32,000 nt of DNA from an uncultured Candidatus Pelagibacter sp. Its GTDB lineage: Bacteria; Pseudomonadota; Alphaproteobacteria; Pelagibacterales; Pelagibacteraceae. The stretch lies in NCBI GenBank assembly GCA_905612435.1, contig CAJQRZ010000003.1, positions 1-32,000 of the forward strand. The letters run 5' to 3'. This document shows positions 1 through 32,000 of this stretch, one piece after another. The position numbers were made by a program, and so were the translations under genes. The notes under the pieces were generated by a model. It did not search any database. It worked only from the letters and a program-made list of their open reading frames with translations, and had not been told where the DNA came from. The number at the start of each line of letters is the position of its first letter. Position 1 is the stretch's first letter.

Positions 1-562
1 AAAAGCATTTCAAGTTTTTACTAAATTAGGACCAATTGCATTTCTACCAATTTCTGGAAATCAAACCTCTATAGTTTTTTCAAAAAATACCAAAAATATT
101 TTTTTAAATCAAAAAAAATTAGAGGAGTTGGTCAAAAAATATAATCAAGACTATAAAATAAAAAATTTTAGTAAATTTGAAAAGTTTAAATTAAATCTTT
201 CAATAGCTAGAAACTATTATCATAAAGAAGTAATGATCTTTGGAGATGGACTTCATAAAATTCACCCATTAGCTGGGCAGGGTTTTAACATGACCTTACG
301 AGATATAAAAACTTTAAGTAAAATTATAAATAACCGTATAGATTTAGGTTTAGAATTAGATTATTCGATTTATGAAGAATTTGAACAAAATACAAAACAT
401 TTTAATTTATTTTTTGCATCTGGAGTTGATTTTATTTATGAATTTTTTAAGTTTGATAGTAAATTTAAAAATAAATATGTAACCGAATTATTTAAATTTC
501 TTGGAAAAAATAAAACTTTTAAATCTTTTTTTTCTAACTATGCAGATAAAGGGTTAATGTAG
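1..562 (+). CDS. UbiH/UbiF/COQ6-family FAD-dependent ubiquinone-biosynthesis hydroxylase, C-terminal part (5' end upstream of window)
   Basis: The frame of track ORF 128-562 stays open back to position 2 (KAFQVFTKLGPIAFLPISGNQTSIVFS...). FGDGLHKIHPLAGQGFNMTLRDI matches the conserved GDAxHxxxPxxGQGxN segment of this family. Confidence 0.75.
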   Translation, partial: KAFQVFTKLGPIAFLPISGNQTSIVFSKNTKNIFLNQKKLEELVKKYNQDYKIKNFSKFEKFKLNLSIARNYYHKEVMIFGDGLHKIHPLAGQGFNMTLRDIKTLSKIINNRIDLGLELDYSIYEEFEQNTKHFNLFFASGVDFIYEFFKFDSKFKNKYVTELFKFLGKNKTFKSFFSNYADKGLM

Positions 563-567
563 TAATT

Positions 568-1212
568 TTACTGTAGGGTAGAATTACTAAAATTATCAAA
601 AACATAAGTATTTAGAATTTCTTCTAACTTATTTTTTCTTAAATTAAAATTTTTAGCTTCTAGAAGTGCTTGTTTTTCCTCTAGAGAAAATGGTGATGTC
701 ATTGATAAAGCGTTAATTATTTGCTCTAAATTTTGTTTTTTAATTTCTTTCCAATTTAACATATAACCTTTTTTTTCAAATAACCTTTCCATGTTGTTGA
801 ATATTAATTTTAAATTTGAAGAATTAATTTCTTCTTTTTTTAAAATCATATCGTTTTCAAACTCATTAAAACTTATCTCATATTCTCTATAAAGTTTATT
901 ATTTCGTATTTCTTTAATAATTTTAAATCTACTTAACCCACTTAAATCAATTAAGTATCTCCCATCATTACTTTCATTGAAGTTTGTTATTTTACCTATA
1001 CAACCAATTTCATATAGTTCGGGCATAGAATTTATAGGATTTTTTTTGGGTTGTATTATTCCAATCATATTTGAGTCATTCATTGTGTCATTAATCATTT
1101 CTATATACCTTGGTTCAAATATATTTAAAGGAACAGTCGTTTCTGGAAAAATTATAAAATTAGATAAAGGAAATACAGCAATTTTTTTTGGCAGTTCAAT
1201 TTTTTTTTTCAT
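568..1212 (-). CDS. LON N-terminal (substrate-binding) domain protein
   Basis: IAVFPLSNFIIFPETTVPLNIFEPRYIEMI is the typical start of the Lon N-terminal domain. The track start at 1227 is a TTG, and the ATG at 1212 (MKKKIELPKK) looks more plausible. Confidence 0.75.
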   Translation of the reverse strand: MKKKIELPKKIAVFPLSNFIIFPETTVPLNIFEPRYIEMINDTMNDSNMIGIIQPKKNPINSMPELYEIGCIGKITNFNESNDGRYLIDLSGLSRFKIIKEIRNNKLYREYEISFNEFENDMILKKEEINSSNLKLIFNNMERLFEKKGYMLNWKEIKKQNLEQIINALSMTSPFSLEEKQALLEAKNFNLRKNKLEEILNTYVFDNFSNSTLQ

Positions 1213-1380
1213 AAAAAAATATAACAAAATTTTTAAAACCTATCCAGTAAATGTGATTTTATTTTCTCAAAAATCTTATTAATTATGAAACTTGTTTAAT
1301 TTTATCTAATTTAACCAAAAATTATATTTTTATTATTGCGTGCATTAAAAAAAACCTCTATTTATAGTTACTTTTAATAA

Positions 1381-1455
1381 GCGGGTCTAGCTCATCGGTA
1401 GAGCGAATCGTTGCCAACGATTAGGTAGAGGGTTCGATTCCCTTGACCCGCTCCA
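1381..1455 (+). tRNA. tRNA-Gly (anticodon GCC), CCA encoded
   Basis: Folded by hand as a 75-nt cloverleaf. Acceptor GCGGGTC/GACCCGC, D arm GCTC-ATCGGTA-GAGC, anticodon arm AATCG-TTGCCAA-CGATT, T arm GAGGG-TTCGATT-CCCTT, then T-CCA. Confidence 0.95.
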
Positions 1456-1479
1456 TTAAACTGGAGATAAAATTATAGA

Positions 1480-1824
1480 ATGAGCGATCTTTTAGATAAA
1501 AAATGTATTCCTTGCGAAGGTGGAGTAATAGCCTTTGATATAAGTGAAATACATAAATATCAAAAAAAAGTTGATGGTTGGAATATTATTAAAAAAAATA
1601 ATAATATATACTTTTTAGAAAAAAATTTTCAATTTAAAAATTTTTTACAAAGTCAGAATTTCATTAATAAGGTGGGAAAAATATCAGAAAGTGAAAATCA
1701 TCATCCAGATATTTTATTTGGTTGGGGCTATGCAAAAGTTTCAATTACAACTCATGCCATTGAAGGATTATCTGAAAATGATTTCATTTTAGCAGCAAAA
1801 ATAGATCAAATATCTAATGCTTAA
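1480..1824 (+). CDS. phhB: pterin-4-alpha-carbinolamine dehydratase (PCD/DCoH family)
   Basis: 114 aa. ENHHPDILFGWGYAKVSITTHAIEGLSENDFILAAKID carries the HHPD motif and C-terminal pattern of PCD. A GGAG precedes the ATG. The 3' end overlaps convergent purH by 11 nt. Confidence 0.85.
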   Translation: MSDLLDKKCIPCEGGVIAFDISEIHKYQKKVDGWNIIKKNNNIYFLEKNFQFKNFLQSQNFINKVGKISESENHHPDILFGWGYAKVSITTHAIEGLSENDFILAAKIDQISNA

Positions 1825-3349
1825 AATGTCTTGTTTTCGAAAATATTAAAACAGTGTTTGTTTGGTTGGCAAATTTTATTATTTCATTATCTCTTATAGA
1901 TCCTGATGGCTGTATAACAGCTGATACGCCAGACTGTACAAGCTTTTCTATCCCATCTACAAATGGGAAAAAAGCATCTGAAGCAGCAACAATATCTTTT
2001 TCTAAATTTTGGAATTTATGCATTTTGTCAATGGCTATTTGACAACTATCAAGCCTGCTAGGTTGACCAGAACCAATTCCTACCGTAGCTTCCTCGCTAG
2101 CGAGAACGATTGCATTTGATTTAACATATCTACACACATTAAATGCAAAAATTAAATTTTTTAATTGAGATTTATTCGGTTTTTTTTTAGAGACAACCTT
2201 AAAGTCTTTAGGAATAAACTTTTTTACATCTTCAGATTGAGCTAAAATAGATTCATTGACAGAATTAAAACTTATTAAATTATTTATAGTAAAATTTGAT
2301 GCATCAATAATTCTTAGATTTTTTTTCTTTTTTAAAATTTTTAATGCGTCATTATTAAAACCATTTCCAATTATTACCTCTAAAAATTTTTTATTTAACT
2401 CTATTGCTAAATTTTTATTGATTTTGTAATTACAGGAAACAATACCTCCAAAAGCACTAATTGGATCACAAGCTAACGCTAACTGGTAACTTTTTAAGTT
2501 ATTTTTATGTATAGAAACTCCACAAGGATTTGAGTGTTTAACTATAACAGTTCCCAAATTATCCGGTAAAGATTTGGAAATAGTTAAAGCTGAAAATATA
2601 TCATTGTAATTATTATAACTAAGTTGTTTACCATTAATTTGTTTAATATTTAGCCTTAAAGTTTTTGAATAAATTGCACTTTCTTGATGTGGATTTTCAC
2701 CATATCTCAATTTTTTAATTAAATTTCCATAAATAATTTTCTTTTTAGGAAAACTATTTTTATTAATTTTATTAAAGTAATTTGAAATAACAGCATCATA
2801 ATATGCTGTCTCAGAAAAAGCTTCTAAAGACATTTTTTCTCTAAATTGTAAGGAAGTACAACCATTATTATGTTTAATTTCATTAATTAACTCTTCGTAT
2901 TGATTAGGAGATGTAATCACAGTTACGTCATTATAATTTTTTGCAGCCGCCCTAACCATTGTTGGTCCACCAACGTCAATATTTTCTATAATTTTTAAAT
3001 GGTTAGTAGTTTTTTCTAAAGTTTTTTCAAAGGGGTAAAAATTAACAATCACTAAGTCAATTTCTTCAAAATTGTTATTTCGCAAGTCTTTTTTGTGGGA
3101 AGCATTGTTTCTTTTGCTTAAAATACCAGCATGTATTTTGGGGTGTAAAGTTTTTATTCTACCACCAAGTATTTCTGGTGAATTTGTATATTCTGAAACT
3201 TCAAGACATTTAAACTTAAGTTTTTTAATTTCTTTATAAGTGCCACCCGAACTGATTAGTTCAATCTTATATTTGGTTAAAATGCTTAAAAGAGCTTTTA
3301 AATTTTCTTTATCTGAAACAGAAATTAAAGCTTTTTTTATTTTTTTCAT
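1814..3349 (-). CDS. purH: bifunctional AICAR transformylase / IMP cyclohydrolase
   Basis: KALISVSDKENL...GGTYK...IKTLHPKIHAGIL...DVGGPTMVRAAAKN...QPSGSIRD are PurH signatures. The start is probably the ATG at 3349 (MKKIKKALISVSDK), which forms a TAATG overlap with the upstream stop; the track start at 3370 adds 7 aa. Confidence 0.95.
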   Translation of the reverse strand: MKKIKKALISVSDKENLKALLSILTKYKIELISSGGTYKEIKKLKFKCLEVSEYTNSPEILGGRIKTLHPKIHAGILSKRNNASHKKDLRNNNFEEIDLVIVNFYPFEKTLEKTTNHLKIIENIDVGGPTMVRAAAKNYNDVTVITSPNQYEELINEIKHNNGCTSLQFREKMSLEAFSETAYYDAVISNYFNKINKNSFPKKKIIYGNLIKKLRYGENPHQESAIYSKTLRLNIKQINGKQLSYNNYNDIFSALTISKSLPDNLGTVIVKHSNPCGVSIHKNNLKSYQLALACDPISAFGGIVSCNYKINKNLAIELNKKFLEVIIGNGFNNDALKILKKKKNLRIIDASNFTINNLISFNSVNESILAQSEDVKKFIPKDFKVVSKKKPNKSQLKNLIFAFNVCRYVKSNAIVLASEEATVGIGSGQPSRLDSCQIAIDKMHKFQNLEKDIVAASDAFFPFVDGIEKLVQSGVSAVIQPSGSIRDNEIIKFANQTNTVLIFSKTRHFKH

Positions 3350-4980
3350 TATAATTTTATTAATTCCCACTTTATAGTCTGGATTTTATTTTGTGTCATT
3401 CCTGAAATAAATATGTTTTGATTTTCTGTATAAGAATTTTTTTTACCAAAATATAGACCGTTATCAATATTAATATCACCTTTGTCACAAGTAAATTTCC
3501 AACCTTCATGATCAAGCTCTATAAGTATTGATTTATTATTCTGGGTTTTCATTACTTTAATGTTTGGCTCTAAATGAAATCTAATTTCAAAATCTATATT
3601 TTTAAAATTATTTTTTGAGATTATTTTATCGTGGCCAATAAATTTTAATTGTTCAGGATAAAACTCAATTTCTCTATCATGAATAATTCCGTATTCTTTT
3701 ATATAACCATCATGTGCAGCATTTATTTTCCAATAATTTTTTTCAAATACAATATTTTTTTTTGTTATCTTTAAACCCTGTAAAACTTTGGAATTTAAAT
3801 TTGATGTTTTGGTAAATTTACATGAAGATCTATTATCTAATATTAGAGTGCTATGTACAGCGCTTGACTTTGATAGTTCATTTAATTGATGGTTAAAATT
3901 TTGAAAATAACCAGAATTACAAATTAATTTTTTACCATTAGATATAATTTCAAAAGATAGTGCACCAGATTGGTAGTTTGAAGAAAATTTTTTTTCAGGA
4001 CTTGAACCAATATCCATTATAAGTGACATCTTTTTATTATTCAAAATTGCATATCCACCTATTTCATTATTTTGATTTTTAAATTTATATCCTAATCTTT
4101 CTAAATAATAGTCAAATTCAGAATTGTTTGTTTCTTGATTTCCATTGAATAAAATATTTTTTTTGTTTTTTTGCCAAATAAAAGTGTAGGCTTGACCCAA
4201 GTAATATATGATCTCATCAATATATTCTGGTATTTCACTTTGAGATTCCTTAAGCCACTCTCTTATTAAGATAAAGTATTTTAAATAAAAGTTTAATTGT
4301 CTAATATTTCTTGATTTAGGAAAGCCATCATTATCAAAAGAAAATTTTATTATTTTTTTTAATAAATTTAGACCAGAATTTAAATAACCATCTTTGTCTT
4401 GATAGGACAAACCAGTCAAAATAATTGCTGCACATCCTATCATTTTATCATCAACCCACTCAGATTTTTCTATTTCATTAATTAGGTGATTAATTTGTTT
4501 TTGAATAGTATGATTAAATTTTTTCTTATAATTTGAATTTCCATCTTCGTAAGTAAGTTTGGAGTTTGAAAGCCAAGCAATTATTCTTTTTGAAATAATG
4601 TCTATCTCCCAACTTTTAGGATTGTATCTATTATTTGCTTCCATCCAGTTTAAAATTATATTCTGTGTATCTTTTTTTGATGATTTTAAATCCAAACTAA
4701 ATAACCAAAAAAAACTGTGGAGATTTTTATAATCTTTTTCTTTTAAGTTTTTATTATTCCATATTGTATTTAGTGAATAGTTTTCAATTTTAATTTTTTT
4801 TTTATTATATTTTATTAAACAATCTAATAGACTCGTGCTAGGTTTATATTCAAAAGTATAATCTTTAGTTAAAGAAATTTTTTTATTATAAATTTTGGAA
4901 TTTAAATAGAGTATCCGTATTTTTTTTATAAATAGCAAAAAAAAATTATTTACATGATTTAATAGATTTTTAAAAATCAT
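3349..4980 (-). CDS. heparinase II/III-like family protein (function unknown in this context)
   Basis: 543 aa. YQSGALSFEIISNGKKLICNSGY resembles the xxALSFExxxxGxxLIxNxG segment of heparinase II/III-like proteins. From memory, a gene of this family is conserved between rpe and purH in alphaproteobacteria. Confidence 0.55.
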   Translation of the reverse strand: MIFKNLLNHVNNFFLLFIKKIRILYLNSKIYNKKISLTKDYTFEYKPSTSLLDCLIKYNKKKIKIENYSLNTIWNNKNLKEKDYKNLHSFFWLFSLDLKSSKKDTQNIILNWMEANNRYNPKSWEIDIISKRIIAWLSNSKLTYEDGNSNYKKKFNHTIQKQINHLINEIEKSEWVDDKMIGCAAIILTGLSYQDKDGYLNSGLNLLKKIIKFSFDNDGFPKSRNIRQLNFYLKYFILIREWLKESQSEIPEYIDEIIYYLGQAYTFIWQKNKKNILFNGNQETNNSEFDYYLERLGYKFKNQNNEIGGYAILNNKKMSLIMDIGSSPEKKFSSNYQSGALSFEIISNGKKLICNSGYFQNFNHQLNELSKSSAVHSTLILDNRSSCKFTKTSNLNSKVLQGLKITKKNIVFEKNYWKINAAHDGYIKEYGIIHDREIEFYPEQLKFIGHDKIISKNNFKNIDFEIRFHLEPNIKVMKTQNNKSILIELDHEGWKFTCDKGDINIDNGLYFGKKNSYTENQNIFISGMTQNKIQTIKWELIKL

Positions 4981-4983
4981 TAT

Positions 4984-5643
4984 TTAACTTGATTTTAAAA
5001 GATCAATATTTTTTTTTATATTTCCATCGTTATTTTTAAAGATTGTAGTTCCAGACACCAAGATGTTAGCTCCAGCTTCTATAGCTAATTTACTGTTATC
5101 AAAATTAATTCCACCATCTATTTCAATATCAAAATCTAAATTTTTTTGATCTCTTATTTTTTTTAATTCTTTAATTTTATCTAATACTTCGGGCAAAAAT
5201 TTTTGTCCTCCAAATCCAGGATTCACACTCATAATTAAAATCAAATCTATCTCATTTAAAAAATCAGTTATAACATTAATTTTAGTTTTAGGATTTAATG
5301 AAATCCCCACTTTTTTATTTAATTTTTTTATATGATTTATTGAATCTTTTAAATTATCCGTAGCTTCAGGATGAATGGTAATAATATCTGCGCCAGCGTC
5401 AGCATAGTCTTGAATATATTTATGAACAGGTGATATCATTAAATGAACATCAAAGGGCAACTTTGTATATTGTCTTAGAGCTTTAATTACAGGGGGCCCT
5501 ATAGTTAAATTGGGAACAAAATGACCATCCATTACATCTATATGAATCATATCGGCCCCACCTTCTTCTAATTTTTTAATTTCATTTCCTAATTGACTAA
5601 AATTAGCTGATAAAATTGATGGTGAAATTTGTATTTTTTTCAT
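4984..5643 (-). CDS. rpe: ribulose-phosphate 3-epimerase
   Basis: ISPSILSANFSQLGNEIKKLEEGGADMIHIDVMDGHFVPNLTIGPPVIKALR and MSVNPGFGGQKF are canonical Rpe motifs. Confidence 0.95.
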   Translation of the reverse strand: MKKIQISPSILSANFSQLGNEIKKLEEGGADMIHIDVMDGHFVPNLTIGPPVIKALRQYTKLPFDVHLMISPVHKYIQDYADAGADIITIHPEATDNLKDSINHIKKLNKKVGISLNPKTKINVITDFLNEIDLILIMSVNPGFGGQKFLPEVLDKIKELKKIRDQKNLDFDIEIDGGINFDNSKLAIEAGANILVSGTTIFKNNDGNIKKNIDLLKSS

Positions 5644-5686
5644 TGATTACAATATTACTAGTATCAACTTTATTTTTTAATTTGAA

Positions 5687-6034
5687 TTAATTTTTACCAA
5701 ATATTCGATAAATCTCTGAAGCAATTTCACTTTCTAAAGGAAAAGATAACATTCCCATTACAGAATATCCTAATAAATAGGGCATAAGGTAAAATCTGAT
5801 CATATAGAAGAACCAAGCCACATAAAGTGGAACAAGAGGGTCTATGATGAAAGAAGGTGTGATTGGTTTGAATAAACGTATTAAGGGGTTTGTTAATTTT
5901 ACAAATGCTTTCATAAAAAAAAAATCTGAGTTTTCTCTTTGAAAAATATTCATTGCTACCCTTCCAATGAGAGTCCACATAATGACACCTAAAATGTAAT
6001 CGATTATAAGAATAAAAAGGGGAATTTCTGGCAT
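5687..6034 (-). CDS. small integral membrane protein, YggT-like
   Basis: 115 aa and hydrophobic. The W...LTNPLIRLFKPITP pattern resembles the YggT repeat (compare the clear YggT at 18808-19098). Assignment made by eye only. Confidence 0.4.
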   Translation of the reverse strand: MPEIPLFILIIDYILGVIMWTLIGRVAMNIFQRENSDFFFMKAFVKLTNPLIRLFKPITPSFIIDPLVPLYVAWFFYMIRFYLMPYLLGYSVMGMLSFPLESEIASEIYRIFGKN

Positions 6035-6067
6035 AAATAAAAAAGGAATTTTGTTTTCAAACTTAAC

Positions 6068-6093
6068 TAAGGGGCGAAATAAATCGCCCCTTA
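6068..6093 (-). terminator. stem-loop terminator downstream of the symporter gene
   Basis: A perfect 10-bp stem TAAGGGGCGA / TCGCCCCTTA with a 6-nt loop lies 14 nt after the symporter stop. On the minus-strand RNA it is followed by a moderately U-rich tail (GUUAAGUUUG). Confidence 0.6.
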
Positions 6094-6106
6094 ATATAAA
6101 ATTTAA

Positions 6107-7921
6107 TTAGTGTTGTTTTCCTAGAACTGATTTACCACTAGGAATACGAACGTCATCAACCATTGCTTGAGTTTTTGCATCTGGTGCTTCAGTCATTAAA
6201 GTAACAACCACCATAGACACTAAACTAACCAATGATCCAACGATACCAAATGTAAGGTGAGTTATACCCCAGAATCCAGATCCACCATTACGCACCCAAA
6301 CTAAGTACGCAGTACCAGAAGCTAATCCTAGCAGCATTCCTGCAACAGCACCAGGTCCATTCGCTCTTTTCCACCATACACCAAGTACAAGTGGGAAGAA
6401 CAATCCTGACATTGCAAAGTCAAAAGCCCAAATTACTGAACCTAAGATACCTTGGATACCCATTGCGGCAATAGTTGCTCCAGCAAAACCAATTAATACA
6501 AGCAATACCCTTGCAACAATTAATCTTTTTGCAGCTTCTGCTTTTGGATCAATGATCTTGTAATACAAGTCATGAGATAAAGCATTTGCAATTGCTAAAA
6601 CTAAACCATCAGCAGTAGACATGGCAGCTGCCATACCTCCGGCTGCAACCAGACCTGAGATTACATAAGGTAATCCAGCAATTTCTGGAGTAGCTAACAC
6701 AACGGCTTTACCACCCATGAAAAACTCATTTAATTCAAGAGTTCCATTTCCGTTAAAGTCGCTAACAAACATTAAGTTAGCTTGGTTCCAGTTTTGGTAC
6801 CAATCTAATGCCTGAACATCAGCTATTGATTTACCAATAATCCCTGTTGAAAGTGTTGGATCAATCAGTGATAGTTTTGATAATGTAGCTAACATTGGTG
6901 CAGTTGAGTATAAAATGAAGATGAAAAGTAACGACCATGCTACAGATCTTCTAGCTGATTTTACACTTGGAGTAGTAAAGTATCTCATCATAACGTGAGG
7001 CAAAGAAGCTGTTCCTGCCATCATACAAATTGTTAGAGAAATAAATCCCCAAGTTGTTCCGTTAACTGATGAGTGTGCTTTAGTTATTCCAGCTAAACCT
7101 TTTGGTACTGTAGCTAAGTCGGCAGCAGAGTTTTTAACAAAACCAAACTGACCTTCTAATTCAGCAATTCTAGCCACCTCATCTCCCAACATTAAATGTG
7201 GGAAGAATCCAGCACCCATTTTATTACTGATCCAGAATACAGGAAGTAAGTAAGCAATAATTAAAACTATATATTGCGCGACTTGTGTCCATGTAACCGC
7301 TCTCATTCCACCAAGCATAGAACAAAGTAATATACTTGCTAATCCAACGTACACAGCTACTTTAAAAGGAATATCTAATGCTACCGAAGCAATAGTTCCT
7401 GTTGCGTTAATTTGTGCAGTCACATAAGTGAATGAAGCTACTGTTAATACTAATACTGCAGAAAGTCTTGCTGCATTACCACCATATCTTGTACCAACAA
7501 AATCTGGAACTGTGTAACAGCCAAATTTTCTTAAGTAAGGTGCTAATAAAGAAGCCACAAGTACATATCCACCTGTCCATCCAACTAGAAGCGCCATATA
7601 TCCATAGCCTTTGAAGTAAATACCACCCGCCATTGCAACAAATGATGCACCAGACATCCAGTCTGCCGCAGTAGCCATTCCGTTAAATACAGTAGGTACT
7701 TGTCTCCCTGCCACATAATATGCGTCCATTTGAAGTGTACGTGATAACCAACCGATTATCGCATAGATAGCAATTGTGAATATAACAAAAGAAATTCCTA
7801 TTGCTTTTGCTGATACTCCTGCTTGTTCAAGAACTGCCATTAAGATTATGAACACAATGAAACCGCCTGTGTATATTCCATAAACTTTTGGCAGATTATC
7901 TATAAATTTACCTTTAATCAT
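6107..7921 (-). CDS. sodium:solute symporter (SSF) family, large subunit of the DUF4212-associated subfamily; acetate or other small carboxylate is a candidate substrate
   Basis: 604 aa, multi-TM, Gly/Ala-rich SSF-type sequence. It sits immediately downstream of a DUF4212-like small membrane protein (TAATG overlap) and near acs, the arrangement described for this subfamily. Confidence 0.85.
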   Translation of the reverse strand: MIKGKFIDNLPKVYGIYTGGFIVFIILMAVLEQAGVSAKAIGISFVIFTIAIYAIIGWLSRTLQMDAYYVAGRQVPTVFNGMATAADWMSGASFVAMAGGIYFKGYGYMALLVGWTGGYVLVASLLAPYLRKFGCYTVPDFVGTRYGGNAARLSAVLVLTVASFTYVTAQINATGTIASVALDIPFKVAVYVGLASILLCSMLGGMRAVTWTQVAQYIVLIIAYLLPVFWISNKMGAGFFPHLMLGDEVARIAELEGQFGFVKNSAADLATVPKGLAGITKAHSSVNGTTWGFISLTICMMAGTASLPHVMMRYFTTPSVKSARRSVAWSLLFIFILYSTAPMLATLSKLSLIDPTLSTGIIGKSIADVQALDWYQNWNQANLMFVSDFNGNGTLELNEFFMGGKAVVLATPEIAGLPYVISGLVAAGGMAAAMSTADGLVLAIANALSHDLYYKIIDPKAEAAKRLIVARVLLVLIGFAGATIAAMGIQGILGSVIWAFDFAMSGLFFPLVLGVWWKRANGPGAVAGMLLGLASGTAYLVWVRNGGSGFWGITHLTFGIVGSLVSLVSMVVVTLMTEAPDAKTQAMVDDVRIPSGKSVLGKQH

Positions 7922-8184
7922 TAGCTATCCTCTCTTTCAGTATAACCAAACTCTTCATCTATTTTTTCTTGTCTGTTTGCAAACCAAAAAATCAATATTA
8001 CAAATGACAATAATGATCCCTGACATGTCATATAGTATGACAGAGGATATCCAAAAGGCTTGAAACTAGATGCCTGCATTTCGGCTCCGAAAAAAAAGAT
8101 GCCAATTGAGAACACAAACCAGATTGCTAAAGTAATGAATAGCAAACTTCTGGTTTTTTCCCAGTGTTTTTCTTGTTTTGACAT
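7921..8184 (-). CDS. DUF4212-like small membrane subunit of the sodium:solute symporter
   Basis: GYPLSYYMTCQGSLLSFVILIFWFANRQEKIDEEFG resembles the GFPLxFWxAQQGS core of DUF4212. I place the start at ATG 8184 (MSKQEKHWEK), preceded by GGGAG with 6-nt spacing; the track start at 8286 is probably too far upstream. Confidence 0.7.
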   Translation of the reverse strand: MSKQEKHWEKTRSLLFITLAIWFVFSIGIFFFGAEMQASSFKPFGYPLSYYMTCQGSLLSFVILIFWFANRQEKIDEEFGYTEREDS

Positions 8185-8303
8185 TTCTATCTCCCTATAA
8201 GTTAATAACGAAACAATACCTGTAATAGAATAGATTAACACCCTAAAAAATACTCCTAATAGTGTTATTTTTATAATATAAAACAACTAGAGGTAGATAA
8301 ATA

Positions 8304-8927
8304 GTGTTGAAATATAAACTCAAATTTAAAGACATAAAACTTGAAGATTTTAAGGTTTATTTATTTGCTTTATTTAAAGCAATACTACCAAAGAAGAAAA
8401 TAAAAAATATTAAAGATCTTGAATCATTCATTCAAAAAAAATCTGCCTGGGTATCACAAGTAACTTTATATAATTATTTGAAAACAAGAATGGGAACAAA
8501 GTGGGTGTTACACTTTGATGATGAAATTTTTTTATCATCCATTAATAAAGCTAAATGGAATATTTATTCCGTAGCCCTTCAAGATCTTACTTTTTATAGT
8601 CTATCATATTTAAAAGTTTTTTATAATTATCAAGAAATAAACAAGGCCAATGAGATATATGAAAAAATTTTAAATGAAGAGGTTAAAAATGGAATGCCTG
8701 AAGAGGTTATTTTACGTGCAAAAGAAAAGTTTGGAGAAAGATTACAAAAAATAGATTGGGAAACACATTATAAGTCTTGGCCATTTAATGAGAGTGCACT
8801 AACTTTATATGAGTGGGCCCCAATTGCTGAAGAATTAAAAAGTTTAGATAGAAAGATAGTTTTAAATTCTATGATTTTAAAATGGGACAATATTAAAGAT
8901 GAGTTTGCAAAACTAATAAGTATTTAA
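8304..8927 (+). CDS. hypothetical protein (207 aa, soluble, no family recognised)
   Basis: Long ORF with a GTG start 8 nt after GAGG. Its composition matches neighbouring genes. Its stop shares the tetranucleotide TTAA with the convergent acs stop. Confidence 0.5.
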
Positions 8928-10927
8928 ATATTTTTTCTATTATCTACTAAACTTTGAACAACACTTGGATCAGCTAAAGTTGTTGTATCACCCAATTGAT
9001 CATGTTCATTAGCTGCAATCTTTCTTAAAATTCTTCTCATAATTTTTCCAGACCTTGTTTTTGGTAAGCCTGGTGAAAAATGGATTATGTCAGGTGTAGC
9101 AATTGGACCAATTTGTTTTCTAACCCAAAGCTTTAGCTCTCTTTCAAGATCTAAATTATCTATTTCATCTGCATTTAAGGTAACATAACAATATAAGCCG
9201 TTCCCTTTAATGTCATGAGGATATCCAACCACAGCTGCTTCAGCAACTTTGGGGTGAGCCACAAAGGCACTTTCTATTTCGGCTGTACCCAAGTTATGAC
9301 CTGAAACGATAATTACATCATCAACACGCCCTGTGATCCAGTAATATCCATCTTTGTCTCTTCTAGCACCATCACCTGTAAAATATTTACCATCAAATTG
9401 TGAAAAGTAAGTATCAATAAATCTTTGATGATCGCCATAAACAGTTCTCATTTGTCCAGGCCAAGATTGAGAAATGCACAGCCTTCCTTCTCCTACTCCT
9501 TTTATTTCTTTTCCATTTTTATCAATTATTGAAGGCTTAATTCCATAGAAGGGTTTAGTTGCTGAGCCAGGTTTTAAATTTATAGCACCTGTTTGTGGGC
9601 TGATCAAAATTCCACCAGTTTCGGTTTGCCACCAAGTGTCAACAATGGGACAATTGGAGTTGCCAACTGTCTTATAATACCACATCCAAGCCTGGGGGTT
9701 TATTGGTTCTCCGACTGTTCCTAATAATTTTAATGATTTTCTTGAAGTTTTTTTTACAGGTTTATCACCCTCTCTCATTAAAGCTCTAATAGCAGTCGGT
9801 GCTGTGTAAAAAATATTCACTTTATATTTGTCAATTATTTGCCACCACCTTGAACTATCAGGATAAGTTGGAATTCCTTCAAACATAACTGTTGTTGCAC
9901 CATTAGCTAGAGGTCCATAAATTATGTAACTGTGACCAGTTACCCAACCGATGTCAGCTGTACACCAGTAAATATCCTTTGGCTTGTAATTAAAAACATA
10001 CTGGTGAGTCATTGAGGCATAAACCATATAACCACCTGTTGTATGTAAAACTCCCTTTGGTTTTCCAGTAGAGCCAGATGTATAAAGAATAAACAAAGGA
10101 TCCTCAGCATTCATTTCTTCAGGTTCACATTTGTTTGAAACGCCTTTAATTAAATCATTATACCAAACATCTCTTCCATCAACCCAATTAACTTTATTTC
10201 CGGTTCTTTTAACCACTATACATTTTTTGACATCTGGACATTTTTTTAAAGCCTCATCTGTAATTTTTTTTAAAGAGATATTTTTTCCACCTCTAACACC
10301 TTCATCTGCCGTAATAATATATTCGGATTCGCAATCATTAACTCTTCCCGAAATAGATTCCGCAGAGAACCCGCCAAAAATAATTGAATGAACTGCTCCG
10401 ATTCTAGCACATGCAAGCATAGTAATTGCGAGCTCAGGAATCATAGTTAAATAAATAGTAACTCGATCACCTTTTTTTATTCCTAACTTTTTTAAACCAT
10501 TTGCAGCCTTAGAAACTTCTTGATGCAGTTGTTTGTACGAAATTTTTTTAGTATCTTTTGGATCATCTCCAACCCAAATAATAGCAGTTTTATCCTTTTT
10601 GTCTTTTAAGTGTCGATCAGTACAGTTACTTGATGCGTTCAATGTTCCGTCTTCATACCATTTGATTTTTACATCTGTTTTACTGTATTTTACATTTTTA
10701 ATTTTTTTATAAGGTTTAATCCAAGTTATTCTCTTCCCTTCTTTTTTCCAAAACTCATTATTATTTTTAATAGAATCGGAATACTTTTTTTTATAGTTGG
10801 CTTTATTTACTAAAGCATTTTTAATCCATTCAGGTTTTATTTTTAAAACCAGTTCTTTTTGAGTAGATTTTATTTTAATATTTTCTTTTTTTTTAGTTTT
10901 CTTTAGAAAAATTTTTTTTTTAGGCAT
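8924..10927 (-). CDS. acs: acetyl-CoA synthetase (AMP-forming)
   Basis: [51 protein letters not shown] and [11 protein letters not shown] are canonical Acs motifs. It carries a ~20 aa Lys-rich N-terminal extension. Confidence 0.95.
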
Positions 10928-10940
10928 TAAATTATTTTCT

Positions 10941-11354
10941 TTAAATACTACTCATCTTATTTAAAATTTTCCAGCTTTTAGAGTCAATAGGCATAACTGA
11001 TAATCTGCTTTGTTTAATAAGTGATAAATGGCTTAAAGCCTTATCTTTTCTGATATCTTTGAGCGTTACAGGTTTTATAAGTTTTTCTTTAAACTTAACT
11101 TGAACAGCCACAAATCTACCATCCTTGTCTGTTTTATCTAAAAAAGCTTCTTTAATCACCTCAACTATACCAACAATTTCTTTCCCGATATTTGAATGAT
11201 AAAAAAAACAAAGATCTCCTTTTTCCATAATTCTTAAATTTTTTGCCGCTTGGTAGTTTCTTACTCCATCCCAAGGAGCACCTTTTGCCCCTACTTTTTT
11301 TTGTTGATCAATAGACCAAACATCAGGCTCAGATTTCATTAACCAGTAGTTCAT
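10941..11354 (-). CDS. EVE (PUA-like, DUF55) domain protein
   Basis: [17 protein letters not shown]...[28 protein letters not shown] is the typical EVE-domain N-terminus. There are only 13 nt to the acs start, so the two are probably co-transcribed. Confidence 0.85.
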
Positions 11355-11425
11355 CTAATTGTTTTTCTTACAGGTCTCCATAATTTATTTTAGCACTTTT
11401 ATTTTACGCTATTTTTACAAAACAC

Positions 11426-11448
11426 GTACCCCACAAAGTACCCCGCAT
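11426..11448. repeat. paired-heptamer site A: GTACCCC-acaaa-GTACCCC-gCAT
   Basis: Read directly from the sequence. It starts 72 nt upstream of the EVE start codon. Confidence 0.6.
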
Positions 11449-11580
11449 TTTTTTTAATATCTAACATTATCTGTTAACGAGAAAAAATATCGCGACAATT
11501 ATTCGCTACATTTACACCTATATTGAACAGAGAGTATCTTTTTTTTAGGGTTTTTTAATATAGGTTCTCGATTTAAAAAT

Positions 11581-11727
11581 ATGAAAAATTTTATCAAAAA
11601 AATTACTATCTTATATCTATGGGTATTATTTATACCAATAGGACTAATACTTAAATCAATATTATTTTTGAGTAAAATACTTAAGAAACTCATTTTATTT
11701 ACTACAAAAAAAGCCAATAGTTTTTAA
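11581..11727 (+). CDS. possible 48-aa hydrophobic mini-protein (MKNFIKKITILYLWVLFIPIGLILKSILFLSKILKKLILFTTKKANSF)
   Basis: ATG-initiated ORF below the track cutoff, with one predicted TM segment flanked by Lys. No SD and no homology recognised. It overlaps the track ORF 11499-11717 on the opposite strand. Confidence 0.25.
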   Translation: MKNFIKKITILYLWVLFIPIGLILKSILFLSKILKKLILFTTKKANSF

Positions 11728-11758
11728 GCTTGTTTATTTAGTGTGCATCGTTAAATCG

Positions 11759-11781
11759 GTACCCCACTACGTACCCCTCAT
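11759..11781. repeat. paired-heptamer site B: GTACCCC-actac-GTACCCC-tCAT
   Basis: Read directly from the sequence. It has the same 7-N5-7-NCAT architecture and orientation as sites A and C. Confidence 0.6.
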
Positions 11782-11857
11782 TTACACTTATTAATAAGCT
11801 TTAATCAAGATTTGTACTGGGAAAATAAGATAAAGGTTGGTGGGAGTCAGTGGAGCC

Positions 11858-11902
11858 TTATCGATGTACTACAAGCTTTGGTTTCATTAACCAGTACTGC
11901 AT
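11858..11902 (-). pseudogene. remnant of an EVE-gene 5' end (MQYWLMKPKLVVHR*)
   Basis: ATG-CAG-TAC-TGG-TTA-ATG-AAA parallels MNYWLMK of the intact gene. A 15-nt identical core (tttcattaaccagta) occurs at 11882-11896 and 11334-11348. The frame stops after 14 codons, and similarity to the gene body ends at the core. Confidence 0.5.
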
Positions 11903-11998
11903 CTATTTGTTTCTCCAGTGTTTACTTATCTTTTTGAACATAGCACTTTCATAATACACCATTTTTAGCAAACACGTGACATGTCAAGTGACATACAT
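11882..11998 (-). repeat. diverged duplicate of the EVE start codon plus ~95 bp upstream region (partner 11334-11448)
   Basis: Hand alignment shows a 15/15 core. The last 35 nt before the heptamer site match 28/35 (tagcactttt...aaaacac vs tagcactttc...caaacac). Core-to-heptamer spacing is nearly the same (77 vs 79 nt). Confidence 0.6.
11976..11998. repeat. paired-heptamer site C: GTGACAT-gtcaa-GTGACAT-aCAT
   Basis: Read directly from the sequence. It occupies the position in the duplicate that corresponds to site A, but both heptamers carry the same different sequence. Confidence 0.6.
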
Positions 11999-12017
11999 AT
12001 CCAAGTCTCGTTGTGTT

Positions 12018-12028
12018 TACTGGTTAAT
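12018..12028 (+). repeat. inverted third copy of the 11-bp core ATTAACCAGTA
   Basis: tactggttaat is the exact reverse complement of attaaccagta (11338-11348 and 11886-11896). On the plus strand it reads YWLIK. Confidence 0.5.
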
Positions 12029-12185
12029 AAAAGAAATTAGCTTACATTCTTCCAATCCTCTGGTCCAATTTATTTAATATCTTTATCTTTTTCAAGAAAA
12101 GAAAATTCTATCCCATATAAATTTGAAATACGACCAGTAATTTTTTTAAATATACAAAATAACAAAATGTTATTAAGTTTATATT

Positions 12186-13451
12186 ATGAAAAAAAAATGG
12201 ATAATAATTATTTTGATAATCATTATTTTAGCAATATTATTGTCATTTTTTTCTGTTCTGTTTTTAAAAAAAGCAAGAGAAACTAGATCTTGGCCATTTG
12301 CTTCAGGATTATCTTTTAAATTACCGTCAGTCGTGAAATATTATGCTTATAAATTCACAAATCCCGAGTCTTTAACAATAGAGACACACTTATATGAAAT
12401 AAATACAGAATTTTTATCGATACCTGATCAGGAAGCAACAGGTAGTGGTGGAAGTGTAAATATTCTTAATAAAGATAATTTACTTATTACATTAGATAAT
12501 GGAAATAACTGGATATTAAATCTTGCAACCAAAAATTTTGTAAAAGGGCCTGATATTTTTTCTAATAAATTTTTAAGCATAAGGGATGTAAATATTTTCC
12601 CTGAAAAAAAAGAGATCGCACTTTTAGTGGGTGAAAATAATAATAACTGTAAAATCATGAAGTTAAAAATTTATGATTTCAGCTTTTTAGAAAAAAAATT
12701 AGAAATAGATAATGACAGAACTTTGTGGAAGTCTGAAAAAATGTGTGAAGAAGATTTTAACCCATTGATTAACAATGGGGGGGGTAGAGTAATATTTTAT
12801 AAAAATAGTTATTTTATATCAATTGGTTTTTTAGCCCAAAATATCGAATCTGGTGTTTATAATCCTTTTCCTCAGAATCCAAATAGCTCATTCGGAAAAA
12901 TTATAAGAATATTTGATGAAAATAATAGTGAGATTTACTCTATTGGCCATAGAAATCCACAAGGTCTTTTTGTTAGGCAAAAAAATGATTTACTAATTTC
13001 AACAGAACATGGCCCCAGAGGTGGTGATGAAATAAATTTGATTACTAAAAATTCAAATTATGGTTGGCCGTGCAAGTCAATCGGGACATTGTATTCTTAT
13101 GACCTGAAGAATGACTCGAAGCTATGGCCAGATGATTTACAAAACTATGGCTGTGTAGATAATAAGTTATTTATTGATCCATTGTATTCTTGGACTCCTT
13201 CAATTGGTGCATCACAGGGTCTGGAATATAAAGGAGATGAATTTTCTAAAATGAAAGATAATTTAATTATATCATCCTTAATAGGAGAATCGTTATTTAG
13301 AGTTAATTTATCAGATAACAATAATGTAATTAACGTTGAAACAATTAGAATTAATGAAAGAATAAGAGACTTAACAGAATCTCCTGACGGTAAAATTGTG
13401 TTATATACTGATGGAGGAAGTTTAATTTTTTTATCAGATAATAATAAATAA
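12186..13451 (+). CDS. PQQ-dependent sugar (glucose/sorbosone) dehydrogenase-like beta-propeller, N-terminal membrane anchor
   Basis: YSIGHRNPQGLFV...STEHGPRGGDEINLITKNSNYGWP is the signature region of the soluble GDH/sorbosone dehydrogenase family. The N-terminus WIIIILIIIILAILLSFFSVLFL is a TM segment. Confidence 0.8.
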   Translation: MKKKWIIIILIIIILAILLSFFSVLFLKKARETRSWPFASGLSFKLPSVVKYYAYKFTNPESLTIETHLYEINTEFLSIPDQEATGSGGSVNILNKDNLLITLDNGNNWILNLATKNFVKGPDIFSNKFLSIRDVNIFPEKKEIALLVGENNNNCKIMKLKIYDFSFLEKKLEIDNDRTLWKSEKMCEEDFNPLINNGGGRVIFYKNSYFISIGFLAQNIESGVYNPFPQNPNSSFGKIIRIFDENNSEIYSIGHRNPQGLFVRQKNDLLISTEHGPRGGDEINLITKNSNYGWPCKSIGTLYSYDLKNDSKLWPDDLQNYGCVDNKLFIDPLYSWTPSIGASQGLEYKGDEFSKMKDNLIISSLIGESLFRVNLSDNNNVINVETIRINERIRDLTESPDGKIVLYTDGGSLIFLSDNNK

Positions 13452-13532
13452 ATTAAGACTATACTATTTTTTCACAATTTTAATTTAGATCTTCATTATT
13501 CCAGGTAAATAAATTGGCATCAAAAGGTATAT

Positions 13533-14837
13533 TTAACCTTCTGGAATTAAATTAATAATTTTTTTAATTGGAATAATTTTATTTTCGATTTCAAAAGATC
13601 TTCCATTTTCTAAAATCTTCTTTGCAACCAATTCCATTGCTGGATACGCAGCTCTTAATAGTTGGTTTGCATAAATTACAATTTTAAATCCATTTTTAAT
13701 AAGATCTTTTTCAAAAACTTTGGAATATGTGGATGGTACTGCAACTAATGGAATAAAATTTTTACTTTTTTTAAAAATTTTAGAAAATGAGAAAATTTCT
13801 TTAGGTGTATTTTCTTTGCTATGAATTAAAATTGCATCTGCTCCTGCTTTAGAATAAATTTCGGCTCTTTTAAGAGCGTCATTTAAGCCTTTTCCCAATA
13901 TAAAACTTTCTACTCTTGCAATAACTAAAAAATCACTTGATTGTCTAGACGAACAAACCTTCTTTATTTTTTTTGCAAATAAACTAGGCTTGTCTTGAGA
14001 GGCACCACTTTGGTTTTTAAATAAAGAGTTTTTTTTTAAACCTATTTTGTCTTCCATAATCATTGCTGAGACACCAGATCTTTCTAAAGATTTTACTAAA
14101 AATGATAAATGTTCTATTTGACCACCATTATCTGCATCAAAAACTAATGGTTTAGTTGTTACATCCATAATGTCATTTACTGAAGAAATACGAGATGAAA
14201 AGTCCAAGGATGAGTTGTCAGGCTTACCTTTTGTTGCTGAGTCTGTAAGGCTTGATGACCACATTCCATCATACTCAATATCTATATTTTTTTTATTTAT
14301 TTTTAAATTTTCAATAATTAATCCTGTTAACGAATTATGAGACTCAAGTAATCTGATAATTTTCTTTGAAAATAGTAATCTTTTTAATCGTGATACCCGG
14401 TTTTCTGGCAATGTACCAACTTCTAAGATTTTTTTTTTAATTAGTGTGGATGAAATATTTTTTGTATATTTTGGCTCAATTAGTTTGCCAGACCATTTTC
14501 TTAAAATTTTAATTACTCTTTCTCTAGTTTTTTTTTGAGGTCCCTTTTTCCAGTCATCACCATGAATTACAAAATCTGGTTTGATAAGATTTAAATTACT
14601 AACGTAGTCCAAAGTTTCTTGTTTAATAACACTTTTAACATATTTAATGTTTTGAATAATAATTTTTCTTCTTTTATAGTCTAAATAAGGAATATTTTTA
14701 TATGAAGCAATTGCTTCGTCAGTCAATAAACCAACTATTACATCACCAAATGTACTCGCTTTTTTTAAAATACTAATATGACCTTCATGAATGATATCAG
14801 CAGCAAGACCGATATATACTTTTTTTCTAATTTTCAT
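13533..14837 (-). CDS. pepM: fusion protein: N-terminal cytidylyltransferase domain + C-terminal phosphoenolpyruvate phosphomutase
   Basis: The N-terminus GLAADIIHEGHISILKKA (HxGH) and KNISST resemble TagD/ECT-type cytidylyltransferases. The C-terminal ICL/PEPM-fold region has LESHNSLTGLIIE, FDADNGG and MEDKIGLKKNS, i.e. the PepM-diagnostic EDK-X5-NS motif. Confidence 0.85.
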   Translation of the reverse strand: MKIRKKVYIGLAADIIHEGHISILKKASTFGDVIVGLLTDEAIASYKNIPYLDYKRRKIIIQNIKYVKSVIKQETLDYVSNLNLIKPDFVIHGDDWKKGPQKKTRERVIKILRKWSGKLIEPKYTKNISSTLIKKKILEVGTLPENRVSRLKRLLFSKKIIRLLESHNSLTGLIIENLKINKKNIDIEYDGMWSSSLTDSATKGKPDNSSLDFSSRISSVNDIMDVTTKPLVFDADNGGQIEHLSFLVKSLERSGVSAMIMEDKIGLKKNSLFKNQSGASQDKPSLFAKKIKKVCSSRQSSDFLVIARVESFILGKGLNDALKRAEIYSKAGADAILIHSKENTPKEIFSFSKIFKKSKNFIPLVAVPSTYSKVFEKDLIKNGFKIVIYANQLLRAAYPAMELVAKKILENGRSFEIENKIIPIKKIINLIPEG

Positions 14838-14977
14838 CGTAATTATTTTATATAGAAACTATCCAATGCGTCTATAAAAATTTAAAAAACTTTTTAAGTT
14901 TAAGACCAATAATGTAATTTATTAATATACACACGGTTAAAACTTACTTGTTCTAAATGCAATAAAAGTGTTTTTCA

Positions 14978-16051
14978 TTATAATCTTACTCCAGCGCCTT
15001 TTAAAAAGGCCGCTTCTTCATCCAAGGGCCATCTAGGTTTAGCGGGGTGATCTAATTCACTAAATTGTTTAAGTTTATATTTTTCTAAACCAACCATAGC
15101 AATCATTGCTGCATTATCTCCACATAAATTTATAGGTGGAAAAATAGCATTGAAGTTTTCTTCATTACAAAGCTTTGTTAAAACTTTTCTAATTTTTTTA
15201 TTTGCAGCAACACCACCAGCAACTACAAAGATATTAGCTTTATCTCCATTAATATTTTTAAATTCTTTAAATGCAATTTTGCTTTTTTTATAAAGTATTT
15301 CTTCAACAGTTTTTTGAAAAGAGGCTGCAAGATCATATTTTTCTTGATCTGTTTTTATTTTTTTTACAATTCTAAGTACTGCAGTTTTAAGTCCAGCAAA
15401 AGATAAATTGCACCCACCTTTATGAAAGATTGGTTTTGGTAATTTATATTTATCGGGATCACCTTTTTTGGCGTACTCTTCTATTTGTGGACCACCAGGA
15501 AATTCTATACCAAGCATTTTTGCAGTTTTGTCAAATGCTTCACCAAGGGCATCGTCAATTGTTGTTCCTAATCTTTTATACTCTCCTAATCCTTTAACAC
15601 TTAAAAATTGAGTATGCCCTCCTGAAATTAGAAGTAAGAGATAAGGATAATTTAATTTAGAATTTAATTTTGGGCTTAGTGCGTGACCTTCTAAATGATT
15701 TACTGCAATAAATGGTTTATTTAGAGAGGATGCCATTGCTTTTCCAAAACTCAAACCAACTGATAAACAAACGATAAGACCGGGACCTGCGGTAGCTGCA
15801 ATTGCATCTACATCATCTAGCATGATGCCACTTTTATCAATTGCTTTTTTGGTAATTAAATCAATTTTTTCTATATGAGATCTTGCAGCAAGTTCTGGAA
15901 CAACTCCACCAAACTCCTTATGAACATCAACTTGGCTTGAAACGATACTAGATAAAATTGTTGGAGTGCCTTGTTCATTTTCAGTAATTATTGATGCAGC
16001 TGTTTCATCACAACTTGATTCAATTCCCAAAATTATAGGTTTTTTGCTCAT
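14978..16051 (-). CDS. tsaD: tRNA N6-adenosine threonylcarbamoyltransferase
   Basis: ILGIESSCDETAASI, NHLEGHALSP, LLLISGGHTQ and VAGGVAAN are Kae1/TsaD motifs. Confidence 0.95.
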   Translation of the reverse strand: MSKKPIILGIESSCDETAASIITENEQGTPTILSSIVSSQVDVHKEFGGVVPELAARSHIEKIDLITKKAIDKSGIMLDDVDAIAATAGPGLIVCLSVGLSFGKAMASSLNKPFIAVNHLEGHALSPKLNSKLNYPYLLLLISGGHTQFLSVKGLGEYKRLGTTIDDALGEAFDKTAKMLGIEFPGGPQIEEYAKKGDPDKYKLPKPIFHKGGCNLSFAGLKTAVLRIVKKIKTDQEKYDLAASFQKTVEEILYKKSKIAFKEFKNINGDKANIFVVAGGVAANKKIRKVLTKLCNEENFNAIFPPINLCGDNAAMIAMVGLEKYKLKQFSELDHPAKPRWPLDEEAAFLKGAGVRL

Positions 16052-16111
16052 AGAAATAGTTTTTATAAATAATACAATCTCATTATAAACTATCAGTTAT
16101 AAAGCAACTAA

Positions 16112-17023
16112 ATGAAAAAAAAAATTATTATTGGATCTCGAGGAAGCAAATTAGCACTAATTTATGCTGAAAAAGCAAAAGTGGAGTTGTTAAAAAACGA
16201 AGAAATACAAAGTATTGAGATAAAAAGTATTACAACAACAGGTGACACCATAACAAATGTAAGAGTGTCTGATCACGGGGGTAAAGGATTGTTTTGTAAA
16301 ACTATTGAACAAGAGCTGTTAAGTAAGAATATAGATTTAGCAGTTCATGCATTAAAAGATATGCCAACAGATGAAACAGAAGAGCTGTTAACTAATTGTT
16401 TTTTAGAGAGAAATAATCCAAGAGAAGTTTTAATTAGTAATGGTAATAAGAATATTAATGATCTTAAACCCAATGCTGTTGTTGGAACTTCATCTTTTCG
16501 AAGAGAGTTTCAATTAAAAAACATAAGAGAAGATCTTAATTATAAATTAATAAGAGGAAATGTTGATACAAGAATTAAAAAATTAAATGATAATTTATAT
16601 GATGCAATAATTTTATCTTATGCAGGCATTAAATCATTAGGCTTAGAGACCAAAATTTCTCAAATTTTTTCAACATCAAAAATAATTCCTAGTGCTGGAC
16701 AAGGTGTTATTGCTTTACAGTGCAGAAAAAATGATCAACAATTAATAGAGGTATTAAATAAAGTTAATCACAAACCAACACACAATTGCATTAAAGCTGA
16801 AAGGAATGTTTTAAAAGTCTTAGAGGGAAATTGTGAAACAGCTGTGGGTGCATTTGCAAAAATTAGTGAAAACAAGATAGAACTTGTGGCAGAACTTTTT
16901 TCACTAGATGGTAAGCAAAGATTTTATCTTAAATTGTCAAAAGATTTAAAATTAGCCTCAGAACTTGGAAAAGAAGTGGGCGAAATACTTAAAAAACAAT
17001 CAAATAATTCTTATAAAAAATAG
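16112..17023 (+). CDS. hemC: hydroxymethylbilane synthase (porphobilinogen deaminase)
   Basis: IIGSRGSKLALIYAE, AVHALKDMP, RGNVDTRIKKL and PSAGQGVIALQCR are HemC motifs. Confidence 0.95.
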   Translation: MKKKIIIGSRGSKLALIYAEKAKVELLKNEEIQSIEIKSITTTGDTITNVRVSDHGGKGLFCKTIEQELLSKNIDLAVHALKDMPTDETEELLTNCFLERNNPREVLISNGNKNINDLKPNAVVGTSSFRREFQLKNIREDLNYKLIRGNVDTRIKKLNDNLYDAIILSYAGIKSLGLETKISQIFSTSKIIPSAGQGVIALQCRKNDQQLIEVLNKVNHKPTHNCIKAERNVLKVLEGNCETAVGAFAKISENKIELVAELFSLDGKQRFYLKLSKDLKLASELGKEVGEILKKQSNNSYKK

Positions 17024-17024
17024 T

Positions 17025-17723
17025 ATGCATATTTTATTAACTAGACCTATAGAAGATTGTTATGAAATGATTTTAAAATTTCAGTCCCTTGGTCATAAAG
17101 TTTCCCATTTACCTTTAATAGCTACCGAAGGTTTAAAACATGAGTCCTTAGATTACAATACATTTAAAGGAATTATTTTTACCAGCTCTAATGCGATTAA
17201 ATTTTTAGACATCAAAAGTATAGATAAAAAAATAAATTGTTTTTGTGTAGGAAGTGCTACAGAAAAAAAAGCAAGAAGTGTTGGTTTTCAAGATGTTTTT
17301 GCAGCAGAAGGCAATGTAGATAATTTAAAAGAATTAATTTTACAAAATTTTAATTCTTCAGACGGACAATTGGTTTATGTAAGTGGAGAAATTGTTTCTA
17401 GCAATTTAGATCAACAATTAATTTCTGAAGGTTATAATATAAAACGAATTATTAATTATAGAGCTAATCCAATTGAAAAATTTGAACAAAGTTTCATTGA
17501 TAAGCTTAAATTCAAGATGCCAGAAATTGTTTATATTTATTCACAAAATAGCGCTATTAGCTTTTTAAATATAATTAAGAATTATCAATTAGAATCCTTA
17601 TGGATGGACACTAATTTAATGTGTATCGGTGAAAAAACTTCTGCTATTTTAAATGAAATTAAGTGGAAAAAAATTTTTCTTTTTAATCCTGGAGAAGAAG
17701 AATTTTTACTGTATAAAATTTAG
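17025..17723 (+). CDS. hemD: uroporphyrinogen-III synthase
   Basis: Directly follows hemC. MHILLTRPIEDC...IIFTSSNAIKF...CFCVGSATEKKA fits the HemD pattern. I place the start at ATG 17025, 1 nt after the hemC stop; the track start at 16965 overlaps hemC. Confidence 0.8.
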   Translation: MHILLTRPIEDCYEMILKFQSLGHKVSHLPLIATEGLKHESLDYNTFKGIIFTSSNAIKFLDIKSIDKKINCFCVGSATEKKARSVGFQDVFAAEGNVDNLKELILQNFNSSDGQLVYVSGEIVSSNLDQQLISEGYNIKRIINYRANPIEKFEQSFIDKLKFKMPEIVYIYSQNSAISFLNIIKNYQLESLWMDTNLMCIGEKTSAILNEIKWKKIFLFNPGEEEFLLYKI

Positions 17724-17725
17724 CT

Positions 17726-18811
17726 ATGGAATTATTTAACAATTTTGGTGATCTATTTGTTTCTGTTTGGGATAAAGGAATTTATGGAGTTGATATTTTT
17801 CAAATACTAATTGGTATAGGTATTTTTTTTATTTTTTTAATTTTTAGAGGGATTATTAGTAAAGTAATCATAAAAAAACTAAAAGCTGTCGCAAAAAAAA
17901 CTACGAATAAATTAGACGATGCTTTTGTACATGCGATGGAAGGTCCAGCAAGATTTCTGCCGATTGTTTTAGGGTTTTTTATTGCAAGTTATTATATGTC
18001 ATTTGGAGATGATGGCAGAGATACAATTGATACAATTAATAGAACTTTAATAACGATTTTAATTTTTTGGGTAATTCATCAAATTGTTGAACCAATTTCA
18101 TATATTTTAAGCGGTTTAGATAAAATGTTAACTCGAGAATTAATTGGTTGGATTATTAAATCTTTAAAAATTTTAATTTTTATTTTAGGTTTAGCGGCCG
18201 TTCTTGAGCTTTGGGGAATAAAAATAGGACCAATTATTGCAGGACTTGGTTTGTTTGGTGTTGCAGTTGCTTTGGGCGCTCAAGATTTATTTAAAAATTT
18301 AATTTCTGGTATTTTAGTTTTAGTTGAAAAAAGATTTAAAATTGATGACTGGATTTCAGTTGATGGAGTAATAGAAGGCATCGTTGAGAAAATTGGTTTT
18401 AGATCAACAACTATTAGAAAGTTTGATAAATCTTTGGCAATAATCCCAAATTTTCAATTTGCTGAAAATGCAGTTGTGAATGTTAGCGAAACGTCAAACT
18501 GGTTGATTAGTTGGATTATTACTCTTCAATACGACACAACTGTTGATCAATTAAAAATTGTAAGAAATGAAATCGAAAATTATATTAATAAAAGTGAGGA
18601 CTATAATACTAGCATTGGTGTGGCGGTTAGAATTGATAAATTTTCTGATAGCTCAATAGATATGTATGTTCGTTGTTTTACAAAAAGTGATAGTTGGAAT
18701 GAATGGCTTTCTGTTAAAGAAAGACTTGCAATTGAAATTAAACAGATAGTAGAAAAAAATAAAGCATCATTTGCATTTCCAAGTCAGTCAATTTATATCG
18801 AAAAAAAATGA
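17726..18811 (+). CDS. mechanosensitive ion channel (MscS family)
   Basis: GLGLFGVAVALGAQDLFKNLISGILVLVEKRFKIDDWISVDG is the MscS pore-helix/beta-domain signature. Several N-terminal TM segments are present. Confidence 0.85.
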   Translation: MELFNNFGDLFVSVWDKGIYGVDIFQILIGIGIFFIFLIFRGIISKVIIKKLKAVAKKTTNKLDDAFVHAMEGPARFLPIVLGFFIASYYMSFGDDGRDTIDTINRTLITILIFWVIHQIVEPISYILSGLDKMLTRELIGWIIKSLKILIFILGLAAVLELWGIKIGPIIAGLGLFGVAVALGAQDLFKNLISGILVLVEKRFKIDDWISVDGVIEGIVEKIGFRSTTIRKFDKSLAIIPNFQFAENAVVNVSETSNWLISWIITLQYDTTVDQLKIVRNEIENYINKSEDYNTSIGVAVRIDKFSDSSIDMYVRCFTKSDSWNEWLSVKERLAIEIKQIVEKNKASFAFPSQSIYIEKK

Positions 18812-19098
18812 TAGCTATATTTTATTTAACTCTTCAAATATTAAAACTTTATTCTTATGTGGTAATAGCCAATGTTATGATTAGTTGGCTTGTTGCTTTT
18901 AATGTTTTAAACACCCAAAACAGATTTGTTTATTCTATTTTACAAATGACTTACCGACTAACTGATCCAATACTTAATAAAATAAGAAGTTTTTTACCTA
19001 ATCTAGGATCGTTAGATATTTCAGCTGTAATATTACTTTTATTGATTTGGTTTATAGAAATGTGTATGAAGCTGTACATTGCACCAATAATTTTTTAA
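18808..19098 (+). CDS. YggT family membrane protein
   Basis: ISWLVAFNVLNTQNRFVYSILQMTYRLTDPILNKIRSFLPNLGSLDIS matches the YggT repeat. It has an ATGA overlap with the mscS-family stop. Confidence 0.8.
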   Translation: MIAIFYLTLQILKLYSYVVIANVMISWLVAFNVLNTQNRFVYSILQMTYRLTDPILNKIRSFLPNLGSLDISAVILLLLIWFIEMCMKLYIAPIIF

Positions 19099-19108
19099 AA
19101 AAACCCTT

Positions 19109-19954
19109 ATGATTTTAATAGATGGAAAAAAAATAGCCGCAGAACTTAGAGAAGAATTAAAACAAGAAGTTTCAGAACTAAAAGCTAAATATAATAAAGT
19201 TCCAGGACTCACAGTTATTTTAATTGGTGATATGGCACCTAGTCAAATTTATGTTCGAAACAAAGAGAAGTTTGCAAATGAAGTGGGGTTAAAATCTGAA
19301 GTAATTAGATATCCAGAGACTATAGAGGAAAAAGCAGTACTAGATAAAATTGAAGAATTAAACAAAGATGAAAGTATTTCAGGAATTTTGGTTCAATTAC
19401 CCTTACCAAACCATATTGATAAACAAAAAGTTATTGAAACTATTTTACCAGGGAAAGATGTTGATGGTTTTCACCCAATGAATGTTGGTAATCTTTCATC
19501 AGGTTATGAAAGCTCAGTTCCATGTACTCCTTTAGGGTGCTATTTAATGATAAAAAAAATTGAACCAAATTTAAGTGGAAAAAAAGCAGTTATGATTGGT
19601 AGGTCAAATCTAAATGGTAAACCGATGGCACAATTACTTTTAAAAGAAAATTGTACAGTAACGATTACCCATTCAAGAACTAAAGATTTAAAAGCTGAAT
19701 GTTTAGAAGCAGATATTATTGTTGCAGCAGTTGGTATTCCTGAACTTGTAAAAGCAGATTGGGTAAAAAAAGATGCAATCGTAATTGATGTTGGCATTAA
19801 CAAAACAGACAAAGGTATCGTTGGTGATGTTGCATTTGATGAAGTTTCAAAAGTTGCAAAAGCATTAACACCCGTTCCAGGCGGTGTCGGACCGATGACC
19901 ATTGCCTGTTTATTAAAAAATACTATAGAGTGTTTTAAAAGATCTCTAAAATAG
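19109..19954 (+). CDS. folD: bifunctional methylenetetrahydrofolate dehydrogenase / methenyl-THF cyclohydrolase
   Basis: PGLTVILIGDMAPSQIYVRNK, ILVQLPLP, KDVDGFHPMNVG, GRSNLNGKPMAQLL and TPVPGGVGPMT are FolD motifs. Confidence 0.95.
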   Translation: MILIDGKKIAAELREELKQEVSELKAKYNKVPGLTVILIGDMAPSQIYVRNKEKFANEVGLKSEVIRYPETIEEKAVLDKIEELNKDESISGILVQLPLPNHIDKQKVIETILPGKDVDGFHPMNVGNLSSGYESSVPCTPLGCYLMIKKIEPNLSGKKAVMIGRSNLNGKPMAQLLLKENCTVTITHSRTKDLKAECLEADIIVAAVGIPELVKADWVKKDAIVIDVGINKTDKGIVGDVAFDEVSKVAKALTPVPGGVGPMTIACLLKNTIECFKRSLK

Positions 19955-20629
19955 GTGTTAAAAAAAATATTAAGAAAACTTCACATATTTCATAATATTT
20001 ATATCAAGCATAAATTTTTTATTAAAAAAGAATCTTATGCAATGGACCATGAAGATACTGTGGTTTTAGATTATTTTAAAGATAAGAAAAATGGTTTCTA
20101 TGTTGATGTTGGATGCTATCACCCAATACATAGAAATAATACTCAGTTGCTTCACAAACAAAATTGGAGTGGAATAAATGTTGATACAAGTCAATTTTCT
20201 ATTGATCTATTCAACTATTTGAGACCCAACGATCTTAACTATAATTGTGCAGTCTCTAACAAAAATAAAATTATAAAACTTTTTTATCAAAAAGAGCTCA
20301 GTCAATTAAGTACTACAGAGAGTGATCAAGCAAAAATTGTTTTTCAGGGTAACATAAAAGAAAAAAATGTAGAAGCATTCACTTTAGACGAAATATTAAA
20401 CAGAGATAGATATAGAGATACCAAGATTGATTTTCTAGATATTGATGTCGAGGGCGCAGATCTCAAGGTTCTTGAGGGCTTATCTTTTGATAAATTTAAA
20501 CCAGAATTAATATGTGTGGAAATTCATGATAAAAAAGTTAAACAAAGTAAAATTTATGACTTCCTTTCTAATAAAAGCTATAAATTAATATGGTCAGGTG
20601 TTTTTAGTCACTTTTTCAAAAGATCCTAG
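19955..20629 (+). CDS. FkbM-family SAM-dependent methyltransferase
   Basis: GFYVDVGCYHPIHRNNTQLL...WSGINVD...IDFLDIDVEGADLKVLEG is the FkbM-type pattern. The start is uncertain: GTG at 19955 directly after the folD stop, or ATG at 20042. Confidence 0.7.
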   Translation: MLKKILRKLHIFHNIYIKHKFFIKKESYAMDHEDTVVLDYFKDKKNGFYVDVGCYHPIHRNNTQLLHKQNWSGINVDTSQFSIDLFNYLRPNDLNYNCAVSNKNKIIKLFYQKELSQLSTTESDQAKIVFQGNIKEKNVEAFTLDEILNRDRYRDTKIDFLDIDVEGADLKVLEGLSFDKFKPELICVEIHDKKVKQSKIYDFLSNKSYKLIWSGVFSHFFKRS

Positions 20630-20641
20630 AAACAAAATAAT

Positions 20642-22411
20642 ATGCAGGATAAAAAATACATTAAGACCTTTAAATTATTGCTCCCTTATTTATGGCCTAA
20701 AAAAAGAAATGATTTAAAAACAAGAGTTAGTTTTGCTGTTGTTGCTTTAGTTTTGGCAAAAATAGCAAGTGTTAGTACACCCCTAGTATTGGGAGGAGCA
20801 GTAAATTCTCTAACAAAATTAAGCTCTGGTATTAATCTATTTATGTTAGTTCCTGTTGCTTTAATAGTTGGTTACGGTGCAGCAAGAATAATTTCTTTTA
20901 CATTTGTTGCAGTGAGAGATGCATTATTTTCAAAAGTTTCTCAACATTCTATCAGACAAATATCTTTAAATATGTTTAAACATTTACACAACCTTTCATT
21001 ACAATTTCATTTAAATAGACAAACTGGTGCACTTGCAAAATATATAGACAGAGGAACCAAGGGAATAGATTTTCTTTTAAGATACGTTTTATTTAATGTT
21101 GTTCCTACTTTTTTTGAGATTTTTTTAGTTTCTGGAATCTTATTTTATTTATATGGTCCGTGGTATGCCGTTGTAACACTTACAACAATTGGTCTTTACT
21201 CTTACTTATCCTTTCAAATAACTGAATGGAGAAATGCATTTAGAAAAAGAATGAATCAGGCTGATAACGACATCAGTACAAAAATGATTGATAGTTTATT
21301 AAATTTTGAAACAGTTAAGTATTTTAACAATGAAAATTATGAATTTAATAGACTTGATAAATCTTTAGAAGAATATGAATTAGCAGCAAATCAAAGTAGG
21401 CATTCGCTTTCATTATTAAACATAGCACAAACATTTATTATAATGTTTGGTATTACTATTATGTTGGTAATGTCAGCCTATGGTATTAAAAATGGAGACA
21501 TCGATGTTGGAGGGTTTGTTGTCATTAATGCATATATGCTTCAATTATATCAACCGTTAAATTTTTTAGGTTCTGTATATAGAGAGATTAGACAAGCATT
21601 AACGGATATGGAAAATATGTTTAGTTTATTAGAAGTATCTCAAGTATCAAAGGATGACCTTAAAGATATGCCCCAAAGTAATGTTGCTGAGATTAGATTT
21701 GATAAGGTTAGTTTTGATTATGATATAAGAAGAACTATAATTAAAAATATTTCTTTTACCGTACCTAATGGGAAAAAAGTTGCAATAGTTGGTCCTACTG
21801 GTGCAGGAAAATCAACAATAAGTAGATTATTATTTAAGTTTTATGACCCAAAAGAAGGAGGTATTTATATTAATAATATAAATATAAATAAAATTTCTCA
21901 AGAATCGTTGAGAAAAATGATTGGTGTAGTTCCCCAGGATACAGTCTTATTTAATGACACAATTTATTATAACATCGCTTACGGAAACACAGATGCCAAG
22001 AAAGAAGAAGTTATTAGAGCCGCTAAAAATGCTGACATACATAATTTCATTTCAACTTTGCCAGATGGTTATGAAACAATTGTAGGTGAGAGAGGACTAA
22101 AGTTATCAGGGGGAGAGAAGCAAAGAGTTGCCATTGCAAGAACTATTTTAAAAAACCCAAAAATATTTTTCTTTGATGAAGCAACTTCTGCACTAGATAG
22201 TAGTACAGAAAAAGAAATTCAAAAAAATTTAGAAAATGTATCGAAGGACAAAACAACTTTAATAATTGCACATCGTTTATCTACCGCCGCAAATGCAGAC
22301 AATATTATTGTGCTTGATAAAGGAGTAATTATTGAGCAAGGAACGCATGAAAGTTTGTTATTAAAAAAAGGCAAATACTTTGAAATGTGGGAAAAACAAA
22401 AGCCTAATTAG
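20642..22411 (+). CDS. ABC transporter, fused permease/ATPase, Atm1/ABCB7-type exporter
   Basis: Six-TM N-terminal half plus an NBD with GPTGAGKST (Walker A), LSGGEKQRVAIAR (signature) and IFFFDEATSALD (Walker B). Overall layout and length match alphaproteobacterial Atm1 homologues. Confidence 0.85.
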   Translation: MQDKKYIKTFKLLLPYLWPKKRNDLKTRVSFAVVALVLAKIASVSTPLVLGGAVNSLTKLSSGINLFMLVPVALIVGYGAARIISFTFVAVRDALFSKVSQHSIRQISLNMFKHLHNLSLQFHLNRQTGALAKYIDRGTKGIDFLLRYVLFNVVPTFFEIFLVSGILFYLYGPWYAVVTLTTIGLYSYLSFQITEWRNAFRKRMNQADNDISTKMIDSLLNFETVKYFNNENYEFNRLDKSLEEYELAANQSRHSLSLLNIAQTFIIMFGITIMLVMSAYGIKNGDIDVGGFVVINAYMLQLYQPLNFLGSVYREIRQALTDMENMFSLLEVSQVSKDDLKDMPQSNVAEIRFDKVSFDYDIRRTIIKNISFTVPNGKKVAIVGPTGAGKSTISRLLFKFYDPKEGGIYINNININKISQESLRKMIGVVPQDTVLFNDTIYYNIAYGNTDAKKEEVIRAAKNADIHNFISTLPDGYETIVGERGLKLSGGEKQRVAIARTILKNPKIFFFDEATSALDSSTEKEIQKNLENVSKDKTTLIIAHRLSTAANADNIIVLDKGVIIEQGTHESLLLKKGKYFEMWEKQKPN

Positions 22412-23505
22412 AATATTTTTTCCATCAGCCAAAGTGCGTCTTCACTTAAAAAATATATTTTACCTGTTAACGGATGAACCTGAATATCCCTTATCCTTCC
22501 AATTTTGCCCTTAAAAATTATATCTTCTTGAATATTTGATAGATCATTAAATATTAATTTTCTTAAAGATTTATCTTTTAAAGAAGTAATTAGCGCGTGC
22601 CCATTCCATTCTTTAAATTCGTTCCCTTTATAAATTGTAATAGAACTAGTAGCTATTGAAGGTACCCAATATTGAATTCCTTTAGTAAACCCTGGCTTCC
22701 ATTTGGGACCTATCTTGGTTCCTGAATAATTTTTTCCACCCCAGCCTAAAATTTTCCATCCATAATTTTCTCCTTTTTTAGCCTCTCCAAACCAATCACC
22801 GCCTCTTGCTCCATGATTACTTAAATATATTTTTCCATCATAATCGGAGAGTGTTAAACCTTGTGGATTACGAACACCTATTTGATAAATTTCAGGTAAC
22901 CAGTTTTTCTTACCTTCAAATTTTGGATTATCTTTTGGAATACTACCGTCAGTATGAATTCTAATAATACTACCAGGATGTTTTGTGGGATCTTGAGCAA
23001 TCATACCTTGGCCTCTTTCACCAGCTGATGCGTAAAGATAATCACCCTTAATTGCCAATCTTGAACCAAAATGATAACCAGAGTCTATAGGAGGGTTTGC
23101 TTGAAAAATATTTTTAAAATTTAATTCTTGTTTATTTAATTGTGCTTTTGCAATTGACGTGCTTGTTTTCGAATCCCCTCTATTTTCTGAATAAGAAATC
23201 CATAAGGTACTATCTTGGTGAATAATATCTAATAATCCACCTTGACCGACTTCTAAAAAATTAAGATTATGTTTAATCTCTGAAATATTTTTTGAAACAA
23301 CATTAACGATTTTAATTTTTCCACTTTTTTCAGTAATAATAATTTCATTATTGTTAATAAATGATGATCCCCAAGGTTCATCTAGTTCTATTATTTTAGT
23401 GAATATGTAATTGTTAGAATAGTTTTTTGAAGTAAATAAAAGAAAAAAAATTATTAATAAAAAATATTTTTTCACCTTAAGAAAGTTTTGATCTACCACC
23501 ATCAA
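22408..23505 (-). CDS. PQQ-dependent sugar dehydrogenase-like beta-propeller (YliI/sorbosone dehydrogenase family), secreted
   Basis: IGVRNPQGLTLSDYDGKIYLSNHGARGGDWFGEAKKGENYGW is the family signature, with a signal-like N-terminus. An alternative GTG start at 23475 (VKKYFLLIIFF) would remove the 29-nt overlap with the SDR gene. Confidence 0.8.
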   Translation of the reverse strand: MMVVDQNFLKVKKYFLLIIFFLLFTSKNYSNNYIFTKIIELDEPWGSSFINNNEIIITEKSGKIKIVNVVSKNISEIKHNLNFLEVGQGGLLDIIHQDSTLWISYSENRGDSKTSTSIAKAQLNKQELNFKNIFQANPPIDSGYHFGSRLAIKGDYLYASAGERGQGMIAQDPTKHPGSIIRIHTDGSIPKDNPKFEGKKNWLPEIYQIGVRNPQGLTLSDYDGKIYLSNHGARGGDWFGEAKKGENYGWKILGWGGKNYSGTKIGPKWKPGFTKGIQYWVPSIATSSITIYKGNEFKEWNGHALITSLKDKSLRKLIFNDLSNIQEDIIFKGKIGRIRDIQVHPLTGKIYFLSEDALWLMEKIF

Positions 23506-24187
23506 CGGCTATTACCTGTCCAGTAATCCAAGAACTTTCTTCAGTAATTAAAAACTTTGCAAGCGCAGCAGAGTCTTTCCCTTCACCCAATCTTTTTAAT
23601 GGATGAGCTTTAGCAATTCCTTCTGCAATTGCAGGATTTTTTAACATTGGTTCCGCAATTTTAGATTTTGATAAGCTAGGTGCTATGCAATTTACTCTAA
23701 TATTTGGAGCAAACTCAGCAGCTAGTGTAACAGTTAATCCTTCAACAGCAGCCTTAGCAGACGCAATAATTGTGTGATTAGTAAAACCTCTTTGAGCAGC
23801 AACAGTTGAAAATAAAACAACTGAACCTTTGTTTTTTTTTAAACTTTCCTGGTATCCTTTTATAGCTTCAATGGCTGAATAAAGGTTTAGTTTCATACAT
23901 TTGTTCATATCAGCCTCAGTAACCATTCTTAATGGTTTCAAATCAATAGAGCCCACACAGTAAGCGATACCCTTGATATCATTAATATCTGATTTTACTT
24001 TTTCTATAAACCCATCCTCTAAAACATCAGCAACCGTATAAGAACAACCCAATTTTTCTGCGATAGTTTTAACTTCACTTTCATTTCTTGCAACTAGATG
24101 AATATCATTACCTGAATTTTTTAATTGTTCAGCTAAGTTAGAACCTACAGAACCTGTCGCACCAAAAATAAGATATTTTTCTGACAT
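23477..24187 (-). CDS. short-chain dehydrogenase/reductase (SDR) family protein, atypical active site
   Basis: It has the IFGATGSVGSNLA Rossmann motif, and the SDR fold pattern runs through to VDGG. The expected YxxxK reads IIASAK (see findings). Confidence 0.8.
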   Translation of the reverse strand: MSEKYLIFGATGSVGSNLAEQLKNSGNDIHLVARNESEVKTIAEKLGCSYTVADVLEDGFIEKVKSDINDIKGIAYCVGSIDLKPLRMVTEADMNKCMKLNLYSAIEAIKGYQESLKKNKGSVVLFSTVAAQRGFTNHTIIASAKAAVEGLTVTLAAEFAPNIRVNCIAPSLSKSKIAEPMLKNPAIAEGIAKAHPLKRLGEGKDSAALAKFLITEESSWITGQVIAVDGGRSKLS

Positions 24188-24214
24188 ATAATTTTTAATT
24201 AGTTATATTTAACT

Positions 24215-25705
24215 ATGAAATTGTTTTTTATACTCGGCAATCAATTATTTCCATTAAAATATCTAGACCGCTTCAAAAAGGACCACTCTTTTTACATGGT
24301 AGAAGACTATGAATTATGCACTTATGAAAAGCATCATAAGCAAAAGATACTGCTATTTCTATCTTCCATGAGGTCTTACGCGGACAACCTTAAGAAGAAT
24401 AAATTTAAACTAGATTATATAAAAATTGAAGACAAAGAATTTAAAGATGATTATTTCAAAAAATTAATGAAAATAATTGTTAAAAAAAAAATAACAGAAA
24501 TTTCAAGTTTTGAAGTTGAGGATAAATTTTTTGAAAAGAAAATTTCACAATTTTTAAAAAAAGAAAAAATTAATTGGAATGTCTTTCAAACCCCAATGTT
24601 TTTAAATTCAAGAGATGAGTTCAAAAATTATTTAGAAAAATCAAAAAAACCTTTTATGGCAACATTTTACAAGGAGGTTCGTAAAAAATCTGGAATATTA
24701 ATGGGAGCAGATGGAAATCCTATTGGAGGTAAATGGAGTTTTGATGAAGATAACAGAAATAAGTTGCCAAAAGACATATCTATACCAAAATTTCCAAAAA
24801 TAAATGAAACTAGCCATACTAAAAAATTAAAACCTATTATTGAAAAATTATTTAAAGACCATCCTGGAAGTTTAAGTAATTTTTGGTTTGCAACTGAATA
24901 TGATGATGTTGTTAAGCTTTTAGATTTTTTTATTAAAGAAAAATCAAATTTATTTGGTGATTATGAAGATGCTGTTAATCAAAAAGATAATATTTTATTT
25001 CATAGCGCATTAAGTCCTTACATAAATTTAGGCTTAATTACTCCTGAATTTGTAATTCAAAAGATTTTAGAATTTCATAAAAAACATAAAATTAGAATGA
25101 ACTCGCTGGAAGGCTATATTCGTCAGGTAATTGGTTGGAGAGAGTTTATGCGTGGAATTTATCAAGGTTATTCAGATGAAATGGAAAAAAAAAATTTTTT
25201 TAAACATAATAGAAAAATGAAAAAGTCTTGGTATGAAGGCACAACAGGTTTACCCCCACTAGATTATGCAATTAAAAATGCAGTCAATTATGGCTGGTCT
25301 CATCATATTGAGAGGCTGATGATTTTGTCAAATATAATGAACCTTTGTGAGGTTAAACCAACTATTGCTTACAAATGGTTCATGGAAATGTTTGTGGACT
25401 CATCTGAATGGGTGATGGTTCCCAATGTTTATGGAATGGGATTATTTAGTGATGGAGGTATTTTTGCTACCAAACCATACATCTGTGGATCAAGTTATTT
25501 TATGAAAATGATGGATTTTAAAAAAGGGGAATGGTGCAATACGATGGATGGTTTGTACTGGAGATTTATAAATAGAAATAGACAATTTTTTTTAAAGAAC
25601 CCCAGACTATCAATGATGGTTTATGTTTTTGATAAAATGAAAGATGAAAGAAAAAAATTGATTTTGTCAGAAGCCGATAAATTTATTAAAGCAAATACAG
25701 CATAA
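24215..25705 (+). CDS. cryptochrome/photolyase-family protein of the 'deoxyribodipyrimidine photolyase-related' (FeS-BCP / (6-4) photolyase-like) group
   Basis: 496 aa. GGKWSFDEDNR, LFHSALSPYINLGLITP, GWREFMRG, YGWSHHIERLMILSN and SSEWVMVPNVYGM fit this family. It is followed by a DUF2256 gene, a known association. Confidence 0.8.
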   Translation: MKLFFILGNQLFPLKYLDRFKKDHSFYMVEDYELCTYEKHHKQKILLFLSSMRSYADNLKKNKFKLDYIKIEDKEFKDDYFKKLMKIIVKKKITEISSFEVEDKFFEKKISQFLKKEKINWNVFQTPMFLNSRDEFKNYLEKSKKPFMATFYKEVRKKSGILMGADGNPIGGKWSFDEDNRNKLPKDISIPKFPKINETSHTKKLKPIIEKLFKDHPGSLSNFWFATEYDDVVKLLDFFIKEKSNLFGDYEDAVNQKDNILFHSALSPYINLGLITPEFVIQKILEFHKKHKIRMNSLEGYIRQVIGWREFMRGIYQGYSDEMEKKNFFKHNRKMKKSWYEGTTGLPPLDYAIKNAVNYGWSHHIERLMILSNIMNLCEVKPTIAYKWFMEMFVDSSEWVMVPNVYGMGLFSDGGIFATKPYICGSSYFMKMMDFKKGEWCNTMDGLYWRFINRNRQFFLKNPRLSMMVYVFDKMKDERKKLILSEADKFIKANTA

Positions 25706-25839
25706 TGAAAAAAGAGAACTTACCTTCAAAAATTTGTACTATTTGTAAAAAAACTTTTGTTTGGCGAAAAAAATGGAAGCTTAATTGGGCTAGAGTTAAG
25801 TACTGTTCCAAGAAGTGTTCTCGAACTTATTTATTTTGA
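25705..25839 (+). CDS. DUF2256-type zinc-ribbon mini-protein (44 aa)
   Basis: Found by hand and absent from the track. MKKENLPSKICTICKKTFVWRKKWKLNWARVKYCSKKCSRTYLF fits the CxxC...WRKKW...W..VKYCS..C pattern of DUF2256. It has a TAATG overlap with the photolyase-related gene. Confidence 0.75.
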   Translation: MKKENLPSKICTICKKTFVWRKKWKLNWARVKYCSKKCSRTYLF

Positions 25840-25887
25840 CATTATAAATAAAATATGGTCTAAGAATTTAGCGCTGAGTTTAATTAA

Positions 25888-25922
25888 ATTGCAGAGCGCT
25901 TTAAAAATCCTGCTAAAGCGAT
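25888..25922 (+). promoter_or_regulatory. SAM-II-like riboswitch aptamer (H-type pseudoknot)
   Basis: GCAG (25891-94) pairs with CTGC (25910-13). CGCTTT (25897-902), lying in that loop, pairs with AAAGCG (25915-20). It contains the TGCTAAAGC box and is followed by an intrinsic terminator. A tandem SAM-II/SAM-V arrangement upstream of bhmt is described for Pelagibacter. Confidence 0.6.
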
Positions 25923-25927
25923 TATTC

Positions 25928-25957
25928 AACCACCGCTTTAGTCGGTGGTTTTTTTTT
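25928..25957 (+). terminator. intrinsic terminator (expression platform of the first aptamer)
   Basis: Stem AACCACCG / CGGTGGTT (8 bp), 7-nt loop, then a run of 9 T (two of them also in the stem). CGCTTT at 25934-39, in the left arm/loop, can alternatively pair with AAAGCG at 25915-20 as an antiterminator. Confidence 0.75.
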
Positions 25958-25974
25958 GAAAGTTTCAATTAAAA

Positions 25975-26035
25975 ATCGGGCATTTGAACCGTATTGTGCA
26001 CCCTGCATTTGCTAAAGCACTAAAAAGGAGAGAAG
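25975..26035 (+). promoter_or_regulatory. SAM-V-like riboswitch aptamer abutting a Shine-Dalgarno sequence
   Basis: A second TGCTAAAGC box lies at 26010-18. Stem GTGC (25996-99) / GCAC (26017-20) is followed immediately by TAAAAAGGAG (GGAG 26027-30). I could not fold the full pseudoknot by hand, so the boundaries are approximate. Confidence 0.5.
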
Positions 26036-26080
26036 AAGCTGTTTATGTTTTGCACCCTCTGTCTAAACATTCCTGGTTTC

Positions 26081-26104
26081 TTTTCTCCACTAGACTGGAG
26101 AAAA
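26081..26104 (+). promoter_or_regulatory. SD-sequestering hairpin directly upstream of the bhmt start codon
   Basis: Perfect 9-bp stem TTTTCTCCA / TGGAGAAAA with loop CTAGAC. The right arm contains the bhmt SD (GGAG 26097-26100) and ends 1 nt before the ATG at 26106. Confidence 0.55.
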
Positions 26105-26105
26105 A

Positions 26106-27167
26106 ATGACAAAAAATATATTAAAAGAAAGATTAGATAAAGGACCTGTAATATGTGCAGAGGGTTTTTTATTTGAAATTGAAAGACGTGGTTATATGGC
26201 ATCGGGGGAATTTGTTCCCATGGTTTCATTAGATCATCCAGAAGTATTAGAAAATCTACACAGAGAATTTCAGCATGCAGGATCAGATATTGTAGAAGCC
26301 TTTACTTATAATGGACATAGAGAAAAAATGCGAGTTATTGGAAAAGAAGAACTTCTTGAACCATTAAATCGTTCAGCTCTGAAAATAGCAAAAAAAGTTG
26401 CCTTAGATATACCTAAGGGGAGCAAACCAAATTTAATGGCAGGAAATATTTCTAATTCAAATATTTGGAAACATGACGACAAACAATCCCAAAAAGAAGT
26501 TGAAGAAATGTTCTCAGAAATGATTGGTTGGGCTGTTGAAGAAGGTGCTGATATGTTAGTTGGTGAAACTTTTTATTATGCAGAAGAAGCCTTTAAAGCA
26601 TTAGAGGTAATGAAAAAAACAGGTTTACCAACAGTGTTGACAATATCTCCAATGGGTGAAAACAAAATGAGAGATGGAAAATCCGTTATTGATACCTGTA
26701 AAGAACTTGAACAACTTGGTGCAGATGTTGTTGGTTTGAATTGTTTTAGAGGACCAGCAACCATGTTTCCTTTTTTAAAAGAAATCAGAGAAGCTGTTAA
26801 ATGTCATGTTGGAGCTTTACCTATTCCTTATAGAACAAGTCAAGAATTTCCTACATTCTTTAATCTACCTGACAGAAGTAATTGTGAATGTCCATCACCT
26901 CATGGAAGAACATTTCCAACTGCACTAGATCCACATTTTTGCAATAGATATGAAATTGGTAAATTTGCAAAGAATGCATATGCACTAGGCATTAATTATA
27001 TTGGTGTGTGTTGTGGAGCCAACCCAATGTTGATAAGAGAAGTAGCGGAGTCAGTTGGCTTAAATGTTCCAGCAAGTAAATACCGAGAAAATATGGAAAA
27101 TCATTTTATGTATGGAAAAAATAAAAGAATTCCAAAACACATGACTGATTATGGAGACAAGGCTTAA
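26106..27167 (+). CDS. bhmt: betaine-homocysteine S-methyltransferase (homocysteine S-methyltransferase family)
   Basis: ILKERLDKGPVICAEGFLFEIERRGYMASGEFVPMVSLDHPEVLENLHREFQHAGSDIVEAFTY parallels animal/bacterial BHMT N-termini. GLNCF and GVCCGA are the zinc-ligand Cys motifs. An in-frame TAG at 26091 fixes the start at 26106. Confidence 0.9.
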   Translation: MTKNILKERLDKGPVICAEGFLFEIERRGYMASGEFVPMVSLDHPEVLENLHREFQHAGSDIVEAFTYNGHREKMRVIGKEELLEPLNRSALKIAKKVALDIPKGSKPNLMAGNISNSNIWKHDDKQSQKEVEEMFSEMIGWAVEEGADMLVGETFYYAEEAFKALEVMKKTGLPTVLTISPMGENKMRDGKSVIDTCKELEQLGADVVGLNCFRGPATMFPFLKEIREAVKCHVGALPIPYRTSQEFPTFFNLPDRSNCECPSPHGRTFPTALDPHFCNRYEIGKFAKNAYALGINYIGVCCGANPMLIREVAESVGLNVPASKYRENMENHFMYGKNKRIPKHMTDYGDKA

Positions 27168-27179
27168 ATAATTAAATTG

Positions 27180-27213
27180 TTTTAAGCCCTATATTATTTT
27201 ATAGGGCTTAAAA
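27180..27213 (+). terminator. stem-loop terminator after bhmt
   Basis: A 14-bp stem TTTTAAGCCCTATA / TATAGGGCTTAAAA with a 6-nt loop lies 12 nt after the bhmt stop. Its symmetric A/T ends could let it act in either direction. Confidence 0.7.
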
Positions 27214-27264
27214 TATATATGAATAATCTAAAATTTTAAAAAAAAATAAAAAAATTTATTTTTA

Positions 27265-27684
27265 GTGATAATTTATATATCATTATTTTTTATATCATTT
27301 TTAGCGGCAACTATTTTGCCTTTTTCATCAGAAGTTACATTGGCTACTTTAATAGCATCATCAAATTATAATAATTTATTATTATTGATATTTGCTAGCT
27401 TGGGAAATATTTTGGGTTCAGTTGTTAATTGGGTTCTAGGTTTTTATTCAAGAAATCTTGCAACAAAGAGATGGTTCCCATTTAAAGATAAACAGATAAA
27501 AAAATCTTCAAGTTGGTTTAATAGATTTGGTAAATGGTCATTATTATTTACTTGGATTCCAATTATTGGTGACCCCCTAACACTAGCAGCAGGCTTACTT
27601 AGAGTTAAATTTATAGAATTTTTAATCTTAGTAACCATTGGAAAAGTTAGCAGATACATTGTTATTTTTTATTTACTTAGTTAG
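27265..27684 (+). CDS. YqaA-family (DedA/SNARE-associated-like) membrane protein
   Basis: FFISFLAATILPFSSEVTLATLI...LGNILGSVVNWVLG parallels the E. coli YqaA N-terminal pattern (SATLLPGNSEV...GNSLGGxxNxxLG). GTG start. Confidence 0.75.
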   Translation: MIIYISLFFISFLAATILPFSSEVTLATLIASSNYNNLLLLIFASLGNILGSVVNWVLGFYSRNLATKRWFPFKDKQIKKSSSWFNRFGKWSLLFTWIPIIGDPLTLAAGLLRVKFIEFLILVTIGKVSRYIVIFYLLS

Positions 27685-27710
27685 TATTATTGTTTGTGTT
27701 AAGTATTAGA

Positions 27711-28319
27711 ATGGCTGAAATATTTATACAAACTTTTTTCTTATATTTTATAGTTATTGATCCATTAGGGACAACACCACTATTCTTAATTGTTACTCAA
27801 CACATGGAAACTAAAGATAAGATTAAAACAGCTTTGAGTGCAATAATAATTGCTGCTGTTATACTGTTATTTTTTGCTCTACTAGGAAGTTCTTTGTTAA
27901 GTTATTTAAACATATCTTTTCCTGCATTTACAATTGCAGGTGGGATTATTTTATTTTTAATTTCTATGGAGATGTTGTTTGATAAGAGACAACAAAGAAA
28001 AGAAGATGATCTTGAATATAACTCAGAAAGAGTAAGTGTATTTCCTTTAGCAACACCATTAATAGCAGGACCAGCTGGGATTACTTCTGTTATTGTTTCT
28101 GTTTCAGACATAGGTAATAACTTTACAAACCAAGTTGTGGGGATGTTGTCTTTAGTTTTAGTTTTGCTTTTAACTTTTACAATTTTTTTTATAGCTTCAA
28201 AATCTTCAAAAATAATTAATAAAAAAATAATTAGTGTAATTTCAAGAGTAATAGCGATCATTCTAGCTGGATTAAGCGTTCAGTATATCTTGGATGGAAT
28301 AAAAACCTTTTTAGCTTAG
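27711..28319 (+). CDS. MarC-family (UPF0056/NAAT) integral membrane protein
   Basis: MAEIFIQTFFLYFIVIDPLGTTPLFL and FPLATPLIAGPAGITSV are MarC-family motifs. I prefer the ATG at 27711 over the TTG at 27690 used in the track. Confidence 0.8.
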   Translation: MAEIFIQTFFLYFIVIDPLGTTPLFLIVTQHMETKDKIKTALSAIIIAAVILLFFALLGSSLLSYLNISFPAFTIAGGIILFLISMEMLFDKRQQRKEDDLEYNSERVSVFPLATPLIAGPAGITSVIVSVSDIGNNFTNQVVGMLSLVLVLLLTFTIFFIASKSSKIINKKIISVISRVIAIILAGLSVQYILDGIKTFLA

Positions 28320-28429
28320 ATTATTTCTTATCACATGATTAATTATGGGAATAAAACGTAGGTGAGTTTTTCTAAAGCTAATTTGTAGCATACACTTGAT
28401 TAGTAATACCTATATAAGAGTTTCTAATT

Positions 28430-28672
28430 ATGCGTCCTGTATTTAAAATTATAATAATGTATGAAATATTTTTTTTTCTATTCTGGAATATTTTATATTT
28501 TTCTAATTCAAATATTGAGAACTGGTTTGAAGCAAAAGTTTTAACAGCATTGTTCACATTTTTAGCAACAATGGCACTAGGATTTGGTTTTGTATATGTG
28601 GTTTATATTAGTGCAAAATTAACAGGTATGGTAGACAAAATGAAAGCCATAAAAGACCCTAGAAAAAATTAA
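28430..28672 (+). CDS. hypothetical small membrane protein (80 aa, two TM segments)
   Basis: ORF with two clear hydrophobic segments and a basic C-terminus. No family recognised. Confidence 0.4.
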   Translation: MRPVFKIIIMYEIFFFLFWNILYFSNSNIENWFEAKVLTALFTFLATMALGFGFVYVVYISAKLTGMVDKMKAIKDPRKN

Positions 28673-28677
28673 ATTTT

Positions 28678-29295
28678 TTAGCTTAAATTATTTTTAATTA
28701 TATTTTCTAAATTTGAGGAGCTTTGAGCACCTGAAATAATATTTTTCCCTATTTCAAAAAAAGGTACTCCATTTATTTCTTTTTCTTTTGCAATTGAAAT
28801 ATATGAATTAACTTTTTGAATATTTTCTAAATTAAAAAAATTATTAATTACATTTTCGTTAATATTAAAATTTTTGCCTATATTAATTAAAATTTTTTTA
28901 TCTCCAATATCTAAACCATCTATAAAGTAAGATTGATATATTTTTTCTTTAATTTCATTTTGAACATTGGTTTGCCCCGCTAAATTTATTAGTAAATGCG
29001 AAAGTACAGTGTTGGGTGTTTTTTGGATATTATTTAGATTAAAATTAAGTCCTTCTTTTTTAGCTTCCTTAGCCATTCTATCATACATAGGTTGAGAATA
29101 CTCTTTTCCACCAAATTTTATTTCTAAATATTTATTTCTTTCAATGCCTTCTTTAGGCATGTCAGGATTTAATTGAAAAGGAATATGTTCAATATTAAAT
29201 TTATTTTTAGGAAAACTTTTCAGTGCTTTGTTTAATTTTGTTTGACCAATAAAGCACCAGCCACAAATTGTGTCAGCGAATACTTTTATCTTCAT
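28678..29295 (-). CDS. DsbA-family thiol oxidoreductase (FrnE / HCCA-isomerase-like)
   Basis: KIKVFADTICGWCFIG carries the CxxC in the position typical of the FrnE-like DsbA subfamily. The C-terminal GVPFFEIG motif is also present. Confidence 0.8.
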   Translation of the reverse strand: MKIKVFADTICGWCFIGQTKLNKALKSFPKNKFNIEHIPFQLNPDMPKEGIERNKYLEIKFGGKEYSQPMYDRMAKEAKKEGLNFNLNNIQKTPNTVLSHLLINLAGQTNVQNEIKEKIYQSYFIDGLDIGDKKILINIGKNFNINENVINNFFNLENIQKVNSYISIAKEKEINGVPFFEIGKNIISGAQSSSNLENIIKNNLS

Positions 29296-29298
29296 GAT

Positions 29299-30486
29299 TT
29301 AAGAACGAAGCTTTTTTTTGTGATAATTAATAAATTTTTCTATATTTGATTTATTAAAAGTTTTATTTTCTTCAAAAGAAACTTTTTTTACTGAGTAGGC
29401 GCTACTTTTTGTTAATCTGGAAACTATAATTACATTGCCTTTATAAAGTTTAAGCTTAACTGAACCATTTACCTTATTTCTTTTTAAATCTACAATTTTT
29501 TGAAGTTTAAATCTTGCTTTTGAATACCAGTACCCGTTGTAGATTAGTTCTGCATACTTAGGCATAATAACATCTTTTTTATGCATAGTTTGTTTATCCA
29601 GAGTAACCGATTCGATTGCTCTGTGGGCAGACATCAGTAAAGTTCCCCCAGGTGTTTCGTAAACACCTCTTGATTTAATTCCAATAAATCTATTTTCAAC
29701 TAAATCAACTCTGCCTATTCCATTTTTTCCAGCAACAATATTAAGTTTTTGTAATAATTTTCCAGGAGATAATTTTTTACCGTTTACAGTTACAGGGTCT
29801 CCATTTTTAAATCCTATAGTCACAAATGAAGTTTTATTAGGTGCTTTTTCAGGAGACACCGTTCTTTGAAAAATAAATTCAGGGGCGGCATTTTTTGGGT
29901 TTTCTAGAACCTTACCTTCGGTTGATGTATGATATAAATTATCATCGATAGAAAAAGGTGGAGCACCTTTTTTATCTTGTGGAATTTGTATTTTATTTTT
30001 TTTAGCATATCTAATTAAATCCGATCTTGAATTTAATTTCCATATTCTCCATGGTGCAATAATTTCTATTTTAGGTCCAAAATAATGGTAACCTAATTCA
30101 AATCTAACTTGATCGTTTCCTTTACCAGTTGAACCATGTGATACCGCATGAGCTTTAAATTTTTTAGCAATAGCTATCTGTCTTTTGGCAATTAATGGTC
30201 TTGCAATTGATGTTCCTAATAAATAAATGCCCTCGTAAATTGCATGACCTCTAAGCATTGGGAAAATATAATCTTTTACAAAAATATCTTTTAAATCTTC
30301 AATAATAATATTCTTAACACCTAATCTTTTAGCATTTTTTATAATTTTTTTTTTATCAATTTCTTGACCAATATTTGCCGTGTAACAAATAACCTCAGCG
30401 TTATAATTTTCTTGTAGCCATTTTAAAATGATAGAAGTATCTAGTCCGCCAGAATAAGCGAGTACTATTTTTTTTTTTGACGTCAT
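29299..30486 (-). CDS. argG: argininosuccinate synthase
   Basis: KIVLAYSGGLDTS, HGSTGKGNDQVRFE and ENRFIGIKSRGVYETPGGT are ArgG motifs. Confidence 0.95.
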   Translation of the reverse strand: MTSKKKIVLAYSGGLDTSIILKWLQENYNAEVICYTANIGQEIDKKKIIKNAKRLGVKNIIIEDLKDIFVKDYIFPMLRGHAIYEGIYLLGTSIARPLIAKRQIAIAKKFKAHAVSHGSTGKGNDQVRFELGYHYFGPKIEIIAPWRIWKLNSRSDLIRYAKKNKIQIPQDKKGAPPFSIDDNLYHTSTEGKVLENPKNAAPEFIFQRTVSPEKAPNKTSFVTIGFKNGDPVTVNGKKLSPGKLLQKLNIVAGKNGIGRVDLVENRFIGIKSRGVYETPGGTLLMSAHRAIESVTLDKQTMHKKDVIMPKYAELIYNGYWYSKARFKLQKIVDLKRNKVNGSVKLKLYKGNVIIVSRLTKSSAYSVKKVSFEENKTFNKSNIEKFINYHKKKLRS

Positions 30487-30490
30487 TTAC

Positions 30491-31003
30491 TTAGCTGCAG
30501 TTTGCTTTCGTGGCATTGTATGCTTTAGTAAACCCTAATAAAGAATAGTGATCAATCGTTTGTGAACCTTTTTGATTATAACCTGTAACCATAATTCTAG
30601 ATCCTTTTTTCATAGTTTTTATCATTCTTTTTTCTAATTTTTTTTTTGGGTCTGACATCCAAGCAAATCTATCTTGCGTTAAGTCAAACTTATATTTATT
30701 TTTTCCAGATATTGCCGTTACAGCATTTTTTTTATTAAATTCATAACCAGCAGTAATACTTATTTCATTTGTTATTTTTTCATCTGGTCTAAAGCTAATA
30801 AACAATCTTGCATCCCTAAGATTCGCTTTTGGTGCTTGCAACACAGGTTTAGATTGAGCAAAACAAATTTTACCTTGTTCTTTATTTATTATATAAGTTT
30901 CCCAATCTTTGTGGTTTCCCATTTTTTTAACTTTTTCAGCATTAACCTGATTAGAAAAAGTAATTAAAAGTATTATAAATGTAAATTTTTTAATTATGGA
31001 CAT
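30491..31003 (-). CDS. secreted protein, possibly invasion-associated locus B (IalB) family
   Basis: Signal peptide (FIILLITFSNQVNA). KDWETYII...KICFAQSKP and the C-terminal YSLLGFTKAYNA...C resemble IalB-family patterns (DW..C near the N-terminus, SLKGF..A near the C-terminus). Assignment made by eye only. Confidence 0.45.
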   Translation of the reverse strand: MSIIKKFTFIILLITFSNQVNAEKVKKMGNHKDWETYIINKEQGKICFAQSKPVLQAPKANLRDARLFISFRPDEKITNEISITAGYEFNKKNAVTAISGKNKYKFDLTQDRFAWMSDPKKKLEKRMIKTMKKGSRIMVTGYNQKGSQTIDHYSLLGFTKAYNATKANCS

Positions 31004-32000
31004 GGGTTAGGATATATAGCCTGTACTTCATTTATTTCGTTAATAATTTCATTTGTTAGATTTACATTTACACTTTCTATATTAGTTTTCAACTGCTCCA
31101 TTTTTGTAGCACCAATAATTACACTTGTTACAAAGGGTTGTATTTCAATAAATTTCAGTGACATCTGAGACATATCAAGATTGTGTTTTGTTGAAATTTC
31201 AAAGTAAGCATCTACTGCTATACTCATATTTGGTTTCTGATATCTAGTCCAAAAATCTCCATTTCTTTCTATTCTAGAATTTTTTGGCATTTGATTATTT
31301 CTATATTTTCCCGAAAGGTATCCACAGGCCAAAGGAGAATAGGCAAGCAATCCACTTTGCTCTCTCACAGAAATTTCAGCAAGGCCAATTTCATAGGTTC
31401 TATTTAATAAATTATAAGGATTTTGTATCGAAAGCATTCTTGGTAGGCTTTCATTTTTTGAGATTTCTAGAAATTTAGACAAACCCCAAGCAGTTTCATT
31501 TGATAACCCGATATGTCTTATTTTCCCTTGGTCTATAAATTTTTTTAAGTTTCCCAAAACATCTTCAAATTTTGTCCATTCACTATCATCATTATGTTCA
31601 TAGCCTAATTGACCAAAAAAATTTGTTTTTCTCTCAGGCCAATGCAATTGATATAAATCTATATAATCAGTTTTTAATCTTTTTAAACTTTCTTCCAATG
31701 CCTCTGTAATATTTTTTTGTCCAAATTGATTGCCACCACCCCTCACATATTCTCTCATAGGTCCACAAACTTTTGAAGCCAGAATTACTTTGTCTCTTTT
31801 TTTGTTTTTTTCAAACCAGTTTCCAATGATTGTCTCTGTACTTCCAAATGTCTCTTGTTTAGGGGGTACAGAATAAATCTCAGCTGTGTCCCAAAAATTT
31901 ACACCTTGAGCTAAAGCATAGTCCATCTGCTCAAAACCCTCATCCTGAGTGTTTTGTTCGCCCCAAGTCATTGTTCCAAGGCAAATTGTGCTTACATCTA
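30994..32000 (-). CDS. aldo/keto reductase (Tas-like NADP-dependent oxidoreductase), 5' end beyond window
   Basis: The frame stays open past the track Met to the window edge (DVSTICLGTMTWGEQN parallels LGLGTMTFGEQN of Tas). DLYQLHWP and IRHIGLSNE are AKR motifs. Confidence 0.85.
   Translation of the reverse strand, partial: DVSTICLGTMTWGEQNTQDEGFEQMDYALAQGVNFWDTAEIYSVPPKQETFGSTETIIGNWFEKNKKRDKVILASKVCGPMREYVRGGGNQFGQKNITEALEESLKRLKTDYIDLYQLHWPERKTNFFGQLGYEHNDDSEWTKFEDVLGNLKKFIDQGKIRHIGLSNETAWGLSKFLEISKNESLPRMLSIQNPYNLLNRTYEIGLAEISVREQSGLLAYSPLACGYLSGKYRNNQMPKNSRIERNGDFWTRYQKPNMSIAVDAYFEISTKHNLDMSQMSLKFIEIQPFVTSVIIGATKMEQLKTNIESVNVNLTNEIINEINEVQAIYPNPCP

What the first reader, a model, noticed from the sequence alone, without database searches (positions are those of the whole stretch)
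11355..12185. An ~830 bp non-coding gap in an otherwise gap-free genome
Elsewhere in the window, spacers range from overlaps to about 150 bp, apart from the ~265 bp riboswitch leader. Here ~830 bp separate the EVE-acs unit from the next gene. The only ORFs are a low-complexity 72-codon TTG ORF and a 48-codon hydrophobic ORF. In a streamlined genome, retained non-coding DNA of this size usually means a structured RNA, a regulatory hub, or a recent or ongoing recombination site. The repeats described in the following findings point to the last option, but an unrecognised ncRNA is not excluded.
Basis: seen in the sequence. Interest (0 to 1): 0.6.

Follow-up and report, generated by a model that had tools for sequence, protein, structure and literature searches.

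The report
Insertion-site scars beside SAR11 EVE gene
The 830-bp "empty" stretch is the stacked end-pieces of small gene cassettes that insert at the first 21 bases of the EVE gene in SAR11 ocean bacteria, which gives a testable clue to how these mobile-element-poor genomes swap genes.

Summary
The gap (11355-12185) is real and is the largest non-coding stretch in the window. It is not an RNA gene: there is no Rfam hit, no conserved fold, and folding z-scores are about -1.5. It consists of conserved modules:
- a duplicated EVE start (21-nt core at 11334-11354 and 11882-11902);
- two copies of a ~72-nt upstream module;
- a ~100-nt right module;
- three pairs of 9-mers with a 12-nt period.

The same layout occurs in more than 100 SAR11 genomes and metagenome contigs, always between EVE and tsaD (or gpsA). 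It encloses 0-4 kb of varied cargo, often restriction-modification genes. Cassettes also occur in tandem arrays. Empty sites (tsaD abutting EVE) exist in the same genus. One R-M cassette is 98% identical between two SAR11 families, and that identity stops at the core.

The left and right 9-mer pairs of a cassette match each other (0 of 10000 shuffles). Their geometry matches the arm sites that flank tyrosine integrase genes elsewhere in SAR11 and in a viral attP. No integrase lies in any of 130 loci.

My reading is integrase-less integrative cassettes. The window holds one almost empty cassette and the start of a second. Insertion by an integrase acting in trans is inferred, not shown. The scan holds no note of this on other DNA.

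The parts
10941..11354 (-). Intact EVE-domain gene (137 aa), the target gene. acs lies downstream at 8924-10927.
   Evidence: Pfam EVE E=7.6e-45; acs has AMP-binding and ACAS_N domains.
11334..11354 (.). Core copy A, TTTCATTAACCAGTAGTTCAT. This is the complement of EVE codons 1-7 (MNYWLMK) and is the duplicated attachment core.
   Evidence: The same 21 nt directly abut tsaD in empty sites.
11355..11425 (.). Left module A (Lmod, 71 nt, CTAATTG...AAAACAC). It is the cassette-borne replacement upstream region and RBS for EVE-acs.
   Evidence: Aligned to Lmods of about 20 loci. In G035 and G394 the 98% identity starts exactly here, just after the EVE ATG. A promoter role is inferred.
11426..11446 (+). 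Left arm of cassette 1: GTACCCCAC AAA GTACCCCGC (a 9-mer pair with a 12-nt period).
   Evidence: It matches the right arm, and arm co-variation across 18 cassettes was equalled by 0 of 10000 shuffles.
11447..11758 (.). Interior of cassette 1 (312 nt), a near-empty cargo remnant. It is rare in metagenomes.
   Evidence: Depth is 0-385, against depths in the thousands for the flanks. Its only relative is metagenome contig L182.
11581..11727 (+). 48-codon hydrophobic ORF; coding status uncertain.
   Evidence: It is open with the same length in L182, but 19 codon changes are nonsynonymous and only 3 synonymous. One 62-aa database relative at 63% identity. No Pfam hit. The overlapping 72-codon minus-strand ORF is not conserved.
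11759..11779 (+). Right arm of cassette 1: GTACCCCAC TAC GTACCCCTC.
11780..11881 (.). Right module (Rmod, 102 nt). It has an AT-rich part with a near-palindrome, then the GC-rich box GGGAGTCAGTGGAGCCTT (11842-11859).
   Evidence: Conserved in 36 distinct copies. Found only in Pelagibacteraceae in the genome scan (29 of 29), and in at least 120 marine metagenome contigs. Deep in metagenomes.
11882..11902 (.). Core copy B, a pseudo-EVE start. The minus strand reads MQYWLMKPKLVVHR* over 11858-11902.
   Evidence: The same 14-codon stub occurs in G035 (MNYWLMKPTLVIHR*).
11903..11975 (.). Left module B (73 nt). It is the Lmod of a second, older cassette.
   Evidence: 81-82% identical to Lmod A and closer to the Lmods of other genomes.
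11976..11996 (+). Left arm of cassette 2: GTGACATGT CAA GTGACATAC.
   Evidence: The same arm class flanks an NgoFVII plus C5-methylase cassette in G217 and sits next to EVE in G261.
11997..12185 (.). Leader of cassette 2 up to the GSDH start. It includes an inverted core-like 15-mer at 12018-12032.
   Evidence: 11882-12051 aligns at 70% to the G261 left end, where the inverted 'core' is degenerate. Promoter-like sites lie at 12159-12205.
12186..14837 (.). Likely cargo of cassette 2: GSDH-type dehydrogenase (12186-13451, +) and a cytidylyltransferase-PEP mutase fusion (13533-14837, -).
   Evidence: Pfam. Rare in metagenomes. L182 carries the same GSDH (75% aa) after its Rmod and core.
14958..14977 (.). 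Junction next to the tsaD stop. It is a possible decayed core/Rmod remnant (AAGTGTTTTTCATTA).
   Evidence: The local alignment to Rmod is not significant (51 of 500 shuffles). Only the ...TTCAT TA TAATnTTACTCC junction motif is shared with other genomes.
14978..16051 (-). tsaD, the conserved far flank of the insertion site.
   Evidence: Pfam TsaD E=9.3e-91. It abuts EVE in empty sites.

Best explanation
The gap is a stack of end modules left by small integrative gene cassettes. These cassettes target the first 21 bases of the EVE gene in SAR11.

In the ancestral state, tsaD (or gpsA) runs straight into the EVE ATG. Each cassette is inserted at this core, so the core ends up duplicated. On the EVE side the cassette supplies a ~72-nt left module (new upstream region and RBS) followed by a pair of 9-mers. 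On the tsaD side it ends with a matching 9-mer pair, a ~100-nt right module, and a 14-codon EVE stub.

The window holds two such units in tandem:
- a nearly empty 548-bp unit (arms GTACCCC..., one doubtful 48-codon ORF);
- the left end of an older unit (arms GTGACAT...), whose cargo is probably the GSDH and PEP-mutase genes and whose right end has decayed.

Shown here: the modules, their conservation, the occupied/empty polymorphism, the tandem arrays, transfer between families, and left/right arm matching.

Inferred: the 9-mer pairs are arm-type binding sites of a lambda/P2-like tyrosine integrase. Because no cassette encodes an integrase, it would have to act in trans, as for cis-mobilisable or satellite elements. 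The left module is inferred to restore EVE-acs expression.
For: 1. Anatomy. The core, Lmod, arm and Rmod copies lie at the coordinates listed under parts.

2. The same architecture occurs elsewhere. It was found in 22 of 401 genomes of the order by BLAST, in 29 Pelagibacteraceae contigs and nothing else in the genome collection, and in at least 120 marine metagenome contigs. It always lies between EVE and tsaD or gpsA.

3. Empty sites exist. tsaD abuts EVE in G018, G021 and G024. gpsA abuts EVE in G025. A metagenome contig joins 11357 to 14977.

4. Mobility. A 3.4-kb R-M cassette is 98% identical between G035 (family f2) and G394 (family f1), while the flanks are 65-72% identical. The identity starts right after the EVE ATG and ends at ...GTGTTGGTTT, just before the core.

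5. Tandem arrays in which each cassette has its own arm class occur in L095/L089, L091 and L113.

6. The left and right arms of a cassette match. Mean minimum Hamming distance is 0.28, against 2.08 for shuffled pairings, and 0 of 10000 shuffles reached the observed value.

7. Integrase analogy. Thirty-four SAR11 accessory tyrosine-integrase genes were examined. Every one has a tandem 8-9-mer pair (period 11-13) just before its RBS and beside a tRNA or tmRNA. A second pair lies at the far end of the element in G055, G144 and G111. The window genome's own integrase has arms GTACTCAC/GTACTCA about 65 nt from its tRNA breakpoint; the Lmod spacing is 71-73 nt. The integrase profile aligns to lambda Int from residue 96 onward, which leaves room for an N-terminal arm-binding domain.

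8. A viral contig shows int, then GTGCTATAA-ATA-GTGCTATAC, 45 nt, a tRNA-Ile 3' half, 115 nt, then GTGCTATAC-AAA-GTGCTATAC. This is a canonical attP that uses the 9-mer of the commonest EVE cassette class.

9. Zero-cargo forms (Lmod, a single 9-mer, Rmod) occur in L191 and L124.
Against: - No integrase homologue was found in any of 130 EVE-locus loci (778 kb). No integrase-bearing element was found at this site in 401 genomes.
- No free attP form was found in IMG/VR using the Rmod pattern.
- No integrase whose arms exactly match a cassette class was found in SAR11. The viral contig that carries GTGCTATAC arms has a tRNA-Ile core only 84-88% like SAR11's, so its host is probably different. Finding that 9-mer pair somewhere in IMG/VR is itself near chance expectation.
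- In both G035 and G394 the two core copies are host-type. Simple one-step conservative recombination from a foreign donor does not predict this, unless the donor shared the same core.
- Lmod and Rmod are conserved enough to act as homology arms for RecA-mediated exchange.
- No excision product or transcript was observed directly.
Confidence: 0.68

Rival explanations
1. Homologous-recombination 'landing pad'. After one ancient illegitimate insertion, the conserved Lmod and Rmod (and the EVE and tsaD genes) simply serve as homology arms. RecA-mediated double crossovers then swap cargo between SAR11 cells, with no site-specific recombinase. The arm pairs match only because each pair descends together with its cassette, or is homogenised by gene conversion.
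For: Lmod and Rmod contain identical runs of up to about 60 nt across many genomes. Both core copies are host-type in each genome. No integrase lies at any locus. The recent SAR11 literature favours homologous replacement at fixed positions (bioRxiv 10.64898/2026.10.07.757358). Zero-cargo forms could arise from slippage between the direct arm repeats.
Against: The naive g2 site (G025) has no modules, yet G035 and G133 carry a cassette bounded exactly by a duplicated 21-nt core. A double crossover cannot duplicate its own homology. The 98% identity between the two families stops at the core on both sides and does not trail into EVE or tsaD. Tandem arrays separated by Rmod-core-Lmod junctions fit serial integration at the core. 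The strict 9-mer/12-nt geometry is kept in at least 6 sequence classes and mirrors integrase arm sites.
Confidence: 0.2
2. The gap encodes a structured non-coding RNA, or is a regulatory hub for EVE-acs and the dehydrogenase gene. On this view the repeats are operator sites for a transcription factor.
For: Rmod is strongly conserved in a fast-evolving, AT-rich genome. It contains a near-palindrome with a TATAAT-like sequence and two GANTC-type motifs (sequence). Lmod carries the EVE RBS. Arm pairs sit 30-47 nt before the first cargo gene.
Against: There is no Rfam match at the gathering score; the best is 16.7 bits against a cutoff of 44. RNAalifold on 36 Rmod copies gives -6.0 and -0.08 kcal/mol, with essentially no consensus helices. 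Whole-gap folding z-scores are -1.45 and -1.47. Many relatives lack the interval entirely. A purely regulatory role does not explain the duplicated EVE start or the variable cargo.
Confidence: 0.05
3. Invertible switch. The direct core at 11886-11896 and the inverted copy at 12018-12028 would bracket a segment that flips to switch promoters.
For: An inverted 15-mer with one mismatch lies at 12018-12032.
Against: The homologous left end in G261 carries a degenerate version (GTTTATTAGTTAATAAC) at the same place. L182 lacks the segment altogether. No joint of inverted orientation appeared among the joints listed in four metagenomes. No invertase gene is nearby.
Confidence: 0.03
4. A private tandem duplication of the EVE 5' region in this genome, now decaying.
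For: Two copies about 80% identical lie 548 nt apart.
Against: The same modules occur in more than 100 independent SAR11 sequences with different cargo. Copy B is closer to the Lmods of other genomes than to copy A.
Confidence: 0.02

Closest known systems
Tycheposon-built islands of Prochlorococcus (Hackl et al., bioRxiv 10.1101/2020.12.28.424599; read)
   Same: Both occur in a streamlined marine bacterium. Elements integrate repeatedly at one site. [quoted passage not shown]
   Different: Tycheposons carry their own tyrosine recombinase and mostly target tRNA genes. Here the target is the 5' end of a protein gene. No cassette carries a recombinase. The ends are long, conserved modules with class-specific 9-mer pairs.
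Cis-mobilisable elements (CIMEs) and site-specific accretion next to ICEs, e.g. ICESt1/ICESt3 of Streptococcus thermophilus (from my own knowledge, not checked here)
   Same: The elements are bounded by att sites but lack integrase and transfer genes. They sit in tandem arrays that share att sites, and would be mobilised in trans.
   Different: A cognate integrase-bearing element using the same site is known for CIMEs. None was found for the EVE site.
Lambda/P2/HP1-type attP with arm-type integrase sites (textbook knowledge; lambda Int structures 1z1g and 5j0n matched)
   Same: A short core is flanked at roughly 50-115 nt on both sides by directly repeated 8-10-mers, which the integrase N-terminal domain binds. 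The attP equivalent here is about 290 bp (11759-11996 in the window is such a junction). SAR11 integrase elements and viral contig L394 show the same layout.
   Different: Binding has not been shown. The integrase is absent from the element. The two arms of the window's central junction belong to different classes because the junction joins two cassettes.
Integron cassette arrays
   Same: Promoter-less or small cargo units are stacked at one chromosomal platform, and the cassettes have no recombinase of their own.
   Different: There is no intI next to the array. There are no attC-type imperfect palindromes; the ends are direct repeats plus about 170 nt of conserved modules. Insertion is into a coding start, not an attI site.
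SAR11 flexible genomic islands or 'strain-dependent slots' (PMC11796062; bioRxiv 10.64898/2026.10.07.757358; read)
   Same: Both describe a fixed position between the same core genes that holds different small gene sets in different cells, with envelope and defence functions common.
   Different: Those papers report almost no mobility functions and call the mechanism unresolved. They note partial tRNA repeats in a few islands. The duplicated protein-gene start, the Lmod and Rmod modules and the arm pairs described here were not mentioned in the passages I read.

Membership tests
Tyrosine-integrase integrative element (lambda/P2-type att organisation) | Integrase gene inside the element | tested here: not met
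   tblastn with 19 SAR11 accessory integrases and the L394 integrase found nothing at E<1e-3 in 130 loci (778 kb). Pfam on the cargo showed no integrase.
Tyrosine-integrase integrative element (lambda/P2-type att organisation) | Direct duplication of a short core at both ends, matching the empty target site | tested here: met
   The 21-nt core occurs at 11334-11354 and 11882-11902. The same holds in G035, G394 and others. Empty sites are seen in G018, G021, G024 and G025.
Tyrosine-integrase integrative element (lambda/P2-type att organisation) | Arm-type repeats on both sides of the core, in direct orientation, specific to the element lineage | tested here: met
   9-mer pairs lie 71-73 nt and 102 nt from the core. 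Left/right matching was equalled by 0 of 10000 shuffles. Integrase-bearing SAR11 elements and viral contig L394 have the same geometry. Protein binding was not tested.
Tyrosine-integrase integrative element (lambda/P2-type att organisation) | Excision to a circle and restoration of attB | tested here: inconclusive
   One short metagenome contig joins EVE directly to tsaD (11357>14977, side 25 nt). This may simply come from a strain with an empty site. No circular junction could be sought with the remaining tools.
Cis-mobilisable element or satellite of an integrase-bearing element | att sites present while recombinase and transfer genes are absent | tested here: met
Cis-mobilisable element or satellite of an integrase-bearing element | A cognate helper element that uses the same att site | tested here: not met
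   None of 40 integrase matches in 401 genomes lies near EVE or tsaD. IMG/VR has no Rmod.
Integron | An intI gene with attI next to the array, and attC imperfect inverted repeats ending each cassette | tested here: not met
   No integrase lies at the locus. Cassette ends are direct repeats and conserved modules, with no consensus hairpin.
Known structured RNA (any Rfam family) | Covariance-model score at or above the family's gathering threshold | tested here: not met
   The best matches are SAM-II at 16.7 bits (cutoff 44) and ylbH at 13.8 bits (cutoff 50). Nothing in the gap reaches a gathering score.
Xer-dependent element (IMEX) at a dif-like site | Core resembling the host dif site, with no arm sites needed | not tested
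   The SAR11 dif site was not identified here. The locus lies about 90 kb from the record end in complete genomes, not at mid-chromosome, which argues weakly against a dif site.

The most novel reading that the evidence does not exclude
SAR11 may carry an integron-like but mechanistically distinct gene-capture platform at the start of the EVE gene. In this reading, integrase-less cassettes, each tagged with one of several arm-site 'address' classes, are moved in trans by matching tyrosine integrases. Those integrases would be carried on transient tRNA-targeting elements or phages. This would be a general, so far unrecognised route by which the most abundant and MGE-poor marine bacteria exchange defence and surface genes.
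Probability: 0.3. Interest if true: 0.85.

Novelty: new variant of a known kind. Interest (0 to 1): 0.66.

Why it matters
SAR11 is the most abundant bacterial group in the ocean. Its pangenome is huge, yet recent papers say its islands lack mobile-element genes and that the way cassettes get in "remains unresolved". This locus offers a concrete, sequence-defined handle on that question:
- a 21-nt target;
- conserved end modules;
- arm-site classes;
- empty, occupied, tandem and zero-cargo states;
- a near-identical cassette in two families.

These features make excision and integration directly testable in cultured strains and in long-read data. The target gene encodes an EVE domain, a fold that in my recollection reads modified bases (not checked here), and much of the cargo is DNA methylases and restriction enzymes. 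That link may be coincidence or may be functional.

Tried and rejected
- Rfam at a permissive E-value on 10800-12700, and at gathering score on the whole window, found nothing in the gap.
- RNAalifold on 36 right modules, both strands, gave no consensus structure. MFE z-scores of the gap were -1.45 and -1.47.
- tRNA scan: the only tRNA in the window is tRNA-Gly at 1381.
- Promoter and terminator scan: 14 promoter-like sites against 11 expected, none in Lmod A, and no terminators.
- The 72-codon TTG ORF is not conserved in the near-twin contig L182, so I rejected it as a gene. The 48-codon ORF is open in both, but 19 changes are nonsynonymous and 3 synonymous, so I left it uncertain.
- A right-end remnant of cassette 2 next to tsaD gave an alignment that is not significant (51 of 500 shuffles).
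- Searches for a free attP or parent element in IMG/VR with two Rmod patterns gave only one GC-rich chance hit.
- I searched for integrases at the EVE locus in 401 genomes and 130 loci and found none.
- The arm motifs do not occur elsewhere in the window's own genome.
- Viral contigs with cassette-type arm pairs were mostly chance or GC-rich hits. L394 is a true attP, but its tRNA-Ile core is only 84-88% like SAR11's, so I do not claim it as the helper.
- The G113 hit turned out to be a fragment (Rmod-core-Lmod plus a tsaD 3' piece) relocated into a polysaccharide island, not a second target site.
- Pfam did not recognise an arm-binding domain in the SAR11 integrases. I found only Phage_integrase and a weak Int_N match.
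Full report
**1. The observation**

The EVE-domain gene (10941-11354, minus strand) and acs (8924-10927) lie to the left of the gap. A GSDH-type dehydrogenase gene (12186-13451) lies to the right. The 831 bases between them hold only a 72-codon TTG ORF on the minus strand and a 48-codon ORF on the plus strand. No other spacer in the window is as long. The next longest are about 400 nt, with a SAM-V riboswitch, and about 358 nt.

**2. Anatomy**

The EVE start plus about 72 nt upstream (11324-11427) is repeated at 11872-11977 at about 80% identity. The repeated EVE start is a 21-nt core, TTTCATTAACCAGTAnTnCAT. Copy B reads on the minus strand as a 14-codon stub, MQYWLMKPKLVVHR*.

After each upstream copy comes ACACGT and then a pair of 9-mers with a 12-nt period:
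- GTACCCCAC AAA GTACCCCGC at 11426;
- GTGACATGT CAA GTGACATAC at 11976.

A third pair, GTACCCCAC TAC GTACCCCTC, lies at 11759. It is followed by a 102-nt segment that ends at core B. The order is therefore:

EVE | core A | Lmod A | arm | 312 nt | arm | Rmod | core B | Lmod B | arm C | 189 nt | GSDH.

**3. The same structure elsewhere**

BLAST of the gap against relatives first showed that most share only the EVE start. Genome G035, from another family of the order, matched both copy A and the arm-Rmod-core B part, 3.3 kb apart. There the two matches enclose a type I-like specificity gene and an HSDR_N/N6-methylase gene. The locus reads acs-EVE-[cassette]-EVE stub-gpsA-tsaD.

A wider BLAST found the right module in 22 of 401 genomes of the order. 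A strict pattern for its GC-rich box plus TTGGTTT found 29 contigs in the species-level genome collection, all Pelagibacteraceae.

In every locus where the flanks are visible, the layout is the same:

EVE | core | Lmod | arm pair | cargo | arm pair | Rmod | core | tsaD (or gpsA-tsaD).

The interval between EVE and tsaD ranges from 0 to about 6.4 kb.

**4. Empty, occupied, tandem and zero-cargo states**

- Empty: in G018, G021 and G024 (same genus) the EVE ATG is separated from the tsaD stop by two bases. In G025 it abuts gpsA. The right junction of occupied sites is the same sequence as the empty site.
- Tandem: arrays in which each cassette carries its own arm class occur in CACDEK010000013 (L095/L089), L091 and L113. 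The window is such an array.
- Zero-cargo: contigs L191 and L124 carry Lmod, a single 9-mer, then Rmod. L191's Rmod is nearly identical to the window's, so it is in effect the window's cassette 1 with the interior removed between the arms.
- Near-twin: contig L182 has the same CCCC-arm mini-cassette, followed after Rmod and core by the same dehydrogenase gene at 75% aa identity.

**5. Population data**

Contigs of four marine metagenomes were laid on 10500-15300. Depth is very high over EVE, over Rmod plus core B, and over tsaD. Depth is near zero to low over the cassette-1 interior and over the GSDH and PEP-mutase genes. Joints link core B to the tsaD stop, which is the common arrangement. 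One contig links the EVE start directly to tsaD. These are short contigs laid at 90% likeness, so they show that such variants exist in the sea. They do not show excision in this strain.

**6. Evidence of movement**

The R-M cassette of G035 (family f2) and that of G394 (family f1) are 98% identical over 3.4 kb, whereas the flanking tsaD is about 65% identical. The alignment shows that identity begins immediately after the EVE ATG and ends at ...GTGTTGGTTT, just before the right core. Inside EVE, each genome resembles its own lineage.

This is the pattern expected from insertion at the core. A crossover somewhere in the flanking genes would not give it. One complication is that both core copies are host-type in each genome. 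That fits a donor with the same core variant (the variant is polymorphic within the genus), later conversion, or a duplication-generating mechanism. I could not tell these apart.

**7. What the 9-mer pairs are**

Across 18 non-redundant cassettes, the left and right pairs match each other far better than shuffled pairings do. Mean minimum Hamming distance over the seven variable positions is 0.28 against 2.08, and 0 of 10000 shuffles reached the observed value. At least six classes exist: CCCC, CTACAC, CTATGC, CTATAC, GACATGT and CCATAC/CCACAC. Cassettes of one class carry different cargo.

I then examined the accessory tyrosine integrases of SAR11, which occur in 34 of 401 genomes at varying loci. 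Key findings:
- All 34 integrase genes examined have a tandem pair (sometimes a triple) of 8-9-mers with a period of 11-13 nt, 10-25 nt before the RBS, next to a tRNA, tRNA fragment or tmRNA. The repeat sequence differs between integrase subtypes.
- In G055, G144 and G111 a second pair in the same orientation lies at the far end of the element, about 100 nt from the tRNA copy.
- The window genome's own integrase (contig 39, 316 aa) has GTACTCAC GCTC GTACTCA about 65 nt from a truncated tRNA-Met. This spacing and motif are close to core-Lmod (71-73 nt)-GTACnnCAC.
- The integrase profile aligns to lambda Int from residue 96 onward, which leaves an N-terminal segment of the size of an arm-binding domain. 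Pfam did not name that segment.
- One viral contig (L394) shows a textbook attP: int stop, GTGCTATAA ATA GTGCTATAC, 45 nt, a tRNA-Ile 3' half, 115 nt, GTGCTATAC AAA GTGCTATAC. This is the 9-mer of the commonest EVE cassette class. Its tRNA part is only 84-88% like SAR11 tRNA-Ile, so I use it as an analogy only.

**8. What is missing**

No integrase homologue lies in any of 130 EVE-locus sequences (778 kb). No integrase in the 401 genomes lies beside EVE or tsaD. No Rmod was found in IMG/VR. The cassettes are therefore integrase-less. Their movement would need a recombinase supplied in trans, or homologous recombination using the conserved modules. I rate these at roughly 0.68 and 0.2. The main argument for the first is the clean duplication of the core at a naive site, the core-exact boundaries of the transferred cassette, the serial arrays, and the integrase-like arm geometry.

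**9. RNA and coding alternatives**

Rfam gives nothing. Thirty-six Rmod copies give no consensus structure on either strand. The gap's folding energy is unremarkable.

The 72-codon ORF is not conserved and I dismiss it. The 48-codon ORF is open in L182 with the same ends, but 19 of 22 differing codons change the residue, and there is only one database relative. It may be a small membrane peptide or nothing.

**10. Cargo**

Among 60 cargo proteins the recurrent families are:
- C5 and N6 DNA methylases, and restriction enzymes of the NgoFVII, MunI and ResIII families;
- PLD-type nucleases, an HNH endonuclease and PIF1-like helicases;
- NrdR-like zinc ribbons and NUDIX;
- elsewhere, glycosyltransferases, autotransporters, a carbamoyltransferase, and a DHDPS plus AsnC pair.

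**11. Comparison and novelty**

The nearest described systems are:
- tycheposon-built islands of Prochlorococcus;
- CIME-type accretion arrays (from my own knowledge);
- classical attP arm-site organisation;
- more loosely, integrons.

The SAR11 literature I could read reports islands at fixed positions, almost no mobility genes, and an unresolved mechanism. Integrase-associated elements near tRNAs are known in Pelagibacter. I found no description of a cassette family that targets the EVE start with these modules. I class it as a new variant of a known kind.

**Verdict**

The finding is real. The gap is explained as cassette end modules rather than spare DNA.

Noticed in passing
window 25968-26033 (+): A SAM-V riboswitch (74.8 bits, gathering score 41) lies in the ~400-nt leader of the gene at 26106-27167. 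It accounts for the second-largest spacer in the window.
   Followed up: partly
L107 (G000 contig 39) 6040-7166: The window's own genome carries an accessory tyrosine integrase (316 aa). It sits beside a tRNA-Met that lacks its first ~14 nt, with arm pair GTACTCAC GCTC GTACTCA 20 nt before the start codon. ARAGORN called no tRNA in the 14 kb fetched.
   Followed up: partly
L107 (G000 contig 39) 8190, 9630, 10765, 11665: A 12-nt-period motif (TTCTCAATGAACTTTTCAATGAA or similar) recurs in four successive intergenic regions, upstream of minus-strand genes. Two of those genes have MORN repeats. It may be a shared operator or promoter element.
   Followed up: no
L049 (G113:C1:139000-150000), about 3950-5450: A piece made of Rmod, core and the start of Lmod, plus a second core joined to a tsaD 3' fragment, lies inside a surface-polysaccharide gene cluster far from EVE. 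It flanks an unannotated 427-aa ORF. Cassette junction pieces can therefore relocate into other islands.
   Followed up: partly
L191 90-520; L124 560-1000: These are zero-cargo cassettes: Lmod, one 9-mer, then Rmod. They look like deletion or recombination between the two arm pairs.
   Followed up: partly
34 SAR11 integrase loci examined: L107-L110, L232-L246 and 15 of L247-L275: Every accessory integrase gene examined is preceded by a tandem 8-9-mer pair whose sequence changes with the integrase subtype. This is a handy signature for finding att sites and integrase specificity classes in SAR11.
   Followed up: partly
window 13533-14837 (-): A cytidylyltransferase-PEP mutase fusion stands alone inside the accessory islet, with no partner phosphonate genes nearby (also in note e1-2467225). 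It is rare in the four metagenomes, at depth 2-108.
   Followed up: no
Rmod, e.g. window 11842-11859; consensus GGGAGTCGGTAGAGTC: The most conserved GC-rich box of the right module holds two GANTC motifs 9 nt apart. From my own knowledge, GANTC is the CcrM methylation site of Alphaproteobacteria. The target gene encodes an EVE domain, and much of the cargo is methylases. Any functional link is untested.
   Followed up: no
L394 (IMGVR_UViG_3300025120_000150) 4300-5700: A viral contig (GC 35%) carries a complete attP next to its integrase: arm pair, tRNA-Ile 3' half, arm pair. Its host is unknown, and its best isolated-phage integrase relatives are only about 32% identical.
   Followed up: partly
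L009/L012 (genus g2) compared with genus g1 loci: In genus g2, gpsA lies between tsaD and EVE. In genus g1 it does not, and gpsA was not found next to tsaD in the window. The cassette still inserts at the same EVE core in both genera, so the target is the EVE start and not the upstream gene.
   Followed up: yes

What the first reader, a model, noticed from the sequence alone, without database searches (positions are those of the whole stretch)
11426..11998. Three paired-heptamer direct repeats (7-N5-7-NCAT) whose two half-sites co-vary
Site A (11426) is GTACCCC-acaaa-GTACCCC-gCAT, site B (11759) is GTACCCC-actac-GTACCCC-tCAT, and site C (11976) is GTGACAT-gtcaa-GTGACAT-aCAT. A and C occupy equivalent positions in the two diverged copies and share the preceding aaacac. 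Yet five of the seven heptamer positions changed, identically in both half-sites. This concerted change implies selection for two identical direct half-sites one helical turn (12 bp) apart. Such spacing fits a tandem-binding DNA protein, either a response-regulator-type or winged-helix factor or recombinase arm-type sites. Under the insertion model of the previous finding, A and B flank the putative insert ends at similar distances from the cores (77 and 100 nt). Site A also sits upstream of the EVE-acs unit and could control acs.
Basis: seen in the sequence. Interest (0 to 1): 0.7.

Follow-up and report, generated by a model that had tools for sequence, protein, structure and literature searches.

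The report
Integrase arm sites of SAR11 mobile elements
The three paired repeats are the docking sites for the integrase of small mobile DNA elements that insert at the start of the EVE gene in SAR11 bacteria; each element lineage has its own repeat sequence, which is why both halves change together.

Summary
The heptamers differ at 4 of 7 positions, not 5. A lone 7-N5-7 pair is chance-level here, with 15 in the window. The positional pattern is not chance.

On the EVE (minus) strand the layout is fixed. A pair of 12-bp units starts 92 nt upstream of a 21-nt core (ATGnnnTAYTGGTTAATGAAA, the first EVE codons). A second pair starts about 126 nt downstream, just before a tyrosine integrase gene.

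Other contigs show every recombination form:
- unoccupied tsaD|EVE junctions (attB);
- free elements with both arms (attP);
- integrated elements (attL and attR).

Across 68 distinct loci there are 14 heptamer types, and the two units of a pair match far more often than chance. Both arms of one element carry the same heptamer. Neighbouring elements differ. Heptamer distance tracks the integrase N-terminal domain (r=0.45, p=0.02), not the rest of the protein.

In the window, A and B (GGGGTAC) are the two arms of a 548-bp remnant without an integrase. C (ATGTCAC) is the arm of a different, older element. These are arm-type integrase sites, not a host regulator's operator for acs. This is a new member of a known kind, and this non-tRNA SAR11 integration site appears unreported.

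The parts
11426..11448 (-). Site A: P-arm pair of arm-type units (GGGGTAC at 11444-11438 and 11432-11426) of the attR next to EVE. The distal unit starts 90 nt upstream of the EVE ATG.
11355..11425 (-). U1: the element-derived P-arm segment between site A and the EVE start. It holds a -10-like TAAAAT, a purine-rich GGAG tract upstream of the start and ...AACAATTAG just before the ATG. It replaces the tsaD 3' end that normally precedes EVE.
   Evidence: the promoter function is only inferred (one search finds no sigma-70 match)
11334..11354 (-). Core 1 (attR core): ATGAACTACTGGTTAATGAAA, the first 7 codons of EVE.
10941..11354 (-). EVE-domain gene (137 aa), the target gene. It is followed by acs (8924-10927).
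11449..11758 (.). Interior of the integrase-less mini-element, with a 48-aa hydrophobic ORF at 11581-11727 (+). The stretch just after B (about 11758-11730, minus strand: CGATTTAACGATGCACACTAAATAAAC) is homologous to the segment that precedes the int start codon in intact elements. The int gene itself is missing.
11759..11781 (-). Site B: P'-arm pair of arm-type units (GGGGTAC at 11777-11771 and 11765-11759). It starts 125 nt downstream of the ATG of core 2.
11782..11881 (-). P' arm between core 2 and site B (CCAAAGCTTGT...CTCCCACCAACC...TCTTGATTAAAGC...). It is 77-87% identical to P' arms of other loci. The first-pass reading as a decayed EVE pseudogene was wrong.
11882..11902 (-). Core 2 (attL-type core): ATGCAGTACTGGTTAATGAAA. 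It lies 548 bp from core 1.
11903..11975 (-). U2: P-arm segment of an older, different element.
11976..11998 (-). Site C: P-arm pair of arm-type units (ATGTCAC at 11994-11988 and 11982-11976) of that older element. It starts 92 nt upstream of core 2's ATG.
   Evidence: the same type occurs in L269, L299 and L290
11999..12050 (-). Distal P-arm remnant (...TTCTTTTATTAACCAGTAAACACAACGAGACTTGGAT), shared with the right end of intact elements.
12186..16051 (.). Context. tsaD (14978-16051, -) is the normal immediate upstream neighbour of EVE. The genes now between them are GSDH (12186-13451, +) and a PEP-mutase/cytidylyltransferase fusion (13533-14837, -). No core is left at the tsaD end.

Best explanation
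A, B and C are arm-type binding sites in the attachment sites of small integrative elements. The elements are 8-11 kb and carry a tyrosine integrase, a T7-type SSB and a DUF5906 primase/helicase, so they resemble phage satellites (VEIMEs). They insert by site-specific recombination into the first 21 nt of the SAR11 EVE gene, at the tsaD|EVE junction.

Each element's attP has three parts. The P arm holds two tandem 12-bp units starting 92 nt upstream of the ATG, followed by an upstream region and the first 7 EVE codons. The core is ATGnnnTAYTGGTTAATGAAA. The P' arm holds two tandem units about 126 nt downstream, immediately before int.

The integrase is inferred to be heterobivalent, like lambda Int. 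Its C-terminal domains would act on the core while its N-terminal domain holds the arm units. All units of one element must therefore have the sequence that its own N-domain reads. Different element lineages read different sequences, which gives the apparent co-variation.

On integration the P arm supplies EVE with a new upstream region and start, so the gene stays intact. The displaced old start is left at the other end of the element. Repeated integrations and internal deletions build arrays of remnants.

In the window, B (P') and A (P) are the two ends of a 548-bp GGGGTAC-type element that has lost its integrase. C is the P arm left by an earlier ATGTCAC-type element.

Shown here: the geometry, all four att forms, the integrase identity and the co-variation. 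Inferred: physical binding of the N-domain to the units, the exact crossover position (probably within ATGAAA, from one attL/attR pair in L228), and promoter activity of the upstream region.
For: Geometry. P sites start 90-92 nt upstream of the ATG and P' sites 125-127 nt downstream (one at +117, L240), in the window and in many loci.

All att forms were seen:
- attB, with tsaD overlapping EVE, in most of 31 SAR11 genomes.
- attP, flanked by element genes on both sides, in L204, L330/L333, L334/L335, L332, L339 and L340. L330 is two head-to-tail 11.26-kb monomers.
- attL, with tsaD then core, P' arm and int, in L228, L323 and L338.
- attR, with P arm then core and EVE, in L228 and the window.

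Integrase identity. PHROG_1 integrase, E=1.7e-15. Pfam Phage_integrase in 9 of 20 homologues and a weak Arm-DNA-bind_3 match in 3 of 20. The AlphaFold model has pLDDT 78, and its best Foldseek matches are Tn1549 Int and lambda Int, including full-length lambda Int.

Co-variation. Among 68 distinct P sites, mean mismatch within a pair is 1.26 against 2.82 between loci, p<1e-4. For P against P' of the same element it is 0.88 against 2.27, p<5e-5, with 15 of 17 elements concordant. Sites of neighbouring elements at one core differ (L221, L260, L298, window). Heptamer distance correlates with Int residues 1-95 (Mantel r=0.45, p=0.02) but not with the rest of the protein (r=0.09, p=0.32). The heptamers occur only at the two arm positions and all in one orientation.
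Against: No binding or recombination experiment exists. The N-terminal arm-binding domain is supported only by weak Pfam hits (E=0.025), by predicted beta-sheet-plus-helix architecture, and by co-variation in just 11 integrases. Two short integrase-less remnants (L260, L300) have discordant P and P' types. IMG/VR held no relative of the element by the integrase peptide patterns. The U-core junction pattern gave only two chance matches there, and INPHARED phage genomes had no DNA match. So encapsidation or a helper phage is unshown. The window's mini-element interior is conserved (78% DNA identity, and its 48-aa ORF 71%), so it may be more than a dead remnant.
Confidence: 0.85

Rival explanations
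1. The units are bound by another element-encoded protein rather than the integrase N-domain. Candidates are an excisionase or recombination directionality factor, a repressor, or a replication initiator using them as iterons.
For: The elements encode several small unannotated proteins downstream of int, including a weak HTH candidate, and a primase/helicase. Tandem direct repeats are also typical of Xis sites and iterons.
Against: The units lie on both arms at fixed distances from the core, and the P' pair abuts int. Lambda-type Xis sites sit on one arm only (my own knowledge). Heptamer distance tracks the Int N-terminal 95 residues specifically. Integrase-less remnants keep the sites only at the att ends.
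Confidence: 0.09
2. The pairs are operators for a host tandem-binding transcription factor (response-regulator or winged-helix type) that controls EVE-acs.
For: In the P arm the proximal unit lies where a -35 element would be, about 19 nt upstream of a conserved -10-like TATTAT/TAAAAT. ATGTCAC resembles a Pho-box half-site (my own knowledge).
Against: There are 14 different heptamer types at the same position. No such site exists where EVE follows tsaD directly. The same pair occurs on the P' arm facing int, away from EVE-acs. The period is 12 bp, not 10-11. No sigma-70 promoter was called there.
Confidence: 0.03
3. The pairs are neutral 12-bp tandem duplications kept alike by replication slippage, with no binding function.
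For: The whole 12-bp unit is often repeated. Copy number varies: one unit in L237, L300 and L310, and three in L296.
Against: Slippage cannot keep sites 200 bp to 11 kb apart on two arms identical. It also cannot fix their distance from the core or make them follow the integrase N-domain. The flanking TGy and AC positions are conserved while the middle varies.
Confidence: 0.03

Closest known systems
Arm-type sites of lambda-type (heterobivalent) tyrosine integrases: lambda P1/P2 and P'1-P'3, and the equivalents in P4, HP1 and Tn916/Tn1549
   Same: Short direct repeats lie on both arms of attP, tens to about 130 bp from a core shared with attB. They are distinct in sequence from the core. The integrase has an extra N-terminal domain, and the catalytic fold matches lambda and Tn1549 Int.
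   Different: The integrase is about 570 aa, much longer than lambda Int, and escapes Pfam in most members. There are two (rarely three) units at a strict 12-bp period on each arm, all in one orientation. Binding is untested. A natural series of at least 14 site variants, with matching N-domain variants, shares one core.
VEIMEs, the marine phage satellites reported in Pelagibacter (Eppley et al. 2022, PMC9618062; also PMC11876622)
   Same: Size of 8-11 kb. A tyrosine integrase plus primase/helicase and no recognised capsid genes. Found integrated in Pelagibacter genomes. One contig is a head-to-tail concatemer.
   Different: Encapsidation and a helper phage are not shown here. The papers I could read do not describe this att site, its arm repeats or the tsaD|EVE target, and they stress tRNA-linked sites.
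Temperate pelagiphages (HTVC019P and HTVC010P types)
   Same: SAR11 hosts. Tyrosine integrase next to attP. The element carries the 5' part of its target so that the target is rebuilt after integration (10.1101/410191).
   Different: All the reported ones integrate into tRNA genes (PMC8477408), whereas this one targets the 5' end of a protein-coding gene. No DNA similarity to deposited phages. The genome is far too small for a podovirus.
CIMEs and other non-autonomous att-flanked remnants (my own knowledge)
   Same: The window's 548-bp unit keeps both att ends with matching arm sites but has no integrase.
   Different: Mobilisation in trans is untested. It may simply be a deletion derivative.

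Membership tests
att site with arm-type sites of a heterobivalent tyrosine integrase | A tyrosine recombinase is encoded next to attP | tested here: met
   PHROG_1 integrase E=1.7e-15. Pfam Phage_integrase in 9 of 20 homologues. Foldseek best matches are Tn1549 and lambda Int, E about 1e-5. int starts 20-40 nt after the P' pair.
att site with arm-type sites of a heterobivalent tyrosine integrase | A core sequence is shared by attP and attB, and the hybrid attL and attR forms exist | tested here: met
   attB, attP, attL and attR all share ATGnnnTAYTGGTTAATGAAA.
att site with arm-type sites of a heterobivalent tyrosine integrase | Repeats lie on both arms, away from the core, and differ in sequence from it | tested here: met
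   Pairs start about 92 nt upstream and 126 nt downstream of the ATG in many loci. The heptamers are absent elsewhere in the elements' att regions.
att site with arm-type sites of a heterobivalent tyrosine integrase | The integrase has an N-terminal arm-binding domain | tested here: inconclusive
   Weak Arm-DNA-bind_3 match in 3 of 20 (E=0.025). The model shows four strands and a helix in residues 37-115. Alignments to full-length lambda Int span more than 500 columns. The domain could not be searched on its own.
att site with arm-type sites of a heterobivalent tyrosine integrase | Site sequence is specific to the element and follows its integrase | tested here: met
   P and P' of one element match (p<5e-5). 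Mantel r=0.45, p=0.02 with Int residues 1-95, and r=0.09 with the rest, n=11.
att site with arm-type sites of a heterobivalent tyrosine integrase | The integrase physically binds the repeats, and they are needed for recombination | not testable with these tools
   Needs EMSA or footprinting and recombination assays.
VEIME / phage satellite | A small integrative element with integrase and replication genes and no capsid module | tested here: met
   L323 has about 8 kb between tsaD and host genes, with int, SSB and DUF5906 primase/helicase. The L330 monomer is 11.26 kb. Capsid genes were not searched for exhaustively.
VEIME / phage satellite | Packaged in virions with the help of a phage | not testable with these tools
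   Only an indirect hint: a concatemeric contig. No match in IMG/VR or INPHARED.
Operator of a tandem-binding host transcription factor (PhoB/OmpR type) | The half-site sequence is conserved at orthologous promoters | tested here: not met
   14 heptamer types at the same position. The site is absent where EVE follows tsaD.

The most novel reading that the evidence does not exclude
The tsaD|EVE junction may be an unrecognised, non-tRNA integration hotspot of SAR11. A family of satellite-like elements shares one core there but has diversified into at least 14 arm-site 'codes' with matching integrase N-domains. Tandem integration and decay of these elements leave att-flanked cassettes, such as the window's GSDH/PEP-mutase genes and the 48-aa ORF unit. 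This would be one way the streamlined SAR11 genome builds a flexible island. The natural site/N-domain series could also be used to work out the recognition rules of arm-binding domains.
Probability: 0.55. Interest if true: 0.55.

Novelty: new member of a known kind. Interest (0 to 1): 0.45.

Why it matters
SAR11 genomes are usually described as almost free of canonical mobile elements, and its known temperate phages all use tRNA genes. Here a protein-coding gene start serves as the attachment site. All four att forms are readable in public data, and arrays of decayed elements sit at one locus. This gives a concrete, testable mechanism for gene gain next to a core gene in the ocean's most abundant bacterium. 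The many arm-site variants on one shared core are a natural experiment on how integrase arm-binding domains choose their DNA. For annotation, it warns that 'co-varying half-sites' near a gene start can mark a mobile element's ends rather than a regulator's operator.

Tried and rejected
- Structured RNA or riboswitch. Rfam found nothing in the region of the window, only SAM-V and a tRNA elsewhere. It also found nothing in 15 related loci, including the conserved 150-200-nt stretch upstream of the P arm.
- Leader peptide. The conserved ATGAAA in the upstream region opens ORFs of very different lengths, so no conserved peptide exists (read).
- Decayed EVE pseudogene at 11782-11902. Rejected when the same sequence proved to be the conserved P' arm.
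- Generic search for GTACCCC-N5-GTACCCC in viral contigs. It gave only unrelated chance hits.
- DNA similarity to deposited phages: none.
- Integrase peptide patterns in IMG/VR: none.
- Profile of the integrase family against PDB sequences: none. Fold comparison was needed.
- attL of the older (site C) element at the tsaD end of the window. No core remains there.
- The inverted TACTGGTTAATAAAA at 12018-12032 is part of the conserved distal P arm. As a core copy it is no better than chance: 42 of 100 shuffles give at least 3 matches.
- Sigma-70 promoter in the upstream region: not called.

Full report
**1. The observation**

The three sites are exactly as described:
- A: 11426 GTACCCC-acaaa-GTACCCC-gCAT
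- B: 11759 GTACCCC-actac-GTACCCC-tCAT
- C: 11976 GTGACAT-gtcaa-GTGACAT-aCAT

A and C lie at equivalent positions of two diverged copies, 11324-11427 and 11872-11977, about 81% identical. Two details need correction. The heptamers differ at 4 of 7 positions, not 5. A lone exact 7-N5-7 pair is not special, because the 29% G+C window holds 15 of them. What is unusual is that GTACCCC occurs nowhere else in the window, and that a second, different pair sits in register in the diverged copy.

**2. Context**

The window is from SAR11 (Pelagibacteraceae). On the minus strand the gene order is as follows:
- tsaD (16051-14978);
- a PEP-mutase/cytidylyltransferase fusion (14837-13533);
- GSDH, on the opposite strand (12186-13451);
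- site C, site B and site A;
- the EVE-domain gene (11354-10941);
- acs (10927-8924).

In most of 31 SAR11 genomes, EVE follows tsaD directly with overlapping stop and start (...TTGTAATG...), and no such repeats are present. The window therefore carries inserted DNA between tsaD and EVE.

**3. Comparative data**

One metagenome scan was anchored on the junction between the upstream region and the EVE start. It made no assumption about the heptamers and returned 120 loci.

Read on the EVE strand, most loci show the same layout. It runs (w)ATGy-heptamer-TTTGT-heptamer-GTGTTTT..., then a -10-like TATTAT or TAAAAT, then ...GGAGAAACAATTAG-ATG. The heptamers differ from locus to locus: GGGGTAC, ATAGCAC, GTTGTAC, ATGGTAC, ATGTCAC, GTGGTAC, ATATCAC, GTAGTAC and others.

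In 68 non-identical sites there are 14 proximal heptamer types. The two units of a locus differ at 1.26 positions on average, against 2.82 between loci, and none of 10,000 permutations reached that value. Positions 6-7 (AC) and the TGy before each heptamer are conserved, while positions 1-5 vary.

**4. What the sites are**

The sequence after the 'second EVE start' in the window (ATGCAGTACTGGTTAATGAAA|CCAAAGCTTGT...CTCCCACCAACC...TCTTGATTAAAGC...) is not a decayed pseudogene. It is a conserved module found in many loci. It ends in a second pair of units and then, in intact copies, a 550-580-aa gene.

That gene encodes a tyrosine integrase:
- PHROG_1 integrase, E=1.7e-15.
- Pfam Phage_integrase in 9 of 20 homologues.
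- The AlphaFold model has pLDDT 78, and its best fold matches are Tn1549 Int and lambda Int, including full-length lambda Int.

The geometry is fixed. One pair starts 90-92 nt upstream of the ATG (the P arm). The other starts 125-127 nt downstream (the P' arm; +117 in L240), in the window and elsewhere. Between them lies a 21-nt core, ATGnnnTAYTGGTTAATGAAA, which is the first seven EVE codons.

All four recombination forms are present in public data:
- attB: tsaD|EVE.
- attP, flanked on both sides by element genes: L204, L330/L333, L334/L335, L332, L339, L340.
- attL: tsaD, core, P' arm, int, in L228, L323 and L338.
- attR: P arm, core, EVE, in L228 and the window.

**5. The element**

On a 317-kb host contig (L323) the order is hemC, hemD, tsaD, then the insert. 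The insert carries int, small ORFs, a T7-type SSB, an 816-aa DUF5906 primase/helicase and a 180-aa ORF, about 8 kb in all, before host genes resume. L330 consists of two head-to-tail 11.26-kb monomers that are 97.6% identical.

Size and gene content fit the virion-encapsidated integrative mobile elements (phage satellites) reported in Pelagibacter (PMC9618062, PMC11876622). They do not fit the 35-40-kb (size from my own knowledge) temperate pelagiphages, which are reported to use tRNA genes only (10.1101/410191, PMC8477408). I found no relative in INPHARED or IMG/VR.

**6. Why both half-sites change together**

The P and P' pairs of one element carry the same heptamer. This holds in 6 attP sequences and in 9 of 11 integrated elements. 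Mean mismatch is 0.88 against 2.27 after permutation, p<5e-5.

The two pairs that flank one core in an array belong to different elements, and they differ: GGGGTAC against ATAGCAC in L221, and ATGTCAC against GGGGTAC in the window. The heptamers occur only at these two positions and always in the same orientation.

Across 11 integrases, heptamer distance correlates with residues 1-95 (Mantel r=0.45, p=0.02). It does not correlate with the rest of the protein (r=0.09, p=0.32). The three GGGGTAC-type integrases share ...KFR[LI]KGQ..KKR[IV]F..., while other types have other residues there.

This is the behaviour expected of arm-type sites read by the N-terminal domain of a heterobivalent integrase. 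All sites of one element must fit one protein, and lineages have diverged. No concerted change took place within one locus.

**7. Reading the window**

- B (P') and A (P) are both GGGGTAC. They are the two ends of a unit measuring 548 bp from core to core (11902 to 11354).
- The segment right after B (CGATTTAACGATGCACACTAAATAAAC) is homologous to the sequence preceding int in intact elements, but int is gone.
- The 310-bp interior is 78% identical to a stretch of L221. There the same unit sits at another place in an array, and its 48-aa hydrophobic ORF is 71% conserved.
- C (ATGTCAC, as in L269, L299 and L290) is the P arm of an earlier element. About 50 nt of its distal arm survive (11999-12050). 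No matching attL is left at tsaD.

**8. What remains inferred**

- Binding of the units by the integrase N-domain has not been shown. The Pfam Arm-DNA-bind_3 hits are weak.
- The crossover position is inferred from a single attL/attR pair in L228. A G/A difference there places it to the right of TTGGTT[G/A], within ATGAAA.
- The P arm may supply a promoter for EVE-acs. A -10-like hexamer is conserved, but no sigma-70 promoter is called and no -35 exists.
- Another element protein (an excisionase or a replication initiator) is the main rival reader of the sites.
- A host regulator of acs is effectively excluded by the comparative data.

**9. Novelty**

Arm-type sites and satellite-like elements in Pelagibacter are both known kinds. 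New here are the target (the 5' end of a protein-coding gene at tsaD|EVE), the att anatomy, and the series of at least 14 site variants on one shared core. None of these appears in the papers I could read. One of those papers states that SAR11 genomic islands lack canonical mobile elements (PMC11796062). I rate this a new member of a known kind, of moderate interest.

Noticed in passing
window 11581-11727 (+); L221: The 48-aa hydrophobic ORF inside the integrase-less 548-bp unit is kept intact and is 71% identical in L221. There the same unit sits at a different place in an element array. The mini-element may be a mobilisable cassette rather than debris.
   Followed up: partly
L274 (cores 206 bp apart), L310 (cores 195 bp apart): These are about 200-bp 'scars' in which the P' arm runs straight into the P-arm upstream region through a single heptamer unit. 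It looks as if the whole element was deleted by recombination between its two arm-site pairs.
   Followed up: partly
L204, L228, L227, L264, L269, L295: about 60-250 nt upstream of the P-arm pair: A conserved 150-200-nt non-coding stretch at the right end of the elements (...GGACCCCT...GAACAAAG.TGGTATCT.TTCTTTTGCTAGGTTGTACGAATAAG...). It has no Rfam match and could be a structured RNA, an origin or a packaging site.
   Followed up: partly
L341 (integrase P0017, 38% identical): A distant relative of the integrase sits next to the 5' half of a tRNA gene. A similar tandem pair (GGTGCTAC / GGTGGTAC) lies just upstream of its int gene. The same att design is therefore used on a tRNA target.
   Followed up: no
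L215, L226, L240, L220, L271 (between a P' pair and a matching P pair): Many att-flanked units have no integrase but carry unrelated cargo genes. Examples are 616-aa and 703-aa ORFs, a 400-aa radical-SAM-like ORF and a 190-aa isochorismatase-like ORF. This suggests the hotspot accumulates cassettes.
   Followed up: no
window 13533-14837 (-) and 12186-13451 (+): A PEP-mutase/cytidylyltransferase fusion (phosphonate biosynthesis type) and a glucose/sorbosone dehydrogenase lie in the inserted DNA between tsaD and EVE.
   Followed up: no
window 25968-26033 (+): A SAM-V riboswitch (Rfam RF01826, 74.8 bits) lies upstream of the ORF at 26106-27167.
   Followed up: no
window 1381-1455 (+): tRNA-Gly (GCC).
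   Followed up: no
L327-L329 upstream of int: Here the attL core reads ATGGCAAAATCCTATTTTCTAATGAAA, an EVE start of the L030 type (MAKSYFLMK) rather than M.YWLMK. The element family therefore tolerates a diverged core.
   Followed up: no
L296 144-178: A P' arm with three tandem units (ATAGCAC x3) instead of two.
   Followed up: no

What the first reader, a model, noticed from the sequence alone, without database searches (positions are those of the whole stretch)
13533..14837. Cytidylyltransferase-PEP mutase fusion standing alone, with no phosphonopyruvate decarboxylase nearby
The C-terminal domain carries the EDK-X5-NS motif (EDKIGLKKNS) that distinguishes PEP phosphomutase from other ICL/PEPM-fold enzymes. 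This indicates C-P bond (phosphonate) biosynthesis. PepM equilibrium strongly favours PEP, and the gene is normally clustered with a coupling enzyme (Ppd or equivalent) and tailoring genes. Here the neighbours are a membrane-anchored PQQ-type dehydrogenase, tsaD and the recombination-scarred gap, with no ppd or aminotransferase in the window. The N-terminal HxGH cytidylyltransferase suggests the phosphonate is CMP-activated for attachment to a glycan or lipid. Phosphonate production by some SAR11 and Prochlorococcus is known, but a solitary fused gene raises the question of which enzyme pulls the reaction.
Basis: partly seen in the sequence, partly recalled or inferred. Interest (0 to 1): 0.6.

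Follow-up and report, generated by a model that had tools for sequence, protein, structure and literature searches.

The report
Lone Fom1-type PEP mutase gene in SAR11
This Pelagibacter (SAR11) gene is an intact, well-known type of two-domain enzyme that makes the carbon-phosphorus bond and CMP-activates a phosphonate, but unusually it sits alone in a tiny variable islet, and the decarboxylase that normally drives the reaction is missing from the 71%-complete assembly.

Summary
ORF 13533-14837 (-) encodes a 434-aa protein with an N-terminal HxGH cytidylyltransferase and a C-terminal PEP mutase. The mutase scores 359 bits against TIGR02320 (cut-off 319.6) and carries EDKIGLKKNS. The architecture is not new: the N-domain is about 54% identical to the solved Fom1 cytidylyltransferase domain, and PF01467-Ppm fusions make up 23.6% of known Ppm.

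The context is unusual. In three complete congeners, tsaD abuts the EVE gene. Here a 3.6-kb islet lies between them, made of pepM, a GSDH paralogue and a scarred gap. Independent metagenome contigs carry the identical pepM next to tsaD, followed by different cargo or directly by EVE, and never by ppd.

In sampled relatives, 26/26 (family) and 39/40 (genus) pepM-bearing genomes have ppd, almost always adjacent. G000 has none, but it is only 71.5% complete and its hypervariable region is fragmented.

The tsaD-linked clade is under strong purifying selection (dN/dS about 0.09; PepM domain 0.07), so the gene is functional. Most likely the partner genes lie in unassembled DNA. An unknown coupling enzyme or a different role is not excluded.

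Verdict: a new member of a known kind, of moderate interest.

The parts
13533..14837 (-). Fom1-type bifunctional gene: cytidylyltransferase + PEP phosphomutase, 434 aa (P0001)
   Evidence: TIGR02320 scores 359 bits (cut-off 319.55). The identical protein occurs on 5+ independent metagenome contigs.
14418..14828 (-). N-terminal cytidylyltransferase domain (residues 4-140). HEGH motif at nt 14778-14789, ISST at 14445-14456.
   Evidence: phmmer E = 1.5e-48 to PDB 5x3d (Fom1 CyTase domain), 74/137 identical as counted in the printed alignment. PF01467 scores 48.8 bits. Motif positions.
13539..14399 (-). C-terminal PEP mutase domain (residues 147-433). EDKIGLKKNS at nt 14025-14054, DADNG at 14124-14138, ARVE at 13908-13919, IHSK at 13815-13826.
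   Evidence: Aligned over its full length to Mytilus PEP mutase 1m1b (E = 9.6e-43) with the metal-binding and catalytic motifs conserved. Motif positions.
14838..14977 (-). 140-nt tsaD-pepM spacer, probably carrying pepM's own promoter and RBS
   Evidence: 131/140 identical between the window and L033, although the flanking genes differ at dS 0.2-0.39. Promoter-like hexamers are present but not above chance.
13466..13532 (-). 67-nt 3' flank of pepM shared by all variants; the variable cargo starts at about 13466
   Evidence: Alignment of the window, L022 and L025 is identical to this point and then diverges. Logan contigs of four runs end or start at 13466-13472.
12186..13451 (+). Islet cargo: membrane-anchored GSDH-family (PQQ-type) sugar dehydrogenase, convergent with pepM. 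No evidence links it to phosphonate chemistry.
   Evidence: PF07995 scores 157 bits. It is absent at this site in congeners and about 30% identical to the G023 orthologue of the core GSDH gene at 22408-23505. Coverage is near zero in two runs that do hold pepM.
11355..12185 (.). Non-coding recombination scar. It holds a duplicated EVE 5' end plus upstream region (11872-11977, about 82% identical to 11324-11427) and a roughly 500-bp element shared with another islet variant.
   Evidence: Repeat families D1, D2 and D7. Alignment to L032 and L025. No ORF longer than 72 aa. No Rfam or tRNA hit.
10941..11354 (-). EVE-domain gene: the core-genome right border of the islet
   Evidence: PF01878. It lies directly next to tsaD in G008, G023 and G179.
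14978..16051 (-). tsaD: the core-genome left border of the islet, co-directional with and upstream of pepM
   Evidence: TIGR03723 scores 413.6 bits. Synteny.

Best explanation
The gene encodes a functional Fom1-type bifunctional enzyme. Its C-terminal domain isomerises PEP to phosphonopyruvate. Its N-terminal HxGH domain uses CTP to make a CMP-phosphonate (by homology CMP-2-hydroxyethylphosphonate), an activated donor for decorating a surface glycan or lipid. In this Pelagibacter lineage the gene has been moved, alone, out of the usual SAR11 phosphonate cassette (APS-kinase-like, PhyH, pepM, ppd, Fe-ADH, beside the 23S rRNA or in other islands). It now sits in a small recombination hotspot between tsaD and the EVE gene and has been kept there under purifying selection. 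The thermodynamic pull (Ppd, then an Fe-ADH) and the transferase are not in the islet. Most probably they are encoded elsewhere, in the fragmented or unassembled hypervariable region of this 71.5%-complete genome. Shown: enzyme identity, domain order, intact motifs, islet structure, lack of ppd in the islet and the assembly, and purifying selection. Inferred: substrate (HEP), partners elsewhere, and surface-glycan destination.
For: Identity: (TIGR02320 above cut-off; 5x3d at E = 1.5e-48; 1m1b at E = 9.6e-43 with motifs conserved).

Known architecture: PMC6697681 and PMC8942020.

Relocation:
- tsaD abuts EVE in G008, G023 and G179.
- The tsaD-linked clade is monophyletic (100/100). It is nested among SAR11 sequences whose examined contexts carry ppd+pdh, adjacent or divergently next to pepM.

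Selection:
- Window vs L032/L033 gives dS of about 0.20 and omega of about 0.09 (PepM domain 0.07, CyTase 0.14).
- This equals tsaD (0.09) and is below hemC (0.15) for the same genome pair.
- The 18 clade-fixed substitutions are mostly conservative and none falls in a catalytic motif.

Partners probably elsewhere:
- Ppd is present in 26/26 and 39/40 other pepM genomes.
- G221 shows an unlinked ppd-like gene in the same genus.
- G000 contig C70 (23S rRNA edge) carries an APS-kinase-like gene 45-50% identical to those inside relatives' pepM cassettes. In the family sample that gene co-occurs with pepM in 8 of the 13 other genomes that carry it, against a 13% base rate.
- C70 also carries a putative TagB/F-like transferase. 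It ends inside a B12-radical-SAM gene, so the region continues beyond the assembly.
Against: No ppd, PhnW-type transaminase, phosphonatase or LicD was found in 1.107 Mb.

In G008, G179 and G018 the ppd-pepM genes lie between the 23S rRNA and the APS-kinase-like gene. In G000 that slot holds a different gene, so the canonical cassette is not simply unassembled at that spot.

Keeping two unlinked flexible loci together in a highly recombining population is awkward. Yet pepM persists at the tsaD site across lineages whose flanks differ at dS of about 0.38. It appears with at least four different downstream cargoes, including none.

The TagB/F assignment is weak: direct hmmscan and a PDB profile search gave nothing.
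Confidence: 0.5

Rival explanations
1. The lineage truly lacks Ppd, and the orphan enzyme works with something else. Either a core-genome enzyme consumes phosphonopyruvate (a promiscuous ThDP decarboxylase, a transaminase giving phosphonoalanine, or a 2-hydroxyacid dehydrogenase). Or the mutase runs in its favoured direction (phosphonopyruvate to PEP) as a salvage step, while the CyTase domain handles scavenged phosphonates.
For: No ppd in the assembly. The islet variants never carry ppd. The PepM domain is the more constrained half (omega 0.07), as expected if mutase activity itself is selected in the orphan state. The clade persists at a core-genome site across diverged backgrounds and sits on a comparatively long stem branch (0.15). 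Other marine pepM loci lack ppd within their flanks: 3 of about 36 with at least 1.5 kb downstream (L074, L084, L091). G392 carries a PepM fused to an unknown 370-aa domain, with no ppd found.
Against: The genome is 28.5% incomplete. 64 of 65 other pepM-bearing relatives have ppd. No candidate enzyme was identified; the only ThDP enzymes hit by the Ppd profile are 591- and 605-aa open frames at under 20 bits. No catabolic role of PepM is established in the literature I could read.
Confidence: 0.22
2. The gene is a stranded passenger: it was moved by recombination without its partners, is still intact, but contributes nothing.
For: It sits in a hotspot that collects unrelated cargo: GSDH, an FtsX/ABC/GDSL trio, an unknown 374-aa protein, and in G167 MORN and carbamoyltransferase genes. 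The islet has 10- to 100-fold lower summed depth than its flanks in four seawater metagenomes, so it is a low-frequency flexible gene.
Against: Omega is about 0.09 over dS of about 0.2 within the tsaD-linked clade, equal to the essential neighbour tsaD. There are no frameshifts or stops in any of 8 independent copies. The promoter spacer is 94% conserved. Streamlined SAR11 genomes are not expected to keep dead 1.3-kb genes (general knowledge).
Confidence: 0.12
3. The local arrangement in the window (pepM joined to GSDH and the gap) is a metagenome-assembly path through a multi-variant bubble rather than one real haplotype.
For: No Logan contig in four runs bridges position 13466-13472; pieces stop or start there and run on into unlike sequence. 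The GSDH protein is not on record elsewhere. At least four alternative continuations exist after the shared 67 nt.
Against: This affects only the cargo downstream of pepM. The tsaD-pepM junction and the absence of ppd between tsaD and EVE are seen independently in L022-L025, L032, L033 and L054. GSDH and pepM have similar depth in runs X1 and X2.
Confidence: 0.1

Closest known systems
Fom1 of Streptomyces wedmorensis (fosfomycin pathway; PDB 5x3d for the CyTase domain)
   Same: Same domain order (N-terminal PF01467 HxGH cytidylyltransferase, C-terminal PEP mutase) and similar size. The N-domain aligns at E = 1.5e-48, about 54% identical, with the HxGH and ISST motifs. Fom1's CyTase makes CMP-HEP (PMC6697681, citing Cho et al. 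2017).
   Different: Fom1 sits in an antibiotic cluster with Fom2 (Ppd), FomC (Fe-ADH) and Fom3 (B12 radical SAM). Here none of these is at the locus, and the likely end product is a cell-surface decoration, not fosfomycin.
SAR11 / Prochlorococcus pepM cassettes (Acker et al. 2022, PMC8931226)
   Same: Same protein family, 60-87% identical to many Pelagibacter homologues. pepM is a patchy flexible trait: 29/201 family genomes matched the query (27 are true PepM; G074 and G088 are weak paralogue hits), and 41/401 genus genomes carry it.
   Different: Those cassettes carry ppd (and usually an Fe-ADH) adjacent and lie in glycan islands or next to the rRNA operon. The window's gene is alone between two core genes.
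PntC/cytidylyltransferase-Ppm fusions (Rice et al. 2019, PMC6697681; Li & Horsman 2022, PMC8942020)
   Same: It belongs to the 23.6% of Ppm fused to PF01467. Nucleotidyl activation of the phosphonate is the expected next step.
   Different: The characterised PntC enzymes are PF12804 (LicC-like) and prefer AEP. This one is the PF01467 type, whose only characterised fused example uses HEP.
Mytilus edulis PEP mutase (PDB 1m1b, 1pym)
   Same: The catalytic domain aligns end to end (E = 9.6e-43). W-x-S-x-L, D, DAD, EDKxxxKxNS, ARVE and HSK are all conserved.
   Different: The Mytilus enzyme is a single-domain protein.

Membership tests
PEP phosphomutase (TIGR02320, EC 5.4.2.9) | Score above the curated equivalog cut-off and above the sister ICL/PEPM-fold families | tested here: met
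   359.2 bits against a cut-off of 319.55. PnPy hydrolase 142/374, PrpB 79/354, CPEP mutase 35/420.
PEP phosphomutase (TIGR02320, EC 5.4.2.9) | EDKXXXXXNS motif | tested here: met
   EDKIGLKKNS at residues 262-271. Use of the motif as the discriminator is taken from PMC6697681 and PMC8931226.
PEP phosphomutase (TIGR02320, EC 5.4.2.9) | Metal-binding and catalytic residues of the Mytilus enzyme (Asp58, Asp85/87, Glu114, Lys120, Asn122, Arg159, His190; numbering recalled from memory) | tested here: met
   All the aligned positions are identical in the 1m1b alignment. None of the 18 clade-specific substitutions falls in these motifs.
PEP phosphomutase (TIGR02320, EC 5.4.2.9) | Mutase activity on PEP / phosphonopyruvate | not testable with these tools
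   Needs an enzyme assay.
Fom1-type phosphonate cytidylyltransferase domain (PF01467) | PF01467 above the gathering score, with HxGH and the C-terminal ISST-type motif | tested here: met
   48.8 bits against 21. HEGH at residues 17-20 and ISST at 128-131.
Fom1-type phosphonate cytidylyltransferase domain (PF01467) | Closest solved relative is the Fom1 CyTase domain rather than glycerol-3-phosphate or ethanolamine-phosphate cytidylyltransferases | tested here: met
   5x3d at 169 bits, against 3elb at 58.8 and 1coz at 41.5 bits.
Fom1-type phosphonate cytidylyltransferase domain (PF01467) | Substrate is 2-hydroxyethylphosphonate, supplied by Ppd + Fe-ADH | tested here: not met
   No ppd in the assembly. 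Only generic Fe-ADHs below cut-off. The genome is 71.5% complete, so this is 'not found', not 'absent'. Substrate specificity itself is not testable here.
Canonical SAR11 phosphonate cassette (pepM-ppd-pdh with APS-kinase-like and PhyH genes) | ppd adjacent to, or within a few kb of, pepM | tested here: not met
   None within 13 kb on one side and 97 kb on the other. It is adjacent in nearly all relatives.
Canonical SAR11 phosphonate cassette (pepM-ppd-pdh with APS-kinase-like and PhyH genes) | Location in a glycan or hypervariable island | tested here: not met
   It lies in a 3.6-kb islet between the core genes tsaD and EVE. The 23S-proximal slot on contig C70 lacks pepM and ppd.

The most novel reading that the evidence does not exclude
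A streamlined SAR11 lineage keeps a PEP mutase-cytidylyltransferase under strong purifying selection with no phosphonopyruvate decarboxylase anywhere in its genome. That would mean either an unrecognised (possibly core-genome) enzyme pulls C-P bond formation, or PepM is used in the PnPy-to-PEP direction as a phosphonate salvage step.
Probability: 0.2. Interest if true: 0.7.

Novelty: new member of a known kind. Interest (0 to 1): 0.4.

Why it matters
Surveys of marine phosphonate producers count pepM as a sufficient marker (PMC8931226). If pepM can be kept apart from ppd, or without it, that marker logic and the accepted 'PepM must be coupled to Ppd' rule need a caveat. The lineage would then be a natural system for finding an alternative coupling step. 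If the partners simply lie in unassembled DNA, the locus is an ordinary Fom1-like gene. Its remaining value is as a clear example of how single flexible genes move into small core-genome hotspots in SAR11.

Tried and rejected
(1) 'Cluster broken by assembly' is rejected for the locus. The gene is internal to a 111-kb contig, and other contigs span tsaD-pepM-EVE.

(2) Pseudogene or decay is rejected: the ORF is intact in 8 copies and omega is about 0.09.

(3) Non-PepM ICL-fold enzyme is rejected by profile scores and motif.

(4) GSDH as a coupling partner: no evidence. It is variable cargo and is missing from other variants and from two runs that hold pepM.

(5) I tried to extend G000's hypervariable region through identical or near-identical proteins. 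The APS-kinase-like and GSDH proteins are not on record. The 92-93% relatives of the C70 374-aa protein lie in other HVR variants without pepM or ppd.

(6) The TagB/F assignment of that 374-aa protein has mixed support. Direct Pfam and own-genome HMM searches and a PDB profile search gave nothing. Only precomputed Pfam labels on close relatives and language-model neighbours support it.

(7) The B12 radical-SAM genes on C70 and C7 were tested as Fom3/PhpK-like methyltransferases. Only weak, sub-threshold family hits appeared.

(8) Promoter, terminator, Rfam and tRNA scans of the islet gave nothing above chance.

(9) Transcription: one metatranscriptome holds 6% of the gene's sampled words.

(10) Earlier scan notes: nothing on phosphonates in this genome.

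Full report
**What is there**

The window has about 28% G+C. It is positions 1-32000 of a 111,468-bp contig (C3) of a 1.107-Mb, 73-contig genome estimated 71.5% complete. One close homologue is named 'Candidatus Pelagibacter sp.' by NCBI, so this is a SAR11 genome.

ORF 13533-14837 (-) is open for 434 aa. Its domains are:
- Pfam CTP_transf_like at residues 14-135 and PEP_mutase at 152-409.
- The NCBIfam equivalog TIGR02320 (PEP mutase) at 359.2 bits, against a curated cut-off of 319.55.
- Phosphonopyruvate hydrolase, methylisocitrate lyase and CPEP mutase all fall far below their cut-offs.

EDKIGLKKNS is at residues 262-271 and HEGH at 17-20. Against solved structures:
- The N-terminal 137 residues match the Fom1 cytidylyltransferase domain (5x3d) at E = 1.5e-48. 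I counted 74/137 identities in the printed alignment.
- The C-terminal 284 residues align end to end with Mytilus PEP mutase (1m1b, E = 9.6e-43).
- The DAD, EDK...K.NS, ARVE and HSK motifs are all intact.

**The fusion itself is known**

Rice et al. (PMC6697681) report that 59.5% of motif-bearing Ppm are fused to another domain and that 23.6% are fused to PF01467. Fom1 is the characterised example; its CyTase domain makes CMP-hydroxyethylphosphonate. Li & Horsman (PMC8942020) list the same fusions. JGI already names close homologues 'phosphoenolpyruvate phosphomutase / 2-hydroxyethylphosphonate cytidylyltransferase'. The protein search returned 8000 candidates (its scoring cap), all significant, and the 119 best hits other than the query are 81-98% identical.

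**The context is what is unusual**

In three complete genomes of the same genus (G008, G023, G179), tsaD is followed within a few bases by the EVE-domain gene and then by acs. G167 has an unrelated 4.3-kb insert there, carrying a MORN protein and a carbamoyltransferase.

The window has a 3.6-kb islet at that point:
- pepM;
- a convergent GSDH-family dehydrogenase at 12186-13451;
- an 831-bp ORF-free stretch at 11355-12185.

The ORF-free stretch contains a second, degenerate copy of the EVE start codon region and its upstream sequence (11872-11977, about 82% identical to 11324-11427). It also holds a roughly 500-bp element shared with another islet variant. It is a genuine recombination scar.

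The identical 434-aa protein occurs on independent TARA, ENA and JGI contigs. Where upstream sequence is present, it lies just downstream of tsaD. All copies share 67 nt after the stop codon and then diverge:
- L022-L024 continue into an unknown 374-aa ORF.
- L025 and L054 continue, after about 200 nt, straight into EVE.
- L032 (97% identical protein) carries an FtsX/ABC/GDSL trio before EVE.

No variant carries ppd. pepM alone is the constant element of the islet.

Logan contigs of four seawater runs break at 13466-13472, as expected at a multi-way branch. No independent contig confirms the window's particular pepM-GSDH join. Summed depth over the islet is 10- to 100-fold below that of the flanks, so this is a low-frequency flexible gene.

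**How unusual is the lack of ppd?**

TIGR03297 finds nothing in G000; the best hit is 19.7 bits.
- In a 200-genome sample of the family, 28 other genomes matched the pepM query. Of these, 26 are true PepM (G074 and G088 are weak paralogue hits). All 26 have ppd, nearly always on the same contig within a few kb.
- In a 400-genome sample of the genus, 39 of 40 do.
- The exception, G392, has a 659-aa protein with an unknown N-terminal domain fused to PepM.
- G221 has its ppd-like gene on another contig.
- Among JGI metagenome loci with a full-length homologue and at least 1.5 kb downstream, about 33 of 36 have ppd in the locus, usually about 100 nt downstream. L074, L084 and L091 do not.

The closest characterised contexts (82-87% identical proteins) are compact modules: APS-kinase-like, PhyH, pepM, ppd, Fe-ADH.

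**Is the orphan alive?**

A maximum-likelihood tree puts the tsaD-linked sequences in one clade (100/100). The clade is nested among ppd-linked SAR11 sequences and sits on a 0.15 stem branch.

Within the clade, window vs L032/L033 gives dS of about 0.20 and dN/dS of about 0.09; the PepM domain is at 0.07 and the CyTase domain at 0.14. For the same genome pair, tsaD gives dS 0.39 with omega 0.09, and hemC gives omega 0.15. The orphan is therefore as constrained as its housekeeping neighbours.

The 18 clade-fixed substitutions are mostly conservative and avoid the catalytic motifs. The 140-nt tsaD-pepM spacer is 94% conserved. A dead passenger is unlikely.

**Where could the partners be?**

G000's short contigs are pieces of the SAR11 hypervariable region.
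- C70 runs from the 23S rRNA into a 374-aa protein, an APS-kinase-like gene and a B12-binding radical-SAM gene that is cut by the contig end.
- C25, C28, C7 and C69 are collinear with the glycan genes that flank pepM in L026: NeuB, Epimerase_2, ABC exporter and unknowns.
- The APS-kinase-like gene is 45-50% identical to the one inside relatives' pepM cassettes. In the family sample, 8 of the 13 other genomes that carry it also carry pepM, against a 13% base rate. These genomes are related, so this is only suggestive.
- The 374-aa protein is probably a TagB/F-type CDP-alcohol-phosphate transferase, judging from precomputed Pfam labels on 92-94% identical proteins and from language-model neighbours. 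Direct HMM and PDB-profile searches failed.
- In G008, G179 and G018, ppd-pepM lie exactly between the 23S rRNA and the APS-kinase-like gene. In G000 that slot holds the 374-aa gene instead.
- No PhnW, phosphonatase or LicD was found. Two generic Fe-ADHs are present.

**Verdict**

The enzyme is a new member of a known kind (Fom1-type CyTase-PepM). Its solitary, core-embedded, selectively maintained state is uncommon.
- I put about 0.5 on 'functional, partners elsewhere in unassembled DNA'.
- About 0.2 on a truly Ppd-less use (unknown coupling enzyme, or a reverse/salvage role).
- About 0.1 on a stranded passenger.
- About 0.1 that the specific downstream join is an assembly path. That would not change the main conclusion.

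Noticed in passing
window 11324-11977: The tsaD-EVE junction is an insertion hotspot. The EVE start and upstream region are duplicated (11872-11977 vs 11324-11427, about 82% identical). A 25-nt motif, GTACCCCAC..GTACCCC, recurs at 11426 and 11759. A roughly 500-bp non-coding element is shared with islet variant L032. G167 carries different cargo (MORN, carbamoyltransferase) at the same site.
   Followed up: partly
window 12186-13451 and 22408-23505: Two GSDH-family (PQQ-type) dehydrogenase genes lie 9 kb apart. One is core (conserved in congeners). The other is membrane-anchored islet cargo, about 30% identical to the G023 orthologue of the core gene. The PQQ source in SAR11 was not examined.
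   Followed up: no
L036 (G000 contig C70) 5116-8453; L038 (C7) 2247-4118: Two B12-binding radical-SAM genes lie in hypervariable-region fragments of a SAR11 genome. One is next to the APS-kinase-like gene at the 23S rRNA edge. Both give only weak sub-threshold hits to PhpK/Sden_1168 P-methyltransferase families (48-64 bits).
   Followed up: partly
L043 (G392 contig C20) 3962-5941: A 659-aa protein has an unannotatable N-terminal domain of about 370 aa fused to a PEP mutase domain. No ppd was found in that 67%-complete genome. DegT aminotransferase and ABC exporter genes lie upstream.
   Followed up: partly
L041 (G221 C18) and L042 (G221 C2): A congener has a phosphonolipid-like pepM cluster: CDP-alcohol phosphatidyltransferase, a class-V aminotransferase-like gene, an extra cytidylyltransferase and an Asp/Arg hydroxylase. 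Its ppd-like gene (285 bits, below cut-off) sits on another contig beside asparagine synthase and an NTP-transferase.
   Followed up: partly
L034 8647-9183, L026 6318-6848, L036 6255-6791: An APS-kinase-like P-loop gene is a recurrent first gene of SAR11 pepM cassettes. In the family sample, 8 of the 13 other genomes that carry it also carry pepM, usually within 5 kb. Its role in phosphonate tailoring is unknown.
   Followed up: partly
L040 (G000 contig C25) 1-10826: A nonulosonic-acid-type island piece: AMP-ligase, LuxE, LuxC, FabA, radical SAM-SPASM, SDR, split transketolase, class-III aminotransferase and NeuB. The split transketolase is the only other small ThDP enzyme seen near glycan genes. 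There is no evidence that it acts on phosphonopyruvate.
   Followed up: no
L091 4746-8070: A marine pepM homologue (54% identical) is followed by a methyltransferase, LicD and an NTP-transferase. No ppd lies within 4.7 kb upstream or 4 kb downstream. This is another ppd-unlinked arrangement.
   Followed up: no
window 11300-15100 in runs X1, X2, X5, X6: The EVE and tsaD edges have summed contig depth of hundreds to thousands, while the islet has about 3-50. The pepM islet is therefore carried by a small fraction of the co-occurring SAR11 population (depth caveats as stated by the tool).
   Followed up: no

What the first reader, a model, noticed from the sequence alone, without database searches (positions are those of the whole stretch)
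26027..26140. Possible riboswitch-to-uORF-to-hairpin relay controlling bhmt translation
The SD next to the second aptamer (GGAG 26027-30) lies 76 nt upstream of the bhmt ATG, too far to serve it. bhmt has its own SD (26097-26100), buried in a perfect 9-bp hairpin (26081-26104) that ends 1 nt before the start codon. A 31-codon uORF (ATG 26045, MFCTLCLNIPGFFSPLDWRKNDKKYIKRKIR, stop 26138-40) runs through the hairpin and past the bhmt ATG in another frame. Ribosomes on the uORF would melt the hairpin and expose the bhmt SD. SAM-dependent occlusion of the upstream SD could then be transmitted by translational coupling. Two caveats apply: GGAG-to-ATG spacing for the uORF is long (14 nt, though the purine run GGAGAGAAGAAG extends closer), and the uORF may be fortuitous.
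Basis: inference. Interest (0 to 1): 0.6.

Follow-up and report, generated by a model that had tools for sequence, protein, structure and literature searches.

The report
Strand-swap relay behind SAM-V riboswitch

Summary

The aptamer's GGAG plus the purine run (X1, 26027-41) pairs over 15 bp with the pyrimidine strand (Y, 26074-88). Y also masks the bhmt SD (X2, 26096-104), so the two helices cannot form together.

- **X1:Y conservation.** In 64 distinct SAR11 leaders X1:Y is 93.5% paired, and 10 of 14 pairs show compensatory changes. No shuffle of 500 reached the observed values.
- **Y:X2 conservation.** It is conserved but covaries little.
- **Folding.** With the aptamer tail free, the bhmt SD is 89% unpaired. 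With the tail held through GG, it is 7% unpaired.
- **Published support.** Deleting that GGA abolishes SAM binding.

This is a classic anti-anti-SD / anti-SD / SD platform, so far undescribed for SAM-V in the papers I could read.

The uORF is found in only 30 of 63 unique leaders and is absent from several of the window's nearest relatives. Where an ATG does sit near the aptamer, its frame is always open across the hairpin, so ribosome assistance in some lineages is not excluded.

Verdict: a new variant of a known kind, of moderate interest.

The parts
25861..25937 (+). SAM-II-like first aptamer of the tandem (context)
   Evidence: Only sub-threshold Rfam matches: RF00521 at 16.9 bits and RF01726 at 17.5 bits. 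The position and the following terminator fit the published SAM-II/SAM-V tandem of bhmT (PMC5069961, PMC5367253).
25928..25958 (+). Intrinsic terminator after the first aptamer (context)
   Evidence: An 8-bp G+C-rich stem at 25928-25950 followed by a T-run. Two terminator-like sites were found against 0.2 expected.
25968..26033 (+). SAM-V aptamer
   Evidence: RF01826 at 74.8 bits (gathering score 41), full-length match.
26027..26041 (+). X1: the aptamer's 3' GGAG plus purine run. It acts as an anti-anti-SD, a mimic of the bhmt SD.
   Evidence: It pairs with 26074-88 in the minimum-energy fold. In register it pairs with Y in 60 of 60 unique leaders at the first 5 positions. 10 of 14 pairs covary. 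GG 26027-28 is the part that forms P2a on SAM binding in the published model, and deleting GGA abolishes SAM binding (PMC6061858).
26045..26070 (+). Apical hairpin of the ON helix, presenting the conserved C-rich loop CCCUC (26055-59). It contains the uORF ATG (26045-47), which is paired with CAU 26068-70.
   Evidence: Fold. The motif CCCUC(UU) recurs in most leaders, including distant genera. Its role is only partly explained.
26074..26089 (+). Y: the pyrimidine anti-SD strand, shared by both helices
   Evidence: It pairs with X1 or with X2.
26081..26104 (+). OFF-state sequestering hairpin (Y:X2), 9 bp
   Evidence: -10.3 kcal/mol. In 64 distinct leaders it is 84.6% paired against 60-66% for slid controls, and its core 5 pairs are 93-98% paired.
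26097..26100 (+). True bhmt Shine-Dalgarno (inside X2, 26096-104), 5 nt before the ATG
   Evidence: Sequence. P(unpaired) is 0.89 with the aptamer tail free and 0.07 with the tail held through GG.
26106..27167 (+). bhmt (homocysteine S-methyltransferase family), 353 aa
   Evidence: PF02574 at 7.5e-37. 75-93% identity to SAR11 homologues with the same N-terminus. An in-frame TAG lies at 26091-93.
26045..26140 (+). It is present but not conserved, and is probably dispensable here.
   Evidence: for the ORF. for conservation.

Best explanation
The stretch between the SAM-V aptamer and bhmt is an RNA-only expression platform built from three strands.
- **X1** (26027-41) is the aptamer's 3' GGAG plus a purine run.
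- **Y** (26074-89) is a pyrimidine strand ending in CUCC.
- **X2** (26096-104) carries the real bhmt SD. X1 and X2 are look-alikes and compete for Y.

**Without SAM,** the aptamer tail is free, and Y is transcribed before X2. X1 pairs with Y in a 15-bp helix capped by a small hairpin. The bhmt SD and ATG are then single-stranded and translation is ON.

**With SAM,** the A-tract and GG of X1 are drawn into the SAM-V triplex and P2a. The X1:Y helix loses its G-C clamp, Y refolds onto X2 as the 9-bp hairpin, and translation is OFF.

The aptamer's 'SD' is therefore not a ribosome site for bhmt. It is an anti-anti-SD.

**Status of each step.**
- Shown: the three complementarities, their mutual exclusivity, their conservation and covariation, and the predicted energetic switch.
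- Taken from the literature: SAM binding needs the GGA.
- Inferred: that SAM actually flips the helices, and that this controls translation in vivo.
For: 1. **Fold.** The minimum-energy fold pairs 26027-41 with 26074-88 at -25.3 kcal/mol, z = -2.85. The hairpin alone is -10.3 kcal/mol. Both helices use 26081-88.
2. **Switch in silico, this window.** P(unpaired) of the bhmt SD is 0.89-0.90 with the tail free, 0.07 with the tail held through GG and 0.00 with it held through GGAG. The two states differ by 4.5 kcal/mol.
3. **Switch in silico, 63 unique leaders.** With the tail held, the median is 0.00. The energy gap has a median of 1.6 and a range of 0-7 kcal/mol, which is near-isoenergetic, as a ligand-driven switch needs.
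4. **Covariation of X1:Y.** In 64 distinct rows it is 93.5% paired against 79.0% for shuffles (0 of 500 as high) and 48-71% when slid. 10 of 14 pairs have double-sided changes. 129 such cells were seen against 36 expected (0 of 500). The covariation score is 0.456 against 0.191. The closer set gives the same result.
5. **Register test not fitted to X1:Y.** Anchored on the aptamer GGAG and on the Y:X2 hairpin, Y pairs with both X1 and X2 at positions 0-4 in 60 of 60 leaders and at positions 5-7 in 47-51 of 60. Three-way compensations occur: L122 has GGAGAUAGU, AUUAUCUCC and GGAGAUAAU, and L040-42 and L148 have G:C:G at position 6.
6. **Distribution.** The pattern is in 91 of 401 family genomes, against 0 for the reversed-pattern control, in 4 of 19 genera. 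It precedes bhmt, a metY-like gene and another methionine-related gene.
7. **Same genomes, other genes.** SAM-V before metY and osmC has its GGAG 9-12 nt from the ATG. Only bhmt carries the 73-138 nt insert.
8. **Published link.** The bhmT SAM-V 52-mer occurs verbatim in ten relay-type loci (seven distinct leader sequences), 73-76 nt from the ATG. Removing its 3' GGA abolishes SAM binding (PMC6061858).
Against: - In about half of the leaders the equilibrium fold with a free tail still buries the SD. Median P(unpaired) is 0.15 for leaders with a uORF and 0.57 for those without. The ON state there would need co-transcriptional order of folding or help from ribosomes.
- The Y:X2 hairpin shows little covariation: 15 double-changed cells against 9.7 expected, reached by 10 of 500 shuffles. 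Its support is therefore mainly conservation.
- Alignments A4 and A5 were fitted to the X1:Y structure, and the sequences are related, so the shuffle counts overstate significance.
- The SAM-V pseudoknot was modelled only as a 'held' tail.
- There are no experimental data on this part of the leader. The published 177-nt 'full-length' construct would end about at the aptamer's SD if it starts at the SAM-II aptamer (my inference from its length).
Confidence: 0.75

Rival explanations
1. SAM-V gates ribosome loading at its own GGAG. Ribosomes translate the 31-codon uORF, melt the 9-bp hairpin and so expose or couple to the bhmt start.
For: - The uORF exists and runs through the hairpin and past the ATG.
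- In all 8 sequence families that carry an ATG within 30 nt of the aptamer GGAG, that frame is open through Y and X2. From the same position, the +1 frame is closed in 13 of 13 representatives. The crude probability is p about 0.001-0.01.
- The stops fall +4 to +53 nt from the main A (excluding L125/L126, whose ATG is in frame with the gene).
Against: - The uORF is absent from 33 of 63 unique leaders and from 5 of 13 families entirely.
- Some families have stops in all three frames of the apical region, for example L021.
- Among the window's nearest relatives, L156/L157 and L013 lack a start at that place.
- The spacing from GGAG to ATG is 14 nt here, and the ATG is paired in the apical stem.
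- The model gives no reason for the 10 covarying X1:Y pairs beyond the GGAG.
- The peptide is not conserved except where the RNA is.
Confidence: 0.07
2. Hybrid model. The RNA strand swap is the core, but ribosomes that load at a vestigial start next to the aptamer in low SAM help to open Y:X2. This help would be essential in lineages where the hairpin is stronger than X1:Y and marginal in this window.
For: - Leaders with a uORF have lower predicted SD accessibility with a free tail (median 0.15) than leaders without one (0.57). Mann-Whitney p = 0.004-0.005, not corrected for relatedness.
- ATG-bearing frames are always open.
- The L117 family keeps exactly the SD-ATG of the direct-type leader L080 (GGAGAAGUAGAUGA, spacing 6) in front of the relay.
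Against: - In this window the RNA-only switch is already strong, 0.89 to 0.07, and the spacing is 14 nt.
- The correlation may reflect a few related families.
- ATGs inside X1 are also expected if X1 arose as a copy of the SD-ATG region, as in the g5 leaders. There X1 is GGAGAAGAUGAAC and X2 is GGAGAAAAAAUGAAC, and both pair with Y.
Confidence: 0.15
3. The hairpin over the bhmt SD is a constitutive or otherwise controlled attenuator, for example of temperature or mRNA stability. The X1:Y helix is a structural spacer without a switching role, and SAM control of bhmt rests on the upstream SAM-II terminator alone.
For: - A SAM-II-like aptamer with a terminator precedes the leader.
- Some bhmt leaders carry only SAM-II (L034-39).
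Against: - The two helices share the same 8 nucleotides.
- X1 begins exactly at the nucleotides needed for SAM binding.
- X1 and X2 change together with Y.
- The two folds are near-isoenergetic across 63 leaders.
Confidence: 0.03

Closest known systems
E. coli thiM TPP riboswitch expression platform (anti-anti-SD / anti-SD / SD; Winkler et al. model as summarised in PMC2018614)
   Same: It uses the same three-strand logic. A strand that belongs to the aptamer pairs with the anti-SD when no ligand is bound, which leaves the SD free. Ligand binding claims that strand, and the anti-SD then masks the SD.
   Different: Here the anti-anti-SD is itself an SD look-alike (GGAG plus purines), seemingly a copy or relic of the ribosome site that other SAM-V switches occlude directly. 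The aptamer class is an H-type pseudoknot usually described as having no separate expression platform.
Canonical SAM-V (and translational SAM-II) riboswitches: direct occlusion of the SD in P2a/triplex (PMC6061858, PMC2704228)
   Same: The aptamer is the same (RF01826, 74.8 bits). The same 3' AAAAAGGAG tail is captured on SAM binding. It controls methionine-cycle genes in SAR11.
   Different: [quoted passage not shown] Here the tail is 76 nt from the ATG, and the occluded GGAG is not the gene's SD. In the same genomes metY and osmC keep the direct arrangement.
Published tandem SAM-II/SAM-V bhmT leader of 'Ca. Pelagibacter ubique' HTCC1062 (Poiata et al. 2009 as cited in PMC5069961, PMC5367253, PMC11508383)
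   Same: It is the same locus type: a SAM-II-like aptamer, a terminator, SAM-V, then bhmt. The published 52-nt bhmT aptamer occurs verbatim in relay-type relatives.
   Different: The papers I could read draw the SAM-V-adjacent SD as the bhmT ribosome site. They probe constructs (52 nt and 177 nt) whose lengths imply an end at or near that SD. None mentions the downstream relay. I could not read Poiata 2009 itself.
Translational coupling through an upstream ORF that melts a start-site hairpin (general leader-ORF coupling)
   Same: A uORF overlaps the hairpin and the main start. In some lineages the uORF stop overlaps the next start. In the g5 metY leader an ORF from the ATG inside X1 ends in ATGA on the start of the 15-codon ORF, whose TGA then overlaps the metY ATG (ATGGCUGA).
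   Different: The uORF is not conserved across leaders that keep the RNA relay. The SD-ATG spacing is poor in this window. There is no evidence of translation.

Membership tests
SAM-V riboswitch (Rfam RF01826) | Match to the covariance model above the gathering score, covering the full aptamer | tested here: met
   74.8 bits against 41, model positions 1-66 of 66, at 25968-26033.
SAM-V riboswitch (Rfam RF01826) | An SD in the aptamer's 3' tail that is the ribosome site of the regulated gene, with the start codon within about 10 nt | tested here: not met
   76 nt lie between the GGAG and the bhmt ATG. bhmt has its own GGAG 5 nt before the ATG. Direct-type leaders show 7-14 nt from the first G of the GGAG to the ATG.
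SAM-V riboswitch (Rfam RF01826) | Selective binding of SAM | not testable with these tools
   Published for a bhmT aptamer that occurs verbatim in relay-type relatives (PMC6061858). The window's own aptamer differs at a few positions.
Three-strand translational expression platform (anti-anti-SD / anti-SD / SD, thiM type) | An anti-SD strand complementary to the SD region of the regulated gene | tested here: met
   26081-89 pairs with 26096-104, 9 bp, -10.3 kcal/mol. It is present in all unique leaders tabulated.
Three-strand translational expression platform (anti-anti-SD / anti-SD / SD, thiM type) | The same anti-SD strand is complementary to a strand that is part of the aptamer, so that the two helices exclude each other | tested here: met
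   26027-41 pairs with 26074-88, and both helices need 26081-88. X1 starts at the GG that the SAM-bound aptamer uses.
Three-strand translational expression platform (anti-anti-SD / anti-SD / SD, thiM type) | Evolutionary support (compensatory changes) for both alternative helices | tested here: inconclusive
   Support is strong for X1:Y: 10 of 14 pairs, with 0 of 500 shuffles as high. It is weak for Y:X2: 3-4 of 10 pairs, with 10 of 500 shuffles as high for cells. A few three-way compensations occur.
Three-strand translational expression platform (anti-anti-SD / anti-SD / SD, thiM type) | Ligand-dependent exchange of the helices and a change in translation | not testable with these tools
   Only thermodynamic modelling with the tail constrained was possible.
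uORF-mediated translational coupling | A uORF start codon with a ribosome site at functional spacing | tested here: not met
   14 nt lie between the GGAG and ATG 26045. The ATG is paired in the apical stem of the ON fold.
uORF-mediated translational coupling | The uORF (start plus open frame across the hairpin) is conserved among relatives that keep the hairpin | tested here: not met
   13 of 41 and 30 of 63 unique leaders have it. Five of 13 families have none. The nearest relatives are mixed.
uORF-mediated translational coupling | Evidence that the uORF is translated | not testable with these tools
   No ribosome profiling or proteomics is at hand. Indirect hint only: ATG-bearing frames are always open.

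The most novel reading that the evidence does not exclude
SAR11 runs one expression platform in two modes. In some lineages the SAM-V signal is passed on purely by RNA strand exchange. In others, where the SD hairpin outweighs the anti-sequestering helix, the relic start codon next to the aptamer is still used. SAM then gates a short uORF whose ribosomes unzip the hairpin. That would be a riboswitch feeding an RNA relay that is assisted by translation, with the window's 31-codon uORF as a weak example of the second mode.
Probability: 0.2. Interest if true: 0.7.

Novelty: new variant of a known kind. Interest (0 to 1): 0.5.

Why it matters
**It revises a standard example.** The bhmT SAM-II/SAM-V leader of Pelagibacter is the textbook tandem riboswitch acting at two levels. 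SAM-V is presented as a switch whose aptamer directly hides the gene's ribosome site.

- In the bhmT leaders of many SAR11 genomes the hidden GGAG is not the ribosome site at all. This includes leaders that carry the exact published aptamer.
- It is a decoy copy that competes with the real site for a masking strand.
- Structural and biophysical work on this leader has, judging by construct length, stopped about 75 nt short of the start codon. How ligand affinity maps onto gene output may need re-examination.

**It shows how a platform can evolve.** A 'platform-less' pseudoknot riboswitch can gain a modular expression platform by duplicating or stranding its SD. The same module sits before at least three methionine-related genes in four SAR11 genera.

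**It is a compact natural design** for non-inverting signal relays in synthetic riboswitches.

Tried and rejected
1. **Earlier bhmt start.** Rejected: an in-frame TAG lies at 26091-93, and homologues share the N-terminus.
2. **The hairpin as a terminator.** Rejected: no T-run follows on either strand.
3. **Other Rfam families in the gap.** Only chance-level matches were found.
4. **RNAalifold on a plain MAFFT alignment.** It found only 5 hairpin pairs, because indels in the apical part put the strands out of register. I replaced it with a covariance-model alignment and with a register analysis anchored independently of X1:Y.
5. **The 138-nt L019/L045 leaders as a two-stage cascade.** Rejected: folding shows one relay with a stem-loop of roughly 70 nt inserted between Y and X2.
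6. **The 45-48-codon frame in L046/50/58/69 as a conserved small protein.**
   - Substitutions fall 67/51/71 by codon position, with 35 synonymous against 106 non-synonymous codon differences.
   - There is therefore no sign of constraint on the peptide.
   - My bhmt control in that call was misaligned and is not used.
7. **The CCCUC(UU) loop motif as a general partner of the X1 remainder in the OFF state.** This holds in some families only, so the question is left open.
8. **Reading Poiata et al. 2009.** The paper is not held.
9. **Earlier notes of this scan.** Nothing on the relay.
Full report
**Observation.**

The window carries the known SAR11 arrangement upstream of bhmt.
- A weak SAM-II-like aptamer lies at 25861-25937. 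It gets only sub-threshold Rfam scores.
- A terminator follows at 25928-25950 plus a T-run.
- A full SAM-V aptamer lies at 25968-26033, at 74.8 bits against a gathering score of 41.

The ORF at 26106-27167 is a homocysteine S-methyltransferase (PF02574, 7.5e-37). An in-frame TAG at 26091-93 fixes its start.

- GGAG at 26027-30, 76 nt before the ATG.
- A second GGAG at 26097-100.
- A perfect 9-bp hairpin, 26081-89 with 26096-104, at -10.3 kcal/mol, z = -2.68.
- A 31-codon ORF from ATG 26045 to the stop at 26138-40.

**What was missed.**

Folding 26020-26125 gives, as the minimum-energy structure, a 15-bp helix between 26027-41 and 26074-88. The first strand is the aptamer's GGAG plus the purine run. 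The helix is capped by a small hairpin that presents CCCUC in its loop (-25.3 kcal/mol, z = -2.85).

This helix and the SD hairpin both need 26081-88, so they exclude each other. I call the three strands X1 (26027-41), Y (26074-89) and X2 (26096-104).

- With the aptamer tail free, the bhmt SD is unpaired with probability 0.89.
- With the tail constrained through GG, it is 0.07.
- With the tail constrained through GGAG, it is 0.00.
- The two states differ by 4.5 kcal/mol.

**Relatives.**

A protein-guided scan gave 80 SAR11-type bhmt loci. Their leaders fall into classes:
- About 47 are relay-type like the window, with 70-83 nt from the aptamer's GGAG (first G) to the ATG. Two of these (138 nt) carry an extra stem-loop in the Y-X2 loop.
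- 14 are direct-type, with the SAM-V GGAG (first G) 7-14 nt from the ATG. One of these, L008, has a protein 93% identical to the window's.
- 4 have a 45-48-codon open frame that starts at the SAM-V SD.
- The rest have SAM-II only or nothing.

In five complete genomes the SAM-V copies before metY and osmC are direct (9-12 nt), and only bhmt has the insert.

A covariance model of the X1:Y helix found the module in 26 of 151 family genomes, the window's own included. A sequence pattern found it in 91 of 401, the window's own included, against 0 for a reversed control. The hits come from 4 of 19 genera. The module also precedes a metY-like gene and another methionine-related gene.

**Covariation.**

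*X1:Y helix.* On 64 distinct rows:
- It is 93.5% paired, against 79.0% after shuffling (0 of 500 as high) and 48-71% when the partner is slid.
- 10 of 14 pairs show changes on both sides.
- 129 compensated cells were seen against 36 expected (0 of 500).
- The closer set of 43 rows gives the same picture.

Those alignments were fitted to this helix, so I also used a register defined only by the aptamer GGAG and by the Y:X2 hairpin.
- In 60 unique leaders, Y pairs with both X1 and X2 at positions 0-4 in all 60.
- At positions 5-7 it does so in 47-51.
- Three-way compensations occur. L122 has GGAGAUAGU, AUUAUCUCC and GGAGAUAAU. L040-42 and L148 have G:C:G at position 6.

*Y:X2 hairpin.* It is conserved but covaries little, as expected for an SD and its mask.
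- Overall it is 84.6% paired, against 60-66% when slid.
- Its core five pairs are 93-98% paired.

Across 63 unique leaders, holding the tail buries the SD (median P(unpaired) 0.00). The energy gap between the folds has a median of 1.6 kcal/mol and a range of 0-7.

**Link to experiments.**

- The published bhmT SAM-V 52-mer occurs verbatim in ten relay-type loci. One of them, L106, has coordinates that fit the HTCC1062 intergenic region of Meyer et al. In all ten the ATG lies 73-76 nt from the GGAG.
- Removing the 52-mer's last three nucleotides, GGA, abolishes detectable SAM binding (PMC6061858). These are the first three of X1. SAM binding and X1:Y pairing therefore compete for the same bases.
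- The papers I could read draw this GGAG as the bhmT ribosome site. Their constructs are 52 and 177 nt long, which implies they end at or near that GGAG.
- I found no description of the downstream relay. I could not read Poiata et al. 2009.

**Mechanism proposed.**

This is a thiM-type three-strand platform.
- *Without SAM,* X1 (the anti-anti-SD) holds Y (the anti-SD), and the bhmt SD is free.
- *With SAM,* the aptamer takes the A-tract and GG of X1, Y folds onto X2, and translation is blocked.

The logic is non-inverting, so it preserves the OFF-switch behaviour of SAM-V.

X1 looks like a copy or relic of an SD-start region.
- In the g5 leaders, X1 (GGAGAAGAUGAAC) and X2 (GGAGAAAAAAUGAAC) are near-duplicates.
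- The L117 family keeps the exact SD-ATG of the direct-type L080 in front of the relay.

**The uORF.**

*Evidence against a conserved role:*
- An ATG ORF that starts within 30 nt of the aptamer GGAG and reads to the second SD occurs in 13 of 41 close leaders and in 30 of 63 in the wider set.
- Five of 13 families have none.
- The window's nearest relatives are mixed. L155 has ATG and L158 has GTG. L156/157 have no start at the window's ATG position, and L013 has only a distant TTG.
- 17.6% of shuffled window leaders have such an ORF.
- In this window the spacing is 14 nt and the ATG is paired in the apical stem.
- The upstream GGAG is either in the aptamer or in X1:Y, so it is never free at equilibrium.

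*Two observations that keep a ribosome-assisted variant alive:*
- In all 8 families with such an ATG, its frame is open across Y and X2.
- Leaders with uORFs have weaker predicted RNA-only ON states, with a median SD accessibility of 0.15 against 0.57 (p about 0.004, uncorrected for relatedness).

I rate the hybrid model at 0.15.

**Limits.**
- Nearest-neighbour folding ignores the pseudoknot, Mg2+, kinetics and ribosomes.
- For roughly half of the leaders the free-tail equilibrium still masks the SD, so co-transcriptional order (Y emerges before X2) or ribosomes may matter.
- The sequences are related.
- No experiment covers this part of the leader.

**Verdict.**

This is a new variant of a known kind of expression platform, attached to a riboswitch class thought to work by direct SD occlusion. 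Interest is moderate.

Noticed in passing
L046, L050, L058, L069 (leader upstream of match start 1201): In a bhmt clade 75-79% identical to the window's protein, a 45-48-codon frame (MSKMKYQVNNCS...) starts 3 nt after the SAM-V GGAG, and its end overlaps the bhmt ATG. The frame stays open in four divergent sequences. Substitutions show no codon-position bias (67/51/71) and are mostly non-synonymous (106 against 35). The stretch also contains X1/Y-like complementary blocks (AAUGAGCAA / UUGCUCAUU).
   Followed up: partly
L107, L110-L116, L118, L152, L154 (genus g5, metY-like gene): The SAM-V plus relay module precedes a metY-like gene. The ATG served by the second SD opens a 15-codon ORF (MNETIRETVRRKING) whose TGA overlaps the metY ATG (ATGGCUGA). 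metY has its own AAGGAGG. A further ORF from an ATG inside X1 ends in ATGA on the second start. This looks like a chain suited to translational coupling.
   Followed up: partly
window 26055-26061 and the apical loops of most relay leaders: A conserved C-rich motif, CCCUC(UU), is presented in a hairpin loop, for example UUAAAC-CCCUC-GUUUAA in L151 and L153. It resembles an anti-SD. In predicted OFF folds it pairs with the AAGAG(G) remainder of X1 in some families only. Its function is unexplained.
   Followed up: partly
L019, L045, L088, L104, L140-L144, L147: These are relay leaders of 138 nt. A stem-loop of roughly 70 nt, itself starting with GGAGGG, is inserted in the loop between Y and X2, so the sequestering hairpin closes over a long insertion.
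   Followed up: partly
L008 (1061 = match start): A bhmt 93% identical to the window's protein has the direct arrangement, with the SAM-V GGA about 12 nt before the ATG. The relay has therefore been gained or lost between close relatives.
   Followed up: no
window 25861-25937: The first aptamer of the tandem scores far below Rfam's thresholds for SAM-II families (16.9 and 17.5 bits against 36 and 44), although it sits where the published SAM-II aptamer of bhmT lies.
   Followed up: no
literature (PMC5069961, PMC6061858): Reported affinities of the bhmT SAM-V aptamer differ widely: 120 uM, quoted from Poiata 2009, and 0.5 uM for the minimal 52-mer. If the older construct included strand Y, competition from the X1:Y helix could explain the weaker value. 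I could not check the construct.
   Followed up: no
window 25705-25839: A 44-codon DUF2256 zinc-ribbon mini-gene (PF10013, 2.6e-17) lies directly upstream of the riboswitch leader and overlaps the stop of the photolyase-like gene.
   Followed up: no
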